From Eremomyces bilateralis CBS 781.70 (taxonomy: Eukaryota), in NCBI GenBank assembly GCA_010015585.1, contig ML975150.1: 64,000 nt of DNA. One strand, written 5' to 3'. Positions 1-64,000 of the stretch are shown piece by piece. Position numbers and translations under genes: made by a program. The first letter of the stretch is position 1. Every line of letters starts with the position of its first letter. The notes under the pieces were generated by a model, which had not been told where the DNA came from, ran no database searches, and was given only the letters and a program-made list of their open reading frames with translations.

Positions 1-336
1 GATGTACGTGACGATGTGCGTGTGGCCCTTGAGCTTCTTCATCGTCTCGACCTCAGTGCGCATGTTCGCGAGGGCTTCCTTGTCGGATACGGCGACGCGC
101 TTGAGGACCGCGATGTCGTGTTTATTAGGCGCCCCATCGCGCGGTACGCGGACGACGTAGACGTGGGCGAAGCCGCCTTCGGAGAGGTATTTCTCGATGA
201 TGACGCGGTGGGCGCCGACGTGGACTTTGGTGCCAGAGGAGAAGGTGCCTGGAGGTGCGGAGGCGGTAGAGGTGGGGGGGTAGGGGCGGGAGAAGGTGTG
301 GGAGGAGGAGTGGGAATGGTGATAGGTGGAGGACAT
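1..336 (-). CDS. NAK-family (Ark1/Prk1/Akl1-like) Ser/Thr protein kinase, N-terminal part; runs off the window
   Basis: Not in the ORF track. Manual translation from ATG 336: MSSTYHHSHSSS...APPGTFSSGTKVHVGAHRVIIEKYLSEGGFAHVYVVRV...IAVLKRVAVSDKEALANMRTEVETMKKLKGHTHIVTYI. This has the kinase Gly loop (SEGGFAHVY), the catalytic Lys (VLKR) and the alphaC Glu typical of NAK kinases. Confidence 0.9.
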   Translation of the reverse strand, partial: MSSTYHHSHSSSHTFSRPYPPTSTASAPPGTFSSGTKVHVGAHRVIIEKYLSEGGFAHVYVVRVPRDGAPNKHDIAVLKRVAVSDKEALANMRTEVETMKKLKGHTHIVTYI

Positions 337-3263
337 GGTGGATGGAGTGGTGGAGGTGAGATGTCGGCGGAGGAGTTGGAGATGGGGGCAGTCCTGGAGG
401 AGGAGGCGGGATGGAGGGTTATGATGTGGTGGAAGAGGACACGTAGGATGTAGCCATTCAAAGGAAGGGGAATATACCAACAAATTGTCGCGAATTGGAG
501 GGTGGAAGGATGGGAATTGGGATCTGAAGGTGTCGGGAAACTGGAAAGTTGAACAGTGACGAACTGACGATGAAGGCGGTGCAGGCGGTGGTCAGAAGCA
601 GGGGTCCCATGACAGCCATCGTGAGCCTCTATTGACTATTTACCGTAGCAAGGTACCGTATTATCTGGTCAGATATTCGGAGGCTGAAACATCTCAGCAT
701 CTACTATCTCTCCTTCAATAAACATGATTCAATAATATCCCTTCAAGCAAGTCTCGGAACAGGGATATTTTGGTAACCATCTCTATCAACACCTCAACCC
801 CGATTCTAGACCGAGAACCGTGTACGAAATAGTCCAGCCTCTATTAGGTAGGATGGTCACTAGGCAGCCCAGTTTCAACATCGCAGATAGAGTGGACAGT
901 ACGTAGTCCCAGCAGCATCCATTTAAGTATTCCTCTATAGGCCTTCCATAGGCCTTGCATCATTCCGTTATTATAAGATCTTAGGTCTGATTGCCGCCTA
1001 GCCACGCCCACGGCCAATCTGCACCCTCCTGATCAGCTGGATATGAAGGCCAAAGATGAAGACAGGGAAATTGATGTTGAGGACCAGCGGCTTCGATGAG
1101 CAGCATTGCCATTCATAGACGTGGTTCAAGCTATTCGAAAATCCAAGCTAAAAAGACAAACCCTTGCAATACGAAGGATGCAAAGAATCACTGCCGGTAT
1201 GGAGTCCATCGAGACCCCTCGTTTTTGTTGCACTCCAAAATCCATATTCGGCGTGATATTATAGCAACTCAATCCCTGGAATTATCCCAGTGGCTTTGTG
1301 CTCACTGCTCAGAGATATTTAGCCAAAGAACCGTTCTCGATCCAGCCAGCCGATATATCTCCCCTCACCACAGCGTCACACCACCATCCTGTCCGAATTT
1401 CCGAGGTTGAACAGAACCATCGATGTCGACCCGGTTCAAACCGTTGAAATTCGCGTAGGTCGGAATGTACGCGTGGCGATGATCGTCAGCCAAAGGTGAG
1501 TGCGCCGCTGCCACTTCATCCGGGCGGTGGGCGTCTGTCAGGGCCTCAGGGGACGGTTCATGATAGGCCCAATGTGCGAATTGGGTTGAAGGAAGTCGGT
1601 CGCATGGACGAGGAGGGGTAATGTCACATGTTTGTGATACCCACGATAGGTTGGAACTTGGTTCAAGGAGAATCGACGAAGACCAGGCTTGGGGAGGGTT
1701 TGTTAATGGTGGGAAATCTGGGATTGCGTAGGTATAGTACCACTATGGCTGCAGTAGACTCGAAGATTTGATCAAGGCACAGGATTTGGAACCATTGATT
1801 ATAATGAAGGACTGTGAAGTTGGTACAACATATGGCTTGTTTGGGTTGGGACGGGTTTGAGCGAAGTAAGAAATGTAGGTACCTCCGTATCTGATCATAT
1901 TGATATTCAATACTACTTTGGACTGCTAAGTGCTGGAGTGAAGAAAAGCACTTGATGATCTTTGAAGGGTACCTATCCCTGAGGCGTCGAATACCCTTGA
2001 ATGTTAGCTGGTTTCGCCTGATATGACTTTGCTAATGATAGAATTCCACCAACTAACTTAGTTATAACTATTTCATTTAGTTAGTATGAAATACGACTCT
2101 CCATTTCCGTAGGCTAGAGGAGGATGTTAAAGATGAAGGACGTTCAAATTCCTCCTCCGGTTACGGCGCAATGCGTTCTTCTCCAAAGTCTCAATCGGGT
2201 CCCAATCACTGCCTGGCACCGGACCAGGATAACCCAGGTGAATTTCCGAGACGCGCTTTGTATCGGAGGATCGACATGGGAACCAGGAGGATGGAACGGG
2301 CATTTCAGACCGTTGATGCAAGAGTCCTTCCTAGAAGACTGTTATGACGCGTCCCATTGACTGGATTGCGATCGGGTGATGTATGCTGAATGTATTGGGA
2401 GTATGCAAGGCTGGGATTTGAGAATGTTTTGGAAACTGTGCATCGTCATCCTAGAAGAACGACGGATCATAAATCGAGGAGGAGGATCGGGAGCGGAATT
2501 GGAGAACAGTTGCAGCTGCAGCTGGGATCATGTGATGTGATCATGTGATGTGCATCTGCGGATGGAGGGAGGGCTTTAAGGCAAGACGGCAGGAAAGGGA
2601 GCAAAGGCTGCCAGGCTGTTAGACTCTCCAGCCAATCATCATTCATAATCGCCAGGAATTCCGGCCGTCATCGTCACTGGGCGCATTCTTGGCGTTTGCG
2701 GTCCGCCAAAACCAACATCACCACTTTGGCTGCCAGTATTTCCAACCTCCGCGGCGATATCTTGACCATATTACCCTCATTATCTCCCCATCATATGCCA
2801 TATTCTCCTCCCTAGGCCCTGTAATTTCCCCGAGAATCACTCCAACCTGCTATTCCTCACCTAGATCACCGCTCTTGCTTCAGAACCTCCTCTCACCTAC
2901 CCCAGCAGCTTTCCTTTCAGTAAGCACAAGGCTGCTTGCAATGCCGCTTTCCTCATCGCGACGATAATCCCCCGTTTACGTCTCCCCATTGCCTAAGGTC
3001 ATACAGGTGCCTGCATCTCTGCGGTATCATCTCCAGCTGGAATTCACTTAGATACAGTGCCGCGTGTGCCTGCCTCAAGGCTCCGCTTGCTTCCCCGACT
3101 TCAGCGGTGCTTCCTCATCATCACTTATATTTCCCCTCCTCTCACTTAAATACAAACGACATAACAAGGCTTGGTTTCCTCAACCGTATCCTCGCGAATC
3201 CTACGTACCCCTGCCGGTGGCTCTCACTTTGCCAAAACGTCAGATATACCACCTGCCGACAAC

Positions 3264-6100
3264 ATGGTGCGAATTCCACGCCCCCGCCGCTTTTCCACCG
3301 GCGCAACCTCCGACACCTCATCCTCCACGTCACCGGAACGGGGCGCCGACGACGACAATGACTCCATCATGATTAACCCCAACGATTCCATCTCCTCGCT
3401 CGCCGCATCGGTCGAGCACGACCGCGACGCCGACATGGAGGATCGCCGCCCCCTCGCTCCCATCGAAGCCCTCCCCGCCGAGCTGATGATCGCAATCTTC
3501 GCCCGCCTGTCCTCCTCGCCGCAGGACCTGCGCAGCTGCATGCTCGTGAGTCGCGACTGGGCGCGGAACAGCGTGGCCTTGCTCTGGCACCGACCGCAGA
3601 CCAACAATTGGAAGAGCTTGCAGACCGTAGTGCGGACCATCTCCAATAAGTCCACCTTCGACTATCCGCAGCTCGTCCGGCGCCTGAACCTCTCCACGTT
3701 GAATAATCAGGTTAGCGATGGCACGTTGATGGCGTTTCGGGAATGTAAGCGCATCGAACGCTTGACCTTGACCAACTGCACCCGCCTGTCGGACCAGAGC
3801 GTCAAACCCATGATTGTGGGGAATCGGAGCCTGCTGGCGCTCGATGTCACGGGGCTGGAGGGAATCTCATCAGACACGATGCTTGAGGTGGCGAAGAACT
3901 GCTATCGACTTCAAGGACTCAATATCACGAACTGTCGCCTCGTCACTGATGAGGGTCTTGAAGCCATCGCTCGTAGCTGTCGACATATCAAGCGTGTATG
4001 TACCCTCATTTCCTCCTTTTGTAGAATATGCTGACCACTTTCACAGCTCAAGTTTAATGGCTGCAACCAAATCACAAGCAAGGCTGTTCTAGAGTTTGCG
4101 GCCGCCGCCCAATATCTGCTCGAGATTGACCTCCACTGTGTCCACCTCCTTGAAGACGATGCCGTCACTGCACTGCTGTCAAATGGCAACCAGCTCCGCG
4201 AACTGCGTCTTTCCCACTGCTCTCGCATTACGGATGCCGCCTTTCTCAACCTTCCGACCAATGCTCAGTACGAGTCCCTCCGCATCCTCGACCTGACGGA
4301 CTGCATCGAATTGCAGGATGCCGGTGTCCAGCGCATCGTGACCGCCGCGCCCCGACTCCGGAACCTGGTGCTCGCCAAATGCCGACAACTGACCGATCGC
4401 GCCGTAATCGCGATCACGAGATTGGGCAAGAATCTACACTACATCCACCTCGGCCACTGCGCACGCATCACCGATGCCGGTGTGCTTCAATTGGTCAAAC
4501 TCTGCAATCGGATCCGCTACATTGACCTGGCCTGCTGCAGCCAACTCACCGATCAAAGTGTGCACATGCTGGCGACCCTCCCGAAACTCAAGCGGATCGG
4601 GTTGGTGAAGTGTGATAACATCACGGATCGAAGTATCTACGCGCTGGCGAAACCGAGAAACGCGGGAAATGCTCCGAATATTCCACCGCTCTATGCACAA
4701 GCAAATTTCATCCCTGGGTATAATACTCAAAATGCGATGAGCGGGGCTACACCTAGCAGTTTGGAGCGAGTTCATTTGAGCTACTGTCGGAATCTGACGC
4801 TTAATGTGAGTTCAACGTGTTCACTATGTGTGCTTCTACCCAGTTTACTGACGCGTATTCCAGGGCATCCACGCTCTCCTCAACAATTGCCCTCGTCTCA
4901 CCCATCTGTCCCTTACAGGCGTCCAGGCATTCTTGAGAGATGATCTTCTCCGCTTCTGCCGTGCAGCTCCTCCAGGTAAGCTCTCAATTCTTCTGCTATT
5001 CCTGTTTGATCAAGGATTGACGGGTTTCAGAATTCAACGAGCACCAGCGCAACCTGTTTTGCGTTTTCTCCGGCCATGGCGTCAAGGATCTTCGCACCTT
5101 TCTGAATGAGGATACCCATCTCCAACCTCCTTTCGATCCGTCCGAAGACGAGGGGGACGATCCAGCGCTCCCTGACCATGCTGCTTCCATGCCAGCACCA
5201 AATCAGGATGGCACCATGTACAATGATGGAGACGATGACGATGCCATACCACTCATTCAACATGGTGCTCCACCTTTGGCTTCTCTGCCTTCTCAACTGC
5301 AACCATCGAACGGCCTCTCGAACATGTTCCCGGTCATTACGCCGCCGGCCGCCCAAGGGTCTCAAACCACCTTAAACACCGGATGGGTACCCAGCACGAT
5401 CTTGCAGGCCCTACACGGGAACCCATTCGCGTCGCAATCGACCCAAACCCAGGCTCCGACCCCATCGACCTTCAATTTCTTCCAACAGCAACCCCAGGCA
5501 CCCGCTCCATCGACGGCCCGGCAGAACCCCGCGCCTCCGCCCTTCCCTCCCCAGACTCAACACCACGCCACCCAACATACTGCCCCCTNNNNNNNNNNNN
5601 NNNNNNNNNNNNNNNNNNNNNNNCCCCGCCCCTCCTCTGCCACCCAATCTTCCTCCACCAGCACTCCCCACCGCCTCCCCCGCATCCCCGCCTCCCAGCC
5701 CCGCCAACGAGCCCCAAACGCCTGGTCACCCACCACGGCGCCCTGGGCGGACGTCGGGCCGTCCACGGCGACTGCGGGACCCAGTACAGGCGGCGGCGTC
5801 GGATCGATGACGGTGTTTGGCATCGGGGGGGGTGGAAATGGTAATGCAGCGGGCGCGAGCGCGGAGTCGGTGGTCGATCAGAGGAGGCATAGCGTGCCGA
5901 GGATGCCGAGTGCGTTGAGGCATGTGACGAATAGTGGGGGGAGTGGGGGCGGAGGCGGGAATGGGAATGGGAATGGGAGTGGGAATGGAGAGGTGACGCA
6001 GTTGATGGGGACGGTGGGGTTGGGTGATCGAGAGAGGAGGACGAGTGGGAGTGGAAGTGGAGAGGCGAGGGAGGAGGATGTGGAGATGCAGGACGGGTGA
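3264..6100 (+). CDS. GRR1: SCF F-box/leucine-rich-repeat protein Grr1; exons 3264-3995, 4047-4805, 4864-4975, 5031-6100
   Basis: F-box (IEALPAELMIAIFARLSSSPQDLRSCMLVSRDW), then LRRs (CKRIERLTLTNC, LRNLVLAKCRQLTD, LHYIHLGHC, SLERVHLSYC) and CPRLTHLSLTGVQAFL. GT-AG introns 3996-4046, 4806-4863 and 4976-5030 keep the frame. The low-complexity tail crosses an N gap, so its frame is less certain. Confidence 0.93.
5589..5623. other. Assembly gap (35 N) in a C-rich low-complexity part of GRR1
   Basis: Run of n characters in the sequence. Confidence 1.
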
Positions 6101-9100
6101 GAGTAGTGATGAGTCGAACGAGCCATGCACAACGACCGGAAAACCATCGAAAGGATCGAGGGTAGAGAATTGGAGTTTGCGAAAGGTGAAGAGAAGCAGA
6201 GGCGAAGCTTCACGCCTCGCATTATGGATTACACACGATATCACGTCCGCACGAAGTCATGTTTTTTGAATCGCGCTTCCCTCCGCCATAGCGAGGCGAG
6301 GTGAGGCGAAGTTGATACTTTCAGCATTGTTAGGGAACAGCACCGCAGGATCACGTCGGTGTCTGTCGTGTTTACAGGTATGCAGAGATGGGGATTTTCT
6401 GCTTTTCTAAGGGTTTCTTTATCTGGTTTCGTTGGCTCGGGATGTTGCGAGCTTTGAGGAATGAGGCTGATTTGCGGCTGGGAGATGTTAGGGGCAGGAG
6501 GTTTCGTAGATGATACCAAATTATGAGTTTGCTTTGTTGCTTGACGATGCGGTCGCGAGGCTTGGTTGGTGTTCCGTCATTCGCCCCTTTCGAACCTTTC
6601 TGAAGCCCACATCGACGAGAGGATCGGTAGCGCTGTCCGAATCAACCGACACCGGAGAAACCAGACATGGTTTCTGGAGTTTTCTGCAAGAGTGACCGTT
6701 TCGAGGGGTAATTGTCCACGACCCACGACGGAAGAGGGGCTATTAGCAAAGAGTTCCTCGATCGTGACGTATATCGTTGTCAAATGGACAGAATATCCCG
6801 TGTCTTAGAAACACATCTCCGCCGCCAGTATCTTAGATCGTGCAGCGTATTCCATATTAACCATGATTTCCACGTGGATTCCACCCGTGTCACTCTCCCA
6901 AACAAGCGAAAAACAACCCCCGCAGATACAGTAATAATTAGTGCCCATTTCCAATTTTCCATCAAGCCATCTCTAACATCCCACATTTAAGCCTCGATTA
7001 CCCGAACCGAACCCCATGAAATGAGTCAACCTCCCGTCCGCCGTTTGTCCCAGCGTTGGAGCCTTTACCCCATCGTGACCCTTTACCCCATCGTGACCCC
7101 TCGCAACCACCTAACCATTACCTTATACCTAGGTATTCATACCCCACGATTACTTGAGAGAAACCTCTAGTCTCCCGCCTCTTGCTTGATGCTTCATTGT
7201 CCCCATCTATCCGCCTCGGACGGACTACCGCTCGGTTGCCGATGCGTGACGTCCTTTTGCCGAGAAGGAAATTTTGCTATCACGGTGGCTAGAGACGGGT
7301 TTCCGGCTGTTCCTCGGAGATAGTGGAGGTGGATTGGGAGATAGTTGGAGGCAAAGGTAGTAGGTTGATGGTCCTGACTTTATGAATTACGACACGATGG
7401 ATGGGAATTAGGGAAGGGAGTTAACTATGGCGGGTAGGACCGCCGCATGCTGTATGCAGTTATTCTTTAGGAGCCACAATCTGGATTGCGGGTAGAGCCG
7501 AGGGGGCTAAGGTAGGGTACCAGTACCTGAGAGGATGGGGGGACGTTCAGTATTTTCTTGACTTGAATACGTTAATAACTTCACATGAGACTAATATGTA
7601 GGAAATCCGGGAGAGAAAACATGTCACCAGCAATATGACGTTTAGGGCTAAATATAATCGGTCTGCGGATGGATGGTTCCCACTACGACTTTGGAGGCAT
7701 TTGCAAGCTTTAAGAAGTATAGGTACTCCGTTGGTACCTATAGCACTGACGAAGCATACGACTTTGTATCAGGGTGGGAATTGCTCACATCATGCAACAG
7801 GGTCGAGCAAGCATCTTTAGCAGCCCAGCTGGCAGAGAGTGTCACAGAAAAGCTCGATAAATATAAAATCAGAAGCGGTGGAGACCATTCAGGAACGCCC
7901 GCATCCCAGTCCACCCACGGGGTCGATCCATTGGATTTTGATGCACATCCGCTCAACCTCGCTTCATGACAACTTCACAAGGGATATTAAACAATGTCGA
8001 AGCACATTTCACATTTTACAGGCATAAGCAAAACCTTCTGTCATCGTAACTCTCTTTTGAGGTCTGTGACACCGCTGGTTGACTCAGGTTGAGCATTTCT
8101 CAGAGCACGCCATCCATCGCCATCGGCTTTAGCATCCTCAGCTGGAGGACGACGCTAACGATCTGGAAACGCTGAGCGACAGAATGCTGTATCTCCGAAG
8201 CTTCCAGTCGCAAATGCGGTGTAGATGATTCTCGATTCGCACAACTCGGGCTCCCGACGCTGGCGTTTCGATATCGCTCCTTACCCTCTCGCCCTATCCC
8301 AAGGAAGCCGATCCCTTCCTCCTCCGGCGTGAAGGTTGACCATCATCCCAGCGCTCCGGGTCCGACCTCTTCAGCCGTCCTCAATTGCCCACATCGGCTC
8401 CGGTGTGGCGTTTGGTGGCATCTTTTCACGAGTTCGCCGTGCCCGGTAGCGGTAGTCTCAACATGAACCGCATCTGTGATTCCAGATTTCAGATTTCAGA
8501 TTTTTTCTTTTTTTGGCGGTGATGCTTCGTTCTTGCTAGGGCGCCACATCGAATCAATGTGGAGCGGAAAGATCCCAGGTTGCAGGGCAGGGACCGCTGC
8601 GGCATGCGCACTGACGACAAGTGCGCAGTGCATCCGATCATATATCTGTGAGGTAATGCCATTATGTAACTCGTGATGGTTGTGCAATATCCGCAGCGAT
8701 GATATAATTTTTCGGTTTCCAGGAGTTTGGTAATAATTAGATGACACAGAGATAGGCCGAGTTCAAGGCAGTGCGTGTGCATGTGGAGATTTTTGCGGCA
8801 GAGGCGGTGAGGATTATTGACGGTCGGCCCACCATCAAGGTGAAAACAGGGGATTCAGGGGATAATGGAAAGTTGCTCGATATCTTTCGTTGATCATACA
8901 TGGCCCTTGAGTGATGAGTGTCAAGTGGTCGAACTCGTCACTGTCAGGGGTAAAAATCAGTGGTGAGACTGGAAAAGGAAATAGAGGAAAGAGGGAGCAT
9001 GATTCCTCGGTTCTATGTAGCGGTGGGACCAACAAAGGATGCCCACAGCGTCTAGTGTGTCGAATACCAAGTTCGACGAAAGGAAAACCATAGCTAGCAG

Positions 9101-9368
9101 ACATGTTTCCAGCTCTTTCAATGAGAATCTGCTCGAGGACCTCTTGCTAGGGAACCTCGTAAACTCCTGTGTATATGCCCTCGGGATAGGAAAATCGGTA
9201 CACATCTAATAGGAAAATCAACGCGCTCAAACGCATATCGTAGCGCTCCCACAACTGATTCGGTAATATGAGCGCCTCAAATGGGGTATTTCAGAAAACA
9301 CATAGGAAAACCGGAAATCTCACGGCTTTTGTAAACCGGCACGTGGACATCACCCATCACTCCAATCA

Positions 9369-11276
9369 TCATCCCATATAATGCTGCCCCTCTCCATATC
9401 CGCTGTGCGCCGCCGACTGCTGACTCGACTCCGACTCCTTATCCTTCTTATGCCCAAACTTCGGCACCTGAATCTTCCAATCATGATAGCTCACCGGCAC
9501 CTTCTGCTTGCTCACGCTCGTCGCCTTTCGCTTCGTCCGCCCCGCTGGCACGTACTTTGGCCCGCTCGTCGGCGCCGGCACGCTGTGGTTCGAGCTCCCG
9601 CTGCTCGACACCGCCGAGTTCAGGTTTGGCTGCGAATGCTGGGTGCGGAGCCGCGGCCGCTTGTCCTGGTGTTGGTCGTCGCGCTGGAAGATGTCGAACG
9701 AGCGGACGCTGGCCGCCACGATGCGCGAGGCGCGCGGTTGGTAGACGTCCGACATGGTGGAGTCGGCATAGCCGGCGGAGGCGGAGGTGCGGATGGAGGC
9801 GGCAGAGGAGTGGGTGCTGGCTTGCTCGCTCATCTCGCCAAGGGCGGTGCCGGCGAGGAGGTCGAGACCGGTGGGGGTATTGCGAGGATGGACGGTGGAG
9901 GCGTTCGCTGCCCGGTCCATGCTAGAATAGGGGTGAGTATTCTGAGAGCCCAACGGGGTGGGTGGGTGGTAAGGCGGTGGCGAGCCGTACAGTGATTCAA
10001 CGATGGACGCAGGACCGCGTGGGGTGTGGTACGGAGTCTTCTGGTACTCAGCGTCCATGCTGTCCGGGGACAGCAGAGTGGTTGTGGTGGAGAAGCGGCT
10101 TTTCTCAAGGGGATGGCCATCAAGTTCTAGGTCATCTTCCCAGCACGACTCGTCTGAATTTTGGGCAGCGGGTGGAAGTGCGCGGATCTCATTCCAGCTC
10201 AGCTCGTGCCGTTGCAGAGCGATGAACACCGCTTCGCCAATGCCTTTCAGCGCTGCTACGCAGTTGTCGCTTAGGAATGTATGTTCCCATATTTGCGGCT
10301 CCAGGTAACGATCTTGGAGCCGGCTCAGAGCCCGATCTTGGGAACTGACACAATATAACGGCATCCAGTCCCGGCCTTGGAAGACTTGAGCGAAAGCCGT
10401 GGTGACGCATCGGACAAAGGTCTCGCTTGTCCTGTCCTCAAAGCTCAGATGCTGGTTGAGATTCCGCGATGAACACCGGCGCTCGGCAAGAGTCCCCTCT
10501 TTAAATGCAAAGCTTTGGTGCTTGCTCGGGACCAGAATGATATGGGCACTCCATTGCTGTGGTTGTTTTCGGTCTATGCGAAGCGGGAGCTCTGATACGG
10601 ATGGCAGGGTTATACGCTCAGGTTGGACTGGTTGGGCTGTGGGTGTGGCTGACTTTGACCAGCGTCCTGTCTCGAGTTTGCGTTCCAGTTGCTCTAATCG
10701 GTCCTCGAAGGTGATATGAGCCTCATCGATAAGGTTCACTTTGGTCGAAATGTCGTTGATGCCATTCGTTCGGTCGACAACTGCCTCAACCCGATCCTCC
10801 AAGCTGACATGTCTCTTGTTGAGGTCCTCACATGCCAGCTCTACGTCCTTCGCCAATCTAGTCCACCGTTCTTCCAAAGACTTGTCCACGTAGAACTTCA
10901 ACTGGGTCATGTTCTTGTACTGTCCCATGACCTGCTTGTGAATCTTCTCCACTGCCTCTAAGCTCCTCTGTCGCTCTTCCTCCAGCTGCCGATGGAGCTG
11001 CTCGACTTTCCCAACCACGTCGGCATAGTCATCAGCGGAGACTGCACTACCCGACGGATTCGTCTCATGAACCCATGCCTGATGTCCACATCCGCACTTT
11101 GATCCTGGCACCTCCCTATCTAGCACGAAAGACATGCATGGACACGGTGGTCGAGGGCCCGATGAGTCTGCTGGATACACGTATCGACATGATCCGCGAG
11201 GGAGCTGTGGATCTGGGCTCGCCGGTTGGATTCGTGGGAGGTGGACCAAGGTTTGGGGATAATGATTACCGGACAT
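9369..11276 (-). CDS. Hypothetical fungal protein, 635 aa: N-terminal Cys/His motif, coiled coil, globular middle, disordered tail
   Basis: Uninterrupted 635-codon ATG ORF with motif C-x12-CPC-x12-CGCGHQAWVH and a heptad-rich segment (VEQLHRQLEEERQRSLEAVEKIHKQ). Confidence 0.85.
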   Translation of the reverse strand: MSGNHYPQTLVHLPRIQPASPDPQLPRGSCRYVYPADSSGPRPPCPCMSFVLDREVPGSKCGCGHQAWVHETNPSGSAVSADDYADVVGKVEQLHRQLEEERQRSLEAVEKIHKQVMGQYKNMTQLKFYVDKSLEERWTRLAKDVELACEDLNKRHVSLEDRVEAVVDRTNGINDISTKVNLIDEAHITFEDRLEQLERKLETGRWSKSATPTAQPVQPERITLPSVSELPLRIDRKQPQQWSAHIILVPSKHQSFAFKEGTLAERRCSSRNLNQHLSFEDRTSETFVRCVTTAFAQVFQGRDWMPLYCVSSQDRALSRLQDRYLEPQIWEHTFLSDNCVAALKGIGEAVFIALQRHELSWNEIRALPPAAQNSDESCWEDDLELDGHPLEKSRFSTTTTLLSPDSMDAEYQKTPYHTPRGPASIVESLYGSPPPYHPPTPLGSQNTHPYSSMDRAANASTVHPRNTPTGLDLLAGTALGEMSEQASTHSSAASIRTSASAGYADSTMSDVYQPRASRIVAASVRSFDIFQRDDQHQDKRPRLRTQHSQPNLNSAVSSSGSSNHSVPAPTSGPKYVPAGRTKRKATSVSKQKVPVSYHDWKIQVPKFGHKKDKESESSQQSAAHSGYGEGQHYMG

Positions 11277-14200
11277 CTAGAGAAGACGAGACAGGAGGCT
11301 CGTCAAGGTGATATCGATTCGCCGTGAAGAGTAATGGCATTGGACGGTTAGGTGTTCCGTCTAGGCAGCCAGAGACAAGGGACAATAGCGCCAGGAACCA
11401 GTGGGTTGGAAAGAAATGGCAATGGAGGGGGTATGCAGGATATAAAGCCGATCGTGGAACTAGTCAAAGCCATAGACGTGCTGAATTGGGCATGCCCCCA
11501 AATATAGAGGTCGCAATAAGAGACAACGAGCAGTGCGGTCAGCAGAGGCTCAGCGATAAGGTGAAAGCGATGAGTATGAGGTGTCCAGACAGTAAGCTAG
11601 GATGGGATCGACTAGACTGGGTGAGGAACGGGAACGCCCGCAAAAGTCGGTATGATTGGGCCGGGGAGGACGAGAGGACTGAACAGAGGACAAGGCGGGG
11701 ATAAAGAATGGGTTGAAACCTTCTCAGTAGGGCCGAAAGACGAAATGCAAAGAAAAGTGGATGTGATCGTGGTGGAACTGGCGAAATCGGACTGTCCGTG
11801 TAGTGAAGCCGTGGAGTAAAGAGTGAGCGGCCAGTGGAGAGTCCTCAGCTACACCACGACTGAGAGTGGGATCGGTGTTACTTGAAGGCAAGGATCCGCA
11901 AGACAAAGTATGAGTGGGATGGGGGCAGTGAAACCGTATCAGCGTCTTGGAAAGATCAGGCTGTGGTTATGCCATACGAGGGCCTGCTGAGCGGCAAGGC
12001 GTCGTCGTTGATATGAAGGTCAATGATGAGATGGAGTGGGAAAATGGCGATCTTGGATTGTTGCGCTCAGACACCTGGCATTTGTTGAAACAGGTTGAAA
12101 AGACAAAAAGGAACGGAAAAAGGACACTTCAATCCATTGCAAACTCCAAAAGCCCCTCCGAACTCAGCGGTCGGACATCATGTCAATGACAGGTTGTAAT
12201 GACGGTGTAACTTTGAAGTGGTCCCGAACATAAAACGGAATAATGCTCCCTGTAAGGCGACAACACCGCCACGCGGGTCATTGATTGCTTGAGAAATCTC
12301 TCGGAGTGCGTGCTTTTTGGGGGCCACCATGGGGCGCGGATGGCTTCGATGGGCATGCAAGAATGACAGAAACGTCGAGAATGGGATTTACCCTGGTCCG
12401 TAGGGGTTGAAAGGGAGCAGGGACAGGGCTCGCCCCGTGCATCTCTCTTGATTCCATTGATAAGACCACGAAATTCTAGAATGTCCCTGACCAGCCTCGA
12501 AGACCCCGGTCGCGCTGATAGATTTAAAACCATATTATCGTCCATCATGCCTCTGAGATAAAGGGAGATCATCTTTCGCTCCCACGGGTTATCTTCAACT
12601 CTCCATACTACCCAAATTGCTTTAGTGACTACCACCAGCTTATCGGCAAAGGCAGGCTCTTAGATGGCAGATGGCAGCTGAGAAGCAAGCCTGTACTGGT
12701 GTCATCGACTCCATAATCTGATCCAGCAGGATGGTGCTGTACTGGGTACATATCAGTACTCGCCTACTCGGGGAGGTGCTAAGCTTTCCGTGATTTGTGC
12801 AACCCGGGCACGATAAAGTTTCGCCACCAGACGGTCTGAAACTGGTTTCTGTCGAACTCTCGGATTGATCCTCGGTGCTCATAACGCACAACTTCGCAAG
12901 GCTCTGCGATTGTACAGATTAAACAGTGCCGCATACGCCAATGACGGAGGGGTCTGACCGATTCTGGCAATCTGAATTCTTATCAAATGCAGGTTGTAAT
13001 CCTTGTCCCCACCCCCACAGTATCTGTGCCCACATTTCCGCCAGCCCAGGGACCACCGGCAAGGATTTGGATAACCTCCCCGCCAATCAGAATCTACCGG
13101 TCATCCCTTGAATGGATGGCTGCGAGCCCCTGTCCGAGGCTGGGGTCGTCGATGTATTGTGGTGATAATGTGTATGTAATGGTGTGTGTATCCCGACTTG
13201 TCTTGCAACTTTAGAGATCGCATCCGTGAACAGAATCAGTGCGAGCATTTATTCGCCGTTGTATAGAAACCCTGATATTCGATACTTTTACACGGTCGAC
13301 GGCGTGGTATCGGTATCACTGGATGCAGGCGTGAAATCGGATTCAACACTGCATTGATCCTCCGACGTCATATTCCCCGAGCGGGCGGGAGAATATAATT
13401 CAATCTCAGTGGTTGGATAGGAACCAGATAGATATTCCAGACCCACGATAGTCTCACGCGATCACCCGGGAGGAATGTCGCTCGATGATAGCGGGAGAAA
13501 ATCAGTGTAGAGCTGTCGATCTATCCTAGTAGGTCATAAAGCAAAGCAAATATTCGATACTTGCCTCGGAGCAGGTGTAGAAACGGTTGTCTCCTCCGCA
13601 TGGACAGTAAATATGGCATGGGATCATTTAGATGGCAAGCCGTTGCACTGATTGGGAAGATCTTCGCTCTGGGAGGATCCAGCTCTATCGTAAAGTCTGT
13701 GTGGTAATTGAAAAGAGTTGTCGTTCCGATCCCCGAAGACTCCAACATGCTTGCATGTCCGCCGTTGAGTAGATCTTGTTCACAAAATTCCATCTCCACT
13801 CGTGATGTAGAAGACTAGTAAGGTCAGATATGTCTCTTGTTGGATTTGACTGCACCAATACTTCGCCTGCCGTATAGTCTAGGTAGGTTTTAAAGCTAGC
13901 CCCATCGCCTAGAAGATGGGTGTCGACTTGTAACGGTGAGGCTAACTTAAAGCGATTCGTCTGCATGGCCTGGGTAACACGAGCCTGGAGCAGAGATCAA
14001 ACTGTTCCATTGGTGCCTCGACAAGAATACACGCTTGAGTACCACATTTCATCCATCACATGAAAATCTGTCAAATTCTCGGTCATATTGGCAACGTGCT
14101 ATGCTTTTGACCTGAAGTTGGAGCCTGCAAGTGATAGGATCCGGAGGATGCAAGAGAACTGCAAAGTCCCGTAAACTGAGGATTTGGAATTATCATCCGG

Positions 14201-17186
14201 CGCGGGGTTCCAAAGACAGAGAAACGATCGGAGTAGATCCTATTGTTCCGAACCTCTACCGATTTCGAGCCGCATATGTTTGTCAGCAGGCGATGTCATT
14301 GATTCTAGAGTTGAGATCGGGAATGACGATTAGGATGAAAAGAGCTGGCCAGCAGGTGCAGAACCGGAGGAGGCTAATAACGTCAGTCAGCTTCAAATGG
14401 ACCCCAGGGTGTTCTAAAAACCTAGTAGAATCGGCCATATCCCGCCATTATGTCTGCTTTTTTCACGAGGCCGTTTGATGGCGCGGGTCATCCAGAATAT
14501 ACCTATCAGAGAAGCGTCACAACGCCAACTTTCTTAAATGGCAGCTCTATCTTCCACGCACATTCTTCATTAGTTCAAGCCAGTTTCTTCCAGGTTTCAG
14601 CATCATTTATGATGCTGTGATAAGTTCCATAGATGGCCCGCTGGATTCCCTCGTACCCGACCCTTGGGCCCCTGATCGTTGGATCTTTGATTCTCGTCGG
14701 GGCTGAACAATGAGATGGGTCTTCCATGTTCCATATCTTGGGTGTGACAAAGGTCCCCTTTTCTGAAAGTCTCCGAGCTCTATGGCCTTCGCTTTGTCCT
14801 GCCTTCTGAAGAGCATCGCGAGTCAGTAGACCTTTGACAATGTAGCTGCAGAGGAAGCACAGAGTGGGAAGAAGGGGAAGACACCCTGATTTTCCTGTGA
14901 AGGATCTGTGAAGCGATAAGTGGTGAAAAGTTCTCTTTTCCTGTGACTAGAAACCGGATTGTAGTAGAGTATAAGAATCCAAACATGAAGTGAAGGAGAA
15001 TTGACAGAAGGTCCGCAGCAGTGATGAGCTTCTACTGTGAACTTCTCGGACAAAAGATGATGAAGCGGTTATCGAATTACCACCAAAGTCTTGAAAACAC
15101 GCTCAAAACCATGTTTGCTATCGTCGTACTGACAATGGACATGTAACTGTGAAGTTGGGATGGCTACAATAGACATGTTCGTTGCGCAAAGCAGGCGTGC
15201 CAGCAGGAGTCATGAAATCTCGAGATATGCAATGCAGTCCTGCTCGCCTACTGCCAAGTTAATTCCCTTGGAACATTAAGAAACATTGCACAATACTTAT
15301 TACTTTGGTTAGGACGATGTGAGATGAAGGAGAGTTGATTTTGGAGGATTGGATTCAGGTTCTGAATCTCCAGTCTCACGTGCCTCTGCTGACTCCACCA
15401 CATATGGTACCATATTATGGATACCATACAGCCCACCCTTAATTTCCTATGTTAGAAGCAGATACATAGAGAAGATAGAAGGAGATAGAAAAATGGGGCA
15501 CAAGGCCACAAGGCACCAACGCATGTAATTAGTCAGCTTAGGTAGTTCCCCACATGGGGCCATGGGCCTCGCTGAGAGGCCTGACGGGCGTATGAATCTC
15601 TCTCTCTCTCTCACAGCCCACCCTGACAACCACACAATGAGCATCAACCCCGCCTCTTCTTCATCCATTTTTCATCAACGGTCAGTATCGTCATTTCGGC
15701 TTTGGGCCTCGGGACCACAAATTACTCTGAGGTTTCTTGATTGGTCTTCGTGACTTCTCTCACCGGTCATGGGCACCAGAACAATGATCCTCAACGCCTG
15801 GGGCAAGTCATTATGGAACTCCGCCACGAGAAGTTCACGATACCGATTGTTAACTGGATTCCAATTTTGAAGGCAACGACGGAGCATCCAACTAAATACA
15901 GTGTTATACGTTCGTGTGACGTGGTCAAGCAAGACAGAAGCTCGGGCATTGATAACGGTTGTTCGCCGTCGAGACTAAAAGGCAACTGTATTGCCTTAAT
16001 TCCCAACGTGCAACCTGTTTTTGGGCAGCAAGAAGAGAAGATGACATTATGCCTAGCATTATCTAGGTTGATTACAGATACCAAGTATTGCGGCATGTAT
16101 AGTTCATATTCCTTAGAAACAGTGTCTTTGTCCTTAACTGTTGTATCACTCAAAAGAGGCAATGAGGAGTATATCCGGGTTTAAATAATATCAGGCACTG
16201 GAGCGTAAGCTAGAGCTTGACACTCAATGTTACATTACTACAATGTACCAGGCATAGCAAGGTCTTGATGTCTATCGCGAGGCCGGCGGCTTTAACTATC
16301 CCCACGCTTGAATCGCCTCATCTTTCCTCACCAAACCACTGTCACGCGCGCTTGCGTTTAGGTTGCACGCTCGGTTTCCTTGATTTGCCCATCGAGTACC
16401 CTCTTGTTATCATTCGCTATTATCGCTACGGTGAGCTTCATAAGGTATCAAGTGACCTCTCTACTTTTAACCTTATTGCAGGTCAACGTATAGATACTCG
16501 GATTGAGCACTGTTCCGGCTTCTTTGGTGATACTGGGTCAAGTTTCCCTTGCTCCTTCTTTCATCATTGTCTAATGCCACTGTGGCTGAGCCGAGGAAAC
16601 CTGTGCTAATATGATTTGTTCGTGGTATTATTCCTATTTCCGCCTTGTTTCCTTGCTCATCGTCAGGCCATTGTTCTCCTTAATCCTCACTAGAGGTTCC
16701 TCATTTCTCCTTCTCACTCTTGCCTTTACTCACAGTAGCTCCGTTCGGTCAACGGCCTAGTATGGCTGTGCCACGGTCTAACGGGAGTTCCGATTCTTCC
16801 TACTCGTGCGAGGCATCGTGGACCCCACTCAGGAGCGAAGAACATCCTCATATGATCCCCAAACAGACGGCCTCGGGTTACAGAGATGAAAGACAAGAGG
16901 GAATCTGCCGGTGTCAGACAGTTGGCATCGTGAACTCCGAACAGGCAAGTTCTTCGCCTTTGAGCGAGGAATTGGAAATCTCCTACTTCTCGAAGTATTT
17001 AAATCCCCCGTGGACAGTCATGTTCTTCGTCTCTTTCATCATCCAGCTCAGCAGTACCTTCAGCAGATATCGCTTCACTTCTACACTCTCCTTGACCACT
17101 ATTAGGATCTTCAGTTGCATTGCCAATTTCCTCATCTAGACACCCTGTCGTGGTTATTCCCTCCAGATTTATGAACCATCTTCATC

Positions 17187-17336
17187 ATGGCTACATCCGT
17201 CTTCTCCGCCCCAGTATCTTTCGTCAATGATGTCTGGGTTTGCTGCAATTGTGGCAGTGCGAATCTCGATGCCAATTGTCCTGAGAAGTGCGGTGGCAAT
17301 TGCGACCACATTAAGTGTGGTGGGTGCTCGTCCTAG
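17187..17336 (+). CDS. Small Cys-rich putative zinc-binding protein, 49 aa (MATSVFSAPVSFVNDVWVCCNCGSANLDANCPEKCGGNCDHIKCGGCSS)
   Basis: Below the ORF-track cutoff. Good start context (CATC ATG G). WxCCxC...C...CxHxxCxxC pattern. An intron-like element 17336-17391 (GTACCG...ACTGAC...TAG) follows, and splicing it re-creates a TAA stop. Confidence 0.7.
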   Translation: MATSVFSAPVSFVNDVWVCCNCGSANLDANCPEKCGGNCDHIKCGGCSS

Positions 17337-18064
17337 TACCGTGACCTTCCTCCTTACTGCAATATAAGAGACCCAACTGACGACCCATTAGACGAATGCG
17401 AAAAGGAGGAGACCGGTTGCATGTAACCCGTTCAGTTCACGACTCGATTCGAACACCGTCTCCCCAGCATCCCTTTCTATGCCGGTCATTCCCACTCTTC
17501 CTTCAATCTTCGAGACCAACCCGCCCTGCTTCAGAGGTGGTATAGACTTTCGCTTTGTCTTCTTAGCTACTCCTCTGTTACGATTACGACTCGATCCCAC
17601 ATTTTACTTCGACTGAACTCCTTCGAGCTCGCACCACGCTGTCCCGATTGTTACTTTTATATCATCTTTTTGTCTCCTACCCCGTTCATTTAGTCATCCT
17701 ATAGCAATTTATTCTCCTCTGGAGCAAATCAAGCTTCATATTGGCATTATTCCGTACACAGACACCAACATTATGCGATGTAATATGATATATACCACCT
17801 ATCAAGTACCAGCCACACGGCGCTAATATTCCACACCCTCTCTAATAGTCTAATAAGCTCCCAAGCGGGCCCCCAAGGCAATCCTTTGAGATGGTGGCCA
17901 CATACCAGACCTTGATAACACTATCATCAGCCTGAGATGTAGTTTATAGGAATAGCTTCTCATTCCAATTTCTCTGAATGCCCTGTGGCTCCCTGTTGTA
18001 GTTTCGACAAGAGAGACTGTGATACATACCGCATGATTGACGCGAGACTGATTGGAGCGCCCGT

Positions 18065-18724
18065 CTGTCCACCATCCGTGCTGCTCTTTTAACTATGCCG
18101 ATCTTCCTTTGAGGATTTGCATATGGCATTATTAGTGTGCTGAACTAGAGATTCCACGTAGCTCTGTACGTCACCTAAGGGTGGAGCGCTAGACTACAAA
18201 GGGCTTCCTTGGGTGCGTGGTCGGTGGTCCTAAGGTCTGGACGTTGATATATTACTGACGAGTTATAAGTGCATAGTTACTTCATCGGACATCTCACACA
18301 TTCTAAATGGTCCGCAAGTTGGAATATCGGTACACTTTCATTCTGGCGCTCTTCGTCTACTACATTTAGGCCATGATATTCTGGCTCTCTGCCGTCAACC
18401 GCACATTTGGCAACTTCTCTAGTCCCGTGTTTATCATCGGTTCTAGACTTTCGGTACTTGAGTCTTCTATGAAGCTATACCTTGCTGTTGGTAATACGTC
18501 AAGTGGTTTGGGTTCCATCTCAAACTTCCCCAGAGTGTCCAGTCCGCCGCTTCAGTCTTGTCTCTAGGACTTGCTTCATATGTTAAGTTATTTTCAAGCA
18601 GCTCGCCGTCGATGACAAGGACTTAACCAATATTCAGTCCACTGATCTGGATATTGCTGCTTTCGTTGCCTTGATCGTCGCCGTCTTCTACTTCGCTCCA
18701 ATCCCTGAGATCACTGATGCGGAA
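18065..18724 (+). pseudogene. Decayed L-fucose/glucose permease (FucP/FHS-type MFS), N-terminal half only
   Basis: Fragments LLTMPIFL*GFAYGIISVLN*RFHVALYVT*GWSARLQRASLG, YFIGHLT, RKLEYRYTFILALFVYYI*AMIFWLSAVNRTFGNFSSPVFIIGSRLSVLESS, HLKLPQSVQSAASVLSLGLASYV and IAAFVALIVAVFYFAPIPEITDAE follow the order of FucP-family motifs (LFFLWGFAYG, FWPSA, GLSTLET, PEITDA). Stops at 18110, 18146, 18176 and 18367, plus frameshifts. Confidence 0.8.
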
Positions 18725-19036
18725 TGCCGGGCCATACAAGGATGACCACCACTGCCACTAGCGGGATTGAAGGGCCTACGCCCAAGCAACGCAACGTATA
18801 CGTACAGTCAATACGAATAGCTATTTAATCCAAGGCACCGTTCAAAAGGGCCCTTTACCCTGTCAGAACTGTGCGAGATCCGTTCATTCCTATCAGATCT
18901 AACTAATCAACTCTTTTCGTCACTACTCATCCCTCTTCCGCCCACTACCTTCACTTAGTATTGGGCGCTTCGCTACATTTATCGGTTCGAAACCCATCTC
19001 AACTGTCTGCAAAATCAACAACATCATTCTGTTACC

Positions 19037-20458
19037 ATGGCGGAAAATCCGAGCCCCAAGATCCCTGAAGGTCAAGCTTCTGTTTTCGGTGGTCTTTCTC
19101 AAAGTCTTTCATTCCATTCCTCCCCCGAAGACTTCATCGCATCCCGCATTCAAGTCGTGGATCAAGCTCATCGAGCTGGCCCAGCTGTCATTCGCGCGAA
19201 GATTCTGAATAGAGACGTTGCCATAATTTCTTCCCACAGGCTGTGCGAAGGTGTTTTGCGAGATGGAAATCCAGATGATCCAGTAATCACAACCCAAGGG
19301 AGGATTCCACATCGAAACACCTTTACTGCGGGGTCGGCGTATCGACAACTCATGGCTGACTTCTTTCCCCCCCCTAATCTACTCCTAATGGACTATGACG
19401 ACCACTCAGTCAAGCGAGAATCCTGGGAAAAACATCTCTCATCATTTCACTCGGATGTTACTCCAACAATACACGACATTACAAACGACCACATCTCCAG
19501 TTGGACCAACAGCAGTCCAATTGATTTGTATGATTCACTGAAAAGTCTCTCTTGGCGGATTATTCTAGGCATCTTTCTCCAGCTTCAGCCAACAGACGAA
19601 TTGTACCCAACTATTCAATCGCTTCAGGAAACGCTACTACGAGGCCAGTTCTCACTACTCCCGATAGCCCTTCGAACTCCGTTCTGGCACTCCCCGCGTG
19701 CAAAAGGTCTCGAAGCACGCCAGAAGCTCCAGGCCCTACTCAAGGACCACATCGTCACACAGAGCACAGAATGTCCGTTTTCAAAGCCAGGAGATATCTC
19801 AAAAGACGAGTTAGCCACGCACAGTCTTCTTTTTACCAGTTCACTTTCCGTCAAGGCGCTGGCATCGCTTCTCACCGCAACCATTTTAAACTTGTTCATT
19901 ATGCCCGGTGAGTCGTCGTTGGCGTCTCGCGTTCGAGCTGAGGTTTCAAATGATTCTGCCCAAAAGCTTTTGAGAAGCATACTTCTCGAAACGGAGAGAC
20001 TGAGTCCTCCCATCGTGGGGGTAATGCGTCGAGTAAATCAAGAGGTGATACTCTTGGATCCACACAGCCAGCCGCCCTCCCGCATCCCAGCCGGATGGGA
20101 CGCGTGGTTGTATTTCAGCGGCGCCGCTCGAGATAGGACGGTTTATCCGGAGCCTGATACCTTCATTCCGGAGCGATATCTTGAGCCCGACATGACCAAA
20201 CCGGGATTTGCATTCGGACATGGGGCCAAGACTTGTCTAGGCAAACCCCTCGTTCAGCAGATTGTTATGACGGTGGCCCAGGCGATTTTGCAATCAAACA
20301 TCCACCTTGATGGGAATGTTCATGCCGCAGGCGTTCGAGGGTGGCTAGGTTGGGAGTCTGGAGTCAGTGCGGATGCTTTCGCGAGGGATTTGAAACAATT
20401 ACCTTGCCAGAGGCCAAAGGATCCGATTCATATTCATGTAGTACGTGATCAGATATGA
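19037..20458 (+). CDS. Cytochrome P450, atypical (no N-terminal membrane anchor, degenerate I-helix), intronless, 473 aa
   Basis: ExxR (LLETERLSPP), PERF-like (FIPERY) and heme motif FGHGAKTCLG. Confidence 0.92.
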   Translation: MAENPSPKIPEGQASVFGGLSQSLSFHSSPEDFIASRIQVVDQAHRAGPAVIRAKILNRDVAIISSHRLCEGVLRDGNPDDPVITTQGRIPHRNTFTAGSAYRQLMADFFPPPNLLLMDYDDHSVKRESWEKHLSSFHSDVTPTIHDITNDHISSWTNSSPIDLYDSLKSLSWRIILGIFLQLQPTDELYPTIQSLQETLLRGQFSLLPIALRTPFWHSPRAKGLEARQKLQALLKDHIVTQSTECPFSKPGDISKDELATHSLLFTSSLSVKALASLLTATILNLFIMPGESSLASRVRAEVSNDSAQKLLRSILLETERLSPPIVGVMRRVNQEVILLDPHSQPPSRIPAGWDAWLYFSGAARDRTVYPEPDTFIPERYLEPDMTKPGFAFGHGAKTCLGKPLVQQIVMTVAQAILQSNIHLDGNVHAAGVRGWLGWESGVSADAFARDLKQLPCQRPKDPIHIHVVRDQI

Positions 20459-20687
20459 TTGTTCGGGCTGACGAGATATCTTTTATGGTAGAGAAGAGTC
20501 CAATCTAGAAATTGAGGAGATATTCCATTAATTACTCTATCCTCGCAATCGAAGTAAGAGATGAATAATCTTGACTGAGCTGATTAAGGTTTCCACAGTA
20601 GAGGCAAATTTCGAGCGGCTGCATCTTCTGGATATACATTATTTTCACCGGCAAGAAAAAATGAGTCTATTGTTTGCTGATTTTTAG

Positions 20688-21618
20688 CTAGCGTACAAGA
20701 TACCGTCTACCAAAGTTTCTAATACCCAGAAGCAGCCATATTGTATTTGTGATGCCTATTGCACCTGTGCCAAACTGGCATGACCGGTGAAGGTGAAGAT
20801 AGGCATCGACAGCTGAACGTCCCGTTTGTCGGCCAAAAGCGTACAATATCCAATAAATAAGGTAGACACGGCACAAAGCATAGACAGACAGATAGAGAAA
20901 GTGCGATAAAGCTATGGTTCTAGTTCGAGAGGGACTGGATTTGACCAAGTACCAACGCAAGGTTCCAAAAGGGGTCCTACCGAGAAAGTATTAGTCTACT
21001 TTAGTAGATGTGCATGTAGGAAACTCAAGCAACGTACGACGCGTTCATAACCATCAGCATTAAGATGATTAGTATACCCTTCTCTTTCCCCCGGGCAATA
21101 TACCACTGCAACATCCCCAGTCCAACTAGGAGTCCACCATGGTGGTATCCCAGTATTCGCCAGTTGATTGCCTTGGTCAAACTTCCTTTGCCACACTGTT
21201 GGCTACGTAGGTACGCACCAATCAATAAGATCACAGAATCTTGGGCCAAGTATGCAGTCTCGATGGTAACCAGACTGTTTGCCAGTGTGGACCGCGCGGT
21301 AATGATGGAGGAGGAAGATCCACTTGAAATTTTGTTGATATTTTCACCGGAGATGTCAAGGCCAGATAGGTTCCCTATGGAGTCTACGGAGGAGCTGTTG
21401 GGTGGCATCCATTTATCGCGCTGTTTGTAGAGTTCATATATTGATGCGAGGGCCACGAAGGAGCAATGCAAAGCGGAGACAGCTTCCCGGGATTTGGAGA
21501 ATTGCAACGGAGAGGGTTTTCGGGGAAGAAGCAGACGAAAAGCAAGAGGGTAAATCAAGAATGATGCCAAAAACGATGTTGATTGAGAAACATTCCAAGG
21601 TTGAACTGAAGTGGCCAT
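20688..21618 (-). CDS. TLC (TRAM/LAG1/CLN8) domain membrane protein; exons 21618-21038 and 20976-20688
   Basis: Motifs VSALHC, TAYLAQD, LGYHH and, after splicing intron 21037-20977 (GTACGT...CTAAT...TAG), MNASTPFGTLRWYL. Also YALCRVYL and several hydrophobic helices. Confidence 0.85.
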
Positions 21619-21785
21619 TTCCTCCGATATTCTTTTGAAGAGGCTGTTTTGCCTTGCCCGGAGGTGGAGCGCAAAGTAGAATTGAGGAAAAATAAGACAG
21701 CCGTGTTCTCTCGAGAGGCTCTTGAAGTCAAATCGAGGAGTTTTAATTAATCCATGTCCATTGGTCCTAGCGAGAAACCACCACC

Positions 21786-22400
21786 CTACTTCAAGGATGA
21801 TACCAGAAATCGTACTCGCTGAGCAATGCCGAAAGCCACAGCTAAGCTCATGATCCATGACAAGTTACCGACCCATCCCGGCCATATAAGCATTATAGAA
21901 AACAATATACCGCTCTCAAAACCCTCGACCAACGCCGGGTACATAGAAACACTCGTCAACTCATCCGCTTTCGGTGTTCCTGCGGCAGCGGCATAAAACA
22001 GAACGAAATTATTGATGTGGAATGAGGTCTCGAGAACAGCAACAGCCAACCAGTCAAGATGAGTGAGTGTGTTACGCTGCTGGAACGCGATTGCAATTGG
22101 TAGAAGTGAGTAGACGATAAAGTCGCAGAGAAGATCAATGAAGCCGCCAAGTTCTGAAGCAATTCCCCTGCTCCTGGCCAGAGATCCGTCGAGGCTGTCA
22201 AGGGTTCGATTCAATAGCCATAGAACAATGGCGCATGGAAGTCGGTCTTGGGTGGTTGATAGTGACTGGGCAAGACAAGACCCTAATCCACAAGCAAAGG
22301 CAAGAAGTGTGAGAGAGTTTGGAGTTAGAAATGACGGGACTAGGGCACAGACTGGTTTGGCGAGAGTTTCTTTAGTGTGCCTCAACGCAAGGTCGAACAT
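21786..22400 (-). CDS. CDP-alcohol phosphatidyltransferase family protein (YnjF-like), intronless, 204 aa
   Basis: TPNxLT motif and the family signature DxxDGxxAR...GxxxDxxxD (DSLDGSLARSRGIASELGGFIDLLCD). C-terminal LVEGFES resembles the YnjF-type subgroup. Confidence 0.92.
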   Translation of the reverse strand: MFDLALRHTKETLAKPVCALVPSFLTPNSLTLLAFACGLGSCLAQSLSTTQDRLPCAIVLWLLNRTLDSLDGSLARSRGIASELGGFIDLLCDFIVYSLLPIAIAFQQRNTLTHLDWLAVAVLETSFHINNFVLFYAAAAGTPKADELTSVSMYPALVEGFESGILFSIMLIWPGWVGNLSWIMSLAVAFGIAQRVRFLVSSLK

Positions 22401-22640
22401 AGTGTGAAATTTGACTTTTGAGAGGTGATTCTGTTGAGAATCAAGATACCTCGATGTCCTTATGACGCTGATAGCCCCGCCGCTAGCCCTGCCTACAGCA
22501 AAGCAATAACTACTAGCTTACTGGTAACTATACGCCCCCTGTCGTAAGCATAATGCAGCAGCCGGGGATAGGAATCCTTCTGATTAGTCATATTTGCGAT
22601 TTATCCCTGACTATATTTTTCTAACATGGAAATCCACCTG

Positions 22641-22680
22641 CACTGAATTGCACTGAATTGTACTGAATTTCACTGAATTC
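22641..22680 (+). repeat. Four tandem copies of a 10-bp unit (consensus CACTGAATTG) just upstream of the hydroxylase ATG
   Basis: cactgaattg cactgaattg tactgaattt cactgaattc. Confidence 0.9.
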
Positions 22681-22706
22681 CATCACGTACTTCGAAGAAC
22701 ACCATC

Positions 22707-23771
22707 ATGATAATAGACAGTTCACCACTATGTCCATCTCAATCAGTATCATCCCTCTTTACCCTCCGTATCATTCTATTATTATTCCTGCTCACTACAA
22801 TCCTTATCCCTTGGCTGTATGATCGAATTCTCTCAAATGTCTACAGCTTCCTCGCTCAGTCAACCTTATACCGACTATCAATCTTCGAGACTCTGGAGAC
22901 TGTCTTCTGTTATGGGTATATTGAAGCCTCATTCATAACCCAATTCGTCCGCAACCCTTCTCTTCGCATTGATATCCGCCGTACATCAAAGGGAGCCGAT
23001 TCCGGATCCACACTCGAACATCCAAAACGACCACGAATGCGACGTCCATCTCGGCGCCTTTCTGAAGTTGTGCTTTATGTCGCCCCACTCTTGGTGCTGG
23101 ACTTCACCCTCGTGAAAAAATATGCCAATGTAAGCGTTGCAGACATTCGGCGCAGTGGCGGGTATCCGTCATTTCATGACTCCGTTGGCAGCAATTTCCT
23201 CGCCCCCAGCTTCCACAAGTTCTCCTTAACTTCTCCGCTCCAGCTATGGCGAGCGCTTCCCACGGAACCCCCAAGTAGCCGCAGACTTGTACTGGAGCTC
23301 ATCACTGCTGTCTTCATCTATGACGGGTTGTTTTTTTTCGCCCACCTTGCCTTTCACCGCATACGTTTTCTGGCATATTTCCATAAGCCACATCATCAGC
23401 ACGGCGAAATCCATCCACAAGTCACAGACCAGCTATCGGTTGTGGAGCGTCTCACGCTAGTCTTGCTCGCAAACTTTTCTCTCAATATCATTGGCGGCCA
23501 TGTTCTCACACGCACCATCTTCATTCCCGTCTTTGTGTACCTTCTCATTGAGATACACTCGGGGATGGATTTACATTTTGGATTTGAAAAGATACTACCA
23601 CAAGGCTGGGCTACCGGTGCTAAAAAGCATGCTCAACATCATCGAGAAGGGGATGGTAGCTTCGCGCCCTTTTTTTGTTGGTGGGATTATGGGTTAAGCA
23701 TTTGGGACGATTTTCGAAGAAATGTGCATCATGTAAAAAGACGACAGAAGAGGACTCTATCTTCAATATAG
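22707..23771 (+). CDS. Fatty-acid hydroxylase / sterol desaturase superfamily di-iron membrane enzyme, intronless, 354 aa
   Basis: His boxes HLAFH, HKPHH, EIHSG and HAQHH; C-terminal FAPFFCWWD. Confidence 0.92.
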   Translation: MIIDSSPLCPSQSVSSLFTLRIILLLFLLTTILIPWLYDRILSNVYSFLAQSTLYRLSIFETLETVFCYGYIEASFITQFVRNPSLRIDIRRTSKGADSGSTLEHPKRPRMRRPSRRLSEVVLYVAPLLVLDFTLVKKYANVSVADIRRSGGYPSFHDSVGSNFLAPSFHKFSLTSPLQLWRALPTEPPSSRRLVLELITAVFIYDGLFFFAHLAFHRIRFLAYFHKPHHQHGEIHPQVTDQLSVVERLTLVLLANFSLNIIGGHVLTRTIFIPVFVYLLIEIHSGMDLHFGFEKILPQGWATGAKKHAQHHREGDGSFAPFFCWWDYGLSIWDDFRRNVHHVKRRQKRTLSSI

Positions 23772-24071
23772 GACGATAGTGAGTTATTTGTTCTTGTGAA
23801 TTTGGACGGAGATATATAGGTCATGCTCCGAAAAACAAGGGCGATGAAGACTTCATGCGAACTATATACGATTGAATCCATACCAACTTACGCTGAACCC
23901 TCGATCATCTGTGATTACAAACCCCGGGCCAGCTGCTGTATTCCTGCCTTAATATTTTGAAGGTGAACATGGTTGAGCTATCGTTCTTTTGGTGCGATTT
24001 CATATGTATCCAAAAATATTCAGGGGTTGAGTGACGCTGTTGAACTTTTGAATTCAGGTCGCTGTCTGCTA

Positions 24072-25598
24072 TTATATTTTGTATACTAAGTTAAGAGTGA
24101 AAAGGACAATAACAAGCACTATCAGCACTCCAACCCCTATCCAGTGATTTCTCTTCCTTGATGTCTCTCTTCCTTCCATACCAGCCATGGAAATTGCGGA
24201 CCTTTTGATATCTGCCTTAACCAACGGAATGCATAAAGCGAATCCGATAGAGCTCAGAATATAGCCAAGAGGGATGATGACAGCAAGTATAATCTTTAGG
24301 CTCTGCGCATAGTTTTCGCTGTCCGGGTTCACTCCATCCAGTGCCAGACCAACAATCTCCGGGCCAGAGGAATAGATGAGCACCACAATTGCCGAATAAA
24401 TCGAAAATGCGAAGGTCTTGTACTTTGGAGGAAACAAAATGACTAGCAATCCATTTACTGGACCAAGCCATAGCTCCGCAGTAACGTATGCTGCCGCAAG
24501 GGTACCGTAAAGGACCTTTACGCCTGACTCTTTGTCTCCGACAAGTTCTCGTGAGAACACCATAAGAATGACAAAGACGCTGCTGAGCACTCCGCCCGCC
24601 GAGACGAGATAAAGTGGGGTAAGCTTCGTCTTGGGCCAGAGCGCTGACGTGACCAGGCCGCCAGAGAGGGATGTGGCAGAACCAACGACACCAACGATGA
24701 TGCCGTAAACCGAGGTGAGATTTTTCGTCTCGGGGTAAAGTTGTTGGAGATACCCGGGCATGTAGTAACCAAACACAACGCCTGACAGCGTCCGGACTCC
24801 CGCAGCAAGCGTATAGAGCCAGAAGGACCTCATAGATATGACGTAGTTCAGTGTGTTCCGAAACGATGTTCCCTGGCCATTTCCTTCTCCTTCTCCCTCG
24901 TCAGTCAGACTCCGTGCGATAGCGTCACGCCGTCGAGGTTCTTTCCACATGACCACACGTATAACAATTGCTAATCCGATTCCGAAGATGCCGACCCCCT
25001 TTAAAGCCCAACGCCAACTGGTCCCTGTCCTGCGGAAAACGGTCGAAATCTGACCACTGATGGCTTCACCGACATAGATTCCCATGTAAAGGACGCCTTC
25101 CCCCGTAGAGACGTATCTCCTTGGGCCCATCAAGTCGGAAATCAGGCTCACAGTCAAGGCTTCGACCGCACTTTGACCGATTCCCATTGATACCCGAGCA
25201 GTGGCTATTTGCCAGTAATTATGAGCAAGTCCTTGAAACACGACAGACAAGGACCACCATGCGATAGACAAGGTGAGTATCCACAAGCGCGCTTTAGAGC
25301 GATCGGCGATGGAAGCCAGAGGAATGGAAAGAATGGCAAATGATATTCCAGTGGCGTAACCCGAAAGAATGGCATATTCACTTGATGATATGTTAAGTTC
25401 AGTTGTGAGTGGGAGCTGAAAGTATGAAAGGATAAACCGATCGTACTGGGCGAGAAAGAAAGCCGTAAAGAGTAGTGCAACCGATATAATGGTATAAACC
25501 TGGGATAGATAGGAGGGATTCCTTGCGTCTCTCTGGACGCTGCTGTTAGGGGAATAAGGCAAGGCCATGCCACTTTGGTAAAGCTCCGATTTACCCAT
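24072..25598 (-). CDS. MFS transporter, spinster-like; probable start 25598 (the ORF is open to 25919)
   Basis: TM1 AQYDRFILS, IPLASIADRSKAR (motif A), ARVSMGIGQS, SLISDL, WRWA and KEPRR; about 12 or more hydrophobic segments; no intron needed. Confidence 0.9.
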   Translation of the reverse strand: MGKSELYQSGMALPYSPNSSVQRDARNPSYLSQVYTIISVALLFTAFFLAQYDRFILSYFQLPLTTELNISSSEYAILSGYATGISFAILSIPLASIADRSKARLWILTLSIAWWSLSVVFQGLAHNYWQIATARVSMGIGQSAVEALTVSLISDLMGPRRYVSTGEGVLYMGIYVGEAISGQISTVFRRTGTSWRWALKGVGIFGIGLAIVIRVVMWKEPRRRDAIARSLTDEGEGEGNGQGTSFRNTLNYVISMRSFWLYTLAAGVRTLSGVVFGYYMPGYLQQLYPETKNLTSVYGIIVGVVGSATSLSGGLVTSALWPKTKLTPLYLVSAGGVLSSVFVILMVFSRELVGDKESGVKVLYGTLAAAYVTAELWLGPVNGLLVILFPPKYKTFAFSIYSAIVVLIYSSGPEIVGLALDGVNPDSENYAQSLKIILAVIIPLGYILSSIGFALCIPLVKADIKRSAISMAGMEGRETSRKRNHWIGVGVLIVLVIVLFTLNLVYKI

Positions 25599-26450
25599 AT
25601 TGCCTATTGGATAGATGCACAATAGAGCAGTGTTGTAAAAGTGTGACGAAGGACGTGGAGACAAATGGGAAGTTAAGACTAAATACTTATCATTTACTGT
25701 CGCAGCGTTACGGTCACAGCATAGCTGCATATTGGAGAGAGAAGTTGGTGCAGGGCACGCAGGAATGGGATGATTCATGACTCTCGATATCGGCGACGAA
25801 GATACAAGGATCAAAAATCTACCGTGTACGATGTCCTCAGGCCGAACAGCCGGAAGCTGGCCGATGAAGAGCTTGAAGGTTGCGGTCTGCGGACAACTCG
25901 TGTCCCCCGTCCGAGCCATTTCGCCGATGAGTGGCCCGACTCATGACATCAATGGCCCAGATCAGACGGAAATCTCGTTCTGATCAATGGGAAAGTGATA
26001 TCGTGGCATCTTGGCTTTAGTTGATTCTTTCAAATGAAGGTTAGCGCAACCTTTAGTTAGAAGGAATACGTTATGCGCCCCTGGGACCTGTAGAGGAATA
26101 TGACCCTGGTTAGAAGGAATGAATAATACGCCCCTGGTCATGACAGAATTGATACGTGTGGGTCGGTCCCAGCTACGCGGGGAACAGGCGGGTCGGGGTC
26201 TGATTATCCTATTCCGGTCAGTGTCCATTTACGTTGGGACTAGGAAGGGAGGCTATCACGATCACAGGCTGACAGGCGGGAGAGGCCATCCTTTGGCGTT
26301 TGGACATGTCCCTTGGAAAAAACAAGCCATCGAGAAATTGTTGACCCTCTCGAAAGTCGAAACCTGTTCCACATGCTGATTCACAATCGGTTCACATTTG
26401 GATGCCAGCTGCCAAACTGCTCACTAACTATAGTTAGAGTAAACTAACTA

Positions 26451-26874
26451 ACGTATTCCACAAGCGAGTGGCCCATACAAGCGAGTGGCCCAGCTCATTT
26501 TACTAGTAAATTCGACAAAATTCGATATCAATATCTCAACAACCACTGGGTAATATAGTCTGAAAACTTAGAATTAGGTTTTCCTATCGATTTCTAGCTT
26601 ATTATTAGAATCTTAGAGCTTTATCTTTTAAAGTTATAAAGATATAGAGATTTGGTCTCTAAATCTTGCCAAGAAGTAGGTATCTCTATACCTGTAAAAG
26701 CTAGGGCTTTAATATTTCAATAGTAAGCTAGAAATGGCTAGGAAAACCTAACTCTAAGTTTTCAGACTATATTATCCAGTGGTTGTTGAGATATTGATAT
26801 CGAATTTTGTCGAATTTACTAGTAAAATGAGCTGGGCCACTCGCTTGTATGGGCCACTCGCTTGTGGAATACGT
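26451..26874. mobile_element. Non-autonomous Tc1/mariner (pogo/Fot1-type) MITE, 424 bp, flanked by TA on both sides
   Basis: TA|ACGTATTCCACAAGCGAGTGGCCCATACAAGCGAGTGGCCCAGC...GCTGGGCCACTCGCTTGTATGGGCCACTCGCTTGTGGAATACGT|TA. The first 99 bp of the arms are perfect inverted repeats, with imperfect pairing to about 190 bp. Each TIR carries a duplicated CAAGCGAGTGGCCCA. No ORF. Confidence 0.95.
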
Positions 26875-26980
26875 TAGGTACAAGCATGTTGACATTGCCG
26901 TTAGACAACATTAAAATAGTTAGAGGTTGAATAAATTATATGTAGGGGCGGCTAGCTAGCTACAGTCTCTCAATAATTAG

Positions 26981-27433
26981 CTATGGGTTTTTAATTGTAA
27001 GGTTGACCACTTTTTCCTCCCCAGCCCGCGTTTCCAAGAGTTGCAGGAAGTCCTCGTGATTCTTGCGTACACGAGCCAGATCCTCCCTCGTCAACAACTC
27101 CCTGAAGCCACCCTCTCCGGCAACAGAAACGACCACACTTGGCGAAGGCACTTTGTTCTCGCGCGTCCAAGTCTTCAACTCGATGGGCATTTCATCGCGG
27201 TGTACCTGTTGAACCGCAACTCCGTCGATTCGCGCTCTCGTCTTGACCCAATCCGACGACTCTTTCAGACTGAGCGATGGGCCGTGAGTGAGTTCGCAAG
27301 CGGCGCAGGCTGGGGATTCGTTTGGGTCCGGGCAAGTGACTTTGCGCTTCACGTAGGACAGCTTGCCGAGCATCGTGGAGTCGGCGTTGTAGATAATGTA
27401 GAGCGATTGGGAGGTGGTGGTACTGGCGGCCAT
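26981..27433 (-). CDS. Hypothetical 150-aa protein with YNAD and CxxC motifs (possibly thioredoxin-like fold)
   Basis: Intronless ATG ORF with coding-like codon usage; LYIIYNADS, CAACELTHG, W, VHRDE, PSVV. AT-rich TATA-like tract upstream at about 27580. Confidence 0.82.
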   Translation of the reverse strand: MAASTTTSQSLYIIYNADSTMLGKLSYVKRKVTCPDPNESPACAACELTHGPSLSLKESSDWVKTRARIDGVAVQQVHRDEMPIELKTWTRENKVPSPSVVVSVAGEGGFRELLTREDLARVRKNHEDFLQLLETRAGEEKVVNLTIKNP

Positions 27434-28944
27434 AACTTTTAGTGCTGAAGCTTGATTGATGAGGATTTTGTCTGGGTTGTGCGGGCGTTTTCCAAGGTTG
27501 GATGTGAGGTTTCAATGTTTTGGGGGGTAAACTGAAGTATATCTGGATCTGGGGACAAGTGATAAGAAGCAACTAGGTATTTATATCAAAACATGAGCGT
27601 CCGGTGACTGCGTCTTCGGGTGATTAGAATCTTTCCATTTGGTCATACGTCATAAGTTGCTGCTGCGCACAGTAAGACGCCTTTCAATATGTACTAATTC
27701 TTCAGCTTCTGAAACCCGACGAACGGATTCTATGGCGAGATGGCCTCTGAAAGGTAATGGTGGGAAGTGTAGTAACGGCGGCTATGGTTTTAGCAACTCG
27801 TCATGCAGAATCCAGCCTCACAGGACTAGGCGGATTATCCTATCCTAAATCCTGATCAGCCTCTGTTTACGGATACGTATACGGAGTAGAGTAATGCTGT
27901 GATAGCCTTCGTGCTCGGTATTCGCAGCTTGGTGGTGGATTACGTTAGTTAGCTGATATGATTAATAACTAACAGGGCACGCAGGTTGGCCTAGAGCAGG
28001 CCGCTCGTGATTGGCCAGTTAACGATAGAGCTCTAGGTATTCAGCACTTTCTCCACTCTGTACAACCACACGCGACACCACACGCGACATCATAAATCCG
28101 CGTTCTGCACCTGTCATGTTTCTATCGTACAATTCTGGAATAGATATTTTTTAATGATTAATCTTTATCTCATGCTTCAGGTACTCGCTAATAAATGTCC
28201 GAGACTGTGCTTTACAATGCTGCTTTCCAAAGGTTTCAGCGATGTCGCGTCTCCTCCTATCGCCTGATTGCTCCCAGTACTCTCAGGCTATATTCAACAT
28301 ACGCCCCTTTTTCTGCTCAGTCCATCGTCAGTCAATGTGTTCCATTAGGCTTCTATTTGTGACTTGAGCTTGCTTGTTCATGTTGACAGAGGAGTTTTTG
28401 AGTCAAGCGCCCAGGGCTCATCAATGTGCCCGACGCTCTGGTCGGCGCCCCAAAGGTCGGCGCCAAAGTCTACCTTGAATTGTCTTCACCAATGGAATCA
28501 GCCACCGAGATGGTTGTCCTCGGTGAATCGCCTGAAATGGGAAACCTACCACTACCTGAAACACTATCAACACATCGGATGTGCTGGAGGCCTGGAATAT
28601 GTCCCTCAGTATGTGTCTCACAGCCTCGATCACCGACTTGAGCCTCTCTTCTGTCTATAGAATCGATCGATATGGGAGTTGTAGGATTCGTAAAAAGTGT
28701 ACCCTTACTGTCAAGCCTCCTTCGCCTGCATAATGCATACAGCTCAGATGCCTCGCCGCAATCATGAAATATTGCAAGTCTAGATTTAAATAACGTACTG
28801 CCCAACTTGCTGATTTGAGATGATATTGCACATTTTCCATCTACCTCTTTTTGTTGCATGCATTTATTACTTAGTGGATAATTCCTTCTCTGAAACATAT
28901 TTCATGAGCATCTTTAGCGGAGACTGAGTCGTCCACCGTTCACA

Positions 28945-31900
28945 ATGGCAACCATTTCAAGGAAAGAGGCTGATCAGTTCATCAAAAATCTGCGAACGAA
29001 AACTGGAGGGATAACCCAAGATGATCGAGATTTCTTGAAAAAGCATGATAGGCTTGATTTACTGGAGGTGATACTCACCCTCAGACGGAGATTAGGGGCG
29101 TCGACAAGAACGTACGTTGATTTTCAACCGCCCTTTGCAACACATACCGATCGAACGGTCGGTATTTGCACATGGTTTATAAATACTCACGCGAAATAGG
29201 CTTGCTACCAATCTGTACGCCAAAGATACTCGATTCGTTTTCGAGCTTATTCAAAATGCGGAAGACAACAAATACTCGATCGCTGAGAGCGCTCTCGAAG
29301 ACCCCTTTCTTTCGTTCACTCTGGAACGGGGCCAAATCATCATTGATTCGAATGAGGATGGGTTTACAGAACAGAATATACAAGCTATTTGCTCCGTCGG
29401 CGAGAGTACAAAGGCTAACAGTCAGGGTTATATTGGCGAGAAGGGCATTGGCTTCAAGTCTGTCTTCAAAGTTGCTCGGAAAGTTCATGTTCAGTCCGGC
29501 CCGTTTTCCTTCTCATTCGAGTACAACCATGATGATGATGAAGCGGGTCTCGGGATGGTCACGCCAATACTTGAAGAGCATCCTAAACTCCCGGAGTCAG
29601 TGAGGACCCGCATGATATTGTCCCTCAGCGAAGACTGCGACTGGCAAGCACTACGAGGTGAATTTCTGGGTTTGCCGGACACTCTGCTGCTCTTCCTGAA
29701 GAAATTAAAGAAGCTCAAAATCGCTGTACCTGGACGGGGCTTTGGGGGATACACTGAAAGCATTGAGTACGAATTGACGTCCTCGCGTCACCGCGCCAGC
29801 ATCACCAAACGGATGCTGAACCCCGACTCCATCCAGAAGCAAGATTATTGGATCACGAAAAGAGAAGTGAATGACATGCCTAGAGACAATGCTCGCAGAA
29901 ATATCACTCGCAGCGAAGTCCTCCTTGCTTTCCCGCTGGACGATCAAGATATTCCTATTATTGAAGTACAGCATGCGTTTGCATTTCTTCCTCTGCGAAA
30001 GGCTGGATTCAAGGTTCGTTCATAACCAAAGGTGCTCGTTCTGGTCATTAATCTCACAAATCCCTAGTTTCTGATACAGTCCGATTTCATCACCCAAGCA
30101 AGTCGCGAAGACGTCTTCGACTCGCCCTGGAATCGGCATCTGCTTGCAGAGGTTGCCTCTGCCTTTGTTAACAGTACTAATGGGTTTCTCAAACATCCGA
30201 AGCTAAAGTACCACTGGGTACGATATGTTCCGACGGAAAGCATCCCTGATGATTTCTGGGGCCAACTTCAAACTCAAATCCTTGCCACCCTCAAGAAAAA
30301 ACATGTGTTCTTTGCTAGAGATGATAACTCCCTATGGCGCGCAAACCAGATGCTCTTCGTTGGCAAGGAGTTCAAAGATGAACACGGGCAGCCACTTCTT
30401 CCTGCATATCATTCTGGACCAAGCACACCAGATTCCGAAGCTTACGCGTCCGAAGAATACGATGACAGGCTTAACCGCCAGGCTCTGAAGAGCTTGGGAG
30501 CCCGGAATTTGTCTGTCGCAGGTTTCCTCAAGATCGTCCAGGACGACTTGACTCGACGATCGTCGAAAATACGGTCCACCCCCTACTCGTCAACCTGGCA
30601 TACGAAGGTGGCGGACCTGCTGAACGAGGCGATCGAAATGCACTCAAAGCTTCAGGCTGTCATGGCGCTCCGGATTGTTCCTCTGAGCACTGGCAACTGG
30701 GCGAGCCCCCAAAATGCAAGCATATACTTCCCGTTCTCGGAAGGAGTCGAGATTCCAGATGATCTGCCTCTGAGCCTGGTTGATACACTTTCACTGAGCA
30801 ATGAGAGCCGGAAGGTCCTATTTACACGCCTTGGGATTACCGAATGTAAACCGGAGCTTGTATTCCCGCTCATCAACCAGCAATACCAGCGTGCTGGCAC
30901 AACTCGATCACAAGCCCTGTCACACATTAAGTTTGTTTTTTGGCATAACAGATATCTCCAACCGAACCAGCTAGGATCCATTCGTATTCCACCGCAATTT
31001 GGAAACCATTGGCTTGACATCAACAGCAGCAGCGTGGGTAGGTGGGCCTATTGTCCTCGCTCCGAACATGCCTATTCAATGTACAAAGTCCTTGAATCCA
31101 CGATGCCGGCTGAGTTGGAACAGAAGACCTTCTTTCCAACCATTTCTTGCTACAAGATGCTCGAACAACTTGAGCGTCGCCACAACTTGACAGGCATTGA
31201 GTGGTTCAGAGGATTCATCGAAGCCAAGGAGACACCTCAATTTAGTAAGAGGAACAAGACAAAGGTTTTATCCGCTGAGATAAAATACGTGGTGGATCAT
31301 TCGAGCCATTTCTTGCTCGGTGCGCTTGAAGCCTGCCAGAGTCAATATCCGCCGCAGTCATCGACGGAAGCTTACAGCTACTTCAAACAGGCGTTGGTCC
31401 CTATACTTCGCTCCGAACAACGCAGGCCACTTAAGGATACACGACTCCCTTTACCTAAACTTCGCAGCATCGTAGCTCGACTTGGGCTAGAAGAGGGGTT
31501 TGGGTTCTGCGCGGAGCTTGAAGGAATTACGGATGATGAAATCACTAAATGGAAATTTCTTAGTACGTTTGGAGTCATCGTCGATGAGGATGTATCCTTC
31601 TGGATTGCGCTTCTGGATCAGGCTCGGATTCAATCCACTGAACCCAGAGTCATCTTCGAGATCTATTCAAACTTGCAGAGGTACTTCGAAGATGGTGACT
31701 GGGGAAAAATTGCGTAAGTGTCTATATAATGCCTACGATATGGGGCTGATAGACTGACTGAAACGTATCAGAAATGCCTTCGGGGGTGGAGATAAAGTCT
31801 TCATTCCTTCAGGAATGCCTGACGGCCGCCCTTGTTGGACTACGTTGGAGACCTGCGTATGGGATGCCCCAGATTGGTTCTCATTTAAGAATCGACTCGA

Positions 31901-34175
31901 AGCCATTGATGGATATCAAACATTGCACATCCTTTTCGGCCTAACCCTTGGGGTAGAAAGCGCGAGTGTTGATGACTTTCTGGCCAACTTGGGTCACATC
32001 AAGGAAGCCACGGGAAATATGCCGGAAGAGGAATCGAAGATCCCTTTGCTGTACCAAGAGCTCAGCAAAGAGTCGAAGGAAGCAGACACTGCCAAGGATG
32101 CCATCAGGTATGTAGCAAAGTATCGATGTTTGGGAAGCAGAGCATTGATATGGTGGCAGATCCCAATTCGAAAGCGACCAGCTGGTTTACCACCCTCAAA
32201 CCCGATCATGGCATGCACCATCAGCGTGCATTTGGGCTGAAGAACGGATCCATCTCCCAGGCAAGGTCTCTATTGCGACCGCATATAAAGGGCACACTTC
32301 CTTTTTCTGCAGCCTTTTGAAAGTGCCGAAGCCGGACCTGGATATGCACATAGCCGCTCTCCAACAGAAGACACTGCACAATCCTGATAGACAGAGCATC
32401 CTGGAGGAGGTAATCAACATCTGTGCTTTAGGTCCAACCCCACACGCACTCGAAAGCCTTTCTGCGACCAAATGTTTTCCGGTTAGGCGTAGCTTGGGGG
32501 CCGTCGAATGGGTCAACCGGGAGCACCAATTCGTAGTCGTTGACCGGAATGAACTTGCCGAGCTCTTTGCTGGAAAGGCCGACATGCTTGACTACTCGTT
32601 GGAAGAATCCCACAGCATTAAGCCGTTCCTGCTGGGTATGGGCCTGCAAAATCGCTCCATATCCCGCATGGTGAAAGAAAAGACTACCGTCCAAGGAGGG
32701 TCTCCCGCGCCTGAGCTTACACGAAATCTGAGGAAGATAGCATACGCGATATTTCGGTAAGTCTTCGGCCGTGATAATGTACCGTCGATGATCGATCTAA
32801 TCTTATCAGTTACGCTGCCCATTTTGGAGGCAGATCGACGCAACAGGAGCCTGCAGCTGCATACGAGCGTCTACAGACTATGGAGATCCTTACGAGTGAC
32901 GGTATCTCGCAATCTGTTTCACTTCCTCCCCATGGACCATCGTCTACCGTTCAGACTGATCATGCATATTTCCATCTCGACCACCAGGAAAATGTCTTGA
33001 AGCTCTACGTTCCCAAGGACAAGGAGGACAGGGAGATTTGCCTTTCGACCGAACTTCCCATAGCGCTACTTAAACACCTTGGCGTCGAAGACCATGAGCA
33101 AGGAAGGGCCCTTGGAACCGTCATCACGGCATCTTCGCTTTCTGTGGTAGAGAAGATCCTTGAGCACCAGGGTATAATCAGTGTCGAAGGCATTACTCGG
33201 CCGCAGGAAGAGCTGTCGCCCGAGCCAGAGGCACGCGAGACGGTTTCTACACCCATCAGCAGGCTCTTGTCTCGTTCAGAGACTCCTTCGACCCTAGCAA
33301 GCGGGATACAGTCACCTTCGGAGACTCTGTGGCGTCGCGGTGCGGGCTTGCACTCGACACCCGATCCAGTACCGTCTGATTGGGACGACGATGTGTTCTC
33401 GACACCAGGAACGTCTGTATATGGTGTGCCGCCGGGCCGCCCTGAGCGCCTCACCCTCTACCGAGACCTCCTGGACGGTGTGATTCGACAGGCAGCAAAC
33501 CTATCTGACCTACCAGTGGCAGGACAGATTCTGCAATCGCCTTCAGTTCCACATATGGTTGCAACGTGGGATGCCATTGCCTCATCATACTTCATGGAAA
33601 CGGATTTCAAGATCGGGGTCGCTGGGGAACTTTTCGTACGTTATGAACCCCCCGCGACACAAATTCCTCAGGATGATACTAATGACAGGCAGGTGTTCGA
33701 ATTATTGCAAAGCCTCGGCCTACCAGATTTTGGACGCCACAACTGGCAGAGCACTATACGTGGTCGAGCGAAGGTACATAAACGCTACTCAGATATTCAG
33801 AACTGGGCCGGCTCCGAAACTGCGGATATTGTCTATCAAGACCGAGATTGCACACTCACGAAGTTGCTGGTTGAAAAGGGATATCTGCGAGCCGATGTCT
33901 GGGCTGACCATTCGCCAGAATATTACATCGAAGTCAAGACGACTGTATCGACTCTCAAAACGCCATTCTATTGTAGTCAATTGCAGTATGATCGAATGGA
34001 AACAATGAGGTTGGTCGGGAACATCGCGTCGGATAAGATCTATCTGGTTGCGAGAGTCTTTGCACTTGGCGATTCTGGCATGGGATTGAAGCTGTATTTG
34101 GATCCAGCGACGCTCCGAAGCGAGAGGCAGTTGGACTTCAGAGCGGAGAAATACAGTGTGACACCGTTGGCGTAG
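28945..34175 (+). CDS. Large NOV/sacsin-like GHKL ATPase protein with C-terminal PD-(D/E)xK-like domain; exons 28945-29111, 29200-30013, 30068-31713, 31772-32107, 32160-32756, 32810-33635, 33693-34175
   Basis: LATNLYAKDTRFVFELIQNAEDN, SNEDGF, YIGEKGIGFKSVF, FAFLPLR and FLIQSDFITQASRED. C-terminal GVAGELFVFE...ADIVY...YYIEVKTT. Six GT-AG introns join all ORF pieces in frame. Confidence 0.88.
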
Positions 34176-34583
34176 ACATGGCGCAGATCTTTCGGATTAA
34201 ATGTCGGATGAAATCTAGGGTATTTTTGGGTTTTCTTTATGAAATATATAGGATCTTATTGTGAGATACACAAGTATTTACTTACTAAGGATACTATCAC
34301 TGCTGAGTGCTGACGGTCATGGCATTCTGATGAATGGCAATGTTGTTGTTCAGACCTCAGTCCTGTTTCGCACCATTACGTCACCAAGATGGCTCTGGCC
34401 ACTTCCATGGATGTAAAAGCATGTGAACTCTATCACGAGTACACGACCGTAACGACATAACCATTGCGCCACCAATTATCACGGAACCTTCAAATACCAG
34501 AATCCTCTTCCTTTACTATATTTATTGGAACCCTCATGGGCAATTAGACAACCAACACAATCTTTAATTCAAAAACCTCAGCC

Positions 34584-35606
34584 ATGACAACCAATCGACG
34601 AAAACCCCCCAAAAACGAGATGAACGGTCGTCCACCTTCCCTCCATCCCACCACCAAACCCCCCTCACCGCCTCCAATCCTCAAAACTCCCCTCCTCCCC
34701 ACCCCCAACGAGCTCCTCCTCCTCTCCATCTACCCCATCACTCTCCTCCTTGGCCACCTCTATAGCCTCCTCTCCCCCACCACCCGCCACCTCCCCTACG
34801 ACCCTGTCGCGCAATCCCACCCCGCCGCCCACGCCCCCTCCTACTTCGCCCGCAAAAACAACCTCCTCAACCTCCTCTTCGTCAAGCTCGGTTGGCTGTG
34901 GACCACCGTCGTGCTCGCGCTGTTCGTTGCCACGCACCCGCGGTTCGGCGTCGGGGGGCTGTTTACCGGCGGGGGCGTGTTGACGGCGCGCGAGGGGGAG
35001 GCGGCGCAGACGAGGGGGTTGCGGAGGGCGGGGCAAGTGGTGCTGAGGTGGGCGGGGAGTACGGGGGTGTGGTATCTGGTTACGCAGTGGTGTTTTGGGC
35101 CCGGATTGGTGGATCGGAGCTTTGCGTTGACGGGGGGGCGGTGTCAGGTGTTGAAGGATCCGGTGGCGATGGAGGAGATGGGGAAGGCGGGGGAGGTGTT
35201 TACGAGGGTGGCGTGCAAGGCGGCGGGGGGGCAGTGGAGGGGAGGACATGATATTTCGGGACACGTGTTTATGCTGGTTTTGGGGAGCGCGATGGTTGCG
35301 GCGGAGGTGGCGCCGGCAGTGGTGAGCTGGGTGAGGTTGGTTAGGGATCGGAATGGCGTAACGACTACGATGGGGTCGGACGGTCAAGAGACGGATGATA
35401 GTGCAGTAAGCGGCTTGGGAGTCAAGGCCGCAGCGGTGTATCTGGCTTTGAGCTGGTGGATGTTATTGATGACGGCGTTATACTTCCACACTTGGTTCGA
35501 GAAGTTGACCGGCCTCATCATTGGACTTGCTGGATTCTGGCTCATTTATTATCTCCCGAGAGGCATGGCGCCGGTTCGAGCCATCGTTGGAATGCCGGGA
35601 TTATGA
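34584..35606 (+). CDS. SCS3: FIT-family acyl-CoA diphosphatase / inositol phospholipid synthesis protein Scs3
   Basis: SYFARKNNLLNLLFVKLGWLWT, TQWCFGPGLVDR, GGHDISGHVFML and TALYFHTWFEK. Confidence 0.92.
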   Translation: MTTNRRKPPKNEMNGRPPSLHPTTKPPSPPPILKTPLLPTPNELLLLSIYPITLLLGHLYSLLSPTTRHLPYDPVAQSHPAAHAPSYFARKNNLLNLLFVKLGWLWTTVVLALFVATHPRFGVGGLFTGGGVLTAREGEAAQTRGLRRAGQVVLRWAGSTGVWYLVTQWCFGPGLVDRSFALTGGRCQVLKDPVAMEEMGKAGEVFTRVACKAAGGQWRGGHDISGHVFMLVLGSAMVAAEVAPAVVSWVRLVRDRNGVTTTMGSDGQETDDSAVSGLGVKAAAVYLALSWWMLLMTALYFHTWFEKLTGLIIGLAGFWLIYYLPRGMAPVRAIVGMPGL

Positions 35607-35752
35607 CGAGGCATTAGGTCTTGGAATTACGGGCGCTACGGATATCGCATCCCGTGAATATACAACAGACTAACTAGAGTCACCCTTTGGCCTCACGAAA
35701 CGCCCGTATTCAGAACTATTAGTAAAAATCTTTCCAACGCTTTCATAATCGC

Positions 35753-36592
35753 TCAGCACGCACATCCTTCCTTCGGCCCCGTCTCCCGTGGTCCCGCTAA
35801 ATTCACCCGTGCGCCATCGTCCCGTCCCAGATTCGTTTGCCCGCCGACACCTCTTGGCCCTTTCAAACTTGACTCGGGGATCGCATGCGCGATCGCGGTG
35901 AACACCTCGGCGACATATTGCCCCGTCTTCGCACTCGTCTCGTAAAACAACAGCCCCTCTTCCTCCGCATACGCCTTGGCCTCCCGCGTCGGCACCTTCC
36001 TCGCATCCGACTCATCCTGCTCCGCGTCCGCGTTGGCCTCGACGCCGTCCGCGTCGTCGCCTGGGGCGGGGAATGATCCGGGGCTGGCGAGATCGGCCTT
36101 GTTGCCGACCAGCGCGATCACGATGCCGGGGCTGGCTTGCCGCTGCAGCTCGGCGACCCAGTGCTGGGCTTTTGTGAGGGACTGGGGTTTTGTGATGTCG
36201 TAGACGACGAGGGCGGCTTGGGCGTTGCGGTAGTACATCGGGGCGAGCGAGGCGAAGCGTTCTTGGCCGGCGGTGTCCCAGATTTCGAACTTGATTGTTC
36301 GGTTGGGGAGGTTGCATTTCTGGGTGAGGAAGGCGGCTGGAGGACCTAGGGTCAGCTTAGATCTTGAAAGGGTTGTCGATGCGCTACGTACCACCTATCG
36401 TCGGCTCCTTATTTTCCTGGAAGTCGTTGTTTACGAACCGCATCACTAGTGACGACTAAGAAGAGACATGATTAGCCTACGACCGAGAGTGGTTGAACGA
36501 AGACATACTTTTCCTACGGCTGCTTCACCCAGCAGAACCAGTTTAACGCTACTACTAGGCCTTGGCGTAGGGGTTCCCGTGGACTCCGCCAT
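35753..36592 (-). CDS. VPS21: Rab5-family GTPase (Vps21/Ypt51-like); exons 36592-36509, 36455-36392, 36336-35753
   Basis: [53 protein letters not shown] and C-terminal CAC prenylation motif; two canonical introns. Confidence 0.93.
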
Positions 36593-37182
36593 TCTGATTT
36601 CTGATAGAGATGAATATTCTCGGAAGATGTACGGGGGAGTTCAGATGGTCGCCGAGAAGGCGGTCGGTTTCGCAAGGTGTCGGATGGTGTGTGAGTCTGT
36701 GGGGGATATCGATAGGATTTTCCCGTGAGGATACCGGTATTTATTGGATTCGAGTGTTCAGGGAGGTTGGTTTGTTCTAGAAGGGGGGGTGGTTAAGGAA
36801 TATGAGCAGTGAGCAAGAGCTGGAGTCCTGGAGATGCAGCGACGTCAACGGGGATATGTTGGAGCCTGAGGTTGAAATTTTGGGTTCACGTGATGTGGCT
36901 GGTGATGTGCGTTGATCGCCACATTTGTTGAACCCTTTCGTTCGTTCCTTCCTTCTGTATTCCGTAAAGTGAGTTCTGTTGGTTCCTCCGTTGTGGCGCA
37001 GCTCACCCTCTGCACTCCAGTCCGCTTCCATGACCCCCAAATCCAACATCGTCCAAGGAGGACTCCAAGCAACTGAATTCAACGTTTCGATCGCATCCTA
37101 TTCTGCGCGTGTATACGCGTCACATGAGTTTCTGAATCCCTTCCGTCTGAGTTTGTGGCCTTTTGTCGCCGGGAAATGGGCT

Positions 37183-39700
37183 ATGATGGCTGTGGACGCC
37201 CATCCCGATGCGCAGGCCACGGTGACAGACTTCCTGGACTACACGGAATTCTTCCCGTCAGATCTGATCCGGTCTCTCTCCCTCGTCAGCAAGCTGGATG
37301 AAGCCTACAAGGCCAGCGCTGCACGAGCGCATGATTTGTCCGCCCTCTATGGCTCGATCCCCGACCTTCCTGAATCTGAACGCCCCGACCCACATGATCT
37401 GAGAACACAGGTTGCGCACGCCGTTGACTATGCGCTTCACTGTCGCGAGTGCGCTCACGCAGAGGCCGCAAGGCTCTATGATATTGCGGAGCGGCACGGT
37501 GCGCGACTGACGGTCATCAAGAAGAAGCTCCAAGCCCTACCGCAACCACCCTCCCGAGACCCAACCCCCCCACTACACGCGTCACCTCAGCTCTCACGGA
37601 TCCGCAAGGCAGAGGCAGAGAAGACAACGCGCCTGAAATTGACGCTCGATGGAAGACGTGCGTCGACCTCAACGTCAAGGAAGCGCAAGAAGGACAGTGT
37701 TCCACCAGAAATCCTGCCTCCGGAGGAGATCCCTGAGAGTGACGTCGTTGAAGATGAATCATCATCAGTGCAGTCGGAAGGGGAAGAAGAAGAGCCTCAC
37801 ATGCCGATTGAGACGTCTCCGCAACCGCAGCCACGAGTACATCCCACGTCGGGGCGGATCATCAAAATTTCCAGCACGCCGAAGCTACCCAAAACACCGA
37901 GGGCCCCCAAAACGCCTGGCCAAGGTTCCAATATTCGCAGCGCGGTTGCAGGAATCTCCACCAGCAACGCTCTCGCGAAGCTTACTCCGCCACCGCCGGA
38001 AGCCCAACCAGGAAGTAAGTGGCTCCCGTGGCATAAACTCACAGAGTTCGAGATGGCGAAGTTGAGGAAGCAGATGAAGAAGAACGCAATCTGGACACCG
38101 AGTGAGACTATGATTCGACGCGAGCTGGACAAGTACGGTCGCGGTTGGGAGAATTATGTGAAGGCTAAAGCTCATGCAGAGGCGACGGGTGAGCCATTCT
38201 TGGACGAGGATCCAGTAGACCCCAACAAACCAATCCTGGCACCCGGCGAAGTCACGTTCAAAGCGATGGGCGACGACGAGTTGAAATTCGTCAACCGAGG
38301 CATGAAGCTCAACGATGCGAAGAAGCGTAAGAAGGAGCTGCTGGCTCGCGAAGCGCACAATTCCCAGGATCAAGTGGAGATGGAGGAAGCCAGCCGCAAG
38401 ATGCTGCAAGCGGGTAATCTAATCAAGAACCTCTTTGCTCGATATGGTCACGATTTCTCACCCAGCCGCCAAGAACCCCCTTCGTCGAAGAAAGACACGA
38501 AGAGACCGTCCAGAAAACGAAAACGATCGCCAAACGCTACGCCAACCGTCGACAGCTCATCGCTTCCTCAGGCACTACAAGACAGTCTTCAAGGCCAACC
38601 GAAGAAGATCAAGCTCACCAACCTTCCCTCCACATCAGCCACGCCATCCTTAACCTCCCCACCAATCGCCGGGCCATCGACGACCGTCACGAGGACCACT
38701 CAAGTACCACTTGCACCAGCTGGGCCTTCGGCATCTCCCCCGGCTTCATCTACTAGAGCATCGACGACCACAAAGTCCACCCACAGCATATCCCCTATGG
38801 AGAGCAAGAAATCCATGCTGCCTTTCGTCACAGCCGCAGCCAGTCGTCCACGCCGTGGATCCGTTGCGAGGACCTCACAAGGGGGTTCGGATATTGTGGC
38901 TTCTACAGAGACTACTACACCAGCAGGAAGCACCAAAGGAGCGGGTGCCGCGCCGGCAGGAAAAGTTCCAGCGATCGCTCCATCCACTCGGACAAGCGCA
39001 CGTCGTGCCGCCCATCCTCACGGCGTATTCTCCACGCCTTCCACCGCCGCGGCGAGGAAAGACAGCATGAAGGCTGCCAGCGCCGAGCCGCCGACCAAGT
39101 TCCCCAAAATCACCATCCGATCTGATCGGCGAGCCTCGAACGCCGGCCTCCCTCTCGGGCTCCGATCAAGCGGTCGTTTGACCGGTCGCCAGCGCGAAGC
39201 CCCCGAGCCAACCACCACGACACGGCGAGGACAAGGCAGGCGACCGGTGCCTGGGCTGGTTCTGGATGAGGAGGGCGCCACAGGCAAAGGAAAGATCAGT
39301 TTGGGTCGCCGGATCGCTGCGCCGACGAAGAAAGGGCAGGCGAAGAAACTGGCGGCGGGTGCGGCTGGGAAAGCGAGCAAGGCGGATGAGGTGGATTATG
39401 AGGCCGAGAATATCGATCCGGATGAGCCACGATATTGTATCTGCAACGACGTGAGCTGGGGGACGATGATTGCGTGCGAGAACGACGATGTAAGTTCATG
39501 TTTTATAATGCCGCAAGCGGGCAGGCTGACTTGACTTTTTGTAGTGCGAAAAGGAGTGGTTTCATCTACCATGTGTCGGCCTCGAGCAAATTCCTCCAAG
39601 GAGGATCAAATGGTACTGTCCGGACTGTCGCAAAAAGCTCAAGATCGATGAACGCGGAAATCCGACAACATCGAGTGCTGTGCGGGCGAAGAGCCGGTAA
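37183..39700 (+). CDS. ING-family-like chromatin protein with C-terminal PHD finger; exons 37183-39489, 39545-39700
   Basis: N-terminal DFLDYTEFFPSDLIRSLSLV (ING-N-like). PHD YCICNDVSWGTMIACENDD|CEKEWFHLPCV...WYCPDC is completed by intron 39490-39544. Confidence 0.9.
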
Positions 39701-40074
39701 GATACGATGAACACGCACACATCCTTCCCAGAGTGTCGATATGAGAGTCGCGGCCCCATCGAGTTGCTAGGCGTTAACCTGATCGTTTAGCAACTCATAC
39801 CTCCCCTCTATGGCACCTCCGACGATCTATGACACAATCAAGCGTCGCAGGCGCTCAGATTGACCGGTCGCCGGCCGGTGTTGAGGTGGTTTCTTTGGGG
39901 GCTGGTCAGAGTATTGTTTATGGTATACATACATTTGTTTCAGACAGTGGGAGGCATGGAGTTTATTGCGGGTATACCCAACTAGGTAGCATTGACACTG
40001 GGTTCTTTATAGATACATGCACACAATTCATAATGCACGTCGATATTTACAGTTCGTACTCCGTATGGTGTCTC

Positions 40075-42224
40075 CTACTCCAACCCTTGGCCCTTTTCGA
40101 GCAGATCGACACCTATCTCCCGCAGCTTGAACTTCTGAATCTTTCCCGACGCCGTCTTCGGATAGGTGTCCACCCAAAAGACAAATTTCGGGACTGCACA
40201 CCGTCAGTATTTCTTTCCAATGCAAGACACCAACCGAAAACTTACCCAAATGATGACTGAGCCTCTCCTTCACCCACTCCCGTACCTCGTCTGCGCTGAC
40301 CGCCGCCCCCTCATGCCTCACTACAAACGCCGCCACCACCTCCCCATACCGCTCATCCGGCAACCCTACTACCGCCACCTCCGCCACCGCCGCATGCGCA
40401 AACAGGCAATTCTCCACCTCCAGCGGATGAATGTTCTCCCCCCCCTTGATGATCAGATCCTTGATCCGCCCCGTGATCCGCACGTACCCCTCCGCGTCCA
40501 TCTCCCCTTCGTCCCCCGTGTGCATCCACCGCCGCCCCTCCTCGTCCACCACCAGCACTTCCGCCGTCCGCGCCGCGTCGCCCCAGTACCCTGTCATTAC
40601 GTTATATCCGCACACAGCGAGTTCTCCGCGCTCCCCGACGTCGAGCGCGCGAGTCCAATCGCGTGGATCGACGATCTTCGCTTCCACGTGCGGGAGCAGT
40701 CGGCCTACGGTGTCGATGCGCTTCGCGATCGGGTCGTCGGTCGTGGTCATGCAGCTGACGGGGCTGGTTTCCGTCATGCCGTAGCAGATGGTCAGCTCAG
40801 TGAGGTTGAGGACGCGGTGGAGCTTGCGCATCATCTCGGCGGGGATGGAGCTGCCGGCGGCGATGCCGGTGCGGAGGGAGGAAAAGCCGCCGGGGGGGAG
40901 GAGGGAGGGGTTGGCGGCAAGGAGCTCGAATTCGGCGACGAACATGGTGGGGACGCCGTAGAGGGCGGTGCAGTCGTAGGCGGAGAGGCATTGGAGGGTG
41001 GCGAGGGGGTGGAAGGTTTCGGCGGGGAAGACGATGGCGCTGCCGTGGGTGGCGGTGGCCATGTAGCCGAGGATGCAGCCGAAACAGCTGTGGAATGTCA
41101 GCTGCGATGCTTTTCAGGGGGGTTCTGGGACGTACTGAAATAGTGGTGGTGGGCAGCAGACGACGTCCTTTTCGGTCAAGAGCATGCGGTCTCCGATGCT
41201 ATTCCCGTTGTTGAGGATGCTCCGATGACTCAGACACGCAGCCTTTGGCATCGATGTCGTCCCGGACGTAAACTGGATGTTAACAATATCGTCAGGATGG
41301 AGCCCCTGATCAGGTAGAGCACGCCCTAACATCCCTTCTTCAACCACCTGCGGATAGGAAATCCCTGCTTTAAAGACCGAGGTATCGATCCGGCCGTCAG
41401 AGTTGTTCACTAATACTAGGCCTTTTAACGATGGGACGATCTCGGACTGTAGCCTGGTGCCTTCGAGATTCGGGATCAGTTCACGAAGCAGCGGAACGTT
41501 GGATCGTGGCTCTTTCCGGGGGAGATTGGTCTCTGCCCCTATGATCAGGTGGGACGCTTCCAGATGATTCAGTGCGGATATGACTTGGGGAGAATTGAAG
41601 CCCGGGTTTAACGGGACCTGTTGGAGGGGATGAGCCACTGGAGTAGATGTATCTGGAGCACTCCATGGAAGTGTCGCTCACCAGGATTGCGCCGAGTTTA
41701 AAGGCGGCATATGTTGCCTATATCGAATCAGTAATAGTTCCAAAAGCGGGCTGGAAAGAACTCCTACCGTGGCGAATTCGACATTATTCCCAAGACTCAC
41801 GGCGATTCGATCCCCCTTTTTCACGCCCTGTTTTATGAGACCAAGCGCCAGCGCGTTGCTGTCTCGGTCGAGTTGATCGTACGTGACTCTAGCTCTTTGA
41901 TGATGGGATATAACCCTTTAGTATACAATCCAGTTGCCGTTAGAATCATTATACTCGATCAATACAGATGTCCGCAACCACTCACGCCGGGCGATCTCCA
42001 TGCTGTCTAACCACCGAAGCGAATTGCTCGCCTACGGTTTGCTCGAGGAGCGGTGGCTACATGTAAATCAGCATTTGCTTCCCACTTATATATCTAAATT
42101 CTTTAGAAGTAAATACCTCTGACGGCCCCTTCGCCCACGCCTTCGTCAGCAATCCTCGACAGGTCTGCCGAGTAACCGGTCGAGGTCCACGCAACGCCCA
42201 GGACAGCCGCGACGCCTGCCACAT
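40075..42224 (-). CDS. AMP-binding acyl-CoA synthetase (ACSF2-like), probably mitochondrial; multi-exon
   Basis: QFTSGTTSMPK, YGMTETSP, MHTGD, GRIKDLIIKGGENI and PKTASGKIQK. Arg-rich N-terminus MWQASRLSWALRGPRPV. Canonical introns include 42116-42057 and 41985-41916. Confidence 0.92.
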
Positions 42225-42494
42225 GGTTTAAACAGCGCCGGTCGCATGGAGAGGACCGAGGCCGCGGAATATGAAGACGTTAAAACCCCAAAATGTCCTG
42301 ATTTCTCGCATCCAATGTCGTCTCTGGATGATCGGAGGTCGAGATTCTGTCGGCGGGGTTAGGGACCGAGGACACAGTGAATACGAGAAGCTATGCCCGC
42401 GGTTTAGACGCTGGCAGGCCCCACACTCGGCGTCACTCGACGACCCACGTGCCCCCCGCCACCTCAGTTGGCGTTCCCCGCGTTCTGGTGCTCC

Positions 42495-43235
42495 ATGTCG
42501 GGAGTTGAGATCAACTTTTACCCCATTGACACTTTGCATGTACCACAGTGGAGCGAAAGCGTCCCTTATACTGACGATTGGAAATTCATAAATGCATTAC
42601 TCCGGTTCGATGAACGAGCAAGCTCCCCAAAGCACTTGGGACGATGTACCTTGGTGCGACTGCCCGTTGTGCCGGAACTTGAGGGTCCAGTTCCAACTCC
42701 GCTGACCATGCGGCACCCATCCAGCCTGTGTCGAAATTATAACAAAGGAAAATATGGTTGGGGAAATTCCCACGGAGCACATGGAGGAGAATTCCTCGCA
42801 ACCTATTTCGACTCGTCCGCCTCAGGACTCTCATCCGGACTTTCCTCCTTCGAACCGCCTTACCTTTCCCCCGTCTTGGATTCATATGGCTCCTCCTCCT
42901 TCCCAGCAGCCTTCTCGATCGGTAATAGACTGCCTTCGTGGGGATTCTCCAAAATTTGCCTGAAGAACCACGTAAGCGACTTTACGACTGGCGTGACAAG
43001 TTAGTCGCTTGTTTTCCAGGTCGGGGTGTATGGCAATCAGCAGGGCGATGAGAACAACGAGGATGCGGCAGAGAACGTAGAGGAAGATGGCGATTCACAT
43101 GATTGCGGCGAAGGGGATTCAGATGTTCCGGGCTGTTTGCAGTTGGTCCAACGCATTGTTGATCTCTTTGGAGTATGGCATCCCCATGATGAGACACGGA
43201 AGGACAACGAAGAGGAATTGAAGAGATATTTCTAG
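42495..43235 (+). CDS. Possible lineage-specific hypothetical protein; exons 42495-42971, 43020-43235
   Basis: Two ORFs are joined in frame by a 48-nt GTAAGC...TTCCAG intron with a weak branch site. Acidic C-terminal exon. No recognisable domain. Confidence 0.4.
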
Positions 43236-43269
43236 AGTTTCAACGATTGTGTCTAGTCGCGATGTATCC

Positions 43270-43585
43270 CTTCGCCCATCATCAAAGTGTGCACTAAACT
43301 AGAATAGGTATGGCGCCCTCTTGCGGCGTGGATCCCATCATCCAACCCACTTTTCTACCAAATCGCGTCGCTTGTAACGCTACTGCGTCGACATCGTTGT
43401 CGACAAATTTACAGTGTGTATAGAATGCTGGAATAGCCGCTACAATGGGTTTAGATAGCGCAATTAAGAGCGTATTTAGCAATATCGACGCAGTTGCGTT
43501 CCTACCAACGCAATGGGTTAGATCCCTTCCGAAAGAGCGCGCCGTCCCTATTCTGGTTTAGTGCACACTTTGGTGACGGGCGAAG
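43270..43585. repeat. Imperfect inverted repeat with arms of about 65 bp; degenerate MITE-like or hairpin locus
   Basis: Left arm cttcgcccatcatcaaagtgtgcactaaactagaataggtatggcgccctcttgcggcgtggatc. Reverse complement of right arm cttcgcccgtcaccaaagtgtgcactaaaccagaatagggacggcgcgctctttcggaagggatc. A further inner match is aacgc(t/a)actgcgtcga. Confidence 0.8.
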
Positions 43586-45529
43586 AGAATAGCACCTCGT
43601 CGTCGATATTTCCAAACCCTGTGCTCCCGATCGTGTCGAACTGGCCCAATTCATCTGTCAATAGGAGCGACAGCCTGACATGTTGATGCCTAAATCACAC
43701 GCGATTTACGACAGAGTGATTCTGTGGCAGGCTAGGACAAAGACGTTCATCCGTCCATGAATGAGGCTTTGTTTAGGACGCGTGGACCTCGTCCCTCAAA
43801 GCCTCAAAGCCGACAATTGGGTTCGTTGAGACATTTCAAAGACAGGGAATGAGCTTATTACCCTCGAGCAAAAATTAGGCTATGATGTTTGATGGCATAA
43901 CCCCTCGGGCAGAAGAAGAGATCCTGTTTCCCGCAGAAGCAAGTTGTTGAAGTTGGACGGTTGGTCAGAGAGTAACCGACGATCCCATTCTCACTATAAG
44001 CTCCAGTCATGTGATACTATGGCTGTGCAGTACATGCGCCACAGGTAGCGTTAGAGCCCATTGATTGGTCAACAGAATCGCGCGCAGAGACTCCACAGCG
44101 CGCAGGAACGGACCGTGAACCAATCATAGCTCCGACCCACGTTCGGCTTGAATCAACTCCGAAACCCTTCATCAACGACATGAATCTCCTCTCCTTCATC
44201 TCTCATGCTATTCTCCTCACAATTCTCCGAAATTATGGGTAAAGTGTGCATGAACTCCTCTCTCCACCACCAGATCTCTCATGATCTCCCGATGGTTCTA
44301 CGGGATGTGGTGCTAGCGTTGCATCTCCCGAATGCCCTGTTCTAGCCCATCCTTTGCTCCGTACGGAGGTGTTCGTGCGGCAGTGGTCGAAGCAGATTCC
44401 AGAACGATATGACATTCTCACCACTTGTTCTTCATCTACATTGCTGCGTGTGTTGATCTCTTAGAATAACTAACATGCCTTGTCTTTGTGTCCCACGTTG
44501 TTGCATCCTTTGTCCGTCTCGTTCAAACCAAGACAAATAACACGCTCTTTACGGAGCGGCTAACTTCAGGACTTTGTAACACGGCATGGTGTTGGGACTC
44601 TTCCTTGAATTTGTAGCAGACGGCCAGGCCCTTCAACTCATTTTTGGGCGGTTATGTCTGACGCCTCGAATCTCGATCTCTCGTCGACCCACATCTTAGC
44701 AGAGCCGCTTCACAGTCAAGCTTTTTGCGGTTTCGCGCCTTCACTCTCCATGGCCGTCATTGGCTGTGACGGGTCCATATGTTCGCGTCTGTAGCACTGT
44801 CGCGTGGGTGAGTCGTCTGTTTCAAGATGGTCCGTCTATATGTTTCTTCCTCCCCGATATTCAAGAAGGTGATCGTTCTGCAACTGCTTCTCTTCCTCGA
44901 CACGTTGTTCTGCTTGGGAGTCGTACTTTGTTCTTTTTGTCTTCGCTGGTCGTCTGCCTTTCTTCGATTCTCCGAGCGCTGGTCGCAGGGTTATTCACTT
45001 CTATTGCCATGCTGCTTGAATACAATGATTGCCTTTGTTAGCCGATCGAGTCATGAAAGAACGGGTGACAATAGACAATAGCTATTCACGGCTATTCACT
45101 TCTTCCACTATTGTTCTCGAGGCCTCAATAGCAACCCGGCTCCTATCTTTCCCTTCTGTATAAGTGCTTTCGATCTCCACATCATCTTTCGAGGACATCT
45201 TCATACTCACAAGACTCATTTACTTCACACCGATTTCAACCCACATAATTTTGATCTGCGTCAACGACGGAGAACACTCATACACACCCACCTCTCAGAT
45301 TCATACACGGTCTGATTTCAATTCCACTAGATTCAACCAAGCTGGTTCTTGTACTTTCGGATACACCGACCCATTCCGAGAACCCAATCCTTCCTGTCAC
45401 TTCACCTCCTGCGACTCATTACCAGGAAGCTCAGACTTCCCTTCGAAAGACACTTTTTAAAAGTCTAACTTCTTCCGGCCACAACTTGAAACCTTTTCTT
45501 CAAGGAATCAACTGGACACAACACCAGCC

Positions 45530-46693
45530 ATGCACACTAAATCTACTCTAACTGCCCTTTTCGGCACAGTCAGTCTTGCCTCTGCCCACTCGTGGGTTGA
45601 GCAGGCTCAAGTTATCAACAATGGCGTCTATGTTGGCGACCTTGGCTTCGCTCGAAGCTGGGGTATGCCTATGGACGACCGCAAATATCAAATCCCAGGT
45701 GCAGGGGCAAACCGCCCTAATCTCGCACCAGAGGATCTGCTGTGTGGTCCAAACGAACGTGCTTCAGTACAGCAAGGGTCCAACAACCCCCGCCTCCAGG
45801 CATCCCCAGGAGACTTCGTCGCGCTCAAGTACCGCGAGAACGGACATACTACGACGAACTACGAGCCGCTCAAGGTTGGCACGCTTTTCCTGTACGCGAC
45901 CGAGAACCCCAAGGAAGACCAAAAGCTTATGGACGCTTTGGACTGGACAAAGGACGGCTCTCTCGACGAAGGCCGACTTCTCAACGAGCAACCGTTCGAC
46001 GACGGACGGTGCTACGAGCATAACCCTGGCAGCACCGCCAACGCCCAACGCGCCGGGAAATTCCCAAACGACAACCAAGGTGCCAGCTGGCTGTGGTGCG
46101 AGTCCGACATCCAAGTCCCCACCGAAACCGCCACCGGTCAGCCCCTGACGGTCTACTGGGTCTGGAATTTCACCGCGCCGAACGGCGCCGCCGAGTGGTA
46201 CACCTCGTGCCTGGATTTTGACATCGTCGACAAGCCCGAAGTGCAACGCACCGCCAACGCGACTCCGCAGCCCGCGCAGCCGCTCCAGGACACCAACACC
46301 AAGGCGCTCGCGAACTACATCGAACGCGCCGGCGGCACTGAAGCACCGGCGAACACCGCGGCTCCTTCTGCGTCCTCTACTCCTTCTACCCCCTCTACCT
46401 CTGCTGCGCCCCCACTGCAATCCTCCGCCCCCCCCGCCTCCTCCCCGCAGGCCCCATCCTCCAGCTCCAGCTTCCGCCACTCGAATTCGCCCGCGAGCTC
46501 TCGAGGCCCCACGGGTCCGATGCGCTACCCAGGCTACACTCTGATCGGTAGGCCGACCAGCTTTCAGACCTCGTACAGGCCGACAGGTGTCCCTAGCGCT
46601 TCCGGCACTGGCAGTGGTGATGTAGCGGGACCGTTGACCATCACGGTTACGGAGATGGAAACGGTATATTTACCCTCGCCGACGGGGACCTAG
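45530..46693 (+). CDS. Secreted protein with predicted N-terminal His after signal cleavage (LPMO-like motif pattern) and Ser/Pro/Thr-rich tail, 387 aa
   Basis: Signal peptide MHTKSTLTALFGTVSLASA|HSWVE; second His in YRENGH; YWVWNF...EWYTSCLDFDI; four Cys in the globular domain; intronless. Confidence 0.88.
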   Translation: MHTKSTLTALFGTVSLASAHSWVEQAQVINNGVYVGDLGFARSWGMPMDDRKYQIPGAGANRPNLAPEDLLCGPNERASVQQGSNNPRLQASPGDFVALKYRENGHTTTNYEPLKVGTLFLYATENPKEDQKLMDALDWTKDGSLDEGRLLNEQPFDDGRCYEHNPGSTANAQRAGKFPNDNQGASWLWCESDIQVPTETATGQPLTVYWVWNFTAPNGAAEWYTSCLDFDIVDKPEVQRTANATPQPAQPLQDTNTKALANYIERAGGTEAPANTAAPSASSTPSTPSTSAAPPLQSSAPPASSPQAPSSSSSFRHSNSPASSRGPTGPMRYPGYTLIGRPTSFQTSYRPTGVPSASGTGSGDVAGPLTITVTEMETVYLPSPTGT

Positions 46694-47648
46694 GGGTACT
46701 CAGATGTTGCTTGAGGTCCTTTTTGTAACAACTACATACTGCATAGCGACGGATTGGGGGAGGCGGTTCACTTGCTTCTTTGTATGATATTTCTTTCGAT
46801 TTGGATAGTTACAATGGTAGAATGTTAGGGATACCTTGGTATTGTGTTTGATCACGAGTAACTACGATGTTCCTCTAGGATTTTTCTAGTAATCTGGGTT
46901 TCTCATTAGTTCGTGATCGTCGACCGCTTCTCCGCTGTAGGCCTTTGGGTCGATGGGACTTGGTTTTCGATATGGTGCATATCATGGCTACTGTGGCATG
47001 GTTACTCGCAAGCTTGGGCAGTTGACGACCTAGACTCCAACCTCCAGCCAACCGCCGAGCTTGTTTATGTGAATATATAAACGTCAACACATATTTGAAC
47101 CATCATCTATCACTATGGATCTTTACGCTCGTATACTGTACCGTATAATTCACATCTACGATCTTCATGACTAAATAGCCCAACAACTCACAAAGTCACA
47201 ATAGTAGGGGATAGGGTTAATAATTCACTTCAATTGTCGATATATGAAGAGTGCTTGCGTGTGGTTGATCAATTTTACACCCAGAAGCAATAGAGATGAA
47301 TTGTTCCCATGCTCCAGTCGGTGATTTCGATCCATGTGGCTGCTGCCGCTATCATTCCTCGTACAATAGGACACCTATATTAGAGGTAATATGCGTCTTG
47401 AGATTCTCCATCCCGGGAATTTGAACCCGCAGATGAATGTTCACCGTCAAGGTACCGTATCCTGTGCGGGTGTTTCTAGGCACAGTTCAAGCTCACCGGC
47501 GTCCATAAGATTGTTTAACCCCGCAACACAAAGTTGGATTCGGGTTAGAAGGCATGCCGATGACATTGCTCGCTCTCCGCCTACGCACCTTGCCGTTGCT
47601 ATTATTATAAGTGTGCAGCATTCGGCGGGATAGGGCTAGACCAAAACC

Positions 47649-48030
47649 AAGACCCCAGAAATGCGGCAGTCGTGGCGTTCTTGGCCTCTGTGACCGCATA
47701 GCCGGATGACGAACTGGCGCTCCCATGCGGTTACTTGCGCGATGATGCACGATCGCCACCTGACCAGGGGCAATGCCACGCGGATGAGACGACGTGACCT
47801 TTCCTTTTGGCCATCCCCTGGGGGAATGACAACGCATTGCTTCTGCGATGAATATGTTGAGTTCCAGCGCCGGGGTCACTCATCCGTCGTTAAACCGGCT
47901 GGGTTCTTTCAGGGCGGTTTTCGGCTTCGAAGTCTGCGGTCGACGCCGAGTAGCGCCTAGTAACCTTAGTCGCTGATTGTTCCTCCGGACTCGATCGGCC
48001 CAGTCCCTTCGCAAAGTCAGCAACTAGTTA
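47649..48030 (+). ncRNA. Candidate structured non-coding RNA of unknown family
   Basis: Nested complementary segments across about 380 nt (see finding), a TATA-like TATTATAAG at about 47603-47611, and G:U pairs that favour the + strand. No diagnostic motif of a known family was recognised. Confidence 0.4.
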
Positions 48031-48050
48031 AAATTAGGAAAAAAGGGCGC

Positions 48051-49124
48051 TTACGGGTCGATCAGCCACTGCTTGACGCGCTCATCGAACTTGTGGCCCA
48101 TGAACATCTTCCAGATCAGGCTTAGCGGGCCGTACTCTTCCTGCAGCAGTTGGGAGTAGGCGAAGGGGATTTTGGCGGGTTCGCCTTCGAACTTGGAGTC
48201 GCGGAGGGGGAAGATGTCGTCGGCGAGATAGCGGTGCTTGTCTTTGCAATACATGATTTTTGGGTTCGAGATGTTAGTTCGGAGCGTCGTGATGTCGATG
48301 AATAGTCCGGTAGACATGTCTAAAGGTCTGGTTAGAGAAAGGGAAGACGTCAAGCGGGAAGTGGCATACCGATCCATCTGCCATCAATAACATTCCACTT
48401 ATCGGCAATTGAGTCGTTCTTGTAGAATGGATTGATCTCCAATAAATATCTCCGATGCTGGACTCTCTCCTCCTCCATCATTTCCGGCTTATAATCCGGT
48501 ACCTTCAACCCACCGCCCAGCCCGCTGGCCACCTCCACCGTCCCCCCCGAAACATGCGGCAACGTCGTACCATCCGGACTCGATCCCTCCTCTCCCCACG
48601 GCGCCCTCGGTATCTGGAACTGATGCACCGTCATATTATAGTACCCCGCCAGATGCTCGATGCCACTCTCCGAGACCTGCACATCGATATCGGTGTCCCA
48701 TGGCATGATATGCCCATTCCACCACCACCCGAGCAGCGTCCCGTGCATGATCCAGGTCTCGGCGCCGAGATCGTCCATGGCGCGGAGGTACGTCTTGACG
48801 AGGAGGCGGAGGGTGTAGTGGCGCTCGGCTTCGAGGAGCTCGCGCGCGGCGAAGCGGCCGTCGTAGTGGTGATGGAACTACGGCTCGTGTTAGTGGGTTG
48901 CGGCATTGGGGAGATGGTCGGGGGGTTGGGGTTACCTTTGCTTCGTGGAAGTACTTCTGGCCGCCATCCGGAGTTGGTCCCCGGTCGCTGTTGTCTTCGG
49001 TTAGATATGTCCGTACGTTCCAGAAGTCGGCATCGCGCTTCTGGAGTTGCGGAATTGCGTGGACAAGTCGTATGGAGATAAATAGTACGGCGAGGATCAG
49101 CGTAACTCCACTTAGAACCGACAT
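48051..49124 (-). CDS. LicD-family phosphotransferase (Mnn4-like mannosylphosphorylation protein); exons 49124-48936, 48877-48370, 48319-48051
   Basis: N-terminal hydrophobic segment; KYFHE, HYDGRF, TWIMHGTLLGWWWNGHIMPWDTDIDVQ, NVIDGRWIDMSTGLFIDIT and CKDKHRY. Introns 48935-48878 and 48369-48320. Confidence 0.92.
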
Positions 49125-49792
49125 GGTGAATGGCCGATCCCACTGTTGATCATCTAGAAGTTACAACACTCCATGGCAGGTCGCCCACAGAGCGTACTAG
49201 TAGCTTCAAAGAAAGATACCAGTCATCAAACATTGAATCACCAGGGGAGCATGGAGAGTGAGTTATCTATCCATCCAAACTAGAGGTCTTAAGGGCATGT
49301 TCCTTCAGGAAGCTCTTCCTCCCGCTCGTATTGATATCGCCATGGACTAGGAGTATCTAGCAGACCCTGGAACAACTCGATCATGATTGGTCAATCACAT
49401 ATCTTCAGTCCCCCCAGACGATAAGCCCCAGAGAATATCAACACCCGCAGATGTGGTCTGATATTGCATTCTCAGTCGGGATTCGAAGTAATAGTAGCTC
49501 CAAACGAAGAATCATACACCGAAACTCATCTCCGATGTTAGAAGTCACGTGCAAGAGGGGGAGTTGAGAGAATCAGGCAGAAATTTCTGGTCAGGCACCG
49601 AAAGACCCCTGCCAGGTTTGTCAGCCACATCGTCGACTTTAACGCCACATCCAGACTTCAGCGATGCTCGGAACTTTGCGTCGCATCGCATATCCTTCGA
49701 CCTCAAAGATCGACACCCTCAAGACACCGACGTCCAACTACCGCTTCCCACCTCTCCTTCATTCCAAAGCGCTTCCAGCACGTACCGCCATT

Positions 49793-50580
49793 ATGGCCAA
49801 CTATCTCGCCTCCATCTTCGGCACCGAACAAGACAAGGCACGTCCACCCTCATCCACTCCATCCACCCACCCACTTACTAACCCCATCGCAGGTCAACTG
49901 CAGCTTCTACTACAAGATCGGCGCCTGCCGCCATGGCGACCGCTGCTCGCGCAAGCACGTCAAGCCATCGTACTCGCAGACGATCCTGCTGCCGAACCTA
50001 TACCAGAACCCGGCGTACGACCCCAAAGGCACCAAGATGAACCCGCAGCAGCTACAGAACCACTTCGACGCGTTCTACGAGGATATCTGGTGCGAGATGT
50101 GCAAGTACGGGCTGATCGAGGAGCTGGTGGTGTGTGATAATAACAATGATCGTAAGTGGCGCCGCGCCCCTCGCATCTTCATTTCCTTGCTCCTTGCGGT
50201 TGGTTTTCGCGTTTGGAGATCGTCGCTGACACGTTGAATCTTCTCGAACAGACCTAATCGGCAACGTGTACGCCCGCTTCAAATATGAAGAAGACGCCCA
50301 AGCCGCCTGCGACACCCTCAACTCCCGCTGGTACGCCGGCCGCCCCATCTACTGTGAGCTGTCGCCCGTGACGGACTTCCGCGAGGCGTGCTGCCGGCTG
50401 AACTCCGCCGAGGGGTGCGTACGTGGGGGCTTCTGCAACTTCATCCATCGCAAGGAGCCGAGCGCCGAACTAGATCGGGAGCTGGAGCTGGCGACGAAGA
50501 AGTGGTTGCGGGAGCGGGGGCGGGATCAGCGGAGCGCGACGAGGAGTGCGAGTCCGGAGCCGACGAGGAAGAGGGGTTGA
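49793..50580 (+). CDS. U2AF1: Splicing factor U2AF small subunit (U2AF23/U2AF35); exons 49793-49837, 49893-50151, 50252-50580
   Basis: MANYLASIFGTEQDK|VNCSFYYKIGACRHGDRCSRKH, HLIGNVYARF and ELSPVTDFREACCR...CNFIH. Intron 1 has a GC donor. Confidence 0.96.
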
Positions 50581-50878
50581 TATGGTGGTGTTGGGGGGGT
50601 CCGCTTGTGCTATGAGGATAGTTGAACCAGGTCCACCTCGGATTAGCTGAGGTGGGACTACTGCATAGGGTTTGGAGTCTGGGAGTCACGGGTAATTTGT
50701 TCATCGTCTGTAGGAGGTAAAAAGGGATGATCTATTGCAATCGCTGCAGCGACCGATTCAATTGCGCTCCATTACTTAGTTAATACCAAACGTTTCGCAA
50801 GATCCAACGAGATTCAACGATGCGATGTGTATGAGGCCTTTGAAGTCAATTACAAATTATGGAATTTCAAGCCCATTA

Positions 50879-52024
50879 TCATAGCTTCTCTTCCACCGGT
50901 GCTTCCCGCTCACACCTCGCACAACAACACTCGAACCCCCACTCCACCTTCAACCTCCCCTGCCTCTCTTCCCTCGTCATCTCCCCCTCCTCGCCCCCGA
51001 GATAACTAATACACAACTCCTCCCCCTGGCGCACTTCCCTCGCCGCCCAAAACCGCCACTCCCTCCCTACCCGCTCCTTCGCGACGTTCGGCTCGCACGA
51101 GTGGTTGAAGAAGCTCGCTTCAGGCCACAGGCCCCAGCCGAAGTACTCGGACCGGTCGGGGTCCTGCGCGACGGGGGGTCGGAGCCCGAAGGCGTTGCAG
51201 GCGGCGACGGCGGTGAGGGTGTGGGAGAGCTGGGTGGAGTCGTTGCGCGTGGTGAGGGAGCTGAGGTTGAGGAGCATGGCGAGTTGGAGGTGGGCAATGG
51301 TGTGGAGGGCGAGATCATGGGCGGAGGGGTAGGCGGCCTGGGACTGAGCGAGGTGACGGAGGCTGGTCTCTAGGGGAGTGGGGGGGAATGAGGTGAGGCC
51401 GTTCCCTGAGAGGGCATGGTGTCCTGAGGCGAGGAATGACAGCGTGTCGGGGTGGACGGTCGTCTTTGAGATAGCATGTCTAGCCCCGCGGGCGTCTTTG
51501 CAAGGTGGAAATATTCCGGGGCGAACCAGTGCCAATTTGGTGGAACACTCTTCCCAGGCGTTTGATATTTCCAGTGGCGAAGGGCGTCGATCGTCCGCGT
51601 TCGGGAGCTCGTCCAGTTCGGCTGATTTCCCATGTCGTTTCTTGATGTATGTCTCCAGCGGCTCCCACACCACCGTCCTTGTGAGTCCGTTCTCTAGATT
51701 CCACGCGTTTTGACAGGTGAGGGAGCAGAAGGAGAAGCCGGCCAAGGAGTTCCGGATCCGCAGATTCTTCCCATCGTCGTAGAGGAAGCAGTATCCGCAG
51801 ACTTCTCGACGATATTCCCGGTTGATGGTATACATCGGAACAAATGAAGTCGAGAGAAGTGCCGTCGAATCCGGCAGGTGCTGTAAGGCGAAAACGCCAT
51901 TTCCTGCCCCTGAGACTGGTTTGATCACCCAGAGAGGAGAAGTAGGGGGTAGTTGAGGGGCGTCTTCGGCTACCGGTAAGGAGTGGTTGTTGATTGACTC
52001 CGTCATGGTGTCTGTTGTGGTCAT
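50879..52024 (-). CDS. SET6: SET-domain lysine methyltransferase (Set6/SMYD-like)
   Basis: GAGNGVFA, MYND-like CGYC...FCSLTCQ, NAFG, ASFFNHSCEPNV, ELCISY and post-SET FECCCARC. First ATG at 52024. Confidence 0.85.
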   Translation of the reverse strand: MTTTDTMTESINNHSLPVAEDAPQLPPTSPLWVIKPVSGAGNGVFALQHLPDSTALLSTSFVPMYTINREYRREVCGYCFLYDDGKNLRIRNSLAGFSFCSLTCQNAWNLENGLTRTVVWEPLETYIKKRHGKSAELDELPNADDRRPSPLEISNAWEECSTKLALVRPGIFPPCKDARGARHAISKTTVHPDTLSFLASGHHALSGNGLTSFPPTPLETSLRHLAQSQAAYPSAHDLALHTIAHLQLAMLLNLSSLTTRNDSTQLSHTLTAVAACNAFGLRPPVAQDPDRSEYFGWGLWPEASFFNHSCEPNVAKERVGREWRFWAAREVRQGEELCISYLGGEEGEMTREERQGRLKVEWGFECCCARCEREAPVEEKL

Positions 52025-52424
52025 ATTCTCGGCCACTGGATTGCTTGACTCCGACTGACGACTGATGATGAGTGCTGATGAACGCGAAACTCGATAGTCT
52101 AGTAGACAATAGAAGAGAAGAAGAACAAAGTCGAAATAGAAATAGTTGCCCTAGGTCAGGACCATCATTGTACCTTATTCATGGTCTGTAGAGAGTCTAT
52201 TGGGAGGATGGGATTCACAGTAGAGACAATAGGGACAATAAGGAACAATGACCGGATCCCGACAATTGACTCCAAACTCGCAAGAGATGGGAAAGAGATG
52301 ATAAAAATCTCTTGGCTCTTCAAAACTTCCGATTCGGTCTCCTCAAACCCAAATCTGATTTAGTCTCTTCGATTCGTTTGGTTCCGGTTAGCAAAAGCGA
52401 AAAGATTTTCTAACTCATTCCACG

Positions 52425-53087
52425 ATGGCAGGCCATCATACGCACGAGGAGATGGATTTCCTCCTGGACATCGCTCTAGGGAAAATCTCAGCCGATAAGG
52501 ACAAAGCTGAGAAAGTCATGAGGAATGTCACTAAGGACATTAGCGACGGGAGTTTGATTGGGCTGGTCCCCAATCAACCTACCGGCGCCCAAGCGACGTA
52601 TGGGGGTGATGCGAAAATCCTCAACGTCAGACAGTTCGCGCAGTTGCATCGAGGGCCTAGACCGCTGATACGTGATATGCTAAGGGCGTTCCGCCAGCAC
52701 GTGATAGGACGGAGAGCGGAGTGGGGTTTCTTGGCTGAGGACGAGCTCCGCTATGCCGAGGATCAGCCGACGGGGTGGAATCCAGGTCCGCCGCCAACCA
52801 GGAGAATCCTCCCGCGCAGCTGGTATCCCAACTCCCGACCTCCTCTACTACCACGTCCCAGGTACGACTTTCGCATAAGCACCATTGCCCGTCATTTGCA
52901 GCGATACAAAGACGAGGAAGAGAAAGAGCGAAAAGACGACAGACGCAAGGCCCAGCCTTCGCATGTCAGGAAGACATCATGGCCGAAGAAAAGCTCGAAC
53001 CCATCGACGAATTCAACGTCCGTGAGACGAAGCCGAAGAAGGTTGCGTACTTCTACGACAGTGATGTCGGGAACTACGCGTACGTAG
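52425..53087 (+). CDS. 220-aa ATG ORF of unknown function overlapping the RPD3 start out of frame
   Basis: ATG in good context (CACG ATG G), 220 open codons, globular-looking N-terminal half; no recognised domain. Confidence 0.35.
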
Positions 53088-55406
53088 CGGGACATCCTAT
53101 GAAGCCGCATCGCATTCGAGTTGCTCACTCGTTGGTCATGAACTATGGCTTGTACAAGAAGATGGAGATCTATGTGAGTTCATTCCCTCCCTCATGGCGG
53201 GCTGCGGTGGATGCGCCTTGAACTCGCTTTCAATTAGCCTTTTGGATGAGTATGAACTGATGGAATGTCTTTCTCAGAGAGCGAAGCCAGCCACCAAGTA
53301 CGAAATGACCCAATTCCACGCCGATGAATACATCAACTTCCTCTCGACCGTCACCCCCGATAATATGGATAATTACTCGAAGGAGCAATCCAAGTACAAT
53401 GTTGGAGACGACTGTCCCGTCTTCGATGGTCTGTTTGAGTTCTGTGGCATCTCAGCAGGTGGCTCAATGGAAGGCGCTGCGCGTCTGAACCGACAAAAAT
53501 GTGACATCGCCATCAACTGGGCTGGAGGGCTACATCACGCGAAGAAGTGCGAGGCGAGCGGGTTCTGCTACGTCAACGGTGCGCTACCCCGATTTTCCAC
53601 ATGAGAAACCCAGCTAACACTCATTTCTAGACATCGTCCTTGGTATCCTCGAGCTCCTACGATTCCACAAGCGCGTCCTCTACATCGACATCGACGTCCA
53701 CCATGGCGATGGTGTCGAAGAAGCTTTTTACACCACCAACCGTGTCATGACATGCTCCTTCCACAAATACGGCGAATATTTCCCTGGTACTGGCGAGCTC
53801 CGCGACATCGGAGTGGGCGATGGCAAGAATTACGCCGTGAATTTCCCGCTCCGTGACGGCATCACCGACAAGACCTACAAGAGCGTTTTCGAGCCCGTCA
53901 TCGAAGCGGTCATGAAGTGGTACCAACCGGAAGCGGTCGTCCTGCAGTGCGGTGGAGATAGTTTGTCGGGCGATCGTCTGGGCTGCTTCAATCTCACGAT
54001 GAAGGGCCATGCGAACTGCGTGAGATTTGTCAAGAGCTTCAATCTGCCCACTTTGGTGCTTGGTGGTGGTGGCTACACGATGCGGAACGTGGCACGGACA
54101 TGGGCGTTCGAGACCGGAGCCCTTGTCGGACAACCAATGCCTACCGTCTTGCCTTTCAACGAATACTACGACGTAAGTGTCTTCTTCCTCCTATCCAACA
54201 CTGGGTTCCTCTAAACATGATGCAAAGTATTTCGCCCCTGACTACGAACTGAACGTCCGTGCCTCCAACATGGAGAACAACAACTCCCCCGAATACCTCG
54301 ACAAGATAAAATACCAGGTCATCGAAAACATCAAGCGCACTGCCTTCAACAACTCCGTGCAAATGACCGAAATCCCCGGCGAGCTCCGCCCGGGTATCTC
54401 CTCCGAAGACGACGACATGCGCGACGACGAAGACGAGGACGCCTTCCCGGATGTCCGCGTGACCCAGCACCGCGAAGACCAACGCATCCACGACGACCGC
54501 GAGTTCTACGATAGCGACAACGAGGAGACAGAGCGGCCCCGGGCGCGACGGCGCCTCAGCCACCTGGGCGGGCGCATGGTCCTGCAAGATGAGCACGAGG
54601 ACACCGAGTCCCGCGACGCTGTGATGGCCGACGGCGAGGACATCCTCGCGGAGATCGCCAAGGCCTCCGACGACATGAACGGAGACCCCGACGCCCTGCC
54701 CACCAACCACCCCATCGACCCCACCAAACCTCCCGTCGCCCCCATTAACGGTACCACCGCCCTCCCCACCCACAACGAACCCCTCGCCGACCTCCCCCCC
54801 GCCACCACCACCACCACCGCCGCCCTTCCCTCTCCCCCCACCGCCGAGGGACAGGAACCCCCCATCCTCCCCGCCCCCACTGGTACCCGCGCCGAGAACA
54901 AAGCCATCGAAGATTCCAAAGTCGCCGAAGCCCTCGCCGCCTCCCTCCCCACCGACCCCTCCGCCTCCCCCTCCCGCTCTCCACCCCCCGTCGCCCCACC
55001 TACCGCCGCCGAACCCGCGCCCCAACCGACAACTATCGTTGCCGAGCCCGTGCCAGAGAAGCCGACCACGGACGAGGACGGCGACGTGGCGATGGGCGAG
55101 GAGGACGCGAAGGACGCGGTTCCGGACGTGGAGACGGTAGAGGAGAAGCCGAGCGTGGCGAATGCGGTGGTAGAACGTGCGGACGCGCCGACGAAGGTGG
55201 TAGAGACGGGTGCGGACGCGGGGAAAGATACGGAGATGGAGACGGCGGAGACGGAGACGGAGCCGGTGGCTGCGGTAGCGGTAGCGGTGGCGGAGGCAGA
55301 GGCGAAGGTGGAGCAAGGGAGTAAGGAGGTTGCGAAGGAGGAAGTCGGGGAAGGGAGGAGGTCGGCGGAAGCGGAGGGTGGGGAGAAGGAGAAGGCGAGC
55401 CAGTGA
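52979..55406 (+). CDS. RPD3: Class I histone deacetylase Rpd3/RpdA; exons 52979-53173, 53278-53578, 53631-54172, 54228-55406
   Basis: [78 protein letters not shown] and GGGGYT; long acidic C-terminal tail. Confidence 0.97.
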
Positions 55407-56930
55407 ATTCGAAGTCCGACAGGTCCGTTTTGGAATTTCTCCACCGTCATCTGAAGGAAGGGTCGATCGTTCTCGTTCCGGACCGCTTGGCAATGCGGGC
55501 GGTGCGGCGTCCCTACATCTATCCCTTCGGGGCTGACGGTCACGCATGTCCTTCGGTCGTCGTTGGTGAATTGATCGGCGGGATGGCAGGGCGTTTATAC
55601 TCGGGGCGTACAAAAGGGAGAGGAGTCATACCATCGTTTCGTGGCAGCGACAAGCATATAGGAATTATTAGGATGCATGCATGCGTGCATCAGCAAGGAG
55701 TTATGTTCTCGTCGGGTTCGTCCTCGCTGGCGGACTGACCGTTGGCTGGCTCGCTTACAATCGCCTCGTTTCAATTACATGCCGTTCGGATGCATTCTTT
55801 CGCGATATACGGACACGGTCTACAAGTTTAGATAGACGGAAATTCGAATGAACGAAGAATTCATCGGTATATTTGTGGCGTTGGGCTGCAACTCGCTTTG
55901 CTTTTTTCGGGGCGGCCTGATCGATTATTGTGTTCCCTCCCCACACACGGGACCGCACTGGCACTCTGCCGCTGCTGCTGCGTCCTTGTGCCGAACCGCG
56001 TCGACGACCTCTATCCCTTCGCTTCTCTATTTACATGTAATAATCCCACTTGGCCGCGCGATGCGTCACCCCGATCCGGACGAATTGTCTCGCTTTTGCC
56101 GCGATGGAGTTCCGTTGCCGCAGGCATGATCGCGCGCAAAAACTCCGCTCATTACCGTCCATCCACTCCTCCGCTCCGGCCTCTCTGTTCCAAATCCCAA
56201 AGTTTTGTTGCAAATTCACTAGACAAAGACGGCAGTGAGACACATCTCCTCTGCTCTGCTTCCCAGCGCCGAAAAATATGACCCGGACCCGGAGAAAACG
56301 TCCCTCAAAAGTCTGCTGAAAAGAAAAATCCGCGACAACCATCCCGTCCACGTCATGATGCGTGAAGGATATAATTGATTTTGCCTTCAATGACCACCAT
56401 GACCAACACAAAAGTACATTAGTCGGAGAGGAAAACAGAAGGGTTGACCAAACAAGTGTGCCTCGTGCTTTTGCTTCGAGGACGTGGAGAAGAGACAAGA
56501 AGTCGTCTCAGCTGGAGATGACGAAAGTCGGAGAAATTAAAAGAGTCTCCAGATCACCCCTCGCGTCCAACACATATATGTCCATGGAGTCGACAATCGC
56601 TTATGGTTGAACTCGGAGGGCTGACCTCAACATGAGAAGAATAAAAGAGCCAGAAAAGTGGCCGGATCTAATGGAGAAGACACGGGAAAGGAATTGCAGG
56701 AAACCCTGGGAGGAAATAACGCCGGACCCAATGACATGGTTTCGCAAAATCCGCGGAACCAAACAAGTAATGCAGTCTATTCTGGAAGGTGGGTCGACGG
56801 GTAGCCACACCGTGTATGGGGCGTCGCTACGTGATGGTGGCAACGTGGGAGTGTCTTGATCGAAATGTCCTCGGATCTGACGATGATTTCGACCGGAGAG
56901 GAAAGGAGATAGGATGGCGTTGCATGTCCC

Positions 56931-59128
56931 TCAGTCCGTCGGGCCTCTCTCGAATTTGATGGGATGGAAGAGTGTGCTTCGCAGGCACATGCGTCCGGAG
57001 CCGCTCACCTCGGCCATGCTGCCACCCTCGTTGTTCTCCTTGTACCCGAACCAACGCCGCCAGAGCTGACCACTAAAGCCACTATTGTAGTAGAAGGAGC
57101 TGCCGAGCTGGTTGTGCTCTCCCCATCCGAACACGCTGTCCTCGACCTTCTTTGGCCGGTTGAACACTTGGTCCATGTAGTCCAGGTCCCAGTTCCGGTC
57201 GAAGAAGACGGGGTGCGGGGCGTACACGCCTTTGAGACCGTGGTGCAGGGCGCATGAAGGTGGCCACATTTCCGGGAACATGGAGTGCCTCATCTGGTAG
57301 GTCTCGTTGTGCATGTAGTCAAGAAGGCGTTTGGAGAGTCGGCTGACAGTGATGATGGCGACTCGGCGAGGTGGGGCCGCGGCGTCAAGGGTGTAGCCGT
57401 TGATATCGTTGCGGAAGACCCAGTTGGTTTTGGTTGGGTCGAAGAGAGGGTTGAAGGTGATAAGGTCGGCCTCTTCGCCGACACCCCATTCGTACTTGTC
57501 ATCGGCGTAGCTACGCGGCGGGAAGTTTTCGGCAGGCGAGGTGAGCATGCCGTTATTCGGGAAGACTGTGGGACCCCAGATGGGGGATTCTTGAGACAAG
57601 TTGGTCTCCTCTTCCACCATGCGGGCGAAGTCCGCCCAGCTGCCGTGCTTCTCGGGGATGTAGTAGCGAGCGGACCGCTCCCACATACCTTTGCGAGGTT
57701 GCTTGCGAGCCCAGTTGGCAACCTTGTCATTGAACTCGTAATAGTGGCCGGTGTAACGCAAGTCCATCTCCCAGTTCCAGTAATAGTCGTACTCAGGATG
57801 CTCCTGAGAGAACCATTGGAGAGCGAAATGAGCGCTGCGATAGACACTGTGCACCGGATGTTGGGACGGATTGTCGAAATTGTCCGGGAACGGTTCAGGA
57901 TAGTACAGACGCATCAGTTGCTCGGACCAGAGGGTTGCAATCCCCCAGAATTCCTCAGGAACGTTCTCTTCCAAGGTCTGCTGGTAGATATCCGCATCGG
58001 TCCATATCGGAATGCTCGTATCCTTGACGTGGACGAGGAGATGCACATCGTATTCACCGCCTGACTTGATGTTGAGCTCGTTGATCATCGCTCGAATCGT
58101 GAGGAGTTGATGGTCATCGTAGCGATAACCGGTCCAAGTGCGGAGAATGTAGGCTTGACGAGATACCCGCTTCTTCTTGGGATCGGCCTGTGGCTCGAAT
58201 CGAGCCTTGTTCTTCTTGGTGCATGCCTCCTGGGCCCTTCCCCAATTGACCTTTCGCCAGTCGGTCCCTCCAGCCATCATCTGATAGACTCGCTCGCTTC
58301 CCGCTCGCTCCGACTTGTCAGAGAGGCCAACACCGCCATCTCGGTGATCGTAGCCGTATCCGTACGGAGCAAATCGACCGAAACGCTCCCAGCAGACGTC
58401 TTCCGCCAGACCCAGCTCCTTGTAGGAACCGAAGAATGGAGCGGTCATGTTTTGAGGAACGCCAGGATAGGCATAAATGTCTGGAGGTGACATGGTCTCC
58501 GCCTCATCAAGGAAGCATTTTTGCATGGGCGAGTGGGCTTCGAGGTAGTCGTATGAGTCGTATTCCGGATACGGGTTGAAAGCAACCGGATCAAAAGGAG
58601 GCGTAGCCCCTGATGTTGCATCGTGTTTCCGTTCGGGCTCGGGAGCGGTCGCGTTGGATTGCTGTTCGGGGACGTAGTCTTTGAACGGCACGAGATTACC
58701 AACGCCATTCCAGTAACCGTTGAGTCTGTCAACACCAGTCAGCACGCCCGTTCAAGCAGCCTATTATACTCCAACTAAGGCTTTGCCTACCGGATAAATT
58801 TCTCCCACGGATAGGCTTGCCGTGGAGATGACTGCTGTGCTTGCCTTTGATGTCTCCTGTAGCCACCTGTCCCAACCAATCCCAGGAAAAACAGAACAAC
58901 CGTGATCAGGATGAGGAGCCGTTGACGCGACATACGTCGGAAGTTGAAGCGGTCGGACCGCGGACTGGGGGAGCGCCATCGGAGCTTCTTGAGCGAGTGA
59001 GTGAAGGGAGGAGCGCCATTGGGGTTGTCGAAGCCCGGTAGCCGCTGATAGTCGAATGCGGAGAGGTTGGAAGGGAGTTTTTCAAGGAATCGCTGAGGGA
59101 CAAAGTCCCCGACGCGTGGTGTTCTCAT
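56931..59128 (-). CDS. DUF3405-like type II membrane protein; exons 59128-58791, 58725-56931
   Basis: Single TM (LLILITVVLFFLGLVG), CWERFGRFAPYGYG, RAMINELNIKSGGEYDVHLLV, YWNWEMDLRYTGHYY and LFHPIK. Intron 58790-58726. Confidence 0.85.
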
Positions 59129-62100
59129 CTCTCGCCCCGGTTCTGTGTCTCTGGCATTACCGACGGTCGACGCTGTAGGGTCCAGCGTGTTCCCGTGCCT
59201 CGCGCGTGCGATGTTTAGGGAAGAGATGGCGATTATCGTGTCCTCTACGGTCTCTGGTGCGAGGCGAAAGGCGAGTCGCACAAGAAAATTCGCGTGAGAA
59301 CACGTCAAGGGTCGGAAGAATGGTCGGTCGGATGATGAGATGGAGATGGGAGATGGGATATTATTAGATGCGACCGAGAGGGCCAAAAATAATGTATTGA
59401 GTAACCGAGCAACCCCAACCAATCTCCAATGGACAAGCGAGATGAGATAGCGACGAAAAAGACGAAAGAATTGAAGAAAGTGAAGATGCAAAGAATGTGG
59501 GCAAGGCTTCTATCGTGATGGAAGTGCAGGAAGTCGGATGGAGATGGGCGGAGGAGAAGAGGAAGAGGAAGAGATGATCGGGACGAAGGATGGGAAGGAA
59601 AGAGCGAGCGACTGGGAGGTGGCAGTGACGGTGCTGATTGGACGGGTTTTGGATGGAGCCCAGTGTTATCTGGGAATTGAGGAAAGAAGGGGGAAATTCA
59701 AGAAGAAGAGGAAAGAGCGATTTCAGGTTGGTGCTGTGCAGGCAACAGGAGAGTGAAGGAGGCTGGACCGGGAATCTTCGAGGAAGGTGCGGCAAACAAC
59801 TACTGGATTCAACCAGATTCAAGCAAGCCCGATGATGGCAATGGAATGGAATTGGGGCGACTGGCCGAGACCGCGACAAAGACGAAGTCTGAAGAGCGAT
59901 GAGAGATGAGATGTGGCCAACTACCAATCAGAGGGCGGCAATCCTGGTGAGCACCCATCGTTGTCGTGGAGTCGTGGGTCTTTTGGGCTGAGCATAGTGG
60001 CATGGCACGCATGGCTCTGGTAAAAGGGGCCCGGCATGGGATGGATTAGAGGGGGTCAACTGTCATGTCATGTATTGCTTAGAATGAGGTAATCATCCAG
60101 GTTAGGCATGGAACCGGTGGCCCTGGTGACACAATCTGCAATACGCGGGTTTTGCACACCATTAGTAGAGAGATTTACAGCATTTGTTTCGATATTGCTG
60201 ACGCATGCGGTAATATTGAGCCATTGATTGGCCGATTTGTATTTTCCCTCCCGATATTCTCCTACTGCGTATACAGTTGTACTCCGTACTCATCTTTCGC
60301 TCCGAGTCCCACGCCAGCACGGGTCGTTCATCCATTGCCCTTCGTCATGATACCGAATTCGGGCATATCAATATTCAATGCCTTCGCCCCGAGAAAAATG
60401 TCTCATGACTTGGGAGGTGAGAATTCAAACTCCAAATGGCCATTCTGACGCTGATGCGACGAAACCACCCTCCGAATCAGCCGTTGGGTCATGGATGACC
60501 TCGTCACTTCGGAGTTCTAACCTCTGCTCGCAAGTCTCAGCTCCCCGTCTCCACTGATCATCTTTAGGCAAATGCCGATCAGTTTCGAACTGAAGGTTCA
60601 ATCCAATAATCTTTCATATTTGAGACCCGCTCCCCTTTTCCCGAGGGGCTCGGCGTTGTACAGAGAGTTATTTTGGATTATACAGATGTATTGCAGAGAT
60701 GCCATCGCCCGCGTTGAGAGGACAGATACTCCTGTGCGAGATCCATCTCAAGGTTCCTGTTGAGAGGAATGCAGGTTTGCGTGCAGAGAGTTATTGCCGA
60801 CGTGCAGTAGGCCAACGCCATCGTGGACACTATCTCCATTCAACCCGCCCACCATCTCGAACTCGCTCCACGCCATATCCGTCATCCGCTCGCACCAAAA
60901 CGACGGTTCGTCAACAGGTCCCAGAGCTGTCCCTTTGCCCCTGTCCCACTCTTCCCATTTCCAACCGCCTGCCACGCGTAAATATGGACGATTCAAGGCT
61001 ATAGGGCACCATGTCTGCATCATCGATTAGAGAAATTCGGACTTGGGAACCGCGCGGTGCCGGTGACGTCTCGTCGGGTATTTTGTCCATCGGCATGGAA
61101 TCCCTAATCGATAGTTATGGTATTATCGCCGTACCGCTCCAGGATACAGCGTGGCGCATCTGCATGCACGCCTCAACCCCTTGAAGATGTGAACATCTCG
61201 TCATTCGTCATCGACGACGCGTATCTAAGACCATGGTTGTTCTGTTATTATCGGACCGCCGAAACATGAATTACACCATCGTTCCCTAAATTCTAGTGCA
61301 GTGCTTAACTACTATCACCACGATAGATTGATGGAATTGAGCCCTGCATACAGTACAAGTAGGTACCCGATGGGGCGGTCGTGTCAGTATCTCATACCCC
61401 ATTCATCAATCCCTACAGGATCAACGTCTCCATCTACCATTGTCAAGTCTTGGTGCTAGGTTTCTCCAACGATCCAACCTCCAACTTCAAGGCGATGGCC
61501 GTTCTACAGGCGTTCAGGACGTGTTCTCTGCTAGGTGAAAGACCTTAAAGGTATCTGAGTCCGGATGTCACAAAGCATTCTACTTGACTATCATCACAAG
61601 AAGGCTGTTGTGTTTTCTCCAACAAGGCACAAACTACATGTAGCTCTCTATCACTACGTCTATGCAAGGACAACTCCAGGCGAATCTAATACCGTAACTG
61701 ACTGCGATTCCCTACCAGTGTCGGTAGTATCAATTCCATTTCCTGACTCATTTCGTACTTCAATCTCCACGCGTCTCAAGTCCATCGCAACTTTATTGCG
61801 ATCCCCACCGTATCCTTGATGCTTCTCAACCTCGATTCGTCCCCACTCAGCACGAGCGGAAAATCGACGTTTCTCACAGCCCATGTTCCGTCAGAGACGA
61901 AGCTGGATTGATATACCATTCCTCTCGCATCACGATCCTGAGGACCAGTTCTAGGAGCAACGTCCATCTCTTGATGAAAATTTTCATCGATGCCCCTACG
62001 ATGGTAACAGATCGTAGGTACTTAGTACCGCACTTAGTATGGCACTTCCCTCCAACAGACCACCGGAAGCGTCTTGCGTTCCAGTCGTACTGATACGAAA

Positions 62101-64000
62101 GGGGTATCGGTCAGTTCCTTAGCATGGACGCCCAGCCCCTGTCCCAGTTGACTTCGATTCTTCTTCCATTTCAGCTTTCGAAGTCTCATCCTCGATATCC
62201 TCTTCTCTTCTCTCGAATTTCGGCATCCCTTTCCCCTTTGGTCCCCATCAGCGGAGCACTACATGCCCTTAGTATCCCAGCCGGCCTCTTTCTCTTACTT
62301 ATCCCTCTCTTGCTTGCCCCTCTCATTCAAGCCCCTCTCCTTCAAGTTCATCTCTTTCAAGTCCATCTCAGAACTGCCAAACTCATTGAAAAGGGGAGCT
62401 GGATTTGGATTTAGGTGCTTCCTGCGCTGTCTTTATACTTGCAACTGCATGTTAAAATACTCGATTCGATTCGATTCGATTATTTTAGTTCTCATTTAAT
62501 TGTTCTTCGCTCCGCTGTGAATCCGTAGTAGCTAGAGCATTGTACTCAACCGAACGTTCGATCGGATAAATGCACCTGTCATGGTTCCTCTTGAAAATAC
62601 ATCCCCGTTGAAGGAAGGCCCATCTCATGTCTCAGTATTCTCTTACATAGATCGGGGGGTCTTCTGGACCCCAGGAGGCATTCATCACCGCCATTGATGG
62701 TCTGCTGTCTCCCCCTTCTATCTCCTCTATACAGCCTAGTAGGGCACGACTCCTGAGTAGAGTGGTTGGTTATAGGATTGAGATCAATGCTGGAACGGAC
62801 TTGAATGGACTAGAGCAAACGGTTCCTCAACAGCTCAAGTCTCCATGGCGGCCAAGTCTAAGGATGGGGAGCGGCTGCGAAGGGCACTGAATTGAATAAA
62901 AATAGCCCAATCTAAGGAGAGTTCGGGGTCCTTGAAAATGTCCTTGTATGACGGGGTCGCTTTGGATAGATTGACAATGTTCTGGAACAGCTTCGCGGTA
63001 ATGAGGTACGTTAAAACCGAAGGATTTGCGGGACCGTTGCGTCTTTGATCACTTTCATATTTTGATACTTTAGAAGCACTCCGCCATACTCTTTCAATCC
63101 GACATTCTCCTGGCCTCTGTCGGCGGAAATTGGTCTCCGCCTCAGTCCTCACCCCCAGTCCCAGTAGCACGGAGATTATTCAGTAAATACATAGCAAATG
63201 GCAATCGACATGTCCAGAGTTCCAGACTTCATGGTTCGCCTTTCAACTTCCGTTCAGTTATCGATTACTACGAACGGCTAGTTAGGAGGACTTTTCGCAG
63301 CCATAAGGTTAAGGTCGTTTCCGAAATGTTGCCAGAGACGGATATTCCCCTCTTTGGCGCTCGATATTAATAATATGACTGATCCTTCAATGTCCAGCAC
63401 CTTTTCTATCCAGCGAACGGCGTCTTCTATGAGGCATCTCATAACCATTTCCTATTCAATATTAATAATAATAATAATACAGGATCACCGAGTGGCGAGC
63501 AGAGTACTGAGTCGGTAGCTTAGCAATTAGCACGTAATAAGCACTACATAGTTGGCATTTCAGTAATTAGCCCTAATTATGCCCCGACGTCAACGGTGAC
63601 TCCTCCGGGTTTTGGCGGACGAACTGCAACACTTGCGCAATTTGTATTAGGATTCAGTTGCGCCTTACTGACCTGAAGGCCATTCATAAGGGTCCGTTTC
63701 TGTAGATATATCTATATGAGAGAATGGATTATGAGCCGAAGAGCATTGGACATATCGACGCCAGATGGTGAACATTCGTACCGACGTATGTAACCTAGGA
63801 AAGGCAATCCTCACAGCACCCCCTCAAAAGGCCCTCCTTCACAGGACGAAACCACCGAACGAACTCCTCAGATTCCAACGTTCCACAGAACCTGATAACC
63901 AAGCATGAATGACCCCTTCCAGCCATCTCAATATACCAATCCCGCCCTCCCTCAATTCCTCCCTTTGGACGGCATGCCCTCCATCAACCGTACCGAAGAC

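Follow-up and report, generated by a model that had tools for sequence, protein, structure and literature searches.

Fungal secondary-metabolite clusters that are centred on a backbone gene are compact, bring together P450, MFS and lipid-related enzymes, and are patchily distributed among fungi; the fumonisin cluster, with its TLC self-protection genes, is an example. The CDP-alcohol phosphotransferases that transfer inositol phosphate, such as archaetidylinositol-phosphate synthase, bacterial PIP synthase and IPCT/DIPPS (PDB 4mnd, 6wm5), share their fold family and catalytic motif with the fungal transferase described here. In the ydjXYZ-ynjABCDE-ynjF region of E. coli, a further member of this enzyme family, YnjF (206 aa), is paired with a transporter, with CxxC/redox proteins (the AhpD-like YnjA and the sulfurtransferase YnjE), and with DedA-family lipid-handling proteins. 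Finally, the bacterial arsenosugar set consists of ArsM, ArsS, TIGR04282 and TIGR04283. In this study, we analysed a stretch of 64,000 nucleotides (hereafter the window) of contig ML975150.1 of Eremomyces bilateralis CBS 781.70 (GCA_010015585.1), which carries a gene cluster comparable in part to these systems. Like the backbone-centred clusters, it is compact and patchily distributed; unlike them, it has no PKS, NRPS, terpene cyclase or pathway regulator, either in the window or at 12 related loci, and its anchor gene is a CDP-alcohol phosphotransferase, a phospholipid enzyme of the primary-metabolism type. The evidence tilts towards an accessory metabolic cluster of ascomycetes, whose core is a YnjF-family transferase paired with a divergently transcribed di-iron hydroxylase, and which would attach and modify an unusual head group on membrane lipids. 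The cluster is built around an enzyme family for which, to our knowledge, no function is known even in E. coli, and it has been kept together in many ascomycetes. Its features in the window are as follows.

19037-20458, plus strand: cytochrome P450, 473 aa (PF00067, 51.9 bits against a cut-off of 22.8)
21618-21038 and 20976-20688, minus strand: TLC-domain membrane protein, 289 aa, two exons with a 61-nt intron
21786-22400, minus strand: YnjF-family CDP-alcohol phosphotransferase, 204 aa (PF01066, 48.5 bits against a cut-off of 22)
22401-22706, no strand: spacer of 306 bp between the divergent transferase and hydroxylase genes, presumed shared promoter
22707-23771, plus strand: FA_hydroxylase-superfamily membrane di-iron oxidase, 354 aa (PF04116, 54 bits against a cut-off of 31)
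24072-25598, minus strand: MFS transporter, 508 aa from the ATG at 25598 (PF07690, 89.9 bits against a cut-off of 33.4)
26445-26880, no strand: MITE-like inverted repeat between the MFS gene and the sixth gene
26981-27433, minus strand: soluble CxxC protein, 150 aa, with an invariant PACAACELTHG motif

A preliminary description of this DNA had reported only the first five genes (19037-25598), and all of them were found on reading the window. Its approximate gaps of 230, 170, 310 and 300 bp agree with the spacers of 229, 167, 306 and 300 bp computed from the coordinates, and four of the five are indeed single ORFs, the lone intron lying in the TLC gene. This intron, which reads GTACGT..TAG, is confirmed by a spliced transcript contig: its two pieces join at 20975/21037, leaving out 61 nt that have CT..AC ends on the plus strand. 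The count of five and the right-hand edge at 25598 have to be corrected, since the conserved sixth member, overlooked at that time, lies beyond the MITE; the cluster reaches to 27433, and has six members here and seven elsewhere, the flavin monooxygenase (FMO) found at other fungal loci being absent from the window. As for the pseudogene and the MITE said to bracket the set, the latter was recovered as an inverted repeat with arms of 200 nt each (26445-26644 and 26681-26880) that are 92% complementary, the element matching itself in reverse at 88%. The left-hand pseudogene was not confirmed: the stretch is transcribed and spliced (a transcript contig removes an intron at 17336-17391), and the ORF scan of the window found neither a long ORF nor a Pfam match in it. 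The absence of backbone and regulatory genes was borne out by a domain scan of 32 large ORFs of the window, none of which carried a PKS, NRPS, terpene cyclase or transcription-factor domain. Transcript evidence comes from a single data set, stored as contigs, which cover 18840-20475 (P450), 21037-22415 (transferase, one contig), 24548-26003 (MFS) and 26945-27781 (CxxC gene); among the pieces listed, spliced contigs cover five of the six cluster genes.

A search around homologues of the transferase yielded 60 fungal loci, which fall into 26 groups at 95% nucleotide identity; 12 of these are non-redundant fungal metagenome loci with at least 5 kb on each side of the transferase. At these 12 loci, the transferase is accompanied by the MFS gene in 11, the hydroxylase (FAH) and the CxxC gene in 10 each, the P450 in nine, the FMO in seven and the TLC gene in five. 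With a threshold of 80 summed bits the P450 is retained in eight, TLC in four and CxxC in three, the last count falling because the CxxC exon is short. When the ORFs of 38 loci and of the window were all compared with one another, only the seven cluster families were common to at least 20 sources; the other ORF families at or close to this level were readings of the cluster genes in other frames or on the opposite strand. Certain sub-arrangements recur, with the FAH and transferase genes divergent, the P450 beside TLC and the FMO beside FAH. Adjacent locus tags are also found in named genomes, i.e., Xylographa opegraphella, X. soralifera, X. vitiligo and Acarospora, as well as Penicillium diatomitis (N7539_004458, _004462 and _004463) and Aspergillus tanneri (EYZ11_007785 and _007786), and the distribution as a whole is patchy, extending over lichen-formers, black yeasts, Leotiomycetes, Eurotiales and Lipomyces. 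The homologues are thus clearly linked in other fungi, and the juxtaposition of the cluster genes is not due to chance. The lower-GC, MITE-bearing and ORF-poor setting of the locus, together with the missing FMO, would suit chance neighbours or tailoring genes left over from a lost secondary-metabolite cluster, but synteny contradicts this explanation, which we regard as extremely unlikely: linkage is maintained at 10-11 of 12 independent loci at a protein identity of 47-56%, all six cluster ORFs are intact with their conserved motifs retained, transcripts are present and correctly spliced, and the 32 flanking ORFs with 230 aa or more at the 12 loci include no PKS, NRPS or terpene cyclase.

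The transferase carries the complete motif DX2DGX2ARX8GX3DX3D, the residues of which are invariant in the alignment of its homologues (A1). Its earlier designation as YnjF-like proved to be right, as it is homologous to E. coli YnjF over the full length, with 32% identity over 178 aa (E 3e-18) and a probability of 99.8 in profile comparison. Inositol-phosphate transfer is common to all its nearest characterised relatives, among them archaetidylinositol-phosphate synthase (8.5e-12), IPCT/DIPPS (6.3e-11) and PDB 4mnd (3.3e-6); however, it falls outside the equivalogs of archaetidylinositol-phosphate synthase, bacterial PIP synthase and IPCT/DIPPS, with scores of 45.3 against a cut-off of 180, 33 against 170 and 41.9 against 580, and neither a cytidylyltransferase domain nor an inositol-phosphate synthase is linked to it. 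Its scores on all the named NCBIfam synthases fall well short of the curated cut-offs. The hydroxylase gene adjoins it in 15 of the 24 groups listed and in the named genomes, and the divergent pair recurs at 13 non-redundant loci with spacers of about 190-1130 bp; the spacer is presumed to act as a shared promoter.

The hydroxylase itself has three His boxes (HLAFH, HKPHH and HAQHH), whose His residues are invariant across 27 sequences, and its model found no convincing relative among solved structures (best Foldseek E 4.2, best Z 3.9). The P450 retains an intact heme-binding motif, FGHGAKTCLG, shows no evident N-terminal membrane anchor in its translation, and has CYP120 (2ve3; E 7.3e-10) as its closest solved relative. 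Exon 2 of the TLC gene scores 22.2 bits on PF03798, just below the cut-off of 24.6; a homologue (L043:2455-3378) reaches 66.9 bits, and homologues share both its HH motif and the position of its intron. The CxxC protein has 27 homologues and no assigned Pfam family; its structure model (pLDDT 84.9) matches almost exclusively thioredoxin-fold proteins, albeit weakly (best Z 6.5), and its fold is therefore probably thioredoxin-like. The MFS transporter could also start at an in-frame upstream ATG at 25919, giving 615 aa; alignments with its homologues begin at about residue 5-38 of the shorter version. Its description as spinster-like is modestly supported: the sole solved match is 6e8j (E 2.2e-9), which we take to be a bacterial spinster homologue, but the likeness is confined to residues 34-219, in the N-terminal half. 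Among NCBIfam models, the MFS protein scores best on one of the anion:cation-symporter type, with 62.9 bits where the cut-off is 395.

Since the FA_hydroxylase superfamily includes sphingolipid hydroxylases, and insects possess a ceramide phosphoethanolamine synthase of the CDP-alcohol family, these genes could also be read as a sphingolipid-type pathway, with the TLC protein as N-acyltransferase, the di-iron enzyme as long-chain-base or acyl hydroxylase, the transferase as ceramide-phospho-head-group synthase and the MFS protein, whose only solved relative is 6e8j, as exporter. The TLC domain and its HH motif would be in keeping with this. TLC is, however, the least conserved member (5 of 12 loci), a homologue of it retrieved no ceramide synthase structure with an E value of 1 or below, and the transferase stands nearest to inositol-phosphate transferases, not to choline/ethanolamine phosphotransferases, with bacterial relatives from Gemmatimonadota and Chloroflexota; we therefore consider such a pathway very unlikely.

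In bacteria, the YnjF gene comes after a YnjB-type ABC importer at 24 of 52 loci, E. coli being a further case, and is itself followed by a class-I disulfide-reductase-like flavoprotein at 17 of 80; a set of transferase, transporter and redox protein thus recurs across kingdoms, with an ABC importer as the transporter in bacteria and an MFS protein in fungi. The remainder of the fungal set is not shared, as P450, TLC and thioredoxin-like genes were each found near none of the 80 bacterial YnjF loci, and the bacterial pairing of YnjF-like with sterol-desaturase genes that the preliminary description had suggested came down to an FAH-like neighbour at a single one. The fungal transferases form one clade in the tree, separate from the sampled bacteria, and hence a recent transfer of a bacterial operon is not indicated by the sequences.

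The proximity to arsenosugar genes, likewise suggested there, holds for one fungal lineage (L027, L028, L036 and L051), in which the cluster directly abuts an intron-bearing set of four such genes. They encode an arsenite-methyltransferase-like ArsM (NF008823, 194 bits) and a TIGR04282 protein (107.9 bits), both below the curated cut-offs, an ArsS in three exons matching positions 34-266 of the TIGR04167 profile, and a TIGR04283 glycosyltransferase above its cut-off (197.8 against 182 bits), on whose identity the Atlas concurs (0.97). The cluster might accordingly cover the lipid side of a pathway to arsenosugar phospholipids or arsenolipids, in which the YnjF-type enzyme would move phosphatidyl from CDP-diacylglycerol to arsenosugar-glycerol, the CxxC protein together with the FMO would interconvert As(V) and As(III), and the MFS protein would export the product. 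Chemically, the final arsenosugar-phospholipid step would be a CDP-alcohol-type transfer, calling for a transferase of the YnjF-like kind, and the fungal FMO has ArsO as its second-ranking NCBIfam family (E 1.4e-14), though again under the curated cut-off. Nevertheless, the link occurs in one of 26 locus groups, no arsenosugar gene being present in the window or the other 25 groups. Among bacteria, ArsM, TIGR04282 and TIGR04283 were found at none of the 80 YnjF loci queried, TIGR04283 exceeded its cut-off in none of five YnjF-bearing genomes, and YnjF-type or FAH genes occurred at none of 20 Chloroflexota arsenosugar glycosyltransferase loci. The lipid cluster is widespread, whereas the arsenic genes look rare in fungi, as the large Atlas clusters nearest to the glycosyltransferase are all bacterial. 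A literature search retrieved no paper combining "arsenosugar" and "phosphatidyltransferase". An arsenic-lipid pathway is thus unlikely as an account of the cluster.

For the favoured reading, that of an unusual lipid head group, we infer the substrate, the order of steps, the direction of transport and the product as follows. The transferase would use a CDP-activated donor, most simply CDP-diacylglycerol, and form a phosphodiester with an unusual alcohol acting as head group or acceptor; the FA_hydroxylase enzyme and the P450, elsewhere also the FMO, would oxidise the lipid or its head group, and the TLC protein may (re)acylate the lipid. The thioredoxin-like CxxC protein would supply or reset thiol-based redox, while the spinster-like MFS protein could carry a head-group precursor or the amphipathic product over the membrane. 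A literature search returned no experiment or paper tying these fungal genes, or YnjF, to a lipid. A fixed multi-step pathway is an over-simplification, because gene content varies, with TLC at five and FMO at seven of the 12 loci, and two groups with long flanks (L004 and L008) lacking the hydroxylase. P450, FMO and MFS would also fit a catabolic or detoxification cluster for uptake and degradation of an exogenous lipophilic compound, with import or export by the MFS protein, oxidation by the P450, FMO and di-iron enzyme, and the transferase only in a side role. Three types of oxygenase alongside a transporter, a patchy spread of the kind usual in accessory catabolic clusters, and the lack of a linked regulator or backbone gene speak for this, but the invariant core consists of an anabolic-type CDP-alcohol transferase and its hydroxylase partner, the dispensable members are the P450 and FMO, and no catabolic role is apparent for the TLC and CxxC proteins, which leaves the probability of this alternative very low. 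Within the cluster families, some members are joined in single proteins: the transferase is fused to an FMO-like domain in P0206, and an annotated fusion of the CxxC protein with the transferase is found in three Xylographa species.

Five adjacent lipid-type genes without a backbone gene had been placed in the window by the preliminary description, and all five are found where it put them, four by ORF listing and Pfam and the TLC gene by reading of the minus strand. The gaps between them, taken from the coordinates, are 229, 167, 306 and 300 bp. An inverted repeat fits the MITE of that description, and a further gene, which encodes a small CxxC protein, lies beyond it. The features of the region are as follows.

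19037-20458, plus strand: P450 (ORF listing and Pfam)
21618-21038 and 20976-20688, minus strand: TLC-like gene in two exons, with a GTACGT...TAG intron (minus-strand reading)
22400-21786, minus strand: CDP-alcohol phosphotransferase, hereafter the transferase (ORF listing and Pfam)
22707-23771, plus strand: FA_hydroxylase-family enzyme, hereafter the hydroxylase (ORF listing and Pfam)
25598-24072, minus strand, with a longer ORF from 25919: MFS transporter (ORF listing and Pfam)
26445-26880: MITE-like inverted repeat with 200-nt arms
27433-26981, minus strand, beyond the MITE: CxxC protein of 150 aa (all-vs-all ORF comparison)

The claim that a backbone gene is lacking was borne out, as PKS, NRPS, terpene cyclase and transcription-factor domains were all absent from the 32 window ORFs scanned with Pfam. 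The outlying genes of the window are housekeeping in character, and include F-box/LRR, FIT, Ras/Rab-family GTPase, AMP-binding enzyme, SET, histone deacetylase and DUF3405 genes. Fungal cluster finders seek scaffold enzymes, and a lipid cluster free of a backbone is therefore left unannotated. A search of the full-text literature with the gene combination and the locus tags found no paper on this fungal cluster.

The association of these genes is conserved well beyond the window. Metagenome contigs were scanned with an alignment of transferase relatives, and 60 loci were returned. They come largely from one metagenome assembly series and are partly redundant; clustering the transferase gene at 95% nucleotide identity leaves 26 groups, 12 of which have at least 5 kb on both sides. 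When the five window proteins were used in tblastn searches, the same neighbours were found repeatedly around the transferase. In the 12 well-flanked groups, the hydroxylase is linked in 10, the MFS gene in 11, the CxxC gene in 10, the P450 in 9, a flavin monooxygenase (FMO) in 7 and the TLC gene in 5; if 80 summed bits are required, the P450 is linked in 8 and the TLC gene in 4. The hydroxylase gene next to the transferase is divergent in 14 groups and co-oriented in 1. An all-vs-all comparison of ORFs from 38 loci and the window returned exactly seven families common to at least 20 sources, a count that excludes readings of the same genes in other frames or on the opposite strand. These are the five genes of the preliminary description together with the CxxC protein and the FMO, so that its count of five was too low, the CxxC gene being present in the window itself. 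Adjacent locus tags for cluster genes occur in three Xylographa species and Acarospora, and the tags in Penicillium diatomitis (N7539_004458, _004462 and _004463) and Aspergillus tanneri (EYZ11_007785 and _007786) agree with such linkage. Judged by protein matches and metagenome contigs, the cluster is widespread, occurring in lichen-forming fungi, black yeasts, Leotiomycetes, some Eurotiales and Onygenales, and Lipomyces.

The flanks differ among the 12 loci, and none of their 32 flanking ORFs of at least 230 aa encodes a scaffold enzyme (PKS, NRPS or terpene cyclase). A backbone-centred secondary-metabolite cluster has such an enzyme linked to it, whereas the lipid cluster is without one both in the window ORFs and in these loci. 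One locus, L004, carries after the transferase a GFO/IDH/MocA oxidoreductase, an O-methyltransferase and a weak 3-dehydroquinate-synthase-like ORF (26.2 bits, below cut-off) at L004:10824-15860, which may represent a neighbouring cluster of the sugar-phosphate-cyclase type. Two different locus groups also have a gene for a SLAC1/TehA-type anion channel no more than 10 kb from the cluster (L011:1412-2155 and L029:19665-20594).

The CxxC protein has 27 homologues, carries an invariant PACAACELTHG motif, and matches no Pfam or NCBIfam family. Its C43-A-A-C46 is invariant in 19 sequences and is placed at the start of helix 44-50 in a structural model (pLDDT 84.9), the fold matches of which are weak and mostly to thioredoxin-fold proteins (best Foldseek match a thioredoxin, E 0.014; VIA Z 6.5, SoxS and Trx2). 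In three Xylographa annotations, a 343-aa protein has the CxxC protein at its N-terminus and the transferase at its C-terminus, and either a genuine fusion or a merged gene call could account for this. The FMO, an FMO-like protein of ~530 aa, lies beside the hydroxylase in 7 of the 12 loci. It has left no trace in the window at E up to 10, and loci L012 and L029 retain pieces of it; thus, cluster members have been lost differently between lineages. The repeated linkage leaves a chance juxtaposition, or a relic, as a very improbable account of the gene set.

The transferase scores 48.5 bits against PF01066 (cut-off 22), and its motif DX2DGX2ARX8GX3DX3D is complete, with D68, D71, G72, A75, R76, G85, D89 and D93 invariant or nearly so in 15 sequences. 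It shares 32% identity over 178 aa with E. coli YnjF (BLASTP, E 3e-18), and a profile of bacterial relatives (A4) aligns to YnjF by hhalign with a probability of 99.8 over 192 columns; by sequence comparison, E. coli YnjF is thus a full-length homologue of the window transferase. A search of 1.84 billion representatives with a profile (A1) recovered 113 relatives at E<=1e-30; the majority have ~200 aa and match nearly end to end, and one is from a ciliate. A word-indexed search gave 255 relatives, of which the named ones are all ascomycetes at 47-58% identity: the lichen-formers Trapelia, Candelaria, Lasallia, Xylographa and Acarospora, together with Cadophora, Exophiala, Cryomyces, a Penicillium, an Aspergillus and Lipomyces. 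Among the sequences from the profile search, a predicted protein of 572 aa (P0206) fuses a YnjF-type transferase with an FMO-like flavoprotein domain. Another, of 1140 aa (P0226), joins such a transferase to a TonB-dependent-receptor-like region and may be a merged gene call.

The best characterised relatives of the transferase all transfer to inositol phosphate. The NCBIfam models for PIP synthase, archaetidylinositol-phosphate synthase and DIPP synthase gave 45.3, 33 and 41.9 bits against curated cut-offs of 180, 170 and 580, respectively, and since these scores are so far below the cut-offs, assignment of the transferase to any of the three was rejected. A literature search on YnjF and the ynj/ydj genes found no function for YnjF in print. 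A rapidly built tree had 60 rows, of which 15 were fungal, 1 was from a ciliate, 30 were bacterial and 14 were unlabelled representatives; other bacterial loci and representatives were omitted. In this tree, the fungal transferases form one clade (SH-aLRT 100), which has the ciliate row and some of the unlabelled ones as its neighbours and is separate from the bacterial group; as the tree is unrooted, it shows no donor.

The hydroxylase scores 54 bits against PF04116 (cut-off 31), and its His-box residues H213, H217, H226, H229, H230, H308, H311 and H312 are invariant in 27 sequences. Its relatives bear the automatic source names 'cholesterol 25-hydroxylase(-like)'. A sequence search against the PDB gave no real match, and the model (pLDDT 80.8) has weak fold matches (best Foldseek E 4.2, best VIA Z 3.9), including a weak one to the Scs7p hydroxylase domain (Z 3.1 over 140-142 residues). 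Exon 2 of the window TLC gene reaches 22.2 bits against PF03798, just below the 24.6 cut-off (E 1.5e-4, at the end of the domain), and exon 1 is unmatched; a homologue at L043:2455-3378, with 32% identity to the window protein, scores 66.9 bits, and the HH motif of the protein is conserved. When a single-exon TLC homologue was searched with phmmer against all PDB chains, no TLC protein, and hence no solved ceramide synthase, was matched at E up to 1. The only PDB matches of that homologue were to DDI1, and were rejected as spurious. A sphingolipid-type pathway is quite unlikely.

The P450 scores 51.9 bits against PF00067 (cut-off 22.8), and its translation contains the heme-thiolate motif FxxGxxxCxG as FGHGAKTCLG. 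The MFS protein scores 89.9 bits against MFS_1 (cut-off 33.4) and has a single PDB match, 6e8j (E 2.2e-9), which we take to be a spinster homologue and which is the sole basis for the putative spinster assignment. That these oxidative enzymes and the transporter, standing beside the transferase, make up a catabolic or detoxification cluster is improbable.

When bacterial genomes were scanned with the A4 alignment, 491 YnjF relatives were recovered; of the best 80, 49 belong to Gemmatimonadota, 28 to Chloroflexota and 1 to Pseudomonadota, and 2 have no assignment. Enough flank is available at 52 bacterial loci, and 24 of these have, upstream and in the same orientation, genes for a YnjB-type binding protein and an ABC ATPase. 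The two ABC permeases occur in 29 and 30 of the 52, and the binding protein scores 402.7 bits against NF008633 (cut-off 203). A disulfide-reductase-like flavoprotein follows the YnjF-type gene in 17 of 80 loci, and 8 of the 80 contain a DedA/VTT protein. The fungal partner genes are absent from these 80 loci, except for one hydroxylase-like neighbour. Where bacterial YnjF genes have a YnjB-type ABC importer beside them, the fungal loci have none and are linked to the MFS gene instead. In E. coli K-12 (1833401-1841403), ynjF adjoins the run ydjX-ydjY-ydjZ-ynjA-ynjB-ynjC-ynjD-ynjE, which comprises two DedA proteins, a ferredoxin-type protein, an AhpD-like CxxC protein, an ABC importer and a sulfurtransferase, and echoes the transporter-plus-redox theme of the fungal cluster. 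A trio of transferase, transporter and redox protein recurs in bacteria and fungi.

It is very likely that the cluster genes function jointly, given their conserved linkage and intact motifs, two links of the fusion type and the trio that recurs. On balance, they appear to serve membrane-lipid chemistry, as the families suggest. Such chemistry would comprise head-group transfer, oxidation, acylation and transport, the donor, acceptor and product being inferred. The cluster connects the orphan YnjF family with five families of lipid-type enzymes and transporters and with a CxxC protein that is uncharacterised, and could lead to a membrane lipid or head group that is new.

In one fungal lineage (L027, L028, L036 and L051), the order P450, TLC, hydroxylase, transferase and CxxC protein is followed directly by four arsenic genes.

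L036:9492-14653 (also in L027, L028 and L051): arsenosugar gene set, fungal and intron-bearing, adjoining the lipid cluster

These genes encode an ArsM-like (arsenite-methyltransferase-like) protein, TIGR04282, ArsS, which is split by introns into at least three exons, and a TIGR04283 glycosyltransferase. The last scores 197.8 bits against a cut-off of 182, and the other three are below theirs; Atlas agrees on the glycosyltransferase, and its nearest large clusters there are all bacterial. ArsM, TIGR04282 and TIGR04283 were not found by tblastn in the window (E<=1e-4), and the remaining fungal loci and all 80 bacterial YnjF loci were likewise negative for them. TIGR04283 exceeds its cut-off in 0 of 5 YnjF-bearing genomes and in 36 of 401 Chloroflexota genomes, and no YnjF-type or hydroxylase gene lies within the 10-kb flanks of 20 Chloroflexota TIGR04283 loci. 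Since it occurs in one lineage only and is absent from the other loci and genomes examined, the arsenosugar link is a lead and not a rule, and an arsenic-lipid pathway is an unlikely reading of the cluster. A literature search joining arsenosugar and phosphatidyltransferase found nothing bearing on function. The arsenosugar-linked lineage could reveal a route of arsenic into phospholipids.

A broader and similarly doubtful proposal is that the YnjF family, from E. coli to fungi, transfers phosphatidyl (or related) groups to head-group alcohols that are imported or made locally and contain a redox-active heteroatom (for example arsenic, sulfur or selenium). If so, the fungal cluster would supply the lipid-anchoring half that is missing from a synthesis of the arsenosugar-phospholipid type, and the lineage in which ArsM, TIGR04282, ArsS and TIGR04283 are joined to it would hold a complete pathway. 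The orphan E. coli gene family would thereby gain its first function, and the last, so far unknown, enzyme of arsenolipid formation would be named.

One public sequencing run contains 69% of the sampled words, and its RNA label is a guess; its contigs are spliced and so derive from RNA. In one contig the TLC intron is precisely excised and the sequence continues through the transferase gene to 22415, and others cover the P450, MFS and CxxC genes. The hydroxylase has low-depth bins, and none of the listed contig pieces covers it. These contigs indicate presence and splicing only, depth being no basis for ranking genes or for co-expression.

Several minor observations concern the surroundings of the cluster. 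A second, solo terminal-repeat-like copy of the MITE lies at 27918-27952, with 77% complementarity to 26444-26478, so that the CxxC gene is bracketed by the MITE and this copy. Loose transcript-contig ends occur at 26449, 27921 and 27951, as expected if other MITE copies are transcribed elsewhere. A TGACG-type 7-mer (ATGACGC / ACGTCAT) occurs in 5 of 14 hydroxylase/transferase spacers (window 22401-22706 and 13 loci), a raw count. At ~15700-17703 on the plus strand, a stretch previously called a pseudogene lies under a 1958-nt transcript contig from which a 56-nt GT..AG intron (17336-17391) is removed; its ORFs are short, in different frames and without Pfam matches. Few long ORFs are present at 11.3-19 kb, and the G+C content of 12000-33000 is 0.41-0.51 per kb, below that of most of the remaining window (up to 0.63).
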